Positions 1 through 64,000 of a DNA stretch of 64,000 nucleotides are shown here, in pieces. Location of the stretch: the NCBI GenBank assembly GCA_964345805.1, contig CAYFSK010000002.1:9606-73605 (forward strand). The letters run 5' to 3'. The position numbers and the translations under genes were made by a program. The DNA comes from an uncultured Mycoplasma sp. Its GTDB lineage: Bacteria > Bacillota_I > Bacilli_A > RF39 > UBA660. The first letter of the stretch is position 1. Each line of letters starts with the position of its first letter. Under the pieces are notes generated by a model. The model worked only from the letters and a program-made list of their open reading frames with translations. It was not told the DNA's origin and did not search any database.

Positions 1-2391
1 CTCGTATTCATCAACTTTGTTTTTAGTAATTATGCTTCCGGTTGATGATAAATCCATTATAGGAATATCTGCATTCTTAATCTCAATAATTTGACTATCA
101 CATTTAACTAAATTAGTATCTCTTGCATTACTTATAAAGGCTTTTACTATTTTATAATCTTTTGTTTTAGCTTTTTTAAGAATTCTAAAGCCTTTTTTAG
201 CTCTTGATAAACTTTCAAGTTCACTTATTTTTACCCTTTTTGCTGTATTTAAATTAGTAAAGATGTTTAAATATTCATCATTTTCATCAAAAGTATCACT
301 ACTGATAACAAAGTCATCTTTTAAATTAATTGCTTTAACTCCTGCTGCTTTTGGACCTACTGCTGATATTTCATTTGTCTTATATCTTAAGTAATATCCT
401 TCTTTTGTTACAATAACTACATCTTCCTTATTACTTTTAACAGAAATAAGTTCATCACCATCTTTAAGTTTCATAATCATCATTGGCTTACTATATCTAG
501 TTACTCTTAAATCACCAACAACAACTTTTTTAATCATTCCTTTTAAAGATGTTAAAATAAGCTTATTTTTATCATCAGTAATTAAATAGCTTCCAATAAC
601 TTTTTCATCTGTTGCCATCATAATAATATTATTAATATGTTTACCTAAATCTTTCCATTTAACATCAGGAATAATATGAACTGGAACATATAAATAATTT
701 CCTAAATTTGTAAATAATAATAATGTATCTTGAGTTGTTGTACTATAAAGACCTGTTATATAATCACCTGGCTTTAATGTGGTTTCATCTTCTTTAGATG
801 CATATGATTTTAATGACACTCTTTTTACATAACCTTCATTTGTTACTATTACAATTGTCTTTTCTTTAGGTATCATATCCATATAATCAAGTTTTATTTC
901 TTTTATTTCATCACGAACCTCTGTAAGACGAGGATTAGCAAATTCTTTTTTAATTTCCATTAATTCTTTTTTCATTTGTTTTTTAAGTACTACCTCATTA
1001 TTAAGAATCTCAGTTAAAAATTCGATCATTTTTATTAAATTAGCTTTATCTTCTTCTAAAGAAACAATATCAGTGTTAGATAAACGATATAGTTGCATCA
1101 TTACAATTGCTTCAGCTTGTTTTTCCGTAAAACCAAATATTTTTACTAAATTAACAATTGAATCTGCTTTATTTTTAGATTTTCTAATTGTAGATATTAT
1201 CTCATCTAAAATACTTACTGCTTTAAGCAGACCTTCAACAATATGTAATCTTTCATTACAATGATTTAAATCAAAATTAGTTCTTCTTAAAATTACATCT
1301 TTTTGATGATTAATAAAAGCATCTAATATAGCAAGTAATCCTAGTTGTTTTGGCCTCCTGTTAACAATTGCTACCATATTAAAGTTATAATTTACTTGCA
1401 AATCAGTATTTTTAAATAAGTAATTTAAAATAACCTCTGTATTAGCACCTTTCTTAGTTTCAATAACCATTCTTCCCATATGTTCTTTATCAGATTCATC
1501 TTTTACATCAGTTATGCCATCTACTTTTTTATCAATCTTTATATCTTCAATTTTCTTACGAAGGTTTTCTTTTAAAACATCATATGGTATTTCATGAATA
1601 ATTATCTTTTGACAATTTTTTTCCTTAATAATTTCAGTTTTTGCTTTAACAACTACTTTACCCCTACCTGTTTCATAAGCATCTATTAAACCAGCTTTTC
1701 CTTCAACAATACCTCCGGTTGGAAAATCTGGTCCTTTTATATAATTCATTATTGTTTCAAGTCTAGAGTTAGGATTATCAATCCTAAAAATTGTTGCATC
1801 AAGAACTTCTCCTAAATTATGAGGAGGAATATTTGTTGCATATCCAGCAGATATTCCCATTGAACCGTTTACTAAAAGGTTAGGAAAATTAGCTGGAAGA
1901 ACAGTTGGTTCTAGTAACTCATCACTATAGTTAAGAACCATTTCAACTGAATCTCTATTAATATCTTTAAGCATTACTTGAGCAAGTTTAGTAAGTCTTG
2001 TTTCAGTATAACGATAAGCTGCTGGTCCATCACCATCAATTGATCCATTATTACCATGAATATCAACAAATCTTTCTCTCATCTTCCAAGGTTGCGACAT
2101 ATATATCATAGCCCCATATATAGAAGCATCTCCATGTGGATGATATTTACCCATTACATCACCAACAGCTGTTGCACATTTACGATAAGGTCTATCAAAA
2201 GTATTACGATTTTCAAACATCGTATAAAGAATTCTTCTTTGAACTGGTTTTAAACCATCTCTAACATCTGGAAGAGCACGATCTTGAATAATACTTTTAG
2301 CATATCTTCCAAAACGATCTCCCATTATATATTCAAGTGTATAATCATATATTTTTTCAACAACTGGTTTCTCATCAATCTTTTTAGTCAT
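1..2391 (-). CDS. gyrA: DNA gyrase subunit A (3' end runs off the window)
   Basis: The minus-strand ATG at 2391 reads MTKKIDEKPVVEKIYDYTLEYIMGDRFGRYAKSIIQDRALPDVRDGLKPVQRRILY, the canonical GyrA N-terminus. The frame stays open to position 1. It lies immediately downstream of gyrB. Confidence 0.95.
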   Translation of the reverse strand, partial: MTKKIDEKPVVEKIYDYTLEYIMGDRFGRYAKSIIQDRALPDVRDGLKPVQRRILYTMFENRNTFDRPYRKCATAVGDVMGKYHPHGDASIYGAMIYMSQPWKMRERFVDIHGNNGSIDGDGPAAYRYTETRLTKLAQVMLKDINRDSVEMVLNYSDELLEPTVLPANFPNLLVNGSMGISAGYATNIPPHNLGEVLDATIFRIDNPNSRLETIMNYIKGPDFPTGGIVEGKAGLIDAYETGRGKVVVKAKTEIIKEKNCQKIIIHEIPYDVLKENLRKKIEDIKIDKKVDGITDVKDESDKEHMGRMVIETKKGANTEVILNYLFKNTDLQVNYNFNMVAIVNRRPKQLGLLAILDAFINHQKDVILRRTNFDLNHCNERLHIVEGLLKAVSILDEIISTIRKSKNKADSIVNLVKIFGFTEKQAEAIVMMQLYRLSNTDIVSLEEDKANLIKMIEFLTEILNNEVVLKKQMKKELMEIKKEFANPRLTEVRDEIKEIKLDYMDMIPKEKTIVIVTNEGYVKRVSLKSYASKEDETTLKPGDYITGLYSTTTQDTLLLFTNLGNYLYVPVHIIPDVKWKDLGKHINNIIMMATDEKVIGSYLITDDKNKLILTSLKGMIKKVVVGDLRVTRYSKPMMIMKLKDGDELISVKSNKEDVVIVTKEGYYLRYKTNEISAVGPKAAGVKAINLKDDFVISSDTFDENDEYLNIFTNLNTAKRVKISELESLSRAKKGFRILKKAKTKDYKIVKAFISNARDTNLVKCDSQIIEIKNADIPIMDLSSTGSIITKNKVDEYE

Positions 2392-2401
2392 AATATATCA
2401 C

Positions 2402-4309
2402 CTACTCTTTTCTAAATGTATCTTCTAAAGTAAAGTCTACATTTTCATTTATCCACTCTTTTCTAGGTTCAACTTTATCACCCATTAAAGTAGATATTCT
2501 TTTTTCTGCTATTGCACCATCTGTAATACTTACTCTTATTAAACTACGTGATTTAGGATTCATGGTTGTTTCATAAAGTTCATCAGCGTTCATTTCTCCA
2601 AGTCCTTTAAATCTTTGAACTTTATAAGATCCTTTTAATTTCTTTTTTGCTTCTTCTAACTCATCATCAGTTGCAACATATTCTTTATATTTACCAAAAT
2701 CAAGAGCATATAAAGGAGGATTTGCTATATAAAGCATTCCTTCTTCAATTAAAGGTCTCATAAAACGATAGAAAAAAGTTAATAATAAAACTTGAATATG
2801 AGCTCCATCATCATCAGCATCAGTCATAATAATAATTTTTCCATAATTACTATCTTTAGGATCAAAATCTGATCCAACTCCTGCCCCAATTGCATGAACT
2901 AAAGTATTAAGTTCTTCATTGGCATATATATCATTACTAGATGCTTTTTCACAATTTAATACTTTCCCTCTTAAAGGAAGTATTGCTTGCGTTTCTCTAT
3001 CTCTTCCTGACTTAGCAGAACCTCCAGCTGAATCACCTTCGACTAAAAATAGTTCATTTAAATTACTATTTTTACCTGTTGCTTTAGTAAGTTTACCCGA
3101 TAAAATCTTATCTTTCTTTTCTTTTCCCTTACCACTTCTAACAAGCTCCCTTGCTTTTCTAGCTGCATTTCTTGCTTCCATAGATTTAACTGCTTTATCA
3201 ATAATATTTAAAGCTTGCTCTCTATTTTCTTCTAAAAAGAATTTAATTTGTTCATAAGTAATACTTTCAGTAATACTTCTTGCCTCAGGTGTTCCAAGTT
3301 TGGATTTTACTTGTCCTTCAAATTGCAGTAAATTCTCAGGTATTTTTAAACTTATTATAGCTGTAAGACCTTCTCTTACATCTGTTCCATCAAAAGAAAA
3401 GTCTTTACCTTTAACAACATCGTTGTTTTTTATATAATCATTAAATGCTTTAGTAATACCTGTTTTAAAACCAATTTCATGGGTACCACCATCTGGTGTT
3501 TTAACATTATTAACAAAAGATATAATATTTTCATTAAATGTATCTGTATATTGCAGGGCTACACTTACTTCAATATTATTTTTAGTACTTGAAAAATTTA
3601 AAGGATTACATAAAATCTCTTTTCCTTCATTAATATATTCAATAAAACTAATTAAACCATTTTCATAAAAAAACTTAGCTTTTTTATCATCCTCAATATC
3701 TTCAACTTCAATAGTAAGACCCGATATTAAAAAAGCGCTTTCTTGCATTCTTTCACAAATCGTTGTATATGAAAAATTAGCATTCTTAAATATTTCATAA
3801 TTAGGTTTAAAAGTTACAGTAGTACCTGTTTTTTTACTTTCACCTACTTTTTTTAAAGGAATAGCTACTTTTCCACCATCTTCAAAACGAATATTAGATA
3901 TTTTTCCATCACGATATATAACAACATCCATAAATTCTGATAAAGCATTAACAACCGATGCTCCAACACCATGAAGACCACCAGATACTTTATACCCTTC
4001 TTCAGTAAATTTACCACCAGCATGAAGCATTGTATAAATTACCTCTGGTGTTGATTTACCACTTTCATGAGTTCCAATTGGCACGCCTCTTCCATTATCA
4101 GAAATAGTAATACTACCATCTTTATTAATTGATAATTTAATATAATCACCATAATCATTAATTGCTTCATCTATTGAGTTATCAACAATCTCCCAAACTA
4201 AATGATGCAGACCCCTTTTATCAGTTGAGCCTACATACATACCCGGTCTTTTACGTACTGCTTCAAGACCTTCAAGTATTTTTATTGAAGATTCATTATA
4301 TGTTTTCAT
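2402..4309 (-). CDS. gyrB: DNA gyrase subunit B
   Basis: Translation shows GyrB hallmarks (LEGLEAVRKRPGMYVGS, GLHGVGASVVNALS, the toprim region and C-terminal LYIANPPLY). The ORF track begins at a TTG at 4354. An internal ATG at 4309 preceded by AGGTGAT matches GyrB N-termini better. Confidence 0.93.
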   Translation of the reverse strand: MKTYNESSIKILEGLEAVRKRPGMYVGSTDKRGLHHLVWEIVDNSIDEAINDYGDYIKLSINKDGSITISDNGRGVPIGTHESGKSTPEVIYTMLHAGGKFTEEGYKVSGGLHGVGASVVNALSEFMDVVIYRDGKISNIRFEDGGKVAIPLKKVGESKKTGTTVTFKPNYEIFKNANFSYTTICERMQESAFLISGLTIEVEDIEDDKKAKFFYENGLISFIEYINEGKEILCNPLNFSSTKNNIEVSVALQYTDTFNENIISFVNNVKTPDGGTHEIGFKTGITKAFNDYIKNNDVVKGKDFSFDGTDVREGLTAIISLKIPENLLQFEGQVKSKLGTPEARSITESITYEQIKFFLEENREQALNIIDKAVKSMEARNAARKARELVRSGKGKEKKDKILSGKLTKATGKNSNLNELFLVEGDSAGGSAKSGRDRETQAILPLRGKVLNCEKASSNDIYANEELNTLVHAIGAGVGSDFDPKDSNYGKIIIMTDADDDGAHIQVLLLTFFYRFMRPLIEEGMLYIANPPLYALDFGKYKEYVATDDELEEAKKKLKGSYKVQRFKGLGEMNADELYETTMNPKSRSLIRVSITDGAIAEKRISTLMGDKVEPRKEWINENVDFTLEDTFRKE

Positions 4310-4337
4310 AGCAATCACCTTATTTATTATAAAGAAA

Positions 4338-4362
4338 AAAGAAGATTTTTGCAATCTTCCTT
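4338..4362 (-). terminator. intrinsic terminator upstream of gyrB
   Basis: Hairpin GAAGATT-tttgc-AATCTTC followed by a T-run on the minus strand. Confidence 0.5.
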
Positions 4363-4391
4363 GACATATTATTTATTTTAATCTCTTTATT

Positions 4392-4895
4392 TTATTGTCT
4401 AGCACCTTGACTTAATTGTTGTTCTTCTTCAGCAAAAGCATCACTTAATTTTTGTGCATCAATACTAGGCTGTTTTTTTGGTTTTAAATAATATATAATT
4501 CTATTTTTCATATTAATATAAACATCTTTTAAAAGTGGAGCTATTGTTTCTGCCCTTGGTTCTAAAGTGCTATTTATATATTCTAACATAAACTGTAAAT
4601 CCATCAATTCTTGAAGTATATGCTTTGAATTTTGCAAATCATTAAAATTTAAAGCATATAAACTTTCAGTAATATTTTCAAAATGTTCCAACAAATAGGC
4701 TTCTTTATTGTTGATTTTGCTAGAAAGGGTTGAATCTAGTTGCACATGTCTTCTTATAATCTCATCTCCAAAATGCTGTACATTATTGTAAGACTTTCCT
4801 CTTCTTAAATCACTTTGTCTTTGAAGATTGTATAAATGATATAATTCTTTATAAGTTAATTTTGGACATATTATATTCTCTAAAATACTATTCAA
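4392..4895 (-). CDS. hypothetical protein with an uncertain start, possibly frameshifted
   Basis: A 167-aa ORF with a TTG start and no recognisable motifs. A 23-aa ATG ORF in another frame sits just upstream at 4952-5020. Confidence 0.4.
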   Translation of the reverse strand: MNSILENIICPKLTYKELYHLYNLQRQSDLRRGKSYNNVQHFGDEIIRRHVQLDSTLSSKINNKEAYLLEHFENITESLYALNFNDLQNSKHILQELMDLQFMLEYINSTLEPRAETIAPLLKDVYINMKNRIIYYLKPKKQPSIDAQKLSDAFAEEEQQLSQGARQ

Positions 4896-5092
4896 TATAT
4901 TTAAACGTGTAAGAGATTCAAAAGCAATTTTTGGTTCATTTCTTTCCGTGCTTCCTTTATACCTAATAGCATAGTATTATCTTTCTTCAACTAACTCACT
5001 AACACAGTTTATTTTCATATTTATAACTCCTTAATACAAATATATAGTATCATCCTTTTTATTAAAAACACAACTTCTCTTGACACACTATC

Positions 5093-5866
5093 TTACAAAA
5101 TAATTTCATCTTCCTTTTTTTCTTCAAGAATAGGAGCACTATTATTTACTACCTCTTCTTTTAATTTAGGAAGTTCAATTACATCTTCCTCATCTACTAT
5201 TACTTTAGATTCTTCAGATGTTTCTAAAACACTTTGCATTGTATCTTCTAAAGATACATCTTCTGTTAATGGTTTGTTGTTTTCTTCTAACACAGTATTC
5301 ATTTTTTCTAAATCTTTTAAATCAGATTCAATATCATTAGCAAGAGATGTAAAATCAATTTTATAATCTATATCACTAGGTAAATTATATTCTATTTCCT
5401 CAAAAGTTCTAACATTAGGATTACTATCTTCTTCTTCTACTTTAATAGGCTCTTCAGATACTTTTTCTTCTTCATGAAAATAATTTTCTTCATATATCTT
5501 TGGCATAGAAACATCAGGTATTGTAATAGGTTCTTCTTCTAAAGACTCTTCTTTAATATCTTCTGGTTCCACTTTAATAAGTTCTTCTTTATCATCTAAA
5601 GATTCTTGGGATACTTTTTCTTCATTAGCAATAACTGGAACAATATGCTCTTCTTCTTTTACAGAAGATTCCATATTAACTGGTTCTTCTTCAGTAAAAG
5701 TGCTTAAATCTATTTTTTCAAGTTTTTTAGTATCTTCTAACTTCTTTTTATCTTTCTTTCCTACAAAAAGCACAACAAAAAAAGCTATAAGTAAAAATAC
5801 AATTGTAGCACCTAAATAAATAGGAAATTTCTCATTAGCATATAAATTGTGAAGAAAATTTTTCAT
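5093..5866 (-). CDS. membrane-anchored highly acidic (Glu/Asp/Lys-rich) low-complexity protein
   Basis: ATG at 5866 with GAGGTG SD. There is one N-terminal TM helix (IYLGATIVFLLIAFFVVLFVG). The next ~210 aa are E/D/K-rich repeats. Confidence 0.6.
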   Translation of the reverse strand: MKNFLHNLYANEKFPIYLGATIVFLLIAFFVVLFVGKKDKKKLEDTKKLEKIDLSTFTEEEPVNMESSVKEEEHIVPVIANEEKVSQESLDDKEELIKVEPEDIKEESLEEEPITIPDVSMPKIYEENYFHEEEKVSEEPIKVEEEDSNPNVRTFEEIEYNLPSDIDYKIDFTSLANDIESDLKDLEKMNTVLEENNKPLTEDVSLEDTMQSVLETSEESKVIVDEEDVIELPKLKEEVVNNSAPILEEKKEDEIIL

Positions 5867-5922
5867 AACAAAGCACCTCTTTATTCTAAACTAATTTTAA
5901 CATCTAGGTATTTAAAAATCAA

Positions 5923-6762
5923 CTATAATAACATTACATAAGGTCTATATAAGTCATTATCTTTAATATAAATTGCTATTTCTTTATCATCATATTTTAA
6001 AACAAGATATAAATCATTAAATTTAAGTTTTATTTTATTACCATTTTTTACATATTTATATTCTTCTTTTGTTAAATTATATACTGGATAAGGAAATAAA
6101 TCTTCAGTATTAAGTAATTTATAATTGCCTTCTTTTATATCTTGAATAGTATATGAATCTTTTAATAAAAATTTATCTTGAGCAGTTCTTACTAAATTAT
6201 TCATACACCCAATTACTGATAATTTATCACAAATTATTTGAATTAGACTTCTTATATAACATCCTTTAGATACTGTTGATTCAAAAGTAATAATATCATC
6301 TTTTATATCAAGTAATTTTATATTAAATACTTCTATTTCATTATATATGGGAGTAATAGATATATTTTCTCTTGCATATTCATATAATTTTTTACCATTT
6401 ATTTTCTTAGCAGAATACATAGGTATTTCTTGAGTTATTTTACCTTTTAAAGATGATAATACTTTGATAACATCTTCTTTTTTAAAACAACAATTTTTTT
6501 CTTCTAAAATATTTCCAGTTATATCTAACGTATCGGTTTTAATACCTATTTTAATTTCTGCTATATAAGTTTTTTTAAATGAAGAAAGCATTTCTGTAAG
6601 TTTAGTATATTTACCAAGACACATAACTAAAAGACCTGTTGCAAGTGGATCAAGAGTTCCTGTATGACCAATTTTTTTAATACCAAAAATATGGTTAAGT
6701 TCATTAACCATATCCCTGCTTGTTTTACCTTTTTCTTTATTAACTAGTATAACCCCATTCAT
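5923..6762 (-). CDS. truB: tRNA pseudouridine(55) synthase
   Basis: Carries the HTGTLDPLATGLLVMCLG motif of TruB. The ATG abuts the rbfA stop. Confidence 0.9.
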   Translation of the reverse strand: MNGVILVNKEKGKTSRDMVNELNHIFGIKKIGHTGTLDPLATGLLVMCLGKYTKLTEMLSSFKKTYIAEIKIGIKTDTLDITGNILEEKNCCFKKEDVIKVLSSLKGKITQEIPMYSAKKINGKKLYEYARENISITPIYNEIEVFNIKLLDIKDDIITFESTVSKGCYIRSLIQIICDKLSVIGCMNNLVRTAQDKFLLKDSYTIQDIKEGNYKLLNTEDLFPYPVYNLTKEEYKYVKNGNKIKLKFNDLYLVLKYDDKEIAIYIKDNDLYRPYVMLL

Positions 6763-7113
6763 TTAATTTTTATCCTTTTCATTTATTTCTTTAAGGATTT
6801 CTTCAATTCTATTTCCCATAGCAACTGATTTATCATAATAAAATCTTAATTCTGGAGTATTTCTTATATTCATAAGACCAGCTAGTTTTCCTCTTATAAA
6901 AGATGATGCTTTATTTACTTCTTTTTCAAGTTCTTTTTTATCCATATCAGATAATGCTGTAAAATAAACTTTACAAAAACCTAAATCTTTTGCTAAAGAA
7001 CAACCAGTAATAGTTATAACTTTAAAAAGATCATCTTGCATTTCTCTTTGAATAATCATAGGGATATATTTTTCAATATCACTTTCTATTCTTGATATAT
7101 TATGACTAGACAC
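6763..7113 (-). CDS. rbfA: ribosome-binding factor A
   Basis: Size and the IQREMQD...SLAKDLG pattern fit RbfA. It has the classical position between infB and truB. The start overlaps the infB 3' end by 8 nt. Confidence 0.85.
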   Translation of the reverse strand: MSSHNISRIESDIEKYIPMIIQREMQDDLFKVITITGCSLAKDLGFCKVYFTALSDMDKKELEKEVNKASSFIRGKLAGLMNIRNTPELRFYYDKSVAMGNRIEEILKEINEKDKN

Positions 7114-9223
7114 GTTTCACCTCGGTAAGTTCATATATTTCAAAGATATCTCCTTCTTTAAAATCATCATATTTTTCTAAAGTAATACCACATTCAAAAC
7201 CTTTTTTAACTTCTTTAGCATGATCTTTTTCCCTTTGTACTGATGCTATTTTAGTGTCTACTAGGATATTTCCATCACGAATAACTCTTGCTTTAGCATT
7301 TGCTTTAACAACACCATCAGTTACATAAACTCCAGCAATATTACCTATTTTAGAAAATTTAAATATTTTTCTTACCTCAACAGAACCAATTACTTTTTCT
7401 TCATATTCTGGATCAAGCATTCCTTTTAAAGCCGCTTCTACATCTTCAACTAGTTTATATATTATTGTATAAAGACGAATTTTAATATCATATTCTTTAG
7501 CCATTTCTTTAGCCCCAGGAGAAGCTACAACATTAAAGCCTATTACAACAGCTTTTGAAGCACTTGCAAGAACAATATCGCTTTCTGATATGGTCCCGAT
7601 ACCACTTCTGATAACTTTAATTTTAACATCTTCAACACGAATATTTTCAAGTGCTGATTTAACTGCTTCTTCTGATCCACGAACATCAGCCTTTAAAACA
7701 ACTTCAACTTCATTTTTTCCTTCTTGTACTTGATTAAATAAATCTTCAAGTGATACTGAAGCGTGTCTTTTAACCTTTGATAATTCAACATCTTTTCTTG
7801 TTGCAGCTATCTTTTTAGCCTCATCAAGAGTTTCAAATGCCATAAATTTATCACCAGCTTTTGGGGAATCTGTAATACCAGTTACTTCAACTGGAGTACC
7901 AGGACCCGCAGAGGCAATATTTACTCCTTGATCATTTTTCATGGTTCTAATTTTACCATATGTTGTTCCAACACAAACTGGATCACCAATTCTTAAAGTT
8001 CCATTTTGAATTAAAAATGATGTAACCCCACCTACGTTTTTATCAAGGATAGCTTCAATTACTGCACCAAGAGCGTAACGATTAGGATTTGCTTTAAACT
8101 GGTTTACTTCACTAATTGCAATAATTGTTTTTAATAGGTTATCAATACCCTCACCAGTCTTAGCAGATATATTAATAAACGGAACATCTCCACCCCAACT
8201 TTCTGGGTTAATGCCTATTTCAGCCATACCTGTATAAATTCTATCAATATTAGCTTCTGGTTTATCTATTTTATTTACTGCTACTATGATAGGAACTTTA
8301 GCAGAAAGTGCATGATCTACTGCTTCTTTAGTTTGAGGCATAACCCCATCATCTGCTGCTACTATAATAATAACAATATCAGTAACAGCTGCTCCTCTTG
8401 CACGCATTTGAGTAAATGCAGCATGACCTGGAGTATCAATGAAAGTCATTTTATTACCTTCATAATCAATTTGATATGCTCCAATACCTTGAGTAATACC
8501 TCCTGCTTCACCTAATGCAACATTAGTATTTCTAATATAATCAAGAAGAGTTGTTTTACCATGATCAACATGACCCATAATAGTTATTATTGGTGGTCTT
8601 TTAACTAAGTCTTCTTCTTTATCAACAATTTCATAATTATCAAAGTCTGTTATATCTTGGCTTTCTTCTTTCTTTAGGGTCTTACCATAATCAAGCACCA
8701 TTATTTCTGCCGTTTCAAAATCAATAGTTTGATTCATATTAAGCATATTACCAAATTCCATTAATTTTTTAATTAATTCTGGTGCAGAAATATTAAGTGC
8801 ACTAGCAAGAGAAGATACTGTCATATCTTTAGTATATACTATAACATTATCATCTTTGACATTACCTGATAATTTAGCTTTGTTTTTATACATTTCTTTT
8901 CTTTGTCTAGTAAAATCTTTATTTTCTTTTAAACTATCTTTCTTTTTTAATTTTTGTTTAGATGAAACATTTACTGCTTCTGTTTTATCAATGTTTTCAC
9001 TTTCAATAACCTTTTGAACAATATCATCTATTACATCTTCTTCTTCATATGTTGTTTCAGTATCAGTACTAATTAAATTTAAAGTATTATCTAAAATAAT
9101 AATATCATCTTCACTAAGAATAGTATTATTATCGGCTTTTATACCTAATTCTTCACATTTACTTAATACTTCAGCTACTGATAAGTTAACATCTTTTGCA
9201 TAAGTTTTAATATCCATATTCAT
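7106..9223 (-). CDS. infB: translation initiation factor IF-2
   Basis: GTPase G1-G4 motifs are present (GHVDHGKTTLLD, DTPGH, NKID). The protein is 705 aa. ATG at 9223 overlaps the upstream TGA (ATGA). Confidence 0.95.
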   Translation of the reverse strand: MNMDIKTYAKDVNLSVAEVLSKCEELGIKADNNTILSEDDIIILDNTLNLISTDTETTYEEEDVIDDIVQKVIESENIDKTEAVNVSSKQKLKKKDSLKENKDFTRQRKEMYKNKAKLSGNVKDDNVIVYTKDMTVSSLASALNISAPELIKKLMEFGNMLNMNQTIDFETAEIMVLDYGKTLKKEESQDITDFDNYEIVDKEEDLVKRPPIITIMGHVDHGKTTLLDYIRNTNVALGEAGGITQGIGAYQIDYEGNKMTFIDTPGHAAFTQMRARGAAVTDIVIIIVAADDGVMPQTKEAVDHALSAKVPIIVAVNKIDKPEANIDRIYTGMAEIGINPESWGGDVPFINISAKTGEGIDNLLKTIIAISEVNQFKANPNRYALGAVIEAILDKNVGGVTSFLIQNGTLRIGDPVCVGTTYGKIRTMKNDQGVNIASAGPGTPVEVTGITDSPKAGDKFMAFETLDEAKKIAATRKDVELSKVKRHASVSLEDLFNQVQEGKNEVEVVLKADVRGSEEAVKSALENIRVEDVKIKVIRSGIGTISESDIVLASASKAVVIGFNVVASPGAKEMAKEYDIKIRLYTIIYKLVEDVEAALKGMLDPEYEEKVIGSVEVRKIFKFSKIGNIAGVYVTDGVVKANAKARVIRDGNILVDTKIASVQREKDHAKEVKKGFECGITLEKYDDFKEGDIFEIYELTEVKRV

Positions 9224-9726
9224 CTTCCTTTCTTTTTTCTTATAATCGCTTCTTCAAATATTTCAGTAGTATCTCTTCCTTCATATTTAACAAGCTCTAC
9301 TGCAACACTTTCTACTATTTCTTTTGATAAATCAGCACTATATTCTGCATCAAAAACTATTTTTTTAAGACCTGAATTAATAATTGAATTCATACAATCC
9401 TTACAAGGAAATGTATTTACATAAATAGTTGCTCCTTTAACAGAGATACCATGTCTTGCAGCAAAAGCAATTGCATTTTGTTCAGCATGTGATGCTGGGC
9501 ATAATTCTAGATATGCACCACTTTTATAATCTGGCTGACTACGTCTTATACAACCACCTTTTTCATCACAATGTATAACCCCTTTGGCTGGCCCATTATA
9601 GCCAAATGATATTGGATAATCATCTTTGACAATTACAGCACCAACTTTTCTAGATAAGCATGTACTTCTTAAAGATGCAAGTTGTGCAATAGCCATATAA
9701 TATTCATCCCTTGTTGGTCTATTCAC
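9220..9726 (-). CDS. dCMP/CMP deaminase (ComEB-like zinc deaminase)
   Basis: Contains HAEQNAI and PCKDC zinc-ligand motifs of the cytidine/dCMP deaminase fold. GTG start. It overlaps both neighbours and so sits inside the nusA-infB operon. Confidence 0.8.
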   Translation of the reverse strand: MNRPTRDEYYMAIAQLASLRSTCLSRKVGAVIVKDDYPISFGYNGPAKGVIHCDEKGGCIRRSQPDYKSGAYLELCPASHAEQNAIAFAARHGISVKGATIYVNTFPCKDCMNSIINSGLKKIVFDAEYSADLSKEIVESVAVELVKYEGRDTTEIFEEAIIRKKKGR

Positions 9727-9979
9727 TTCTTACCTCCTTTTCTAAAGATTCATAAACATCTATAGGAACTTCTTTTTCAAATAAACGATCAAGTATTTTA
9801 TTTTCTTTCGCTTTTATTATTACTTTTTCATCTTTCTTAAGATATGCTCCTTTACCATTTTGTTTACCAGTTTTATCAAAAACAATATTTCCTTCAGGAG
9901 TTCTTACCACTCTTAAAAGATTATGTTTTTCACATTTTTCTTTTGTAACAATGCATGTTCTTAAAGGAATCTTTTTCAT
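9719..9979 (-). CDS. ylxR: YlxR/DUF448 RNA-binding protein
   Basis: The RTCIVTKEK...LLRVVRTPEG signature of YlxR. Canonical position directly after nusA. Confidence 0.85.
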   Translation of the reverse strand: MKKIPLRTCIVTKEKCEKHNLLRVVRTPEGNIVFDKTGKQNGKGAYLKKDEKVIIKAKENKILDRLFEKEVPIDVYESLEKEVRSE

Positions 9980-10000
9980 GTTTATCTCCTTTTTTATATA

Positions 10001-11113
10001 TTATTTATTACCTTCTTCATTAACTTGGGATAATGATTTAACTTGAATATGATACTTAGTTAATTTATTAGCAAGTCTTATATTAGATCCTTTCTTACCA
10101 ATTGCAAGTGATAAATTATCATCAGTTACAATAGCAAGAGCTTCCTTTTTCTCTTCATCAAGAATACTTACAATAGCATCTTTAACTGGTGATAGAGCGT
10201 TTTTTATAAACTCTTCTGGATCTGGGCTATATAAAATTAAATCTATTCTTTCACTACCAAGTTCTTTTAAAATACCGGCAATACGACATCCTTTTTCACC
10301 AATACAAGCACCGATTGGATCAACTTTTTCATTATTGGAAAAAACAGCTACTTTACTTCTTATTCCTGGTTCTCTTACAACACTATATATTTCGATATCG
10401 CCATTAATAATTTCTGGAATTTCTTGTTCAAATAATCTTTTAACAAAACCATAATTACTTCTTGAAAGTTTAATAAATGGTCCTTTATTACCACTTTCAA
10501 CTTTAGTAATATATACTTTAATGTTAGATCCCATAACTATTTTTTCATCAGGAATAATTTCATTTTTAGGAAGTACTCCTCTTGTTCTACCAAGATCAAT
10601 ATAATAATTATTACGATCTTCCATAGCAACCATTCCAACCATTACTTCAAATTCTTTACCATTAAATTCTTCAACAATACTTTCTTTTTCAGCTTCTCTT
10701 ATTTTTTGAGTTAATACTTGCTTAGCAGTACCTGCTGCAACTCTTCCAAAATCTTTTGGAGTAACTTCTACTTGAATAGCATCTCCTATTTTAGCATCCG
10801 GCTTTATTTTTTGAGCTTCTTTTAAAAGAATTTGAGCATCTATATTAATTTCTGGTGGTATTTTGATAGGATTGCCCTCTTCATCAACACTATCTTCACC
10901 TTCATCAATTTCTTTAACGACAACAAAGTAAGAAAAAACTTTTATATCTCCGGTTTCTCTATCAATATCTACTAAAACATTAGTCTTAGAATCAAAATTC
11001 TTTTTATAAGCTGTTGCTAAAGCAAGTTTCAATCCTTCAAAAATTACATCTGAAGAAATATTTTTCTCTTTAACTATTAAATCTACTGCTTTAATTAATT
11101 CATTACTTTTCAT
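10001..11113 (-). CDS. nusA: transcription termination/antitermination factor NusA
   Basis: NusA N-domain, S1 and tandem KH regions (GxxGxRI, IGKKGSNIRLA). 370 aa. Confidence 0.93.
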   Translation of the reverse strand: MKSNELIKAVDLIVKEKNISSDVIFEGLKLALATAYKKNFDSKTNVLVDIDRETGDIKVFSYFVVVKEIDEGEDSVDEEGNPIKIPPEINIDAQILLKEAQKIKPDAKIGDAIQVEVTPKDFGRVAAGTAKQVLTQKIREAEKESIVEEFNGKEFEVMVGMVAMEDRNNYYIDLGRTRGVLPKNEIIPDEKIVMGSNIKVYITKVESGNKGPFIKLSRSNYGFVKRLFEQEIPEIINGDIEIYSVVREPGIRSKVAVFSNNEKVDPIGACIGEKGCRIAGILKELGSERIDLILYSPDPEEFIKNALSPVKDAIVSILDEEKKEALAIVTDDNLSLAIGKKGSNIRLANKLTKYHIQVKSLSQVNEEGNK

Positions 11114-11116
11114 TGT

Positions 11117-11362
11117 TTAACCTCTTTCCTTACTAGAAATATCTAGTATATAACTATCCTTAATAGTAACATTTTTATCAATTATAGGATTTATTATCTT
11201 AGTAGCCATAACTATTTCATCTAAATCAAGACCACCAATTTTATCAAGGGTAATTTCTAAAAAATTATATTTCCCTTTTTTTAAATATTTTATTTCATCA
11301 ACAAAAATATTGTATTCTTTTAATTTTTCATTAATAATAGTTGTTAATTTTTCATAATCCAT
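11117..11362 (-). CDS. rimP: ribosome maturation factor RimP, N-terminal domain only
   Basis: ATG at 11362 with AGGAG SD. The 81 aa match the RimP N-domain. The C-terminal domain is absent because nusA starts 4 nt downstream. Confidence 0.7.
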   Translation of the reverse strand: MDYEKLTTIINEKLKEYNIFVDEIKYLKKGKYNFLEITLDKIGGLDLDEIVMATKIINPIIDKNVTIKDSYILDISSKERG

Positions 11363-11386
11363 ATAATTCTCCTTTTTTATAAATAA

Positions 11387-11409
11387 AAGTGGGATTATGT
11401 GTCCCACTT
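11387..11409 (-). promoter_or_regulatory. leader hairpin plus U-run (attenuator-like) between the promoter and rimP
   Basis: AAGTGGGA-ttatgtg-TCCCACTT, then TTTTATTTAT just before the rimP SD. Confidence 0.45.
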
Positions 11410-11423
11410 AAAATGTCATAAGT

Positions 11424-11455
11424 ATTATAACACTCATTTAATTAAAGGTAAAGCT
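11424..11455 (-). promoter_or_regulatory. promoter of the rimP-nusA-infB operon (extended -10)
   Basis: The minus strand reads TGTTATAAT (TGn extended -10) with a weak -35 TTACCT 16 nt upstream. Confidence 0.45.
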
Positions 11456-11465
11456 TTTTCAAAGA

Positions 11466-11490
11466 AAAAGCACCATAAATGGTGCCTTTA
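11466..11490 (-). terminator. intrinsic terminator after the AGCS transporter gene
   Basis: GC-containing hairpin (GCACCA-taaa-TGGTGC with A/T extension), then TTTTTCTTT on the minus strand. Confidence 0.55.
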
Positions 11491-11496
11491 TTAACA

Positions 11497-13416
11497 TTAA
11501 TTGTTTTCCTCATTATCTGTATTTTCTTGTTCTGATGTTTCAACATTTTCTGTATTTTGTTCTAGTTTTGCTTTTTTGTTTGCTGATGTTATTTTATATA
11601 TTATTGATGCAATGTTTTTATCTGTTGCTGTTGTATAACACTTGCTAGTTGTTAAATCACAAACTTCTTCATTAACCATTACATATGTAGTTGTTTCCTT
11701 TTTAGAAGTTATTTGAATTTCTAACAAAATTTTTGTATCTATTTCTTTTGGAATAACAAGTTCACTTTCTCTTAAAGTTTCAAATGCTTCTAGTAAATCT
11801 TTAGGAATATCTTTATCTTCAAGAATAATTTCTGATTTAGGTGCATCTAGATTTTCAAAGCTTTCAATATAACTTATTTTTACTTTAGTAATTTTATTTG
11901 TAAAAGTATAACTTTTGTCATTAGGTGAAAGTTTTGGGTTTTTTCCAATATTTTTAGTTCCAAATACAACTAAAACTATAATCATTGCAACTACTATAAC
12001 AATAGCTATTATTGCTCCATAATTAATATTTTTCTTTTCTTTTATTTCATTTTTACTCATTTTAAAATCTCCTATCGTATTTATTATATTACATTTTTTA
12101 CTTTTTATAAAGTGATTTTTAACTTTTATCTCATCTTTTAACATAAATATTGCATAACTATTAATTATAATTAATGTAGCCATAAAAATATCAGTTACTT
12201 TCCATATAATAGTAGATGATGTAATTGAACCTAAAAAAATAGTAGTTCCTGCTGTTATCTTTAAAAGAAAAAGATGCTTTTTTTGAATGTTTTTAAGAAG
12301 ATATTTTAAACTTACTTCCTCATAATAATATCCCGATAGAATTGTTGAGAAGGCAAAACAAAAAATACTAAAAATTAATATTAAATTACCAAGAGTACCT
12401 AAATGATATTTAAAGGCATATATTACTATTTCTATTCCATTGGGATCAGGTACATTTAAATTTTGATAACCGCTAAGTAAAACAATAAAGGCAGTTGATG
12501 AGCATATAATAAGAGATGTTATATAAATACCAAGAGACTGAATATAACCTTCTTTTTCAGGATCGCTACTATTTCCACTTGATGCAGCTATACTTCCGGT
12601 ACCAAGACCTGCTTCACTTGAAAAAATTCCTCTTTGAACGCCAATTATAAAAACAGATAGAAAACCATATAACGAACTTTTTATATTAAAAGCATTTTTG
12701 ATAATTAAATTAAAAATGCTAGGTATTTTTTCAATGTTAATAATTATAACAATTAAAGCAAGCAAAACATAAACCAAAGACATAATAGGAACCATTTTAG
12801 ATGTTACATCACTTATCTTTTTTAAACCACTAACAATTACTATAAAAGATATTATTCCAACACCAATACCAATAAAAACTGGACTAATACCAGTAATCTC
12901 TGAGGTAACTTTAGCAATTGTATTAGACTGAATTGTCATTGAGCCAAATAAATATGTAAGTAAAATACATGCAGCATAAAAACCACCTAGTTTTGGTTTT
13001 TTAAGACCATCTTTAATATAATATGTTGGGCCTCCTTTAAAATATGTTTTACCATCTTTAGTTTTATATTTTATTCCTAAATAAGTTTCTACAAAAGCTA
13101 AAATTGCACTTACAAAAGAAATAAACCAAATCCAAAAAACGGTTCCAGGACCACCTAAATAAATAGCAAGAGCAACACCAGCAATAGAACCAATACCAAT
13201 TCTTCCAGCTAAAGATAGCATTAAAGTTTTAAAAGAATTAAGCCCTTTAGTATTATCTTCTTTTTTTAAAAAATACTTAAACATCTTTTTAAAGTTAAGA
13301 TGGGCAAAATTTAATTTAAAAGAAAAATAAAAACTAACAATAAAAATTATCATCGTTGCTATAAGCCATAAAATATTACCTGCGTTAGTTAGTAAAACTT
13401 GGATTGTTTCTTTCAT
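11497..13416 (-). CDS. alanine/glycine:cation symporter (AGCS family) with a ~190-aa C-terminal extension
   Basis: Multi-TM AGCS-like core of about 450 aa. It continues in frame through an extra TM (GAIIAIVIVVAMIIVLVVFG) into a soluble, acidic-tailed domain. Confidence 0.8.
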   Translation of the reverse strand: MKETIQVLLTNAGNILWLIATMIIFIVSFYFSFKLNFAHLNFKKMFKYFLKKEDNTKGLNSFKTLMLSLAGRIGIGSIAGVALAIYLGGPGTVFWIWFISFVSAILAFVETYLGIKYKTKDGKTYFKGGPTYYIKDGLKKPKLGGFYAACILLTYLFGSMTIQSNTIAKVTSEITGISPVFIGIGVGIISFIVIVSGLKKISDVTSKMVPIMSLVYVLLALIVIIINIEKIPSIFNLIIKNAFNIKSSLYGFLSVFIIGVQRGIFSSEAGLGTGSIAASSGNSSDPEKEGYIQSLGIYITSLIICSSTAFIVLLSGYQNLNVPDPNGIEIVIYAFKYHLGTLGNLILIFSIFCFAFSTILSGYYYEEVSLKYLLKNIQKKHLFLLKITAGTTIFLGSITSSTIIWKVTDIFMATLIIINSYAIFMLKDEIKVKNHFIKSKKCNIINTIGDFKMSKNEIKEKKNINYGAIIAIVIVVAMIIVLVVFGTKNIGKNPKLSPNDKSYTFTNKITKVKISYIESFENLDAPKSEIILEDKDIPKDLLEAFETLRESELVIPKEIDTKILLEIQITSKKETTTYVMVNEEVCDLTTSKCYTTATDKNIASIIYKITSANKKAKLEQNTENVETSEQENTDNEENN

Positions 13417-13465
13417 GAATATCCTTACTATTATATATTACAAAATAATATTATAAATTTCAATC

Positions 13466-13492
13466 AATAAAAAAAGGTAATTGCTTACCTTT
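13466..13492 (-). terminator. intrinsic terminator after ftsZ
   Basis: AAAGGTAA-ttgc-TTACCTTT followed by a T-run on the minus strand. Confidence 0.6.
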
Positions 13493-14546
13493 AATCATTA
13501 TTTCTTAAAAAAGGAGGAATTTCATAATCATTATCTAAAAGTTCTGGTGTTTTTCTTTTAGGAAGTTCATCAGGTGCAAATAACGCCTCAGTAGCAACTT
13601 CTTTATCAAAGCCAGCTGCTATTACAGTAACAATTACTTCATCTTGAAGATTATCATTTTTAATAGCACCAAAGATAATATTTACTTCTCCTTGAGCTGC
13701 TTCTCTTACAGTTTCAACAGCGGTTTCTATTTCAAATAAAGCAAGATTGCTTCCTCCTGTTACGTTAACAATAGCATTTTTTGCTCCTTCAATAGTTTCT
13801 TCTAGTAAAGAATTTGATACAGCTTGTCTTGCAGCTTCAACAGCTCTATTTTCACCGGCAGCACAACCAATTCCAATAAGGGCAGTTCCACTTTTTTGCA
13901 TTACGGTATTTACGTCAGCAAAATCAAGGTTAATAACCCCTGGAACAGCTATTAAATCAGAAATAGATTGAACACCACGGTGTAAAACATTGTCTACTTC
14001 TTTAAATGCATCATCAAAGGAAGTTGTTTTATCAATAATATCTCTTAATCTATCATTAGGAATAACGATTAAAGAGTCAACATGCTTACGTAGTTCTTCA
14101 AGACCTATTAAAGCATTTTCCATTCTTCTTTTTCCCTCAAATCTAAATGGTTTAGTAACAATACCAACAGTAAGTGCCCCTTGTTCTTGAGCTATTTCTG
14201 CAACAATTGGTGCTGCTCCTGTACCAGTTCCACCACCAAGGCCACAAGCAACAAAAACCATATCAGCTCCATCTAAAGCTTCTTCAATTTCTTGTTTACT
14301 TTCAAGGGCAGATGCTCTTCCTACTTCAGGATTTGCTCCAGCACCTCTTCCTCCAGTAATACTTTTACCAATTTGAATTTTATGTTCTGCTTTAGAAGCA
14401 TCTAAAGCTTGCTTATCAGTGTTAACTACATAAAATTCTACGCTTTGTACTCCTTCTTCAATCATTCTATTAACGGCGTTGTTTCCACCACCACCGACAC
14501 CAACAACTTTAATCTTTGCAACTTGATCAATTACTAAATTTGTCAT
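13491..14546 (-). CDS. ftsZ: cell division GTPase FtsZ
   Basis: GGGTGTG tubulin signature and the NTDKQAL motif. ftsA is upstream. Confidence 0.95.
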
Positions 14547-14555
14547 TCTTCCTCC

Positions 14556-15800
14556 TTAATTATCAAAAAAATATCCAAATACTTTTCCTAATAATGAACT
14601 ATCTGATATATTTACTCTTTTATTCTTTCCACTAAATTCATTTTCTTCATCTTCTGAAAAGATGGAAAAATCTACATTTCTTAATTTTAATCTACTATTA
14701 TAATATTTAAGCATTCCAACTGCTACACTATATTTATTATACCTTGCACCAATTTGTTTAACCATACCTATTTGTGCAAGATTTCCAAAACAACCTTTAA
14801 GAAGAGTATCAAAGCCTTTTATCTTAGTAACTCCTCCTGTTACAATTATATAACTTATTTCTTTTTTTGTTAAGAGGCTAATTTGCTTTTTAACTAAATT
14901 AAGTATCTCATTTATTCTAGAAATTGCAACTGCTGATGCATCATACTGTGTTATTTTTATATCTTTTTCATTTATGTCTTTGATATTAACAAATTCTCCA
15001 GGACTTGCATTTTTAATATCACATACTACAAGCCTTTCTTTTAATTCTCCAGATGTTTTCTTATTTATTTTAAAAATATATGAAAGATCATTATCTATAT
15101 TTTGAGCACCAATATCAATAACCTCTGATGCTGTTAATATCCCTTTGTTAAAAATTGATACCTCTGTTTTAGAATGACCAATATTTACAATAGCCCCAAC
15201 AATCTTATCCATATCATCTGTTTTGAACTGATAAAAATCACATAAAGGGTTTACACATATATCAGTTACCTTTATTTTTAACTCTTCAAAAGCATTAACT
15301 ATATTTTCAACATTCTTTTTAGGAACTACTGCTATTACATCACTAACCGTTAATTTATTAGCAACCATATTTATTGGCGAAGAAACTTGCTTTTCATCAT
15401 TTAAAAAAAACTTTGTTGGCATAATACTTACAAGTTCTTTATTAGCATCTATCTTATTATAAATACTAGCTTGCATAGCTTTAACTAAATGTTTATGATT
15501 AATAACTTTATCTTCATTATTAATATTTACCGATCCACTTGAAATAAAACAACCAAGACCATAACTTGGTACGTTAACAAGAGTTTCTTTTAATGGTATA
15601 CCAAGCATTTCTTCGGTTCTTAAAAAGGCTTCTTTTAAGGCAGAACAAGCACTTTCAAAATTTACAATATAACCATTTTTAATTCCCTGTGATGGAATAT
15701 TTACACAAGATAAAATATTAAGCTTGTCCTTTTGGAATTCTCCAACTACAAGCTTAATAGAATTTGTTCCTATATCAAGACTAGAGATGATTCTTCTCAT
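14556..15800 (-). CDS. ftsA: cell division protein FtsA
   Basis: Actin-like ATPase N-terminus (SLDIGTNSIKLVVGE). 414 aa, directly upstream of ftsZ. Confidence 0.9.
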   Translation of the reverse strand: MRRIISSLDIGTNSIKLVVGEFQKDKLNILSCVNIPSQGIKNGYIVNFESACSALKEAFLRTEEMLGIPLKETLVNVPSYGLGCFISSGSVNINNEDKVINHKHLVKAMQASIYNKIDANKELVSIMPTKFFLNDEKQVSSPINMVANKLTVSDVIAVVPKKNVENIVNAFEELKIKVTDICVNPLCDFYQFKTDDMDKIVGAIVNIGHSKTEVSIFNKGILTASEVIDIGAQNIDNDLSYIFKINKKTSGELKERLVVCDIKNASPGEFVNIKDINEKDIKITQYDASAVAISRINEILNLVKKQISLLTKKEISYIIVTGGVTKIKGFDTLLKGCFGNLAQIGMVKQIGARYNKYSVAVGMLKYYNSRLKLRNVDFSIFSEDEENEFSGKNKRVNISDSSLLGKVFGYFFDN

Positions 15801-15902
15801 ATTCCACCTATTTTTATCATATTAATTATATCTAAAAGTCCCATTAATATCAAGTATCAGACATCAATATATCTTTTTTTTATATAATTTCTTGCATATA
15901 AA

Positions 15903-15922
15903 AAGACTAGTTAACTAGTCTT
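15903..15922 (-). terminator. perfect 20-nt palindrome terminator
   Basis: AAGACTAGTTAACTAGTCTT, followed by TTTTATAT on the minus strand at the end of ORF 15907..16242. Confidence 0.55.
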
Positions 15923-16242
15923 AATACTGTTGGTAATTCTTCATCAAGGCTACTGTCTTTATTTGGAAAAATCTTATGTATGAAACTTCTAAAAATGTTT
16001 ATTCCCTCTTTTGTCGCTTGTAACAAGGCTATATCTTTTTGTAATTTAGCTTTATCATCATCAATACTTTTTAAAACATACTCTTCATATTTACATCTTA
16101 AAAAAGCCATTTTCTCAATATTAGATAGATTATTATAGTTTTCTATACAATAATATGGATCGCTTGCTGTTTTAATATAATTGCGTAAGGTAAGATCTTC
16201 TTTTGATATAGCGTCTTCTACAACAGATAGATTTTCTCCCAA
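15907..16242 (-). CDS. hypothetical protein
   Basis: 111-aa ORF with a TTG start. It is followed by a perfect palindromic terminator. Confidence 0.4.
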   Translation of the reverse strand: MGENLSVVEDAISKEDLTLRNYIKTASDPYYCIENYNNLSNIEKMAFLRCKYEEYVLKSIDDDKAKLQKDIALLQATKEGINIFRSFIHKIFPNKDSSLDEELPTVLRLVN

Positions 16243-16287
16243 AGCAATTCTTATTTCCTTTTCTTTTTCATATAGTCTTTCTCTTTC

Positions 16288-16359
16288 TTAAAATATTGTG
16301 CTTGGTATGCTTCCTTCTATTTCACCACAAGCTATTTTTTCAAATATATTTTTTTCCAT
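16288..16359 (-). pseudogene. remnant of a HIT-family (histidine triad) gene N-terminus
   Basis: A 23-aa ATG ORF, MEKNIFEKIACGEIEGSIPSTIF, with GGGGA SD. It mimics the HIT N-terminus (CIFCKI..GEIP) and then stops. Confidence 0.35.
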
Positions 16360-16425
16360 ATTTTTCCCCTTAAATATTTCAATATATGTTAATATTAAGT
16401 CCAATAAAAGTCAATTTTATGTAAA

Positions 16426-17091
16426 CTATCTATGTTTACTTCTAACTTTTTCTTCTACAAGTGCTATGTTATTTAAAATTTCTTGTTCTATTATATTTCT
16501 TGGTGTTAGTATCTGATAAAACAAATCTTTTGTATTCAAACAATATAAAACTTCTTGCATAAAGCCACTTATTCCCCCATATAAACCAGCAATTAACCTG
16601 TTAGGACATACTTTATCTTTTATAAAACTTCTTCTTCTTGTATCTAAGTGAGTTATAACATTATCAAGTGGTATATTCCATTTTACCATTAATGTTGCAA
16701 CCAGTTTAGCTTGATTATGAAGAGCATCATCATAAGATATGCCTTCACAAATTAATCTTTCTACACCAATGCTTTTAAAATTAAATGGGGTTCCCGTATG
16801 ACAAGCAACCTCATTATCAGGAATAAATCTATAAATCATTTTATCACCAACAAGATAATGATAACCAATTCTATCACCATTTAAGCCATCAACAAGTATT
16901 TTATTAGCATAATGAGTCATATCATATTCTTTTGGACTTTTACCAAGACCAAGAGATACTTCATGAATAACAATATATTCCGGCTTTTGCACTATTAGTT
17001 GTCTATTAGTACAGCCATATTTAGGTAATAATAAATCTTTAATTTCGCTATGCCAACTATTTTCAGTTGTATTTGTATAAAACTTTTTCAT
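16426..17091 (-). CDS. N-acetylmuramoyl-L-alanine amidase, Amidase_2/AmpD-like, cytoplasmic
   Basis: Amidase_2 motifs (IVIHEVS, HYLVG, ACHTG, K..CP) and no signal peptide. ATG at 17091 with AAAGGGGA SD is preferred over the longer TTG ORF. Confidence 0.7.
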   Translation of the reverse strand: MKKFYTNTTENSWHSEIKDLLLPKYGCTNRQLIVQKPEYIVIHEVSLGLGKSPKEYDMTHYANKILVDGLNGDRIGYHYLVGDKMIYRFIPDNEVACHTGTPFNFKSIGVERLICEGISYDDALHNQAKLVATLMVKWNIPLDNVITHLDTRRRSFIKDKVCPNRLIAGLYGGISGFMQEVLYCLNTKDLFYQILTPRNIIEQEILNNIALVEEKVRSKHR

Positions 17092-17156
17092 ATAAATCCC
17101 CTTTTTTGTAGCTATTATGCTAACACAAACCCCATAAAAAGTCAATTTAGACATTA

Positions 17157-17180
17157 AAAAAAGCAGTTATGCTGCTTTCT
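17157..17180 (-). terminator. intrinsic terminator after rplT
   Basis: AAAGCAG-ttatg-CTGCTTT overlapping the stop. A T-run follows on the minus strand. Confidence 0.5.
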
Positions 17181-17718
17181 TTGTAGTATTCTTTTTAGCT
17201 ACTGAAGTTTTCTTAGGTGCTGGTTTTTTTGTAACAGGTTTTTTAACTGCTTTTTTAACTTCTTCTTTCTTAACTTCAGTTTTTACTTCTTCTTTCTTAG
17301 TTTCTATTTTAATTTCTTCCTTCTTAGGTTCTTTCTTAACTTCAGCAGGAACAACTTTTTCACCATTTAATGCTTTTTTTGCAGTCTCAATTAATGCTAA
17401 AAATGCTTTTTCATCATTAATTGCAAGTTCTGATAACATCTTACGATTTATTTCAATACCTGCAAGTGCAAGACCATTAATAAATTTAGAATAACTAAGA
17501 TCATTGTTACGGCATGCTGCATTAATTCTTGTAATCCAAAGTTTTCTAAAATTTCTCTTATTTTGTTTACGATCTCTATATGCATATGCACCACTATGGA
17601 ATAATTGTTCTTGAGCTGTTTTATATAATCTATGTTTACTTCCAAAATAACCTTTAGCTTGTTTTAATACTTTTCTTCTTCTGTTTTTTGCAACAGGTCC
17701 ACGTTTAACTCTTGCCAT
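17167..17718 (-). CDS. rplT: 50S ribosomal protein L20 with a ~65-aa Lys/Glu/Pro-rich C-terminal extension
   Basis: Conserved L20 core ([25 protein letters not shown]...IETAKKAL). It is followed by a KKEEVK/KKPxxKK histone-H1-like tail. Confidence 0.9.
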
Positions 17719-17728
17719 AATACCCCTC

Positions 17729-17923
17729 CTATATTACATTAGAAAGTCTTTTTGCTTGTCCACTTTCTAATACTCCTTTATTTCTTCTTTGTCTTACTAC
17801 CTTGCTTGAATCTTTAGCAGTTTTATGGTTTCCACCACTCTTTTTATAAACTAGAGAGCCATTTTTCTTTTTTCTTAATACTTTGCTACTAGCCTTATGA
17901 GTTTTTTGTTTACTTTTTGCCAT
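17729..17923 (-). CDS. rpmI: 50S ribosomal protein L35
   Basis: [22 protein letters not shown]... is typical L35. ATG at 17923. It sits between infC and rplT. Confidence 0.85.
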
Positions 17924-17939
17924 GTTATATACATCCTTT

Positions 17940-18461
17940 CTATTTCTTAGGAGCAAGCATCATATATACTTGTCTTCCATCCATTTGAGGTTTTGTTTCA
18001 ATATCTGCTACCTCAGATAATGCATCTGCAAATCTCAAAAGAACTGCTTTACCTAATTCAGGGTGAGCTATTTGTCTTCCTTTAAAACGAATAAATGCTT
18101 TAATTTTATGACCTTTTTTAAGATAATTTTCAGCATTTCTTCTTCTTGTTTCAAAATCACCGACATCAATTGTAACCGATAAACGATATTCTTTTACTTC
18201 CTTACTTGTTTCTCTTTGTTTTTTCAAAGCTTCTTTTTGTTTCTTTTGTTTTTCATAACGGCATTTATTATAATCCATTATTTTTGCAACTGCTGGTTTA
18301 GCCTCTGCGCTTACTAAAACTAAATCTAGTCCTGCAAAAGACGCAACCGTTAATGCATCTTCAAGGTTTTTAATTCCTAATTTTTCTCCATTTGGTCCAA
18401 TAACCATTAATTCAGGTATTTTAATTTGTTCGTTTATTGGTAGTTCTTCAATCTTTGCTAT
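17940..18461 (-). CDS. infC: translation initiation factor IF-3, probable non-AUG (AUA) start
   Basis: IF3 N- and C-domains are present (INEQIKIPELMVIGPNGEKLGI...MLAPKK). IF3-like alignment begins at IAKIEEL. That codon is ATA at 18459-18461, 9 nt after GGAGG. Confidence 0.85.
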   Translation of the reverse strand: MAKIEELPINEQIKIPELMVIGPNGEKLGIKNLEDALTVASFAGLDLVLVSAEAKPAVAKIMDYNKCRYEKQKKQKEALKKQRETSKEVKEYRLSVTIDVGDFETRRRNAENYLKKGHKIKAFIRFKGRQIAHPELGKAVLLRFADALSEVADIETKPQMDGRQVYMMLAPKK

Positions 18462-18488
18462 GTTTCCTCGCCTCCATTTACAATTTAA

Positions 18489-18512
18489 AAGATGGATATT
18501 AATATCCATCTT
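18489..18512. repeat. 24-nt perfect palindrome in the infC leader
   Basis: AAGATGGATATTAATATCCATCTT. It contains an ATG that the ORF track took as start, located about 40 nt upstream of the likely AUA start. Confidence 0.6.
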
Positions 18513-18619
18513 AAAAAACTCAAATCAACCGCTCTTTGCGGTATTTTAGGTTCTTTACCCATTGATTACTACTCAATAAGGTGGATATTTAAAATCGCTT
18601 TCCTTCAAATAACGATTAT

Positions 18620-18648
18620 ATATTACACTAATTTTATCGTTTTGTCAA
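18620..18648 (-). promoter_or_regulatory. infC-rpmI-rplT operon promoter
   Basis: The minus strand reads TTGACA-17nt-TAATAT directly after the serpin stop. Confidence 0.6.
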
Positions 18649-18649
18649 A

Positions 18650-19744
18650 TTAATCTTTTTGGAATTTAGTAATGTTTTCAATTCTTACTGCAAGATATGG
18701 TTTATCTTTTTTAGCTTCTTTAATAAATAAAGTAAATGGTTTATCAATATTTAAGTTTTTAGGTTTATCAACTGGTTTTGATAAAGCCATTGTTTCTTTA
18801 ACATCAATAACGGCTTCACTTTTAACTTTACCACCTTTTTCATCAAGTTCAAAAATAATTGATTGAAGAGCAGCAGCAATAATATATTCCTTGTTTTCTA
18901 AACCATAAAATGGTTTATCTTGAAATTCTTTATATTCTCTTAAAATATTAAAATTGATATATGGCATTTTAAAGGTATCAAGTTCATCTAATGATTTATT
19001 ACCTTTATAGTGTTTACTATTTTCTTTAACATTTTGATAAGTCTTTTCAAAAGTTTTACCTTCATTATTAACAGTAATAATTAACTCATCATTTTGTTTA
19101 GTTTTTATTTTTATGGCAAAATCATTCTCATCATCATAATATAATATTTCAATATTACCTCTTGCCTCTTTATTATCATCTTTTAAACCAAAATATTTAA
19201 CATCTTCATATTTATTATCAAATTTATCGTTTTCCATAACAGAAAACTGTTTTAAATATTCAAACTCACGATAAAGCATTGTATAAAATAAATATCTTCG
19301 ATAATCAGTCCCATCTTTATCAAGAGCATCTTCACTCCAATCAATTAAATCAAGCACATCACTTGTTTGATCAAATTTATCTTTAATTGCTTTTTCTATT
19401 TTAGCTTTTAATTCCAAAGTTTTATAACCATAAGTTTTATAATAATATTCTTCAGAAATATCTTTTACAGAAAATGGTTCTTTATTTAAATTTTCTGCAT
19501 ATTTGATTTGGGGATTAAAAACAATATCTTTTTTAACTAAATCATTTTTTAAATCATTCCAAACTAATGAAAAAGTTCCACACCAAGCAGCATCACCAGA
19601 TATTTCATCAAGCACAGTTGGCACAACCTCAACTTCTTTAGTTAAAGTTTTTGTTGGCTTTTTCTTACCCATCGTTGCATAAATAATAGCTCCTGTAACA
19701 CATAACGCAAGTAGTACAATAATTATGATAACATTTTTCTTCAT
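18650..19744 (-). CDS. serpin family serine protease inhibitor with an N-terminal membrane anchor or signal
   Basis: Serpin hallmarks are present: hinge and reactive-centre loop (FELDEKGGKVKSEAVIDVKETMALSKP) and the NIDKPFTLFIKE motif. N-terminal hydrophobic segment. It has its own promoter and terminator. Confidence 0.7.
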   Translation of the reverse strand: MKKNVIIIIVLLALCVTGAIIYATMGKKKPTKTLTKEVEVVPTVLDEISGDAAWCGTFSLVWNDLKNDLVKKDIVFNPQIKYAENLNKEPFSVKDISEEYYYKTYGYKTLELKAKIEKAIKDKFDQTSDVLDLIDWSEDALDKDGTDYRRYLFYTMLYREFEYLKQFSVMENDKFDNKYEDVKYFGLKDDNKEARGNIEILYYDDENDFAIKIKTKQNDELIITVNNEGKTFEKTYQNVKENSKHYKGNKSLDELDTFKMPYINFNILREYKEFQDKPFYGLENKEYIIAAALQSIIFELDEKGGKVKSEAVIDVKETMALSKPVDKPKNLNIDKPFTLFIKEAKKDKPYLAVRIENITKFQKD

Positions 19745-19776
19745 AATTCACCTCTGATGTAATTATATCATATTAC

Positions 19777-19803
19777 TAAAAAAAAACACGTTATCTACGT
19801 GTT
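19777..19803 (-). terminator. intrinsic terminator after recA
   Basis: AACACGT-tatct-ACGTGTT followed by 9 T on the minus strand. Confidence 0.7.
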
Positions 19804-20854
19804 ATTTTTTATCTTTTTTTTCTTCTTTAGTAAAGTAATGATCTCTTATTTGTTTTTCAAGGTCTTCTTTTAATTTAAGGTCTGTTTTTAATAAAGCCCT
19901 AACATTTTCTTTACCTTGACCAATCTTTTCTTCTTTATAAGAATACCAAGCTCCACTTTTTTCAATTATATTTAATTCGGTCGCTAAATCAACAATTTCT
20001 CCCTCTTTTGATATACCTTCACCATATAATAAATCAACACATGCCGATTTAAATGGTGGTGCAACTTTATTTTTAACTACTTTAATATTCATCTTGTTAC
20101 CAAGAATTTGATCACTATTTTTAATCTGCTCACCTTTTCTTACATCAAGTCTAACACTTGAATAGAATTTAAGAGCTCTTCCTCCTGGTGTTGTTTCTGG
20201 ATTACCAAATAAAATACCTACTTTTTCTCTTAATTGATTAATAAAAATGGCTGTCGTTTTAGTTTTACTCATATTTCCAGATAATTTTCTTAAAGCTTGG
20301 CTCATTAATCTTGCTTGCAAGCCAATATGAGAATCGCCCATTTCCCCATCAATTTCTGCTTGAGGAACAAGTGCTGCAACCGAGTCAATTACAATTAAAT
20401 CAATCGCATTACTTTTTACAAGAGCATCACATATTTCAAGTGCTTGCTCTCCTGTATCGGGTTGAGACAATAAAAGTTCATTTATATCAACACCTAGTTT
20501 TGATGCATATACTGGATCAAGAGCATGCTCAGCATCAATAAAAGCTGCTCTTCCTTTATTTTTTTGTACCGCTGCTATAGCCTGAAGAGCAATAGTTGTT
20601 TTACCACTACTTTCAGGACCAAATATCTCAATAATTCTCCCCTTTGGATATCCTCCAACACCTAAGGCAATGTCTAAAGTAAGTGAACCACTACTAGTAG
20701 TTTCTATTTCTTTATGGCCTTCATCACCAAGTATCATTATTGCTTCTTTTCCAAATTGTTTTTGAATATCAGCGAGTACTTGATCTAGTGCTTTATCTTT
20801 ATTATTTTCGTTTTTTAAAGCCTTCATTATGTTCTCCTTTATTAACTCTGACAA
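19802..20854 (-). CDS. recA: recombinase RecA
   Basis: GPESSGKTT Walker A, and the [12 protein letters not shown] and IDSVAALVP motifs. Confidence 0.95.
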
Positions 20855-20858
20855 ATTA

Positions 20859-20887
20859 ATTGTATCTTATAAAAAATTAAAAGTCAA
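20859..20887 (-). promoter_or_regulatory. recA promoter
   Basis: The minus strand reads TTGACT-17nt-TACAAT, then AAGGAG SD. Confidence 0.6.
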
Positions 20888-20897
20888 TAACTTTTTA

Positions 20898-20911
20898 CGA
20901 ATATTTGTTCG
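20898..20911. promoter_or_regulatory. Cheo/LexA (SOS) box candidate upstream of recA
   Basis: The minus strand reads CGAACAAATATTCG against the CGAACRNRYGTTCG consensus, a 13/14 match. It lies just upstream of the recA -35. Confidence 0.5.
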
Positions 20912-20938
20912 CTATGGTAAAATTTAAAAAATATTCAC

Positions 20939-21829
20939 TTATTTATGAATATTTCTATGATTTATACTTATTAATTCCATATCAGTTGTTAAATGTTTTA
21001 TTCTTTCAATTATTCTACTTGCATTAATAAAATCAATACTTCCAGCCTCACCACTAAGTTTTTTTTCAAGTTCTTCGATATTTAAATTACTTGTAAAAAA
21101 AGTAGTTAAATTATTATTCATTCGATGCTGTAAAATAGTTCCTAAAATTTCATCTCTACCCCACTCAGTTACTTTTTCAGCACCAATATCATCTAAAACA
21201 AGAATTTCAACGTTACTTAAATAGGAAACTTTATTATCAACTTCTCTAAAATCATTTTTTAAGTTTCTTAGTAATTCTGGATAATAAATAAGTTCATATC
21301 TAACATCCTTTTTTTCTCTTAATTCATTAAGAAGTGCAGATAATAAAAACGTTTTACCACTTCCAAAACTTCCATGTAAATATAATCCTTTATTAATTTT
21401 ACTTGGATCATAATTATCATAAAATTCTTTTAACCATTTTATTAATTTAACTCTCTTTTTATCAGTTACATCTATATCTTTCATTCGTGCATTATCAAGA
21501 ATAGTAGATGCCTTTTTTTCTTTTATTTGTTCATCACGCAGTTTTAATTTCTTACAAGGTATATAATCAAAAGTTACTCTGCTTCCTTTTTTCTGTGGAT
21601 AATATACATATCCTTTAATGTTGTTTTTACAACTGCTAAGTCCTGGACAATTCTTACAATTATCTAGTTCTTGAAGTGTATCTTCTAAAGAAGTTATATT
21701 ATTATTTAATTCTTCTTCACTTAATTTAATTTTTTTTGAAAGATTTACTAACTTAACATTCATCATACTTGCTTTTTTCTTATTAACAACTTTAGTTGAA
21801 GTTTTAATGTTTTCACTTAATTTTTTCAT
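20939..21829 (-). CDS. dnaI: primosomal helicase loader DnaI (AAA+)
   Basis: C-terminal AAA+ region (LYLHGSFGSGKTFLLSALLNEL) and N-terminal Cys-rich zinc region. It follows the dnaB-like gene. Confidence 0.75.
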   Translation of the reverse strand: MKKLSENIKTSTKVVNKKKASMMNVKLVNLSKKIKLSEEELNNNITSLEDTLQELDNCKNCPGLSSCKNNIKGYVYYPQKKGSRVTFDYIPCKKLKLRDEQIKEKKASTILDNARMKDIDVTDKKRVKLIKWLKEFYDNYDPSKINKGLYLHGSFGSGKTFLLSALLNELREKKDVRYELIYYPELLRNLKNDFREVDNKVSYLSNVEILVLDDIGAEKVTEWGRDEILGTILQHRMNNNLTTFFTSNLNIEELEKKLSGEAGSIDFINASRIIERIKHLTTDMELISINHRNIHK

Positions 21830-23094
21830 TATTCAAACTCCTTAAGAAGTTCTTGAAGATCACTTTTTTCTTCTTCACTTACTTCTTCTTTAGCTATATC
21901 TTTTTTAAACCAAGTTGGAACAGCTGCTTCTTTTTTGGTTTTGCTTGAATTTCCTTTAGTTGTTCTTTTATTTTCTTTAGCAGCAAAACTCATTGCCTCA
22001 GCAGCTGTTTTTATTCCAGCTTTACGCCACTGGGAAGCAATAGTTTCTACATAAGCATTTGTTAGACGATTATTATTTTTACGCAAGCAATAATCAAGTA
22101 AAACATTTACAACTGCTGGTGTTAATTCTAGATCAAGAAGCAGACTTTCAACAAGCTTTAATTCTTTAGCAGTTGGATTAACACCTTTATTTTTAATTTT
22201 TAAAAAATCATATGGCGATGTATTTTCAAACATAGCAATAGCTTTTGATCTAATCGAAGTATCTCCTTTTGCCTTTTTTAAGTAATCTGGCTGAGATCTA
22301 TATACTATAGTTGGAAGACGTCCAGATGAAAGTTCATAATATTTTCTTGTAGTTTCCCTTAACAAGGTTTTATCTATCATACCAAATTCATTAATGCTTT
22401 TTCTAATAAATTCAATCATTTTTAAAGTATCTGCATTATATATAAATGATAAGTTATCAATTAATTCTTTAGTCTTTTTATTTAAAGCTTTTTCATTCAA
22501 TATATTTTTAGGAATACTTGCCATTATTAAATCATAATCAATTTGACTTTTTAAGATAACATCAGATGTTTCTCTTTCTTTTATATCATGAACTTCTTTA
22601 GTATTTTTAGGTTCATATACACTATCAAGCTGTTTAGTAATTTCTGTATATTCAGATAAGTCATATTTTTTCTTTTGATAAGATTTAATTAATTTATCAT
22701 ATTCTTCAGAACCCATATTATTATATAAAACAACACCAAAAATAGGATGGTTTAAAAATTCATTAGCTGATAGTGGTGAATAAAGTTCATATATATATAT
22801 TAAAACATTTTCTTCTTTAACATAAGTTTTTATAAGACCTACTGCCTCAAGAGATTCTCTTGCTTCTTTAATACTTTTACTAGAGCATTTTAAAACACTC
22901 ATTAAATGATGATGGAGAAGATATGATGTTTCATCCAAATCTTTTAAATCTTCCCAAAAAGTTAAATATAATAAAATAGCTATTGGACCAACAATAGGCA
23001 TATAAAAACTCATTAAGTTTTTCTTATCAATATCACTTAATATAGTCTTATTAATTACTTTATATCTATCTGCTGGTAAGATATTATAACTCAT
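21829..23094 (-). CDS. dnaB: replication initiation/membrane attachment protein (Firmicute DnaB, DnaD-domain family)
   Basis: 421 aa, immediately upstream of dnaI as in Bacillus dnaB-dnaI. The call is based on size, context and composition only. Confidence 0.5.
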   Translation of the reverse strand: MSYNILPADRYKVINKTILSDIDKKNLMSFYMPIVGPIAILLYLTFWEDLKDLDETSYLLHHHLMSVLKCSSKSIKEARESLEAVGLIKTYVKEENVLIYIYELYSPLSANEFLNHPIFGVVLYNNMGSEEYDKLIKSYQKKKYDLSEYTEITKQLDSVYEPKNTKEVHDIKERETSDVILKSQIDYDLIMASIPKNILNEKALNKKTKELIDNLSFIYNADTLKMIEFIRKSINEFGMIDKTLLRETTRKYYELSSGRLPTIVYRSQPDYLKKAKGDTSIRSKAIAMFENTSPYDFLKIKNKGVNPTAKELKLVESLLLDLELTPAVVNVLLDYCLRKNNNRLTNAYVETIASQWRKAGIKTAAEAMSFAAKENKRTTKGNSSKTKKEAAVPTWFKKDIAKEEVSEEEKSDLQELLKEFE

Positions 23095-23151
23095 AGCTAC
23101 TCCTTAAAATTATTATAACTTATAATATCACAAATCTCAAATAACCCAAAT

Positions 23152-23176
23152 AAAAAAACACTTTTTAAAGTGTTTA
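23152..23176 (-). terminator. intrinsic terminator after the DksA-like gene
   Basis: AAACAC..GTGTTT hairpin, then 7 T on the minus strand. Confidence 0.5.
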
Positions 23177-23395
23177 TCTTTGTGCTTCTCTTTCATCTTC
23201 AATTACTTCTGATGATTCAATAAGTGCTTTTTGATTTTTAATAAGAAAGTCATATAAACTATGTTGCTGAACATAATATGCTCTATCAGCTAAATCGCCA
23301 TGATTTTGATTACCATCATTTAACTCTCTTTTTTCTTGTTGCAATTGTTTAAGCACTTCTAATCTTGTTTCAAGTTCTTCTCTAGTTACTTTCAT
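23174..23395 (-). CDS. DksA/TraR-like coiled-coil protein lacking the zinc finger
   Basis: 73 aa with a DLADRA motif that matches the DksA coiled-coil tip DxxDxA. No cysteines are present. It has its own terminator. Confidence 0.35.
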   Translation of the reverse strand: MKVTREELETRLEVLKQLQQEKRELNDGNQNHGDLADRAYYVQQHSLYDFLIKNQKALIESSEVIEDEREAQR

Positions 23396-23444
23396 ACAAA
23401 TACCCTCCTAAAATTATTATCCCAAAAAAGATTTTTATTGTCAA

Positions 23445-24479
23445 TTATAAGTTTTTAATAAACCTGATAATAAGTGAATCTTCATCAGATTTTTGATATT
23501 TTTTAATCATTTTCTTAACATCATATACCTTATAATATGTCTCATCATTAAGAAGCATTTGAGTTTCAAGTGCCATTATTACCAGTTCTTTATAAGCACT
23601 AGTTCCTAAAAAGTCAGATATTCTTTCTAAAATGTTAGGATTCATTTCACTTAATAAATTTTCATAGTATTCATCTGGCATGTTTTTGAATATATATTTA
23701 TGACCATCATAATTTTTCAAAATTTTTAAAGCATCAAAATATCCTAAATATATATTGTTTCTTATATCTTTTTTCTTTAAAGATAATACTCTTGTAAGTT
23801 TTCTAGATGGTTTTATTTTAATAATTTCTACGTTTTTTAAAGGTTTTTGATTAACACCAATTGCTCTTAAATCAACAGCATATACTTTATCACAACCTCT
23901 TTCTATTAACATATTATAAGGACAATTATTATATATACCACCATCAAAAAAGTAATTATCTTCATCAAGCTTTTCTGGTTTAAAAATAGGAAAATAACAA
24001 CTTGCTATTATATAATTATCTAGTTTGCCTAAAGGAATATCCTCAATAAATAAATCAAGTGGTTTTAAATCATTTAATCTTAAAGTAGAAAGACCAAACA
24101 ATATTTTGCTTTTACGAACTTTGTTTTCAATATTATATTTTTTCAAAGCATCTTGCATACTTTTAATTTCAACGCCACCATTTTTAATTTTCTCTACAAT
24201 ACTATCAAAAGTAAGCTCAAAATACTTTTCATCTTTAATATTTTTGTTAATTTTATCAGCAAGTTCTTTTGGAACTCCCAAAAACCTACTTATATCAGCT
24301 TTAAGCCAAAAGTTTAATAATTTAGAAAAATTACCTGCAGCTATCATTGCTCCATTTAAAGAACCAATTGATGTACCAGTTATCATGTCAATTTTTATAT
24401 TACATCTTTTTAAAGCAAGATATACCCCTACTTGATAACTTCCTTTAACTCCACCACCAGATAAAGCAAGTCCAATCAT
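23445..24479 (-). CDS. patatin-like phospholipase
   Basis: Oxyanion SGGGVKG and nucleophile elbow GTSIGS. DGG near the catalytic Asp. Confidence 0.8.
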   Translation of the reverse strand: MIGLALSGGGVKGSYQVGVYLALKRCNIKIDMITGTSIGSLNGAMIAAGNFSKLLNFWLKADISRFLGVPKELADKINKNIKDEKYFELTFDSIVEKIKNGGVEIKSMQDALKKYNIENKVRKSKILFGLSTLRLNDLKPLDLFIEDIPLGKLDNYIIASCYFPIFKPEKLDEDNYFFDGGIYNNCPYNMLIERGCDKVYAVDLRAIGVNQKPLKNVEIIKIKPSRKLTRVLSLKKKDIRNNIYLGYFDALKILKNYDGHKYIFKNMPDEYYENLLSEMNPNILERISDFLGTSAYKELVIMALETQMLLNDETYYKVYDVKKMIKKYQKSDEDSLIIRFIKNL

Positions 24480-25408
24480 TTTTTCATCATCCTTTCAATA
24501 AAGAAGATGTTAATTTTAGCAAGTAATTTACGTGTTTTTCTTAACTTACTTCTTTGCCTTTGTCTATTATAATATTCACTTAAAGTATCGTTTTGATATT
24601 TTAAAATTTTATTTGATTCATCTGTATCAAGTAAGATATTACTTTTATAATCTTTAGGTAAAAAAATCGAAGCCAGTAAGTAATTAAAACTAATACCATG
24701 ATATTTTAAAATATTAATTAAAATATTACCAAAATAATCTTGACAAGATTCCCCTCCCCCAATATTTAAAATTTTTCTGTTTATTTTTCTTATATTACTA
24801 AGAGCATTAACAAAAGCAAGTGATGCATCTTCTTTAGTAATTACTTCTATTTTATCTTTTAAAGCAATATTATAAATAAAATGGTCATGTCTAAGGTCTC
24901 CTAAAACTAAAGGTATTCTTAAAATAACATAATTTTTTAATTTTGCTTTAATAAGATTTTCTGTCTCTAATTTAGCTATATTATAATATTCATCATCACT
25001 TGGTTTTATTTTTTTATTTACTTTTCCTTCTTCTTTATAAAAAGATGTTGTTGATGAATATATTAAAGTGCATTTAGGATTATAATAGTTAATTGCTTTA
25101 ATAATATTATTTGTTCCATCATAATCAATTATTTTTGATAGATCTTTTTTATAATTAGCAACCGGTGGTAGAACTGTTGCTAAATTAATTACATAATCAT
25201 AATCTTTAATTATTGAATCTATTAAAGATGAGTTTAGGATATCACCATATATAATTTTTATTTTCTTTTTAAAAGGACGTAAAAGGCTATGAACTTTTTT
25301 AGTTTTAAAATCTAAAGCAGCTACTTCATATTTTTCACTTGAAACTAAAGATTTAATTACATTTAAACCTATTACTCCTCCCGCCCCAGTTACTAAAACC
25401 TTTTTCAT
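24476..25408 (-). CDS. NAD-dependent epimerase/dehydratase (SDR family)
   Basis: N-terminal TGAGGVIG Rossmann motif. 310 aa. ATGA overlap with the patatin gene. Confidence 0.7.
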   Translation of the reverse strand: MKKVLVTGAGGVIGLNVIKSLVSSEKYEVAALDFKTKKVHSLLRPFKKKIKIIYGDILNSSLIDSIIKDYDYVINLATVLPPVANYKKDLSKIIDYDGTNNIIKAINYYNPKCTLIYSSTTSFYKEEGKVNKKIKPSDDEYYNIAKLETENLIKAKLKNYVILRIPLVLGDLRHDHFIYNIALKDKIEVITKEDASLAFVNALSNIRKINRKILNIGGGESCQDYFGNILINILKYHGISFNYLLASIFLPKDYKSNILLDTDESNKILKYQNDTLSEYYNRQRQRSKLRKTRKLLAKINIFFIERMMKK

Positions 25409-25419
25409 ATCTTCTCCTT

Positions 25420-26532
25420 TTATTTTTCTAATAAACTATTAAACACTTCTAAAAACTTTTCTATTTCTTCTTTTGCTGTTAGATGAGAAATGCTTATTCT
25501 AAGTGTATTTGCAGCAAGATGTGCATCTTTAGTAATAGCAAACACAGATTTTGATGGCATACTATCAAGCGAACATGCTGTTGTTGTAGAAAGACAAATA
25601 CCATTTTCTTCAAAACCTGTTAAAACGCTTTTTGTATCTTTATCAACAAGACTAATATTTAATGTGTTAGGTATAGAATTTTCTGGACTATTAATATGAA
25701 TGTGTTTATTATTTTTTAAATCATCAGTAATCATTTCTTTTAACATTTTTACTCTTTTTTTTCGTTCAATAAGATTACTTGTTGCAAGTTCATAAGCTTT
25801 TAATGTTGAAAGTACATTAGCTGGAACTGGTGTGCCAGCTCTAAAAATAGTTGTTGATTTTCCCCCATGAACAAGAGGCGTTATTTTAATATTGTTTTTA
25901 TTGATAAGTACTCCCATACCATTTAAACCAAAAAATTTATGAGGAGCAAAAGTAATAAAATCAACGCCTTCAAAATCTGTTTCTGTTTTGCCAATTGCTT
26001 GGGTTGCATCAGTATGAAAAATTGCGTTAGGATATTTTTTTACTATTTTAGATGCTTCTTTAATAGGTTGTATTGTACCAAGTTCAGAATCAACATAACA
26101 AAGACTTACTAAAATAGTTTTATCATTCATTTCTTTTTCTAATACTTCTAAATCAATTATTCCTTTTTCGGTAATAGGAATAACTACTACATCATAGCCC
26201 TTCGATGCTAAATAATTACATGGAGCAACAACTGATGAATGTTCTAAGGCCGAAATAATAATTTTATTTCCTTTATCTTTATAATAATCAGCAACTCCTT
26301 TAATAACCATATTATTAGATTCTGTTGCACCAGATGTATATATGATTCCTTCCTTATCACAATCAAATATTAAACCAAACTTAAGCGAAGCATTTTCTAT
26401 TTCTCTTCGTGCAAGTTTACCTAAATAATGATTACTGTTGGGATTGGCAATATATTTTCTTGTTGCATCAACATAAACTTCTAATACTTTTTCATCAACA
26501 CTTGTATTTGCTGCATAATCTAAATAAATCAT
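25420..26532 (-). CDS. cysteine desulfurase / class V aminotransferase
   Basis: PLP-lysine region HKFFGLNGMGVL. NifS/IscS-like length of 370 aa. Confidence 0.75.
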   Translation of the reverse strand: MIYLDYAANTSVDEKVLEVYVDATRKYIANPNSNHYLGKLARREIENASLKFGLIFDCDKEGIIYTSGATESNNMVIKGVADYYKDKGNKIIISALEHSSVVAPCNYLASKGYDVVVIPITEKGIIDLEVLEKEMNDKTILVSLCYVDSELGTIQPIKEASKIVKKYPNAIFHTDATQAIGKTETDFEGVDFITFAPHKFFGLNGMGVLINKNNIKITPLVHGGKSTTIFRAGTPVPANVLSTLKAYELATSNLIERKKRVKMLKEMITDDLKNNKHIHINSPENSIPNTLNISLVDKDTKSVLTGFEENGICLSTTTACSLDSMPSKSVFAITKDAHLAANTLRISISHLTAKEEIEKFLEVFNSLLEK

Positions 26533-26541
26533 CTTTTCTCC

Positions 26542-27720
26542 TTATAATTTGAATGTCAACCATTCTGGTTTGATTATTAATAATAAACCTATAATAACCA
26601 TAATAATTCCACTTATTAATATACAAAGCTTGCTATATTTATTTGTAATTCCAGTTACCTCTAATGTTAAAACCGATATAACAAATACTATTAAATCATC
26701 AGCTATATAAAATAAAATATATAAAAGTAAATATAAAATTCTAGCAACACCAGTTACATTATTAATTGATAATATTTCTGAAAATACTACTGGAAAACCA
26801 AAAGTACATGCTAGTTCTATTAAATTAACACTTGCTGCAAGAATAGCAATACCAAGAATGCTTAAAATAAAGCTTTTACTTTGAAGAGCCTTGTTCATCT
26901 TTTTAATAATCGTTTTTCTTTTCTTATCATCAACAACATGACATCCAGTATCTTCATTTTTTGTTATAAAATATTTTCTTAAATTAAATAACCCAGCAAG
27001 AATAATAAAGATAGCAATAAGAACTTTTAAACTTTGAACTGCTTTAATACTTAAAAAGAAGTTTAATCCTAACATTGAAAGGAAATATACTAAAGCTGAG
27101 ACAAATAAGAAGGTCAAACCTAAAAGCCACATCTTCTTTTTATCTTTCATATTAAATAACATATTAATTAAGAAAATAAGTATCCACATTGCACAAGGAT
27201 TAAAACCATCTAAAAAACCAAGAACTATAGCAACAAGAGGAAGTGATACTTCTTTTATATTTACTTCTCCTATTAAAGGAATCTTGATAGTATCTTTTTC
27301 TTTTGGTTCTTCCTTGCTTAAATAATCTTCAATTTGTTTTTCTATTTTAGATTTAGTAACATCTGAAAAACCTGAAAAGCTCTTATCACCGATTACTGTA
27401 AATGGTACTTGATTAGGTATTTTATCAAATAATTTACAAACCTTTTCAAAATAATCATAATTTTGATTTGATATTGATAGTTCATAATCGTATATATTTA
27501 TATCTTGAGAATATTCTTTTATTATTTCTTCAAGCCAGTCTTCTTCCAATGCACAATGAGGACATCCATCTTTATGAAAAAAATAAATGTTTATTTTATC
27601 ATCCTCTGGAATAACTCCAACAATATCAAAAACTTTATCTTCATAAGTCTTTGATAAAGCAAAGATATTTAAAGGTATAATTAATAATAATAAAAGCAAA
27701 TATTTTATATATCTTTTCAT
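26542..27720 (-). CDS. thioredoxin-like domain fused to a CcdA/DsbD-type thiol-disulfide transporter
   Basis: Signal/TM, then an extracytoplasmic CPHC thioredoxin motif. The multi-TM domain has the two CcdA cysteines (NPCAMW, ELACTFGFP). Confidence 0.7.
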   Translation of the reverse strand: MKRYIKYLLLLLLIIPLNIFALSKTYEDKVFDIVGVIPEDDKINIYFFHKDGCPHCALEEDWLEEIIKEYSQDINIYDYELSISNQNYDYFEKVCKLFDKIPNQVPFTVIGDKSFSGFSDVTKSKIEKQIEDYLSKEEPKEKDTIKIPLIGEVNIKEVSLPLVAIVLGFLDGFNPCAMWILIFLINMLFNMKDKKKMWLLGLTFLFVSALVYFLSMLGLNFFLSIKAVQSLKVLIAIFIILAGLFNLRKYFITKNEDTGCHVVDDKKRKTIIKKMNKALQSKSFILSILGIAILAASVNLIELACTFGFPVVFSEILSINNVTGVARILYLLLYILFYIADDLIVFVISVLTLEVTGITNKYSKLCILISGIIMVIIGLLLIIKPEWLTFKL

Positions 27721-27983
27721 TTTATATCTCCTAGTAAATTAATAATATCTTCAGATGGTTTTTCACCAACTAACCTTCCATACTCTTTATCATCTTTAGT
27801 AAAAATAATAACGGGTAAAATTTTACCTACATTATATTTTTCTATTATATCTTCATCAAAATCATAATCATATTCTATTATTTCAACTAAAGGATAAATC
27901 TCTTTTATTTTCTTTAGTTCTTTTTTTAAGATTAAACAAGATGGACACCATAAAGCACTAATTACTAATATTTTTTTATTCAT
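27717..27983 (-). CDS. small thioredoxin-fold protein (CxxC)
   Basis: 88 aa with a WCPSC active site. ATGA-coupled to the CcdA fusion. Confidence 0.65.
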   Translation of the reverse strand: MNKKILVISALWCPSCLILKKELKKIKEIYPLVEIIEYDYDFDEDIIEKYNVGKILPVIIFTKDDKEYGRLVGEKPSEDIINLLGDIK

Positions 27984-28101
27984 ACTAAATCACTTTCTTT
28001 AAACATATCTCTTATATTTTACTATCTTTTATGTTTTTAAACAATATTATTATATAAAAGATTGTTTCTTAAGACATATAAAAAGTGATTAATATCACCT
28101 T

Positions 28102-28653
28102 TTATTTATTTAATTTAATACTTTCTAGTAAATGATTTATTTCTTCTTCTAGTAAAGAGAAATCCATTTTATTATTTGAAGCAACACACATAAATTTTAT
28201 ATAAAATTTAGTATCATCAATTAGTCCAAAATAAGTTCTTGTAACACCATTTTTTTCAGTATCAAATTCATCTACATAACTAAGTTCTAAAACATCATTT
28301 TTATATGTGTTTTTTCTTATTGTAAGGCCTTCGATATATTTTTCTAGTAATAAAAGATCATTATAATACTCATCAGCATTTGAATATTTATTATTTTTTG
28401 ATACTCTTATTTCTATCATAGTTACAATAGCATCATTAATTGTATTTGGATCAAGTATTTGGGTATTATTTCCTCCTCCTACAATATTAATTTGATATTT
28501 TTCCCATTTAGAAGGAGCTTCATATGTAAACAACTCATTTTTATAAGTTGTATATTTACTATCTTTTTTTACTATTTCTTCATTTTTATTATTTTTACCA
28601 CAACCCGTAATAAATAAGCAAAAAATTATTAATAATAAGATATATTTTTTCAT
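28102..28653 (-). CDS. lipoprotein
   Basis: Signal peptide with an ITGC lipobox. Confidence 0.6.
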   Translation of the reverse strand: MKKYILLLIIFCLFITGCGKNNKNEEIVKKDSKYTTYKNELFTYEAPSKWEKYQINIVGGGNNTQILDPNTINDAIVTMIEIRVSKNNKYSNADEYYNDLLLLEKYIEGLTIRKNTYKNDVLELSYVDEFDTEKNGVTRTYFGLIDDTKFYIKFMCVASNNKMDFSLLEEEINHLLESIKLNK

Positions 28654-29978
28654 TTTTTTCTCCTTACCATTTTAGTTAATAATATGATTGCTATAAATAT
28701 TACTACTAAACTAATACTTAATACTATTCTAAATTCAGTGTTATTTCTCTTAATAAAAACTGTTCCCGTTTCGTTTTCTATTGTTATTGGATTTGTTTTA
28801 ATAATAACGTTTTCAAATAAATCATCTTTGTTTTTATCATCACCAACATCTGTATAATATAGTCCAAAATAATTAGGATTTAATTTTGTTATTTGTTTTG
28901 ATGATGTATATTCATTATTATTACCATTAAGCCAAGCAGTAAACCAAGTATTTTGCTGAGATATATGATATTTAAAGCTTTCCCTAGCTACTTCATAAGC
29001 AGTTTTATTATCAAATTTTTCTAAAGGAGCATCAATATCAAGAACCATTTTATTTTTATCATATAAATGTAAATATACTTTTTGAACATTATATGGCTTA
29101 TATCCTTCGATTATATAATTATCATCATTAATATAATCTAACACTTTTTTTACTAGGTAACTATTATAAATATGCTGACCATGACCATATTCACCAGCCT
29201 CATCATGTCCAACAAGAACATATGGGCGAAGACGTCTTATTATAGTTACATATTCTTTTAAAATATCTTCTTCTGTGTATCCTTTATTTTCGGCATCTCT
29301 TTTAGCTTTTTCCATGCTTTCTGAATAGGCATCCGGAATAAGACCCATTGTTGGATATTCATCAACACCAGAGTGCCATAAACCATTTAACTGTTCATGT
29401 AATCTAGATGCATTTTTTATACCCTTAGCATTTGAATGATCAACTAAATATACTACATGAACTATTTTTTTTGCATTAACATAGTATGGTAAAAGACCTG
29501 CAAAAAATAGTTGTTCATCATCAGAATGGGTTGAGAAAAGCATTAAGTCTACTTTATCGTGTTTTTTCCATATTTGTACATCTTTTGGAACATCACCACT
29601 TGAATAAGCATATATTTCAGAAATTTTTACTTCACTGTTATATTTAATTGTTATATCAGTTGCTTCTTTTTTTAAATCAATATATTCATGAAGAAAACCA
29701 CTTGTACCAATATCAAGTGTTGTTTCATTAAAAGTTATTGTTCCTTCAGTACTTTTCTCTTCATATAATATATATAATTTTTCTATCTTTTCATCACTTT
29801 TAATTTTAATTACTTCACCATTTTCAATGCCTAAATAAGTCTTATAATTATTGTCAGATAAAGTATTAAAAACTTTATCATTAACCTTTAAAGTGTATTT
29901 AACTTTCTCTGCTTCTTTTGAATTAACATTAATAGCAAAAAGAAATAAAAATATTATAATTATCTTTTTTATTTGCAT
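28650..29978 (-). CDS. secreted, C-terminally membrane-anchored LmbE/PIG-L family deacetylase-like protein
   Basis: Signal peptide. The central domain has the HSDDE and HGQH zinc motifs of PIG-L. The C-terminus is a TM helix plus RRKK. Confidence 0.6.
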   Translation of the reverse strand: MQIKKIIIIFLFLFAINVNSKEAEKVKYTLKVNDKVFNTLSDNNYKTYLGIENGEVIKIKSDEKIEKLYILYEEKSTEGTITFNETTLDIGTSGFLHEYIDLKKEATDITIKYNSEVKISEIYAYSSGDVPKDVQIWKKHDKVDLMLFSTHSDDEQLFFAGLLPYYVNAKKIVHVVYLVDHSNAKGIKNASRLHEQLNGLWHSGVDEYPTMGLIPDAYSESMEKAKRDAENKGYTEEDILKEYVTIIRRLRPYVLVGHDEAGEYGHGQHIYNSYLVKKVLDYINDDNYIIEGYKPYNVQKVYLHLYDKNKMVLDIDAPLEKFDNKTAYEVARESFKYHISQQNTWFTAWLNGNNNEYTSSKQITKLNPNYFGLYYTDVGDDKNKDDLFENVIIKTNPITIENETGTVFIKRNNTEFRIVLSISLVVIFIAIILLTKMVRRKK

Positions 29979-30658
29979 GTTACTCCTTTGTTACATATAC
30001 TTATTTGATAATAAGATCTTCCTTTATAATTACCTTTTTCATCAAAATCATCTTCAGTATCAAAAGTAAATACTTTTAAAGTTATTGGCGATGATATGTC
30101 ATTAATTTTTGATCCAGCTGTTAATTTAATTGATGTAAAATAAGTATCATTATTAAAATCTTTATCTTCAACATGTGAATACCAGTTATCAAAACGATGA
30201 ACATATGCATCATATAAATACACTTCTAAATAATCATAATATTTTTTCATATCAGACGGCTTTAAAATATTATAATTAACATGAGTTTCATCTTTTAAAT
30301 AATAATCAATATTAAATCCCATCTTAATATTATGATCTGGATCAATTTGAACCCATAAGTCATGGAAAAATTCCCTTGGTTTTGCTGCATGGGCTAGGCT
30401 TTTCTTATTTGAAGGAAAAATTTCAAAAGTATTAATATCCTTTTTAGGAGTAAAAGTTTCTCCATAACTGCCTTCTATGATATAGTGTTCTTTATTATTT
30501 GCATCATATATACCTATTGGCATCGGATTATTATCTTTATATGTATCTTTTACTTCTTCTTTTGTTTTACTAATAATATTTTTTTCAAAAGTATTATCTT
30601 TTTTCTCACAGCCAAATAAAAACAACACACATATAATAAGTAAGATATATTTTTTCAT
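29969..30658 (-). CDS. lipoprotein
   Basis: Signal peptide with an LFGC lipobox. It overlaps the upstream gene. Confidence 0.6.
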   Translation of the reverse strand: MKKYILLIICVLFLFGCEKKDNTFEKNIISKTKEEVKDTYKDNNPMPIGIYDANNKEHYIIEGSYGETFTPKKDINTFEIFPSNKKSLAHAAKPREFFHDLWVQIDPDHNIKMGFNIDYYLKDETHVNYNILKPSDMKKYYDYLEVYLYDAYVHRFDNWYSHVEDKDFNNDTYFTSIKLTAGSKINDISSPITLKVFTFDTEDDFDEKGNYKGRSYYQISICNKGVTCK

Positions 30659-30699
30659 ATTATCACCAATTTAATTATACTAAATTTTTAATAATTTAA

Positions 30700-30721
30700 A
30701 AAGAGTAACAATGTACTCTTT
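30700..30721 (-). terminator. intrinsic terminator after the HExxH protease gene
   Basis: AAAGAGTA-acaatg-TACTCTTT, then TTTTAAATT. Confidence 0.5.
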
Positions 30722-31703
30722 ACTTTCTTTTTTGTAGGCTTCTACTATAACTTCCTACAGCTTCTTTACCACTTAGAATAATATCTTCTAGGCCAATTTG
30801 TTTTATAATATCAACTTCTTTATGTTCATCAAACATAGTTAAAAACTGATTTAATGAAGTTGCTTTTTTATTTTGACGATACTCATTTACTAAATATAAT
30901 GCTAATAAATGGTCAAAAACATTTCTAAAACCAATTGTAGATGTAAAATTATTAGGATCTACAAGATTAGAAAATTGATGATTAATAATTATTATTATAT
31001 CATCAAGTAAGTCTCTTTCTATTTTTAAAGCGTCTTTATAATAACCATTTTCTTTTAGAAAATCAATAAAAGCATATTCAATAAATTTAGGATAAGTTTC
31101 TACTAAAAAGGAACTTGAAAAAGTTAGACCTTCTTCTGGAGAGGTTGCATCTTTAAATTGAAAAGCATGGGCCAGTTCATGAGGAAGAGTACTTGTAGTT
31201 AACATCTTACCATTAAATCTTGTTAAAATATAAGGCTTATTATCAGTTAAAAGCTTGTAATAAATACCTTTACCTGTTTTATTTGGATATGGTTTTGGAT
31301 TAAGTTCAATTCTATTTTCAAGCATAGCTAAATTAAATATTTCATGCATAGAAATATTATTTTCTCTTAAAAAAGCTTGCATTAACTCAACATATTCTTG
31401 AAGAGAAATTTTACTTATAAAATGAAATTTATCAGGTAATTTTAAATCAAGATACTTACCCATTAAATTTTTAATATTTTCAGTTTTTTCTTTTAAAAAA
31501 GATGAAGATACCTCATCATAAAAAGAAGATGTAAATAAGGCAAGTTCTTTATTATCACAAGTATATTTACTTCCAGTTAAATAAGCTAATATATTTTTAA
31601 TTGAATCTATATCAAGAGCTAAAGACATATTAGTTTTATCTTTAGCTTGCATTTTTTCAAGATGAATTAATTTTGCTTTTAAATAATCAATATCAATTCT
31701 CAT
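30720..31703 (-). CDS. putative zinc metalloprotease (HExxH)
   Basis: HELAHAFQ motif. No signal peptide. 327 aa. Confidence 0.45.
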   Translation of the reverse strand: MRIDIDYLKAKLIHLEKMQAKDKTNMSLALDIDSIKNILAYLTGSKYTCDNKELALFTSSFYDEVSSSFLKEKTENIKNLMGKYLDLKLPDKFHFISKISLQEYVELMQAFLRENNISMHEIFNLAMLENRIELNPKPYPNKTGKGIYYKLLTDNKPYILTRFNGKMLTTSTLPHELAHAFQFKDATSPEEGLTFSSSFLVETYPKFIEYAFIDFLKENGYYKDALKIERDLLDDIIIIINHQFSNLVDPNNFTSTIGFRNVFDHLLALYLVNEYRQNKKATSLNQFLTMFDEHKEVDIIKQIGLEDIILSGKEAVGSYSRSLQKRK

Positions 31704-31780
31704 ACAAAACCCCCTTAACGCTTAATAATATAGCATAATGTAAGAGAAAATGCAAATTTGATTATCCTTTTTTTAAATAA

Positions 31781-31800
31781 AAAAAGCAATTATTATTGCT
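31781..31800 (-). terminator. intrinsic terminator after the yqeY-like gene
   Basis: AAAGCAAT-tatt-ATTGCTTT, flanked by an A-run and a T-run on both strands. Confidence 0.55.
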
Positions 31801-31801
31801 T

Positions 31802-32251
31802 TTATGAAAGTTTTTCTTTTACAATGCTTGATACTTTACTCATATCAGCACTATTTCCTATTTTACTAGTTAATGTCTTCATAACTATGCCCATTTCTTT
31901 TAATGATGTTGCTCCTGTTTCTTTAATAACAGCTAAAACTTCTTTTTCAATTTCTTCATCACTTAATTGAGCAGGAAGATAAATATTTAAAATATCTATT
32001 TCTTTTTTAAGATCTGATACTTTATCCATCTTTTCATATTTAGTATATTCTTCGATTGAACTTTCTCTTTGTTTAATATTTCTTTTTACAATAGTTATTA
32101 CTTCTTCATCACTTAAAGTTTCATCTTTACCTTTTTTAGTAATTTCCAATTGTAAAGCAGATTTAAGCATTCTTATAACTGATAACTTAAATTTATCACC
32201 AGTTTTCATAGCTTCTTTTAAATCATTATTTATTTTTTCAAATAAAGTCAT
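31802..32251 (-). CDS. GatB/YqeY domain protein
   Basis: 149 aa, YqeY-like (MTLFEKINNDLKEAMK...). Confidence 0.7.
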   Translation of the reverse strand: MTLFEKINNDLKEAMKTGDKFKLSVIRMLKSALQLEITKKGKDETLSDEEVITIVKRNIKQRESSIEEYTKYEKMDKVSDLKKEIDILNIYLPAQLSDEEIEKEVLAVIKETGATSLKEMGIVMKTLTSKIGNSADMSKVSSIVKEKLS

Positions 32252-32303
32252 TTTATCACCTTCTTTATATATTTTATATCAAAAAAGCCTTTTTATCAAA
32301 TTA

Positions 32304-32951
32304 TTATTTTCTTTGTCTTGACCTACCTATTTTATGACCTGAAGCATAATCAGATACTAATCTAAAGTTTTCATCATATGGGTATTTTTGTTGACCAAAT
32401 TTTAAGCACATCTCTCCAAAAGAATCGCCACTTTCTAATAAATCTTTAACTGTTTTATCTGTTATAGCATTATTATGAGGCTGATTATTTAAATCAACAC
32501 ATCCTTCTTCATCATACAATTTACTTTGCAAATCAAATTCTAACTTATCACATTGATAAGCAAATTTTGCTTCAGGTGTTTTTTGTTCATCAAACTCTAA
32601 AAATAAACCTTCTATTTCATTTCCACTTAGTAAACCTCTTAATATTTTATGCACAGCTTGTCTTTCAAGCTTTTCTTTTTCTTCTCTAGAAATATCAAAT
32701 AAAGTAAAATCACCAATAACTGCTTCACCTATTTCATGAATAGCTAGCATAAAAATAACTTTTTTAATATCAATATCATAGTCAAACTCAGATTTCATGG
32801 CTAAAGCTAACATTTGAACCCCAAAAACATGCTCAGCAACACTTTCTATTCTTTCCCTTTGGACATTCCAACTTTTCCATCCTGTCCTAATTACATCTTT
32901 AAGCCTGTTACAAAGTACATAGTACTTAATAACATTTACCTCTTTTGACAC
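32304..32951 (-). CDS. HD-domain phosphohydrolase (YfbR-like 5'-deoxynucleotidase)
   Basis: H...HD...D metal-binding pattern (AEHVFGVQ, IHEIGEAVIGD). Confidence 0.6.
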   Translation of the reverse strand: MSKEVNVIKYYVLCNRLKDVIRTGWKSWNVQRERIESVAEHVFGVQMLALAMKSEFDYDIDIKKVIFMLAIHEIGEAVIGDFTLFDISREEKEKLERQAVHKILRGLLSGNEIEGLFLEFDEQKTPEAKFAYQCDKLEFDLQSKLYDEEGCVDLNNQPHNNAITDKTVKDLLESGDSFGEMCLKFGQQKYPYDENFRLVSDYASGHKIGRSRQRK

Positions 32952-32999
32952 TATACCCTCCTAATTATTTATTATATATTAATAAATATTTGGAGTCAA

Positions 33000-34313
33000 T
33001 TAACTATTCTTTTTTTTACTAACAGCTTTTTTTATTTTATTAATTTGTTCTAATCTTGCTTTAGCATTTTTCTCATTACCAAATACAGTTGGATAATAAA
33101 ATCTTTCAACTTTTATAGCATCAGGAAGACACTGCATATCAGTCATGGAATTTTCATAATCATGAGAGTATTCATAACCCTTACCAATACCAATTTTTTT
33201 ATCAAATGATGTTACTGCATTACGAAGATGAAAAGGAACTTTTTCTTTAGCTGTTTTTATTGCTATATCTTTTGCTTTCATATAAGCAAGTTCAAGTGAA
33301 TTTGACTTAGGTGATAAAGCAAGATAAACAACTGCTTGCGTAAGAATAACATTTGCCTCAGGCATCCCAATATATCTAGTTGCCTGAAAAGCTGATGTTG
33401 CTTGAACTAAAGCATTAGAATTAGCCATCCCAATATCTTCGGCGGCAAATCTAACTAATCTTCTTGCAACATATAAAGGATCTTCCCCTGATTCAAGAAT
33501 TCTAGCTAAATAATAAATTGCTGCATCAACATCGCTATTACGTAAAGATTTATGTAAAGCACTAATTAAATTATAGTGTTCTTCACCATTTTTATCATAT
33601 AAAAAAGTTCTTTCACTCATAATATTTTCTACTATTTTAGGAGTTATTTTCCTTTTAGATGAAGGCATGAATTTAATAATGTTTTCTAAAGTATTAAGCA
33701 TACTTCTTGCATCACCACTAGATATATTTATAATCATATCTAAAGCATTATCATCAATGCTATTTTTAGGATATTCTTTTTTTAAAGCATTATTTAAAAT
33801 AATTTTTAAATCATCCGAAGAAAGAGAATTAAGTAAAAATACTTTAGTTCTTGATAATAATGCTGAGTTTACTTCAAAAGAAGGATTCTCAGTTGTTGCT
33901 CCAATTAAAATAATATCGCCCTTTTCTACATAAGGAAGAAGAACATCTTGTTGAGCTTTATTAAAACGATGTATTTCGTCTATAAAAAGAATTGTTTTTT
34001 TATTATTAAGTTTATTAAATCTAGCAATATCTCTTATTTCTTTTATATCTTTAACGCCACTTTCAACAGCACTTAATTGATGAAATGAAGATGATGTTGA
34101 TGAAGCAATAACTTTAGCAAGAGTGGTTTTTCCTACCCCAGGAGGACCATATAAAATAATCGATGATAAATTATCTGTTTCAATCATTTTACGAAGTAAA
34201 GAATTTTTACCAACTGTTTTTTCTTGACCGATAAATTCTTCTAAAGTTTTAGGTCTTACTCTATCAGCAAGAGGTCTAAAATCTTGATGCGACTCTTCTT
34301 CAAAAAGATTCAT
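33000..34313 (-). CDS. rarA: replication-associated recombination protein A (RarA/MgsA AAA+ ATPase)
   Basis: GPPGVGKTTLA Walker A, DEIHRFNKAQQD Walker B/sensor, and C-terminal MgsA helical domain. Confidence 0.9.
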   Translation of the reverse strand: MNLFEEESHQDFRPLADRVRPKTLEEFIGQEKTVGKNSLLRKMIETDNLSSIILYGPPGVGKTTLAKVIASSTSSSFHQLSAVESGVKDIKEIRDIARFNKLNNKKTILFIDEIHRFNKAQQDVLLPYVEKGDIILIGATTENPSFEVNSALLSRTKVFLLNSLSSDDLKIILNNALKKEYPKNSIDDNALDMIINISSGDARSMLNTLENIIKFMPSSKRKITPKIVENIMSERTFLYDKNGEEHYNLISALHKSLRNSDVDAAIYYLARILESGEDPLYVARRLVRFAAEDIGMANSNALVQATSAFQATRYIGMPEANVILTQAVVYLALSPKSNSLELAYMKAKDIAIKTAKEKVPFHLRNAVTSFDKKIGIGKGYEYSHDYENSMTDMQCLPDAIKVERFYYPTVFGNEKNAKARLEQINKIKKAVSKKKNS

Positions 34314-34356
34314 TATATCCCTCCTTTACAAACTATTATTATTGTATCATAAAAAA

Positions 34357-34377
34357 AGCATTTTTTATAAATGCTTA
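34357..34377 (-). terminator. intrinsic terminator after the nagZ-like gene
   Basis: AAGCATT-ttttata-AATGCTT, then TTTTTTTAT on the minus strand. Confidence 0.45.
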
Positions 34378-35460
34378 TTTGGCTATATTATATTTATATT
34401 TTAATTCTAAGATTTTTCTAACTGATGCATTTATTTGTTCTTCAGTTATCTCTTTTCTATCAATCGCTGCTACTACAGATTCAATCGTTAGTTTAGATGC
34501 CCCTGGTAAAAGAAGAATATCAACGCCAGCATTAATTGCTTTAGTAACTATTTCTGCTTTAGAATATTCATCTTGAAATAAACCTGTATTAAGTGCGTCA
34601 GTTACAACAAGGCCATCATATTTAAGTTCTTTTTTTAGTAAATCTTTTATTACTTTTCTAGATAAGGATGCAGGATTAAATTTATCAATTTCAGGAATCG
34701 ATACATGACCAACCATGATAACATCAGCACCTTCTTTAATTACTTTTTGAAAAGGAATTAAGTCTTTTTCATATAGTTCTTTTTTAGTCTTACTAAGTAC
34801 TGGTAATTTTCTTGGACTTTCAGATGTTGCACTACCAAGACCCGGAAAATGTTTATAAACAGGTATTATACCCTTTTCTTTCATTCCTTTAGCAAGACTA
34901 ATACCAAGATTAGCAACTATTTTCTCATCATTACCAAAAGATCTTGAACTAGTATCATCAATATCAATAACTGGTGCAAAATTCATATTAATACCATATT
35001 TTTTTAAATCACCAGCAAGTATTTTACCAGTTTCATAAGTCTTTTTCTCATTATTTTTCTTACCAAGTTCTTCCATCGTAGGAATACTTGATACAGTTAT
35101 ATCACCCTTTGACTGAAGAGTTTGAACTTTACCACCTTCTTGAGTAATTGATATGAACATTGGTACTTTTGCTGCTTTTTGAATATCTTCGGTGAATTTT
35201 GTTAATTGCTCTGAATCAACAATATTATTTTTTAAAATAATGATACCACCAAGACCATAAGTTTCTATATTCTTTTTTAAAAAATCATCACACTCAGCAG
35301 AATAATAATAAGAAATTATCATTTGACCTATTTTTTGTTCTAAAGTCATTTTCTTAAGAGTTTTATTTATCTTATAATTTGTTGTTCTACTTATAAAGAA
35401 AAAAGTTATACCTCCACCAACAAGTAAAAGTATTAATATTAAACGCACTATTTTTTTCAT
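34375..35460 (-). CDS. beta-N-acetylhexosaminidase (GH3, NagZ-like), membrane-anchored
   Basis: GH3 N-domain motifs (KHFPGLG, catalytic Asp region) and an N-terminal TM. Caution: my reading of the last codons disagrees by 1 nt with the supplied ORF end. Confidence 0.75.
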   Translation of the reverse strand: MKKIVRLILILLLVGGGITFFFISRTTNYKINKTLKKMTLEQKIGQMIISYYYSAECDDFLKKNIETYGLGGIIILKNNIVDSEQLTKFTEDIQKAAKVPMFISITQEGGKVQTLQSKGDITVSSIPTMEELGKKNNEKKTYETGKILAGDLKKYGINMNFAPVIDIDDTSSRSFGNDEKIVANLGISLAKGMKEKGIIPVYKHFPGLGSATSESPRKLPVLSKTKKELYEKDLIPFQKVIKEGADVIMVGHVSIPEIDKFNPASLSRKVIKDLLKKELKYDGLVVTDALNTGLFQDEYSKAEIVTKAINAGVDILLLPGASKLTIESVVAAIDRKEITEEQINASVRKILELKYKYNIAK

Positions 35461-35513
35461 AGTTACCTTCCTTACATCATTATATTAACATAATAAAAGT
35501 CCATTGTGTAAAA

Positions 35514-36281
35514 TTATATTTCTTTTTTAATCATTTTTCTAATTGCTAAAATTGCTACTTTAATTGCTTTATTTGTATCAAACTCTGTTTTATTATCTAG
35601 TTTTCTTTTTTCTCTTTCTTGGTTCCAAACCGCAAGAAGAACAGCTCCAGCTTTCATTTTTCTAACGCTTGCGACACTAAAAAGTGATGCAGTCTCCATT
35701 TCTGATGCTAAAGCACCTGAATCAATATAAGCTTGCCACTTATTTTTTAGTTCATAAGAAATGGGCATACTTGATGGATTATGTTGTCCATAAAAAGAAT
35801 CTTTACAGTGAACAACCCCTACATGGCCCTTTACTTTTAGTTCATTTACTGCTGCTTTTAGTGCAGTTGTTATTTCAAAATCAGCAACAGCTGGATATTC
35901 TATCGGAGTGTATTCCTTGCTTGTTCCTTCAGCTCTTATTGCTGCACTTGCTATAATAACATCGCCTGCTTTTACACCAAGTTGCATACCACCACAAGTG
36001 CCTACTCTAATTAAATTTTTTATGCCAAGTAAATGAAGCTCTTCGATACATATCGCCGTTGAAGGACCACCTATACCAGTTGAAATAACTAAAATGTTTT
36101 CTCCTTCTAATTTTCCTAAATAACTTGTATATTCTCTATTTACAGTTAATAATACTGGACTTTCAAGCAAATCAGCTATCTTTTTTACTCGACCTGGATC
36201 ACCAGGTAAAATAGCATATTTAGCATTTTTAATATCTTCTTTGGAAAGATTAATATGATACATTTTTTCTTTATTTTGCAT
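35514..36281 (-). CDS. udp: uridine phosphorylase (PNP/UDP family)
   Basis: LPGDPGRVKKIA and STGIGGPS motifs, with Udp-like length. Adjacent to cdd. Confidence 0.8.
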   Translation of the reverse strand: MQNKEKMYHINLSKEDIKNAKYAILPGDPGRVKKIADLLESPVLLTVNREYTSYLGKLEGENILVISTGIGGPSTAICIEELHLLGIKNLIRVGTCGGMQLGVKAGDVIIASAAIRAEGTSKEYTPIEYPAVADFEITTALKAAVNELKVKGHVGVVHCKDSFYGQHNPSSMPISYELKNKWQAYIDSGALASEMETASLFSVASVRKMKAGAVLLAVWNQEREKRKLDNKTEFDTNKAIKVAILAIRKMIKKEI

Positions 36282-36292
36282 AATTATCCTTT

Positions 36293-36700
36293 CTACAAAC
36301 TAAAACTACCAGGTAAAAGCTCATTTATTTTATATTTATATATTTTTTTATTTACATCATCATAACTGTAAATTGTAAAGTTTTTGTCTGTATATTCACT
36401 TATAAATTGACGACAATAACCACAAGGAAGAACTTTTTTAAATTCCTTATCTTCTTTATCTTTACCCATAACAACTATTAATCTAAATTCTTTATATCCT
36501 TCAGATAAAGCCTTAACAAAAGCAACTCTTTCTGCACAAATAGATTGAATGCCATCATTTTCAACATTAACACCAGTAAAAATATGGTTATCTTTAGTTA
36601 CAAGAATAGCACCAACCGAAAAATTTGTATGCTTACAGCAGTCATTTTTTAAAGATATTTCTTTGGCTTTTTTAATTAAATTCTCTATTTTAAGATTCAT
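36293..36700 (-). CDS. cdd: cytidine deaminase
   Basis: CAERVA and PCGYCRQ zinc motifs. 135 aa. Confidence 0.9.
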
Positions 36701-39053
36701 TTTCTTTCCATTTCCAATCTTTTACTTCAGGCATATCTTCGCCATATTCTTTAATATATTCTTTATGTTCAATTAGTTTTTCTTTACACCACTGATTTAC
36801 CATAACTCTTTTATCTCCTAAAGAAGGTAAATATTTCATTGCATCCATTACTAAGTGATATCTATCCATTTCATTTTGAACTCGCATATCAAATGGTGTT
36901 GTAATAGTTCCTTCTTCATTATATCCATGAACATGTAAATCTTGATTTGTTCTTTTATAAGTAAGTTGATGAATTAAAGATGGATAACCATGAAAAGCCA
37001 TAATAATTGGTTTATCTTTAGTAAATATTAAATCATAATCTTCATCAGAAAGTCCATGAGGATGTTTAGTATTTGACTCAAGTCTCATTAAATCAACAAT
37101 ATTTACTACTCTAATTTTAAGTTCTGGAAATTTTTCTCTTAATATTGATGTTGCAGCAAGAATTTCTAGCGTTGGTGTATCACCAGCACAGGCCATAACC
37201 AAATCAGTTTTTCCATCTTGATCATTTGATGCAAAAGACCATATACCTATTCCATTAGTACAATGTTTAACAGCTTGCTCCATTGAAAGCCACTGTGGTC
37301 TTAAATGTTTAGATGCTACAATTACATTAATATAATTTTTAGTTTTAATACAGTGGTCAAAACAAGATAAAAGACAGTTTGCATCAGGAGGAAGATACAT
37401 TCTTACTGTATCAGCTTTCTTAGTTACTAAATGATTTAAAAAACCTGGGTCTTGGTGAGTATAACCGTTATGATCTTGTTGCCAAGTATGTGAAGATAAA
37501 ACAAAGTTTAATGATGCTATATCACTTCTCCATGGAAGTTCTTTACATATTTTAAGCCACTTAGCATGTTGTGATGTCATTGAATCAACAATTCTAATAA
37601 AAGCTTCATAACTATGCATAAAGCCATGCCTTCCAGATAAAAGATATCCTTCTAAAGCTCCCTCACAAAAATGCTCTGATAAGTAAGAATCTAGCACTCT
37701 TCCATCATAGCTTAAGAATTCATCTTCATCATAAATTGTTCCAACCCAACTTCTTTTTTCTTCTTCAAAAACGTGATTCAAACGATTTGATAAAGCCTCA
37801 TCTGGTCCAAACATACGAAAATTTCTATTATCTTTATTTAATTTAAAAACATCTCTTACATATTTACCAAGTTCCATCATATCACTTGCTTCTATAGATC
37901 CCGGAGATTTTACTTCAAGTCCATATTCTCTAAAATCAGGAGTTCTAAGTTCTTTTAATAAAAGGCCTCCATTTGTAACCGGATTTAAACCCATTCTCTT
38001 ATCCCCTTTAGGAGCAAGTTCTTTAAGTTCTGGCAAAAGTCTACCATTTTCATCAAATAATTTTTCAGGATGATAACTTAAAAGCCATTTCTCTAAAATT
38101 TCTAAGTCTTTTTCACCGGTCATAGTTACTGGAACTTGATGAGCTCTAAAAGAGCCTTCTATCTTTTTACCATCATGCTCTTTTGGACAACTCCATCCTT
38201 TTGGACTCTTTAAAACAATCATTGGCCAGTATATATTTGTTTGTTTGTTTTGAGCAGCATATTTTTTTATAACTCCAATTTCCATAATAACTTTATCTAA
38301 AGTACTTGCCATATCCTCATGCATAGTATAAGGATCTTCTCCTTCAACTATATAAGGATGAAAACCAAGTCCTTTAAAATAATTTAATAACTCTTCATTA
38401 CTTATTCTTGCAAGAACAGTTGGATTTGCTATCTTATAACCATTAAGATGTAATATCGGAAGAACAACTCCATCATTTTTAGGATTTAAAAATTTATTAA
38501 AACGCCATGATGAAGCAAGAGGACCGGTTTCTGCCTCTCCATCTCCAACAATACAAGCTGCTATTAAATTAGGATTATCTAAAACCGCTCCATAGGCATG
38601 TGATAAACTATAACCAAGTTCACCACCTTCATTAATAGAACCAGGAGTTTCTGGTGCTACGTGACTTGAAACACCTCCTGGAAAACTAAACTGTTTAAAT
38701 AGTTTTTTTAATCCTTCTTCATCTTCAGTAATATTTGGATATACTTCACTATAACTACCTTCTAGATAAGTATTAGCAACAAGAGCATTACCACCATGCC
38801 CCGGACCTGATACATATATCATATTTAAATTATATTTATTTATTATTCTATTTAAATGAACATAAATAAAATTTTGACCTGGAACAGTACCCCAGTGTCC
38901 AACAAGTTTTCTTTTAACATCCTTTCTTTCTAATTTTCTTTTTAATAAAGGATTGTCAAGAAGATATAATTGCCCTAGTGAAACATAATTTGTCGCATCA
39001 AAATAAGCATCCATCTTTCTTAACATTTCATCATCTAATACTCTAGCCATCAC
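36690..39053 (-). CDS. xfp: xylulose-5-phosphate/fructose-6-phosphate phosphoketolase
   Basis: 787 aa with the EGGELGY and GPGHG phosphoketolase signatures and a TPP-binding fold. Confidence 0.9.
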
Positions 39054-39118
39054 TTGTCACCATACCTTAAATATCATTATATAACAAATATCATTTTTTT
39101 AATAGTCTTAAAACAATA

Positions 39119-39146
39119 AAAAAGAATGAGTTTTTTCATTCTTTAA
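39119..39146 (-). terminator. intrinsic terminator after the YugP-like peptidase gene
   Basis: AAGAATGA-gttttt-TCATTCTT, then TTTTTTATTG on the minus strand. Confidence 0.55.
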
Positions 39147-39808
39147 TCTCTTCTTGATGAATAGAAGATTAGCCTTAATATTTGCAGTGCACTTGCAAGT
39201 ACACCAGCAACATAAGTAAAAGCAGCAGATGTAAGAACCTTTCTTACGCCTTCACTTTCATCTTCAGTTGGTATATTTAATTTATTAAGTTCACCTTTAG
39301 CCCTTTTACTTGCATTAAATTCAACTGGTAAAGTAATAATTTGAAATAAAAGTCCAAAAGAAGTAAAACCAATACCAATATAAACAAGTTTAAACATTTC
39401 TAAAATAAAACCTATTAAAATAATATAGTAAGAAATTGACGTTGCAATATTAACGATTGGCACTATTAAACTTCTTATTTTCATTGGTAAATATTTTTCT
39501 TTATCTTGAATAGCATGACCACATTCATGAGCCGCTATTGCCATTGATGATACAGATGACTGTCTAAATACTGCTGTTGAAAGCCTTACAGTTTTTCTTC
39601 TTGGATCGTAATGGTCTGTTAAATAACCAGGTGCTTCAACTACATAAACATTATTAAGCCCATTTTTATCCAGTATCATTCTAGCAACTTCTTGCCCAGT
39701 TAAATTTTTAGTGTTTGTTGCTTTAAGATATTTTTTATATATTCCCTTAACACCTAAATCAGCAATTAAAGGAATAGCAATTATTAAAATTATAAACAAA
39801 AAATCCAT
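39143..39808 (-). CDS. membrane zinc metallopeptidase (YugP/COG2738 family)
   Basis: HECGHAIQ motif, with an N-terminal TM and two C-terminal TMs. Confidence 0.7.
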   Translation of the reverse strand: MDFLFIILIIAIPLIADLGVKGIYKKYLKATNTKNLTGQEVARMILDKNGLNNVYVVEAPGYLTDHYDPRRKTVRLSTAVFRQSSVSSMAIAAHECGHAIQDKEKYLPMKIRSLIVPIVNIATSISYYIILIGFILEMFKLVYIGIGFTSFGLLFQIITLPVEFNASKRAKGELNKLNIPTEDESEGVRKVLTSAAFTYVAGVLASALQILRLIFYSSRRD

Positions 39809-41196
39809 TATTTTACCTCGTAAATAGTTCCTTCTCTTGTATCTTTTAGAATAATTCCTTTTTCTAAAAGATCATCTCTAATTTTATCAGCTAAAGCAAA
39901 ATCTTTATTTTTCTTAGCTTCATTTCTTTTTTCAATCATTTCTTTTATATATTCTTCGTTTTCTATTTTTATATTATCTTCTTTTAATAAATCAAGTGAA
40001 AATACTTCATCAAAACTTTTAACTAAATTATACTTAGTTTCTTCATCTACATCACTTTTTAATAAATCATAAAGAAGAGTTAATGCATTTGCTGTATCAG
40101 TGTCACTTGAAATAATACTTTTAAATTTATCATTCCATTTATTAAAATCTTCCTTATTATAATTATCACTTTTAGGTAAACTTTTAGTTTTTGAAAGTAA
40201 TTTTTGATAAGCATTTTGAGCAACATCAAGTGATTCATAACTAAACATTAATTGCTTACGATAATGACTTTGAAGACACATATATCTAAAACTTAAAGGA
40301 TTATAACCTTTTTCTTCTAAAACTGATAAAGTTAAAACCTCTCCTTTAGATTTACTCATTTTACCTGATTTATCGCATAAATATTCATTATGAATCCAAT
40401 AATTACACCATTTATGTCCTAAATAACTTTCTGATTGAGCTATTTCATTAGTATGGTGTGGAAAGATTAAATCTACTCCCCCACTATGAATATCAAGATG
40501 CTCTCCTAAAGTTAAAAGTGATATTACAGAACACTCTATATGCCAACCTGGATATCCATATCCCCATGGAGAATGCCATTTTAATTCTTGATCATCAAAT
40601 TTAGATTTAGTAAACCATAAAACAAAATCACTTTTATTTTTCTTATTTAAATCTTCCTCTACATCAGCTCTTACAGCAACTTCATTTTCTTCATGACTAT
40701 GATTAGATAAAACATAATAATCTTTTAATTTAGAGGTATCAAAATAAACATTTCCACCAGCAAAATAAGCATAGCCATCATTAACTAGTTTTTCGGTAAA
40801 TTTAATATAATCATCTATCATGCTTGTTGCTGGAACAATAATTTCAGGTTTTTTATTATTAACTTTAGCAAAATCTTCAAAAAAACGCTCGGTATAATAA
40901 GAAGCTATATCAAGAACTGTTTTGTTTTCTTTCTTAGCACTTCTTACCATCTTATCATCACCAGTATCAGCATCACTACTTAAATGACCTACATCAGTAA
41001 TATTCATACATCTTTTGACATTATATCCTAAATATTCAAGTGTCTTTTGAACTAAATCAGCTTGAATATAATTCCTTAAATTTCCTATATGAGCATAACT
41101 ATATACTGTTGGTCCACATGTATAAAAAGTTACTTTATCATCATAATAAGGTTTAAATTCTTCTACCTTTCTTGATAATGTGTTATATAATTTCAT
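39808..41196 (-). CDS. cysS: cysteine--tRNA ligase
   Basis: HIGN and KMSKS class I motifs (HIGNLRNY, KMSKSKG). Confidence 0.95.
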   Translation of the reverse strand: MKLYNTLSRKVEEFKPYYDDKVTFYTCGPTVYSYAHIGNLRNYIQADLVQKTLEYLGYNVKRCMNITDVGHLSSDADTGDDKMVRSAKKENKTVLDIASYYTERFFEDFAKVNNKKPEIIVPATSMIDDYIKFTEKLVNDGYAYFAGGNVYFDTSKLKDYYVLSNHSHEENEVAVRADVEEDLNKKNKSDFVLWFTKSKFDDQELKWHSPWGYGYPGWHIECSVISLLTLGEHLDIHSGGVDLIFPHHTNEIAQSESYLGHKWCNYWIHNEYLCDKSGKMSKSKGEVLTLSVLEEKGYNPLSFRYMCLQSHYRKQLMFSYESLDVAQNAYQKLLSKTKSLPKSDNYNKEDFNKWNDKFKSIISSDTDTANALTLLYDLLKSDVDEETKYNLVKSFDEVFSLDLLKEDNIKIENEEYIKEMIEKRNEAKKNKDFALADKIRDDLLEKGIILKDTREGTIYEVK

Positions 41197-41202
41197 TTTT
41201 CC

Positions 41203-42624
41203 CTACTTTCTTAAATTTTCGATTGTTTTATCTTTCCCAAGAAGGTAAATACAAGCATCAAGTTCAGGTCCATGCATATATCCACTTGCCTTTATTCTAA
41301 GAGGCATGTATAAAAGTTTTCCTTTCACATTTAAATTGTTTTTAACATTTTCAATTGCAATGTTGATGTTATCGGTATTCCAATCATTTATCTTTTCTAT
41401 TTCACTAGCAAACATACTTATTACTTTATCAATAACCTCATCACTTTTTAAAAATTCTTTACATTCATCTGATAAATTATATTCATCACTAAAGAAATTT
41501 TTAACAACTTCATTAATTTGTTCACCATAACTAATATGTCCTTTATAAGTAAGAAGCAATTTATTAAGCCATTCTTTAGTTTTACCAGTAGTATCCAAAG
41601 TTAAGAAATCTTTAATCCATTTTAAATACTTCTCATCATCCATTTCCTTTATATAATGAGAATTAAACCATTCTAACTTTTTAATATCATAACAACCAGG
41701 TGATGATGATATTCTTGTTATATCAAAATCTTTTTCAAGTTCTTTTAAAGTAAAAAACTCTTTATTTTCTTTTGGAGACCATCCAATTAAAGCTAAATAA
41801 TTAACTATTGCTTCAGGTAAAAAACCTCTTGAAATAAGATCCATTAAATTATCATCTTTATTTCTCTTACTAATCTTAGTACCATCAGCTTTAATAACAA
41901 GTGGCAAGTGAATATATATTGGACTTTCCCAGCCAAATGATTTATATAAAAGTAAATACTTTGGAGTACTTGATAAATATTCATTTCCTCTATTAACATG
42001 AGTTATCTTCATTAAATGATCATCTATAACATTGGCAAAATTATAAGTTGGAAAACCATCAGACTTAATTAAGATTTGATCTTCTAAAGTAGAGTTCTTA
42101 AGAGTTATTGCTCCATATACAGTATCAACATATGATGTCATTCCTTCTTTAGGCATCTTTTGTCTAATAACATATTTTTCACCATTTGCAATCCTTTTTC
42201 TAGCTTCTTCTAAAGGAATAGATGCACAGTGTCCATCATACATAAAAGGAACTTTTCTTGCAGTTGAGATTTCTCTTAATTTTTCTAATCTTTCCTCATC
42301 ACAAAAACAATAATATGCATCTTTTTTTTCAATCAATTTTTCAGCATATTTCTTATATATATCAAGTCTTTGACTTTGATAATATGGTCCATACTCACCA
42401 CCGTATCCAACTCCTTCATCTGGAATTAAGCCTACAGTTTTTAAGCAATTTTGAATAAATTCAACAGCACCCTCGACTTTACGCTCCTGGTCAGTATCCT
42501 CGATTCTTAAAATAAAATCGCCATCCATACTTTTAGCAGTTAAATATGTAAATAAAGCACTTCTTAAATTACCTATATGCATATAACCAGTAGGTGATGG
42601 AGCAAACCTTGTTCTTGCTTTCAT
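41203..42624 (-). CDS. gltX: glutamate--tRNA ligase
   Basis: The internal ATG at 42624 gives MKARTRFAPSPTGYMHIGNLRSALF with the HIGN motif, and KISKR is present. Confidence 0.93.
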   Translation of the reverse strand: MKARTRFAPSPTGYMHIGNLRSALFTYLTAKSMDGDFILRIEDTDQERKVEGAVEFIQNCLKTVGLIPDEGVGYGGEYGPYYQSQRLDIYKKYAEKLIEKKDAYYCFCDEERLEKLREISTARKVPFMYDGHCASIPLEEARKRIANGEKYVIRQKMPKEGMTSYVDTVYGAITLKNSTLEDQILIKSDGFPTYNFANVIDDHLMKITHVNRGNEYLSSTPKYLLLYKSFGWESPIYIHLPLVIKADGTKISKRNKDDNLMDLISRGFLPEAIVNYLALIGWSPKENKEFFTLKELEKDFDITRISSSPGCYDIKKLEWFNSHYIKEMDDEKYLKWIKDFLTLDTTGKTKEWLNKLLLTYKGHISYGEQINEVVKNFFSDEYNLSDECKEFLKSDEVIDKVISMFASEIEKINDWNTDNINIAIENVKNNLNVKGKLLYMPLRIKASGYMHGPELDACIYLLGKDKTIENLRK

Positions 42625-42673
42625 AATATTCCGCCTTTCATAAAAGTATTTTATCACAAAATACAAAACAAAT

Positions 42674-42701
42674 AAATACTAGAACTTTCATTCTAGTATT
42701 T
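42674..42701 (-). terminator. intrinsic terminator after the hybrid kinase-like gene
   Basis: An 11-bp stem AAATACTAGAA-ctttca-TTCTAGTATTT overlapping the stop, then a T-rich tract. Confidence 0.6.
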
Positions 42702-44495
42702 ACTAATTACTTTATTTAAATCTTCTTCAAAATTAGATGGTAAAATATAATTATCAAAACCTTCTTTTAGATAATGATTGGCAAGATTTTCTTTATTCTT
42801 ATCAAGGATAATTATAACTGGTGTTTTAAAACCTTCTATTTGATTTAATTTTCTTAAGATATTAATACCATTTATACCTTTTAATTCATCACCAACTATT
42901 ATATAGTCATATTCTCTTCCTGATTTTATTTTATCTATTAAGGCATCACCACTTAATAAATATGATGTTGTAATATTGTTTTCTTTTAATTTTAATTTAA
43001 GTATTTCTTCAATGCTCTTATCTTGATTTACTACAATAACATTTTTTGTAGTTTTGTTTAAATTTTCATAGATACTTATTTTTTCATCTACTTTTTCTAA
43101 TGCTATTTTTTGGTCAATTATTAATGATACTTCTGTTCCCTTATTTTCATCAGATCTTATCATCATATTTCCACCCATTAATTTTACTACTTTACCACAT
43201 AGTTTTAAATTTATTTCATTTTGTTCTAAATCTTTGACATCTTGAACATCAAGATTTCCTGTTATTGTTAATATTTCATTTATCTTATCAATTGGTATTC
43301 CATCCGATGAATCTCTTATTGTTATTATTAATCTTATTGCATCGTATCTTTCAATTGTATCAATATTAAACTCAATAAAGCCACTTTTAGTATTTTTAAC
43401 ACTATTTTGAAGTATTGATGTTATTACTTGTTTTAATTTTATACTATCTCCATAAAGAAGTGGTATTTCATAAGGTTTTTTACTTGTAAATTTAACAGTT
43501 CTTGGAAGGATAGCATTTACTCTTGATACTACTTCTTCATATAATCTTGATAAGTCATATTTATTATCAATAAATTTTATTGTTTGACTTGATAAACTAC
43601 TTATATCAAGAACATCATTTAAAACAAAATCTAATTGTTTAGTATATGTTCTAATTCTTCCTAAACCTTCTTTTAATTTATTCATATTCTCTTCATCTTT
43701 TAATTCATTACATAAGTTAGTAATATTTAAAAGTGGTTGTTTTACTTCTTGAGTTGCGGCAAATAAGAAGTTTGATTTATCATCATATGTTTGTTCCATT
43801 ATATTCTTATTTTTATATAGTTCTCCAAGTAGCTTCATATCAGGATTTTCAATTGTAAAATACATTAAGAACGTTGTAAACGCCGTTGAAAAAGAGTTTA
43901 ATAATATCCCTGGATTAATAACTCTAAAAATCATAACAATTCCCATACATAGCATTAAGGCAATTACAGGAATTATTTTCTTTTTAGGAATGTGTTTTAA
44001 ATAGATTATTATAGCTATAAATAATACAATAAAAACGGTAAAGTCTACTGCAAACATAACATTTATTGCAAGACCAGATGCATATGCATATTTTCCATCA
44101 TCAACAAGATGAACGGGTAATAATAAGATAAGCAAACAAACAGCTGCAACAAAGATAGTAAATGCTCTGCTTAATTTCTTTTTTAATGTATTGTTTAGTT
44201 TAGCATAAAAGAATATTACTGAAAGTAAATAATATGCAAACATCATATACCAAAGAAAAAGAGCTACCAAGAATGGTTTAGTTAGAAATGTGTTAAAGAA
44301 CAAATATAAGTCTGGTTTTAAAAGAACGTTTAAACAAAGCAAAAACTCGAATAATAAATTAACTAAACTTAATATTGTTAGATACTTATATATTACGTTT
44401 TCAGAGCTGACTACTTTTTCTTTTGGTAAATAAACAAAAGTAATAACCGAAGTAAAAAGAGCTGCTATTACTATTATTGCAATACTAATTAACAT
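42693..44495 (-). CDS. membrane hybrid sensor kinase-like protein with degenerate H-box (His to Gln) and degenerate receiver
   Basis: About 6 N-terminal TMs. The DHp H-box reads ATQEVKQPL, with Gln where the phospho-His should be. The HATPase N, G1 and G2 boxes are intact. The C-terminal REC-like domain lacks the acidic DD pair. Confidence 0.6.
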   Translation of the reverse strand: MLISIAIIVIAALFTSVITFVYLPKEKVVSSENVIYKYLTILSLVNLLFEFLLCLNVLLKPDLYLFFNTFLTKPFLVALFLWYMMFAYYLLSVIFFYAKLNNTLKKKLSRAFTIFVAAVCLLILLLPVHLVDDGKYAYASGLAINVMFAVDFTVFIVLFIAIIIYLKHIPKKKIIPVIALMLCMGIVMIFRVINPGILLNSFSTAFTTFLMYFTIENPDMKLLGELYKNKNIMEQTYDDKSNFLFAATQEVKQPLLNITNLCNELKDEENMNKLKEGLGRIRTYTKQLDFVLNDVLDISSLSSQTIKFIDNKYDLSRLYEEVVSRVNAILPRTVKFTSKKPYEIPLLYGDSIKLKQVITSILQNSVKNTKSGFIEFNIDTIERYDAIRLIITIRDSSDGIPIDKINEILTITGNLDVQDVKDLEQNEINLKLCGKVVKLMGGNMMIRSDENKGTEVSLIIDQKIALEKVDEKISIYENLNKTTKNVIVVNQDKSIEEILKLKLKENNITTSYLLSGDALIDKIKSGREYDYIIVGDELKGINGINILRKLNQIEGFKTPVIIILDKNKENLANHYLKEGFDNYILPSNFEEDLNKVISKY

Positions 44496-44528
44496 ATACC
44501 ATCACCTAGTATAATTTTATACCATAAT

Positions 44529-44556
44529 TAAAAAAAAGTCTATATTAAGACTTTTT
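44529..44556 (-). terminator. intrinsic terminator after the AMP-binding enzyme gene
   Basis: AAAAAGTC-tatattaa-GACTTTTT, then 8 T on the minus strand. Confidence 0.45.
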
Positions 44557-44571
44557 AATAAATAAATTTAA

Positions 44572-46347
44572 TTATTTTTTAACCCTTTGAACTGTTGGTT
44601 CATTGGCTAACTTTTCAAGTAAAGGATAATCTATTTTTGATACTTTATTAACCGGTAATTCTTCAACAAAGATTATGTCGCTAGGAACTTGGTATAATTT
44701 AAGTTCTTTTTCAATTGAATTACCATTCCTTTGAACAGTGATCTTTTGCTTACATTTTGCTAAAATTTGTTCTTTTAATTCATCAGATGCATCATATCCT
44801 TTTTCTAACACTACATATAGAATACCAACATTACCTCTATCTATATCTTTACGAGGAACTAAAGCACATTGAAATACTTCAGCAAGTGAAGCAACAAAAC
44901 TTTCTGTAACAACCGTATCACATTTTTGATATATTCCATCTTCATCAAGTGTTACAAAAGCTCTTTCAGCTTTTCCATACATTTCAACATATCCATCTTC
45001 ACGAATTAATCCGTTAGTATTACTATTAAACATACGTCTACCATGTTTATCTATAAAGAAGTGTTTCTCTGTATTTACTGGATCTTTATAATATCCTTTA
45101 GAAAGATTCTTTCCAGATATAGCAAGAACGCCACCTTTCTCACCATATTTTAATTCTTCGTGAGTTACTGGATCAATTGTTGTAAGAATTATACCTGGTA
45201 AAGTTATTCCAACTGTATCTGGTTCATATCTTTGATTAGCAGATACTGTTGCTATTATCGATTCTCCGAAACCAGAACCATCACTTGGGTCTATATTAGC
45301 TCCGTGGGAACGGAAGAAATCTCCTGTTTCAAATTTATCAGCAACAGGAAATGGTGCTCCACCAGAAACTGCCATTTTTAAAAAACTCAAATCCATTTTA
45401 TCTACTTCTTTATTTCTACGAAGCGCATAATAAAATGCTGGAGTAGCAAATATATTTGTTGGTTTTCTTTTCATATATTCACTTAAATTTCTAGAATTGA
45501 TATCAGTGGCAATTAAAATTGATTTTCTAGCCATCATTGACATTATTGTTGATGTAATAAGCCCATATGAATGGTCAAATGATACTGTTACCATACTTTT
45601 TCCATTATTTTTTACTGGTATACGAGTTCCAGCACTCATAGATAAACTTGCAGCAATAATTTCTGCATTTGTATGAATAGGAATTTTAGGTTCTCCAGTT
45701 GTACCACTTGTATTTAAATATAAAGCTTCATTTTCACCTTTAGAGCTTCTAACTACTTTGCCCCTATAATAATCAGCTAAACAAACAAAATCATTATAAG
45801 TCATCGCAGCATTATAACCAATATGTTCACTAATAAATTCTTTATTATAAAGAATTGTTCTATTATCAACAGGAAGATTTATTATTGCCTCTAGGCTAGG
45901 ACATTCTTTCTTTAAATATTCGATAGCTTCTTTGCTAAGATTATATCCTATAAAAACTTTTGCTTCAAAAAGATTAATTCTTTTTGATATTTCAATTTGA
46001 TTACATTTTGGATTGATGAAAGTAACTCCTGTACCCATGCTATTAGCTGCAAAAAATGCTGCCAACGGTTGAATTAGATTAGGAGTACAAATAACTACTT
46101 TATCTTCCTTTTTAACTCCAAGCTCACTAAGTGATCTAGAAAGTACATCAGCATGCTTAAAAAACTCATTTATTTTAACAGTTAATTCAAGAGTTTCAAT
46201 TGTTCCTTTCGTATTAAATAAGTTCATCATTTTAACTGTATTATATAAACTATTGTTAGTTATTTTATCATGTATTCTAGGATAGTTTCCTATATAAAAC
46301 TTACCTTTTTCATGATTTTTATCTATTGACGGATATCCCGTTTTCAT
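44572..46347 (-). CDS. AMP-binding enzyme (acyl/aryl-CoA synthetase superfamily)
   Basis: AMP-binding P-loop LNTSGTTGEPK. 591 aa. Confidence 0.7.
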   Translation of the reverse strand: MKTGYPSIDKNHEKGKFYIGNYPRIHDKITNNSLYNTVKMMNLFNTKGTIETLELTVKINEFFKHADVLSRSLSELGVKKEDKVVICTPNLIQPLAAFFAANSMGTGVTFINPKCNQIEISKRINLFEAKVFIGYNLSKEAIEYLKKECPSLEAIINLPVDNRTILYNKEFISEHIGYNAAMTYNDFVCLADYYRGKVVRSSKGENEALYLNTSGTTGEPKIPIHTNAEIIAASLSMSAGTRIPVKNNGKSMVTVSFDHSYGLITSTIMSMMARKSILIATDINSRNLSEYMKRKPTNIFATPAFYYALRRNKEVDKMDLSFLKMAVSGGAPFPVADKFETGDFFRSHGANIDPSDGSGFGESIIATVSANQRYEPDTVGITLPGIILTTIDPVTHEELKYGEKGGVLAISGKNLSKGYYKDPVNTEKHFFIDKHGRRMFNSNTNGLIREDGYVEMYGKAERAFVTLDEDGIYQKCDTVVTESFVASLAEVFQCALVPRKDIDRGNVGILYVVLEKGYDASDELKEQILAKCKQKITVQRNGNSIEKELKLYQVPSDIIFVEELPVNKVSKIDYPLLEKLANEPTVQRVKK

Positions 46348-46400
46348 ATTAATCCCCCTTTAAGAATTGCTTTGTATATTATCATAATGTCCCTTTAATG

Positions 46401-47288
46401 TCAAATGTTTTTATCAATATCAGAAACAGCTATTGCACCATCTGCTGCAGCGGTTATAAGTTGATAAACTCCTTTTTGAATACAATCACCAATTGCATAA
46501 ACATTATCATATTTTGTTTTAAGTACTTCATCAGCAATGATATTACCTTCTATATTTGTTATATCAATGTCTTTAAATATTTCTGTATCTGGCCTATAAC
46601 CAACATATATAAAGATACCTTTAATATTAATTTCTTCATCATTTGATAAAAGAACACTTGATATTTTACCATCTGTTTCATTAATTTTTTTAACATTTAC
46701 ACCAGAAATAACTTTAATATTTGGTGTATCTTTTACTTTAGCAACAAGTTCATCCTCACCCTTAAATTCAACCCCACGCTGAAGAAGATAAACAGTTTTA
46801 GCTATTTTAGATAAATATAGGCTTTCTGATAAAGCTGAATTACCACTACCAACAACAGCTACATCTTCATTATTATATAGAGCCCCATCACAAGTTGCAC
46901 ATGTACTAACTCCTCTTCCTAAATAATCTTTTTCATTATCAAGTCCTAAGTATTTAGGAACTCTTCCAGTTGCTATAATAATATTTTTACAAGTATATTC
47001 ACCATTAGATGTATATACTTTTTTAATTTCTTCTTCTACTTCAATTTTAGTAACAGCTTCCATTTTAAATTCTACTTTAAGTTCATTTATTTGATTAAAA
47101 AGTTTCATTGCTAAATCTGGCCCCGATATTTCTTCATAACCAGGATAATTTTTTATTTTATCTGTTTTTTGTAGTTGTCCTCCAGGAATATTTTTCTCAA
47201 ATATTAAAACATTATGCCCTGCTCTTTTAGCATAAATACCTGCAGTTATACCCGCAATCCCCATTCCTATAATAATTACATCATACAT
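46401..47288 (-). CDS. trxB: thioredoxin reductase
   Basis: FAD GxGxxG, redox-active CATCDG and NADPH GxGxxA motifs. Confidence 0.9.
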   Translation of the reverse strand: MYDVIIIGMGIAGITAGIYAKRAGHNVLIFEKNIPGGQLQKTDKIKNYPGYEEISGPDLAMKLFNQINELKVEFKMEAVTKIEVEEEIKKVYTSNGEYTCKNIIIATGRVPKYLGLDNEKDYLGRGVSTCATCDGALYNNEDVAVVGSGNSALSESLYLSKIAKTVYLLQRGVEFKGEDELVAKVKDTPNIKVISGVNVKKINETDGKISSVLLSNDEEINIKGIFIYVGYRPDTEIFKDIDITNIEGNIIADEVLKTKYDNVYAIGDCIQKGVYQLITAAADGAIAVSDIDKNI

Positions 47289-47300
47289 ATTTTTTCCTCC

Positions 47301-48113
47301 TTAAAATCTAATATCTTTTTTCTCAACACCCAAATATAAATCTTCAAACCTACTTTTTCTTGATACAATCATTACTATGACAATACCTATTAAGAAAAAG
47401 ACAATTGATACAATTTGAGCTACTTTAAATCCACCTATTTTTAAAGCATCAGTTCGCATATTTTCTATAAAAAATCTTGCTACACCATAAATAATTAAAT
47501 AAATAGCAGCTGGAATACCAATCTTAGTATATTTAAACCTTCTTACAATAAGAATTATAATAAAAGCTATTAAACATATTATTGATTCATAATAAAATGT
47601 TGGTTCATAATAAATACCAGAAATATTCATTCCTTCAATAACAAATTTTGGTATATAAAGACTTTGCAAATGAGCAAGAGATGTTGGCGCTCCATGGGCT
47701 TCTCCATTAAAGAAATTACCCCATCTTCCTATTGCTTGAGCAAAAAGAAGTGCTGGAACATATATATCTAAAATTCTAAGAACTTTAACATCATATTTTT
47801 TGCAATAAACAAGTGTAGTTATAAAGCCAGCAATTATACCTCCATGAATAGCAAGACCACCTTCCCAAATTTTAAATATTGAAAAGAAATCTCCTTTATA
47901 TAAATTATAGTTAAATAAGACATAATATACTCTAGCGCCAATAAAACCTGTTATAATAGTCCAAAAAAATGCGTTAAAAATAAAGTCTTGTCTAATATTA
48001 AGTTTTTTTGCTTCACGAGATATCATAATATATCCAACAATAACTCCAATTAAAATAAATAAAGAGTACCATCTTAAGCCAAAATTACCAATTTGAAAAA
48101 CATATGGATTCAT
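47301..48113 (-). CDS. lgt: prolipoprotein diacylglyceryl transferase
   Basis: Lgt signature GRWGNFFNGE. Multi-TM. Confidence 0.9.
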   Translation of the reverse strand: MNPYVFQIGNFGLRWYSLFILIGVIVGYIMISREAKKLNIRQDFIFNAFFWTIITGFIGARVYYVLFNYNLYKGDFFSIFKIWEGGLAIHGGIIAGFITTLVYCKKYDVKVLRILDIYVPALLFAQAIGRWGNFFNGEAHGAPTSLAHLQSLYIPKFVIEGMNISGIYYEPTFYYESIICLIAFIIILIVRRFKYTKIGIPAAIYLIIYGVARFFIENMRTDALKIGGFKVAQIVSIVFFLIGIVIVMIVSRKSRFEDLYLGVEKKDIRF

Positions 48114-48165
48114 TTTATCATCCTTTCTTTTCTATTATATCATTTAATAAAAAATATTTGTATCT

Positions 48166-50967
48166 TTATTTAAGCACTTTACTTAAATAAACACCTGTAT
48201 ATGATTTTTTTATTTTAGCTACCTCTTCAGGAGAGCCTGTTGCAATAACTTCTCCTCCTAAATTTCCACCTTCAGGGCCAAGATCGATAATATAATCAGC
48301 AGTTTTAATAACATCAAGATTATGTTCAATAACAATTACAGTATCACCATTATCAACTATTCTATTTAATATTAAAAGAAGCTTTTTTATATCGTGAGTA
48401 TGAAGACCTGTTGTTGGTTCATCTAAAATAAATATGCTTTTCCCTGTAGGCTTTTTCTGAAGTTCTTTAGCAAGTTTAACTCTTCCTGCTTCTCCTCCAG
48501 ATAAAGTAACAGCGTTTTGACCAAGCTTTACATATGACAAACCTACATCATCCATTGTTTTTAATTTATGATTGATTTTAGGAATATTTTTAAAAAATTC
48601 TAGGGCTTCTGATACCCTCATATCAAGAACATCAGATATATTTTTTCCCTTATATTTAATTTCTAAAGTCTGTTTGTTATATCTTTTACCATTACAAACA
48701 TCACAAGGAACGTAAACATCTGGTAAAAAGTGCATTTCTATTTTTCTTACTCCATCCCCAAGACAAGCCTCACATCTTCCACCTTTAACATTAAAAGAAA
48801 ATTTACCCTTATCATAGCCTCTTATTTTTGCTTCTTTAGTATTAGTAAAAAGATCTCTTATATCATCAAATACACCAACATATGTTGAAGGATTACTTCT
48901 TGGTGTTCTTCCAATAGCATCTTGAGTAATCATAACAACTTTATCAATATTTTTATCTCCTTTTATATCTTTATATTTACCAGGAGTTACTTTTGATCTA
49001 TATATTTTACTTTGGAGAGTCTTATATAAAATCTCATTAATTAAACTTGACTTACCAGAACCAGATACCCCAGTTACAGCAATAAATTTACCTAGTGGAA
49101 ACTTAACATCTATTTTCTTTAAATTATTTTCTTCTGCCCCAATTATTTCTAAAAATTTACCATTTCCCTTTCTTCTTTTTTTAGGAATAGGGATTTCTAT
49201 AGCACCAGATAAATACTGACCAGTAATACTATCTTTACATTTCATTACTTCATCAGGTGATCCAGCACAAACAATATATCCCCCATCATCACCTGCTCCA
49301 GGGCCAATATCAACTAAATAATCACTTTGAATCATTGTATCACTATCATGTTCAACAACAATTAAGGTATTACCCAAATCACGCATTTCTTTTAAAGAAT
49401 CAATTAGTTTTTGATTATCTCTTTGATGAAGACCAATAGAAGGTTCATCAAGAACATAAAGAACACCAGATAGTTTACTTCCTATTTGAGTAGCAAGTCT
49501 TATTCTTTGAGCTTCTCCTCCGGATAAAGTTGATGCTTCCCTATTTAAACTTAGATAAGATAAACCAACATTAATAAGAAAGTTTAATCTAGAGATAATT
49601 TCTTTTAAAACAAGACCGCTAATTTCCTTTTCTTTATTAGTAAGTTTAAGTTTTTCTAAAAAATCTTTTAAATCATTTATATTCATACATGTTGCATCAT
49701 AAATGTTTTTCCTATTTATATAAACAGATAACACTCCTTCTTGAAGTCTTGTTCCTCCACATGCCTCACATGTGCTTTCTACCATATAAGAAGATAACCA
49801 CTCTCTTATCCATGATGCAGTTGTTTCAATATATCTTCTTTCTAAAGTATTAATAAATCCTTCATAATAATCACTTTTATATCTAACACTACCACTTTTA
49901 GATACATACTTAAAATCTATTTTTTCTTTAGTGCCATAAAAAATAATATCAAGTTTTTTTCTAGGAATATCTTTAATTGGTTTATCCATATCAATATCAT
50001 ATTTATTACAAACTTCTTTAAGTTCTGTCCAATAGATATTATTTGTACTACCAAGAGCAATAATTGCTCCCTTATTAATTGATCTTTCTTTATCAGGAAC
50101 TAGTAAATCTTCACTTATTTTAAGTTTAGTACCAATTCCTTTACATTCCTTGCAAGCTCCATATGGTGAGTTAAAAGAAAAAAGTCTTGGTTCAAGTTCA
50201 GGTAAAGAAAAATTACAAAAAGGACAAGCATATTTTTCACTCATTAATAATTCTTTTTCACCAATTATAATTAATACTTTTCCTTTAGCTAAATGACATG
50301 ATGCTTCAATATCTTCGAAAATTCTTGATCTTTCATCTTCACTTACGGTTAATTTATCTATTACAATTTCAATATTATGTTTAGTATTTTTATCAAGGTC
50401 TACCTCATCATTTATATTTATATATTCATTATCTATTCTTAATTTTGAATATCCCTCTTTTTTATAGTCATCTATTTCATCTTTATGAGTTCCTTTTTCA
50501 CCATGAATAACAGGTGATAAAATAGTTATTTTTTCTCCATTATAACTCATAACTTTATTAGTCATTTCTTCAATAGATTGAGAAGAAATCGGATTATTAT
50601 GAACTGGACAATAAGGAATACCAATTCTTGCATATAAAAGACGCAGATAATCATATATTTCTGTTATTGTTCCCACCGTAGAACGAGGGTTTTTATTTGT
50701 TGACTTTTGATCTATTGATATTGATGGAGAAAGTCCATCAATTGAATCAACATCTGGCTTTTGAGTATTACCAATAAACTGTCTTGCATAAGCAGATAAA
50801 CTTTCTACATATCTTCTTTGACCTTCAGCATAAATAGTATCAAATGCTAAACTTGATTTACCAGAACCAGATACTCCAGTCATAACAATAAATTTATTTT
50901 TAGGAAGCGTTATATCAATATTCTTTAAATTATTTTCTCTTGCTCCTTTTACTATTATTTTATCCAT
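48166..50967 (-). CDS. uvrA: excinuclease ABC subunit A
   Basis: Two ABC ATPase modules (GVSGSGKSSL twice, LSGGE) and zinc-finger cysteines. ATG at 50967 with AAGGAAA SD is preferred over the longer TTG ORF. Confidence 0.95.
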   Translation of the reverse strand: MDKIIVKGARENNLKNIDITLPKNKFIVMTGVSGSGKSSLAFDTIYAEGQRRYVESLSAYARQFIGNTQKPDVDSIDGLSPSISIDQKSTNKNPRSTVGTITEIYDYLRLLYARIGIPYCPVHNNPISSQSIEEMTNKVMSYNGEKITILSPVIHGEKGTHKDEIDDYKKEGYSKLRIDNEYININDEVDLDKNTKHNIEIVIDKLTVSEDERSRIFEDIEASCHLAKGKVLIIIGEKELLMSEKYACPFCNFSLPELEPRLFSFNSPYGACKECKGIGTKLKISEDLLVPDKERSINKGAIIALGSTNNIYWTELKEVCNKYDIDMDKPIKDIPRKKLDIIFYGTKEKIDFKYVSKSGSVRYKSDYYEGFINTLERRYIETTASWIREWLSSYMVESTCEACGGTRLQEGVLSVYINRKNIYDATCMNINDLKDFLEKLKLTNKEKEISGLVLKEIISRLNFLINVGLSYLSLNREASTLSGGEAQRIRLATQIGSKLSGVLYVLDEPSIGLHQRDNQKLIDSLKEMRDLGNTLIVVEHDSDTMIQSDYLVDIGPGAGDDGGYIVCAGSPDEVMKCKDSITGQYLSGAIEIPIPKKRRKGNGKFLEIIGAEENNLKKIDVKFPLGKFIAVTGVSGSGKSSLINEILYKTLQSKIYRSKVTPGKYKDIKGDKNIDKVVMITQDAIGRTPRSNPSTYVGVFDDIRDLFTNTKEAKIRGYDKGKFSFNVKGGRCEACLGDGVRKIEMHFLPDVYVPCDVCNGKRYNKQTLEIKYKGKNISDVLDMRVSEALEFFKNIPKINHKLKTMDDVGLSYVKLGQNAVTLSGGEAGRVKLAKELQKKPTGKSIFILDEPTTGLHTHDIKKLLLILNRIVDNGDTVIVIEHNLDVIKTADYIIDLGPEGGNLGGEVIATGSPEEVAKIKKSYTGVYLSKVLK

Positions 50968-51036
50968 ATTATTTTCCTTCGCCTCATTACTATAACATAA
51001 AATATTGCATAAAAAAAGATGCGATATAAGCACCTT

Positions 51037-64000: not shown

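What the first reader, a model, noticed from the sequence alone, without database searches (positions are those of the whole stretch)
18650..19744. Membrane-anchored serpin inserted between recA and the infC operon
A full-length serpin has the hinge, reactive-centre loop and shutter motifs (FELDEKGGKVKSEAVIDVKETMALSKP...NIDKPFTLFIKE) plus an N-terminal hydrophobic anchor.

It lies between the recA terminator and the infC promoter, with its own -10 element and terminator. thrS or other housekeeping genes usually sit in this position. Bacterial serpins are patchily distributed and often relate to host or proteolytic-environment adaptation.
Basis: partly seen in the sequence, partly recalled or inferred. 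Interest (0 to 1): 0.55.

Follow-up and report, generated by a model that had tools for sequence, protein, structure and literature searches.

The report
Membrane-anchored, highly divergent serpin-like protein
The gene between recA and infC encodes a cell-surface protein with a stripped-down, very divergent version of the serpin (protease-inhibitor) fold; it belongs to a large, unnamed family of uncultured gut bacteria, some of whose members are fused to a gene-regulating sigma factor.

Summary
The ORF is real: 18650-19744, minus strand, 364 aa, with the quoted motifs, an N-terminal membrane helix, and recA and infC as neighbours. It is not an ordinary full-length serpin. Pfam Serpin scores 20.3 bits against a cut-off of 27 and covers only the last 75 residues. 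NCBIfam gives nothing. PDB profile hits are all serpins but weak (E 0.014 or worse).

A confident AlphaFold model (pLDDT 87) matches only serpins in Foldseek (E 3.5e-9), but with TM-scores of only 0.36-0.47. hhalign to alpha-1-antitrypsin aligns helix F through strand s5B. The N-terminal ~100 residues do not align, and too little chain remains there for helices A/C/D/E and strand s2A.

The hinge is G-G-K-[VIL]-K-S-E-A, not the inhibitory consensus ExGTEAAAA, and is nearly invariant. The following loop is hypervariable and about 6-7 residues longer than in alpha-1-antitrypsin.

The family is large (1,833 clusters at 50% identity; at least 573 species genomes, all titled as gut or rumen MAGs in the 80 kept). 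None of 80 related loci shares the recA-infC position. Composition gives no sign of recent transfer. One big subfamily is ECF sigma factor-TM-serpin-like domain.

Best reading: a surface-tethered serpin-fold protease bait, acting as inhibitor or switch. Whether it inhibits is untested.

The parts
18650..19744 (-). Coding sequence of the serpin-like membrane protein (364 aa plus TAA stop)
   Evidence: ORF list. 953 homologues at E<=1e-3 and 1,833 clusters at 50% identity.
19676..19732 (-). N-terminal transmembrane anchor, residues 5-23 (VIIIIVLLALCVTGAIIYA); the cytoplasmic tail is only MKKN
   Evidence: Highest hydropathy window in the protein, 2.97. Translation confirmed. Modelled as a helix at residues 3-25. 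No conserved signal-peptidase or lipobox motif across the family alignment. The sigma-factor fusions require N-in/C-out topology for the equivalent helix.
19634..19675 (-). Variable Lys-rich juxtamembrane linker, residues 24-37
   Evidence: pLDDT below 50 at residues 26-30. Low occupancy and high entropy in the family alignment.
18653..19633 (-). Extracytoplasmic serpin-like domain, residues 38-364. Residues ~104-361 align to alpha-1-antitrypsin from helix F to strand s5B. Residues 38-100 are a condensed N-terminal part with family-specific motifs (WCGTF..WND, NLNK).
   Evidence: AlphaFold pLDDT 87.1, pTM 0.82. Foldseek hits are all serpins: PDB E 3.5e-9 with TM 0.36-0.47, and 28 viral serpins in BFVD. 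hhalign E 5.9e-5 over 221 columns. The N-terminus does not align.
18812..18844 (-). Hinge-equivalent segment, residues 301-311 (DEKGGKVKSEA). Counting G304 as P15, this spans P18 to P8.
   Evidence: Translation. One of the two most conserved 10-residue blocks in the family: G304 96%, S309 91%, E310 93%, A311 87%. Family logo G-G-K-[VIL]-K-S-E-A over 239 sequences. Residues 304-309 are modelled as a beta-strand following s5A.
18761..18811 (-). Hypervariable exposed loop, residues 312-328 (VIDVKETMALSKPVDKP), the counterpart of the distal reactive-centre loop
   Evidence: Translation. pLDDT below 50 at 310-325. Column entropy 3-3.8 bits with indels. The distance from P15 to the s1C anchor is 25 residues here and 17-29 (mode 24) in the family, against 18 in alpha-1-antitrypsin.
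18680..18760 (-). Conserved C-terminal strands, residues 329-355 (s1C, s4B, s5B equivalents; KNLNIDKPFTLFIKE...PYLAV)
   Evidence: This region, together with s5A and the hinge, is the only part that hits Pfam Serpin: residues 279-354 against profile 295-366. The same region hits PDB serpins. F337 and F340 are 91% conserved, P349 and Y350 99%.
19762..19770 (-). Extended -10 promoter element TGATATAAT, with no recognisable -35
   Evidence: Read directly from the sequence. Not listed by the consensus scan, which requires a -35 hexamer.
19748..19755 (-). Shine-Dalgarno sequence AGAGGTGA, 3 nt before the ATG
   Evidence: Read directly from the sequence.
19785..19803 (-). recA intrinsic terminator-like hairpin followed by a T9 run; it bounds the gene upstream
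   Evidence: Terminator scan; sequence.
18620..18648 (-). infC promoter-like site (TTGACA-17-TAATAT) starting one base after the stop codon; it bounds the gene downstream
   Evidence: Promoter scan, 10 of 12 matches.

Best explanation
The gene encodes a type II (N-in/C-out) single-pass membrane protein. It displays a ~325-residue, highly divergent and N-terminally minimised serpin-fold domain on the cell surface of an uncultured low-GC gut bacterium of the Bacilli ('Mollicutes'/'Tenericutes'/CAG names in the record titles).

The domain keeps the serpin C-terminal two-thirds, from helix F and strand s3A through s5A, a hinge, an exposed loop, and s1C, s4B and s5B. The loop between the hinge and s1C (res 312-328) is flexible, hypervariable and longer than in classical serpins.

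I propose it is offered as bait to extracellular proteases of the gut, whether host digestive or microbial. Docking or cleavage would drive the amphipathic hinge, already predicted to be partly in sheet A, further into the sheet. That would either trap the protease at the membrane (inhibition) or flip the domain into a relaxed state (a protease-triggered switch).

Shown here: the ORF, the anchor, serpin-fold homology, the position, variability and length of the loop, the conserved non-canonical hinge, the size and habitat of the family, and the sigma-factor fusions. Inferred: the surface orientation, protease interaction, loop insertion on cleavage, and any inhibition.
For: Serpin homology:
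- Pfam Serpin is the only family hit for the window protein, and it is hit by 10 of 33 and 20 of 85 family members, best E 3.5e-7.
- All 46 weak PDB profile hits are serpins.
- The AlphaFold model (pLDDT 87.1) hits 343 PDB chains at E<=1e-3, the top 50 all serpins, and only serpins in BFVD at E<=1e-3.

Loop:
- pLDDT below 50 at residues 310-325.
- Entropy 3-3.8 bits with indels, flanked by two of the most conserved segments.

Capacity to insert:
- P15 Gly is 96% conserved.
- Even positions P14-P6 are small or hydrophobic (G, V/I/L, S, A, I/V/M), while P13, P11, P9 and P5 are charged.
- The window model has a short hinge strand and resembles native alpha-1-antitrypsin and antithrombin 'I' chains.
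- The sigma-fusion model has a 12-residue strand and resembles cleaved or latent serpins and antithrombin 'L' chains. The scaffold is therefore modelled in both states.

Surface location:
- The fusions place an ECF sigma domain before the equivalent TM helix.

Habitat:
- All 80 kept genome loci (of at least 573 matches) are titled as gut or rumen MAGs.

Precedent:
- Gut and oral bacterial serpins act on host proteases, and membrane-anchored prokaryotic serpins are known (PMC8233489).
Against: - The hinge departs from the inhibitory consensus ExGTEAAAA at P14-P9 (G-K-V-K-S-E). Bulky or charged residues there mark non-inhibitory serpins such as ovalbumin and maspin (my knowledge of the serpin literature).
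- P17 Glu is only 36% conserved in the wider family.
- The N-terminal third of the fold, which contributes to metastability in classical serpins, is missing or condensed.
- TM-scores are below 0.5.
- AlphaFold may be showing a constitutive strand rather than a mobile hinge.
- There is no conserved protease gene or any other conserved neighbour.
- The nominal P1 residue is not conserved.
- There is no experimental evidence of any kind.
Confidence: 0.45

Rival explanations
1. A constitutively loop-inserted, stable, non-inhibitory serpin-fold ectodomain. The hinge-equivalent G-G-K-[VIL]-K-S-E-A-x-[IVM] is a permanent strand of sheet A, perhaps replacing the lost s2A. The variable loop is an ordinary surface loop. 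The domain serves as a ligand-binding, sensor or scaffold module unrelated to proteases.
For: - The hinge is amphipathic, rich in beta-branched residues and nearly invariant, as expected of a structural strand.
- Both AlphaFold models put it in a strand next to s5A: 304-309 in the window protein and 486-497 in the fusion.
- The fusion model's nearest structures are almost all cleaved or latent serpins.
- For the window model, cleaved CBG and vaspin give lower rmsd (5.8-6.0 Å) than native alpha-1-antitrypsin (7.2-9.3 Å).
- The hinge violates the inhibitory consensus.
- The domain is used as the outer domain of membrane-tethered ECF sigma factors, a position where sensor domains normally sit.
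Against: - Only 6 residues are modelled as inserted in the window protein, and 310-325 is disordered.
- P15 Gly and the long hypervariable loop are retained, which a purely structural strand-plus-loop does not require.
- AlphaFold cannot distinguish a ground state from an end state.
- Known non-inhibitory serpins with comparably bulky or charged hinges, such as ovalbumin and maspin, keep the loop out of the sheet rather than inserted (my knowledge).
Confidence: 0.3
2. One reading: a canonical, full-length inhibitory serpin of the miropin/siropin kind, acquired horizontally and inserted as a separate unit between recA and infC.
For: - The best PDB sequence hit is 5ncs_A, a bacterial serpin.
- E-K-G at P17-P15 and the KPF motif are present.
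- The gene has its own -10 and follows the recA terminator.
- The position is not shared by 80 related loci.
Against: - It scores below the Pfam cut-off, and only the C-terminal 75 residues match.
- E-values to miropin are 0.014-0.42.
- The N-terminal third is absent.
- The hinge is non-consensus.
- Composition and codon usage are typical of the window.
- The family is conserved across at least 573 species genomes, which fits vertical inheritance with rearrangement.
Confidence: 0.15
3. Not a serpin relative at all: the similarity is a chance or convergent resemblance in a beta-rich fold.
For: Sequence E-values are marginal (0.014-0.42 against PDB; Pfam below cut-off) and TM-scores are below 0.5.
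Against: - Independent methods all point only to serpins, with co-linear alignment over more than 220 residues.
- In BFVD, serpin hits run from 2e-8 to 3.6e-3 and the next hit is at 0.11.
- A second, independently modelled subfamily gives the same result.
Confidence: 0.03

Closest known systems
Bacterial serpins of groups T/U (miropin of Tannerella forsythia, siropins of Eubacterium siraeum, Bifidobacterium longum serpin, tengpin, thermopin), as classified in PMC8233489
   Same: Prokaryotic, host-associated (gut or oral) and extracytoplasmic. The C-terminal strands and the hinge-loop position are homologous. 5ncs_A (deposited as 'Serpin'; miropin, from my memory of the entry) is among the best PDB sequence hits.
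   Different: Those proteins are canonical, with E-values below 1e-10 to other serpins according to PMC8233489, a full set of helices and the ExGTEAAAA hinge. This protein fails the Pfam cut-off, lacks a detectable N-terminal third and has a G-G-K-V-K-S-E-A hinge. It is anchored by an uncleaved TM helix rather than a lipid or signal peptide. Its family also occurs fused to ECF sigma factors.
Minimal viral serpins (poxvirus CrmA/SPI family and giant-virus serpins)
   Same: Reduced serpin scaffolds. These are among the best structural matches in BFVD, for example Hyperionvirus serpin A0A3G5A9H6 (333 aa, TMq 0.49) and Eptesipox virus Serpin 2 (320 aa, TMq 0.48). From my knowledge, CrmA lacks helix D and parts of helices A and E.
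   Different: Viral serpins are still recognised by the Serpin profile and keep the Ala-rich hinge (my knowledge). They are soluble and intracellular or secreted, not TM-anchored.
Non-inhibitory serpins with divergent hinges (ovalbumin, maspin, CBG/TBG hormone carriers)
   Same: Bulky or charged residues in P14-P9. From my knowledge, maspin also has G-G at P15-P14. CBG shows that a serpin can work as a protease-triggered release switch, and cleaved CBG is the top structural neighbour of the fusion model.
   Different: These are eukaryotic, full-length and soluble, with no sequence relationship beyond the fold.
Single-pass anti-sigma factors and ECF sigma factors with C-terminal extensions (PMC7826278)
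   Same: Part of the family has the architecture ECF sigma-TM-extracytoplasmic domain, or lies at position +1 or +2 after an ECF-like sigma gene.
   Different: The window protein has a 4-residue cytoplasmic tail, no anti-sigma domain and no sigma gene nearby. A serpin-like outer domain is not mentioned in the ECF classification paper.

Membership tests
Serpin family (Pfam PF00079) | Whole-protein score at or above the curated gathering cut-off of the Serpin profile, over most of its 370 positions | tested here: not met
   20.3 bits against a cut-off of 27, E 3.7e-4, covering only residues 279-354 against profile positions 295-366. Only 10 of 33 and 20 of 85 relatives reach E<=0.01. NCBIfam gives no hit.
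Serpin superfamily (fold level) | Serpin topology: sheets A, B and C with s5A-hinge-loop-s1C-s4B-s5B at the C-terminus and helix F before s3A | tested here: met
   The AlphaFold model (pLDDT 87.1) finds only serpins: 343 PDB chains at E<=1e-3 with probability 1.00 and 28 in BFVD. hhalign is co-linear from helix F to s5B. A second subfamily model gives the same result.
Serpin superfamily (fold level) | The complete scaffold of 8-9 helices (A-I) and a five-stranded sheet A including s2A | tested here: inconclusive
Inhibitory serpins | Hinge consensus P17-P9 ExGTEAAAA (x = E/K/R), as given in PMC8233489 | tested here: not met
   The window protein has E-K-G-G-K-V-K-S-E, so only P17-P15 agree. The family logo is G-G-K-[VIL]-K-S-E-A. 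P17 Glu is 36% conserved.
Inhibitory serpins | An exposed, untruncated reactive-centre loop of sufficient length between s5A and s1C | tested here: met
   Residues 312-328 are disordered in the model and hypervariable. The P15-to-s1C distance is 25 residues against 18 in alpha-1-antitrypsin.
Inhibitory serpins | Stressed-to-relaxed transition and a covalent acyl-enzyme complex with a target protease | not testable with these tools
   This needs biochemistry. The two AlphaFold models resemble different states, which is suggestive only.
Serpin PROSITE signature PS00284 (pattern recalled from memory) | [LIVMFY]-{G}-[LIVMFYAC]-[DNQ]-[RKHQS]-[PST]-F-[LIVMFY]-[LIVMFYC]-x-[LIVMFAH] at s4B | tested here: not met
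   The regex finds no match. LNIDKPFTLFI fails at position 8, where it has Thr. The pattern itself is from memory.
Anti-sigma factor / membrane-tethered ECF sigma module | A cytoplasmic anti-sigma or sigma domain N-terminal to the TM helix, or an adjacent ECF sigma gene | tested here: not met
   The window protein has only MKKN before the TM helix. A sigma HMM finds no sigma gene among the 65 ORFs of the window. The feature is met by relatives P0169, P0183, P0227 and P0235.

The most novel reading that the evidence does not exclude
The serpin-like ectodomain is a protease-sensing switch. In the ECF sigma-TM-serpin-like fusions, and in operons where the gene follows an ECF sigma gene, cleavage or engagement of the bait loop by an extracellular protease changes the domain's conformation. 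That change leads to release or activation of the tethered sigma factor, giving these reduced-genome gut bacteria a direct transcriptional response to proteolytic attack. The stand-alone copy in this window would be the same module working as a surface inhibitor, decoy or co-sensor. This would be a serpin conformational change used for bacterial transmembrane signalling, which I did not find described.
Probability: 0.15. Interest if true: 0.85.

Novelty: new variant of a known kind. Interest (0 to 1): 0.6.

Why it matters
The role of serpins in prokaryotes is called 'enigmatic' in the most recent superfamily phylogeny (PMC8233489). That survey relied on sequences recognisable as serpins.

This family is large: 1,833 clusters at 50% identity and at least 573 species genomes. 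It is confined, among the genomes seen here, to uncultured gut and rumen Firmicutes (titled Bacilli, Clostridia, Mollicutes or Tenericutes). It is essentially invisible to Pfam and NCBIfam, and no source gives the stand-alone members a name.

If it is functional, three things follow:
- It extends the serpin fold to a smaller, membrane-tethered form with a different conserved hinge. That bears on which parts of the scaffold are really needed for loop insertion.
- It points to a surface defence or sensing system against gut proteases in abundant but uncultured commensals.
- Through the sigma-factor fusions, it suggests a testable new input domain for ECF signalling.

Tried and rejected
- **Conserved operon partner.** I clustered the ORFs of 80 related loci. 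The largest neighbour cluster occurs in 13 of 80 loci (collagen-like, signal peptidase I, rplS, FtsE-like, M18 aminopeptidase and others), so there is no conserved partner and no protease.
- **Conserved recA-infC synteny.** 0 of 80 loci share it. Only the 99%-identical copy on a Logan contig does.
- **Horizontal-transfer signal.** GC, GC3 and codon-usage distance are all within one sd of the window's genes. Rejected.
- **Paralogues in the window.** None.
- **Anti-phage defence.** No PADLOC match.
- **Names from public sources.** None for 10 clusters.
- **Literature.** Searches for serpin with transmembrane, Mollicutes, RF39 or anti-sigma terms found nothing on this family.
- **Forcing hhalign into the N-terminus.** This gave only zero-confidence columns.
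- **L20 leader upstream of infC.** No Rfam match at gathering threshold or at E<=1.
- **Lipoprotein anchor.** Rejected: the Cys in LALC has Leu at -1 and is not conserved in the family.
- **Defining P1 by alignment.** Not possible. hhalign and simple counting from P15 disagree, and the nominal P1 (T318) is variable.
Full report
**Observation**

The window holds an ORF at 18650-19744 on the minus strand, 364 aa long. Residues 5-23 (VIIIIVLLALCVTGAIIYA) form the only strongly hydrophobic segment. AlphaFold models them as a helix.

The upstream gene is recA (TIGR02012, 538 bits). The downstream genes are infC (TIGR00168, 185 bits), rpmI and rplT. Further upstream lie dnaI and a Bacillus-type dnaB. 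The locus therefore looks like the Bacillus dnaB-dnaI-thrS-infC arrangement (my knowledge), with recA plus this gene where thrS would be.

A recA terminator-like hairpin (19803-19785) is followed by an extended -10, TGATATAAT (19770-19762). A Shine-Dalgarno sequence, AGAGGTGA, and the ATG come next. There is no terminator directly after the gene. An infC promoter-like TTGACA-17-TAATAT begins one base after the stop codon. The only downstream hairpin (18542-18528) lies in the infC leader.

**Is it a serpin?**

Sequence evidence is consistent but weak.
- Pfam Serpin scores 20.3 bits, below the cut-off of 27, and matches only residues 279-354 to profile positions 295-366.
- NCBIfam gives nothing.
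- phmmer against PDB gives 5ncs_A at E 0.42.
- Family profiles give E 0.2 and, with a broader alignment, 46 hits at E 0.014-0.82. All are serpins and all match at the C-terminus.
- hhalign of the family profile against alpha-1-antitrypsin gives probability 65% and E 5.9e-5 over 221 columns. It is co-linear from s1A and helix F through s3A, s4C, s3C, s2B, s3B, s2C, s6A, s5A, hinge, s1C, s4B and s5B.
- Extending that alignment into the first ~100 residues yields only zero-confidence columns.

Structural evidence is stronger.
- An AlphaFold2 model built on 33 family sequences has pLDDT 87.1 and pTM 0.82.
- Foldseek finds 343 PDB chains at E<=1e-3. The top 50 are all serpins, best 3.5e-9 at probability 1.00.
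- In BFVD, the 28 hits at E<=1e-3 are all serpins, and scores fall to 0.11 once the serpin hits end.
- TM-scores are only 0.30-0.50 and identity 8-15%.

From the DSSP string and the hhalign mapping, the domain starts at about residue 38. There is no room for helix A. A strand and helix (52-55, 57-70) look like s6B and helix B. Only 30 residues with one short helix then precede the strand that leads into helix F (101-107, 110-124). In alpha-1-antitrypsin about 72 residues lie there, carrying helices C, D and E and strand s2A.

**Hinge and loop**

The published inhibitory consensus for P17-P9 is ExGTEAAAA (PMC8233489). Taking G304 as P15, the window protein reads E-K-G-G-K-V-K-S-E.

Across 239 family sequences the logo is G-G-K-[VIL]-K-S-E-A-[GA]-[IVM]-D. 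In an 85-member alignment at 27-45% identity to the window protein, this is one of the two most conserved 10-residue blocks. G304 is 96% conserved, S309 91%, E310 93% and A311 87%, while P17 Glu is only 36%.

The stretch that follows (312-328) is the most variable part of the ectodomain, at 3-3.8 bits with indels. It is disordered in the model, with pLDDT below 50 at 310-325. It is followed by conserved R/K329, F/L331, F337, F340, P349 and Y350. The distance from P15 to the s1C anchor is 25 residues here and 17-29 (mode 24) in the family. It is 18 in alpha-1-antitrypsin. The hinge, however, is not the inhibitory one.

The alternation in the hinge is that of a beta-strand: small or hydrophobic residues at even positions and charged residues at P13, P11, P9 and P5. 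AlphaFold places 304-309 in a strand after s5A.

I modelled a second subfamily, the sigma fusion P0169 (pLDDT 69.8 overall, ectodomain 70-88). There a 12-residue strand follows s5A. Its nearest PDB structures are almost exclusively cleaved or latent serpins: cleaved CBG, vaspin and PAI-1, latent conserpin, C1-inhibitor and tengpin, and 17 antithrombin 'L' chains. The window model instead picks native alpha-1-antitrypsin and the 'I' chains of the same antithrombin crystals, plus some cleaved forms. That I and L denote the inhibitory and latent chains is from my knowledge of those entries.

There are two readings. Either the scaffold can occupy both states, or the hinge is a permanent strand. 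The tools cannot decide between them.

**Family and context**

- The protein has 953 homologues at E<=1e-3 in the 90%-clustered database. One is 99% identical and the rest are 55% identical or less. Nearly all lack any Pfam annotation and none has a name.
- It has 1,833 clusters at 50% identity with E<=1e-3, of which 891 reach E<=1e-10.
- At least 573 species-representative genomes encode it. All 80 kept loci are titled as gut or rumen MAGs, as Bacilli, Mollicutes, Tenericutes, Clostridium sp. CAG or Clostridia.
- None of the 80 loci has recA or infC within 4 kb, and there is no conserved neighbour. Only the 99%-identical copy shares the recA-infC position.
- The gene's GC (24.8% against 27.5 +/- 3.2), GC3 (11.0% against 12.1 +/- 2.5) and codon-usage distance (0.185 against 0.176 +/- 0.045) are typical of the window.

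This is a lineage-wide, stand-alone gene that moves around the chromosome. It is not a recently imported island.

**Sigma-factor link (found in passing)**

Several family members have the architecture ECF sigma (regions 2 and 4; TIGR02937 at 84 bits against a cut-off of 42.9), then a TM helix, then the serpin-like domain. Examples are P0169, P0183, P0227 and P0235.

- A search with P0169 found 909 relatives at E<=1e-10.
- About 115 of the best 120 are full-length fusions at 57-100% identity.
- P0169 occurs on 10 contigs read from the collection, with three distinct places shown, each from a different sample.

The architecture is therefore real and common.

In 13 of 80 stand-alone loci an ECF-like sigma gene lies within about 3 kb upstream on the same strand. 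In five it is the directly preceding ORF (a truncated sigma ORF in one), and in five a small single-pass membrane protein lies between the two genes. The ECF classification paper does not mention serpins.

The fusions also fix the topology: the sigma domain must be cytoplasmic, so the serpin-like domain is outside. The window protein has only MKKN before its TM helix, and the window holds no sigma gene. It cannot itself be an anti-sigma factor.

**Mechanism**

I commit to a surface-tethered serpin-fold protease bait (confidence 0.45). The hypervariable loop is presented to extracellular proteases. Engagement or cleavage drives the amphipathic hinge into sheet A. The result is either protease trapping or a conformational switch.

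Rivals:
- A constitutively loop-inserted, non-inhibitory binding or sensor domain (0.30). It is favoured by the hinge chemistry and the AlphaFold strand.
It is disfavoured by the profile, hinge, N-terminus and composition results.
- Chance resemblance (0.03).

The remaining probability is unassigned.

**Comparison with known systems and novelty**

The closest known systems are these:
- bacterial group T/U serpins such as miropin and the siropins, which are canonical with a consensus hinge and a lipid or signal-peptide anchor;
- minimal viral serpins, which are reduced scaffolds still recognised by the Serpin profile;
- non-inhibitory serpins with bulky hinges, such as ovalbumin, maspin and CBG.

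The protein meets the fold-level definition. It fails the Pfam threshold, the inhibitory hinge consensus and the PROSITE signature (recalled from memory).

I class it as a new variant of a known kind: a minimised, TM-anchored serpin-like family with its own conserved hinge, recruited in part to ECF sigma factors. Interest is 0.6. The family behind it is larger, stranger and less 'serpin' than proposed, but function remains untested.

Noticed in passing
Relatives P0169, P0183, P0227, P0235, P0213 (partial); loci L081-L083: A large subfamily consists of single polypeptides with an ECF sigma factor (regions 2 and 4), a TM helix and the serpin-like ectodomain, about 540 aa in all. About 115 of the best 120 hits to P0169 are full-length fusions. 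NCBI names them only 'sigma-70 family RNA polymerase sigma factor' or 'hypothetical protein'.
   Followed up: partly
L032, L034, L039, L044, L047, L054, L062, L064, L065, L066, L078, L079, L080 (upstream of the match at ~4001): In 13 of 80 related loci an ECF-like sigma gene lies within about 3 kb upstream on the same strand as the stand-alone serpin-like gene. In five loci a ~220-aa single-pass membrane protein (cluster c16, a possible anti-sigma factor) sits between the two. In L034 the sigma ORF overlaps the start of the serpin-like ORF by a few bases.
   Followed up: partly
Relatives P0226 (985 aa), P0201 (788 aa), P0162 (498 aa), P0122 (554 aa): Other fusions of the serpin-like domain exist. 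There are C-terminal ankyrin repeats (P0226), a Sel1 repeat N-terminal to the domain (P0201) and an N-terminal DUF4362 (P0162). P0122 has a weak, sub-threshold dockerin-like N-terminus.
   Followed up: no
window 17167-17718 (-): Ribosomal protein L20 (rplT) is 183 aa. Pfam L20 covers residues 3-109, and a ~74-residue Lys/Glu/Val-rich tail follows (…[43 protein letters not shown]…). That is unusual for L20.
   Followed up: no
window 18510-18649 (-): The infC leader (~110 nt after a TTGACA-17-TAATAT promoter-like site) folds better than shuffles (z -2.76). It ends in a GC hairpin (18542-18528) followed by a T-rich run, which resembles an attenuator. It matches no Rfam family, including the L20 leader, even at E<=1.
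   Followed up: partly
window 19802-23094 (-): The gene order is dnaB(Bacillus-type)-dnaI-recA-[serpin-like]-infC-rpmI-rplT. recA and the serpin-like gene occupy the place where thrS lies in Bacillus subtilis (my knowledge). No thrS was identified in this stretch.
   Followed up: no
window ~51000-62000 (-): This looks like a possible Tad/Flp-type pilus or secretion cluster. It has a T2SSE-family ATPase (55650-56759, 93 bits) and a weak RcpC/CpaB-like protein (56781-57545). Two tandem small pilin-like ORFs begin MK(Q/E)ATGELS… (53406-53890). Several multi-TM or unknown ORFs and a 1,071-aa secreted protein with no Pfam hit are also present.
   Followed up: partly
window 16426-17154 (-): An N-acetylmuramoyl-L-alanine amidase (Amidase_2, 59 bits) lies near ORFs whose N-terminal sequences look like ftsA and ftsZ (14556-15800 and 13491-14546; not confirmed by any search). 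This suggests the organism makes peptidoglycan, despite the 'Mollicutes'/'Tenericutes' labels on related MAGs. The window uses TGA as a stop codon (6 of 48 long ORFs), so it has the standard code.
   Followed up: no
L060 and L065: Two of the 80 related loci carry two copies of the serpin-like gene close together: adjacent in L060 and separated by one ORF in L065.
   Followed up: no
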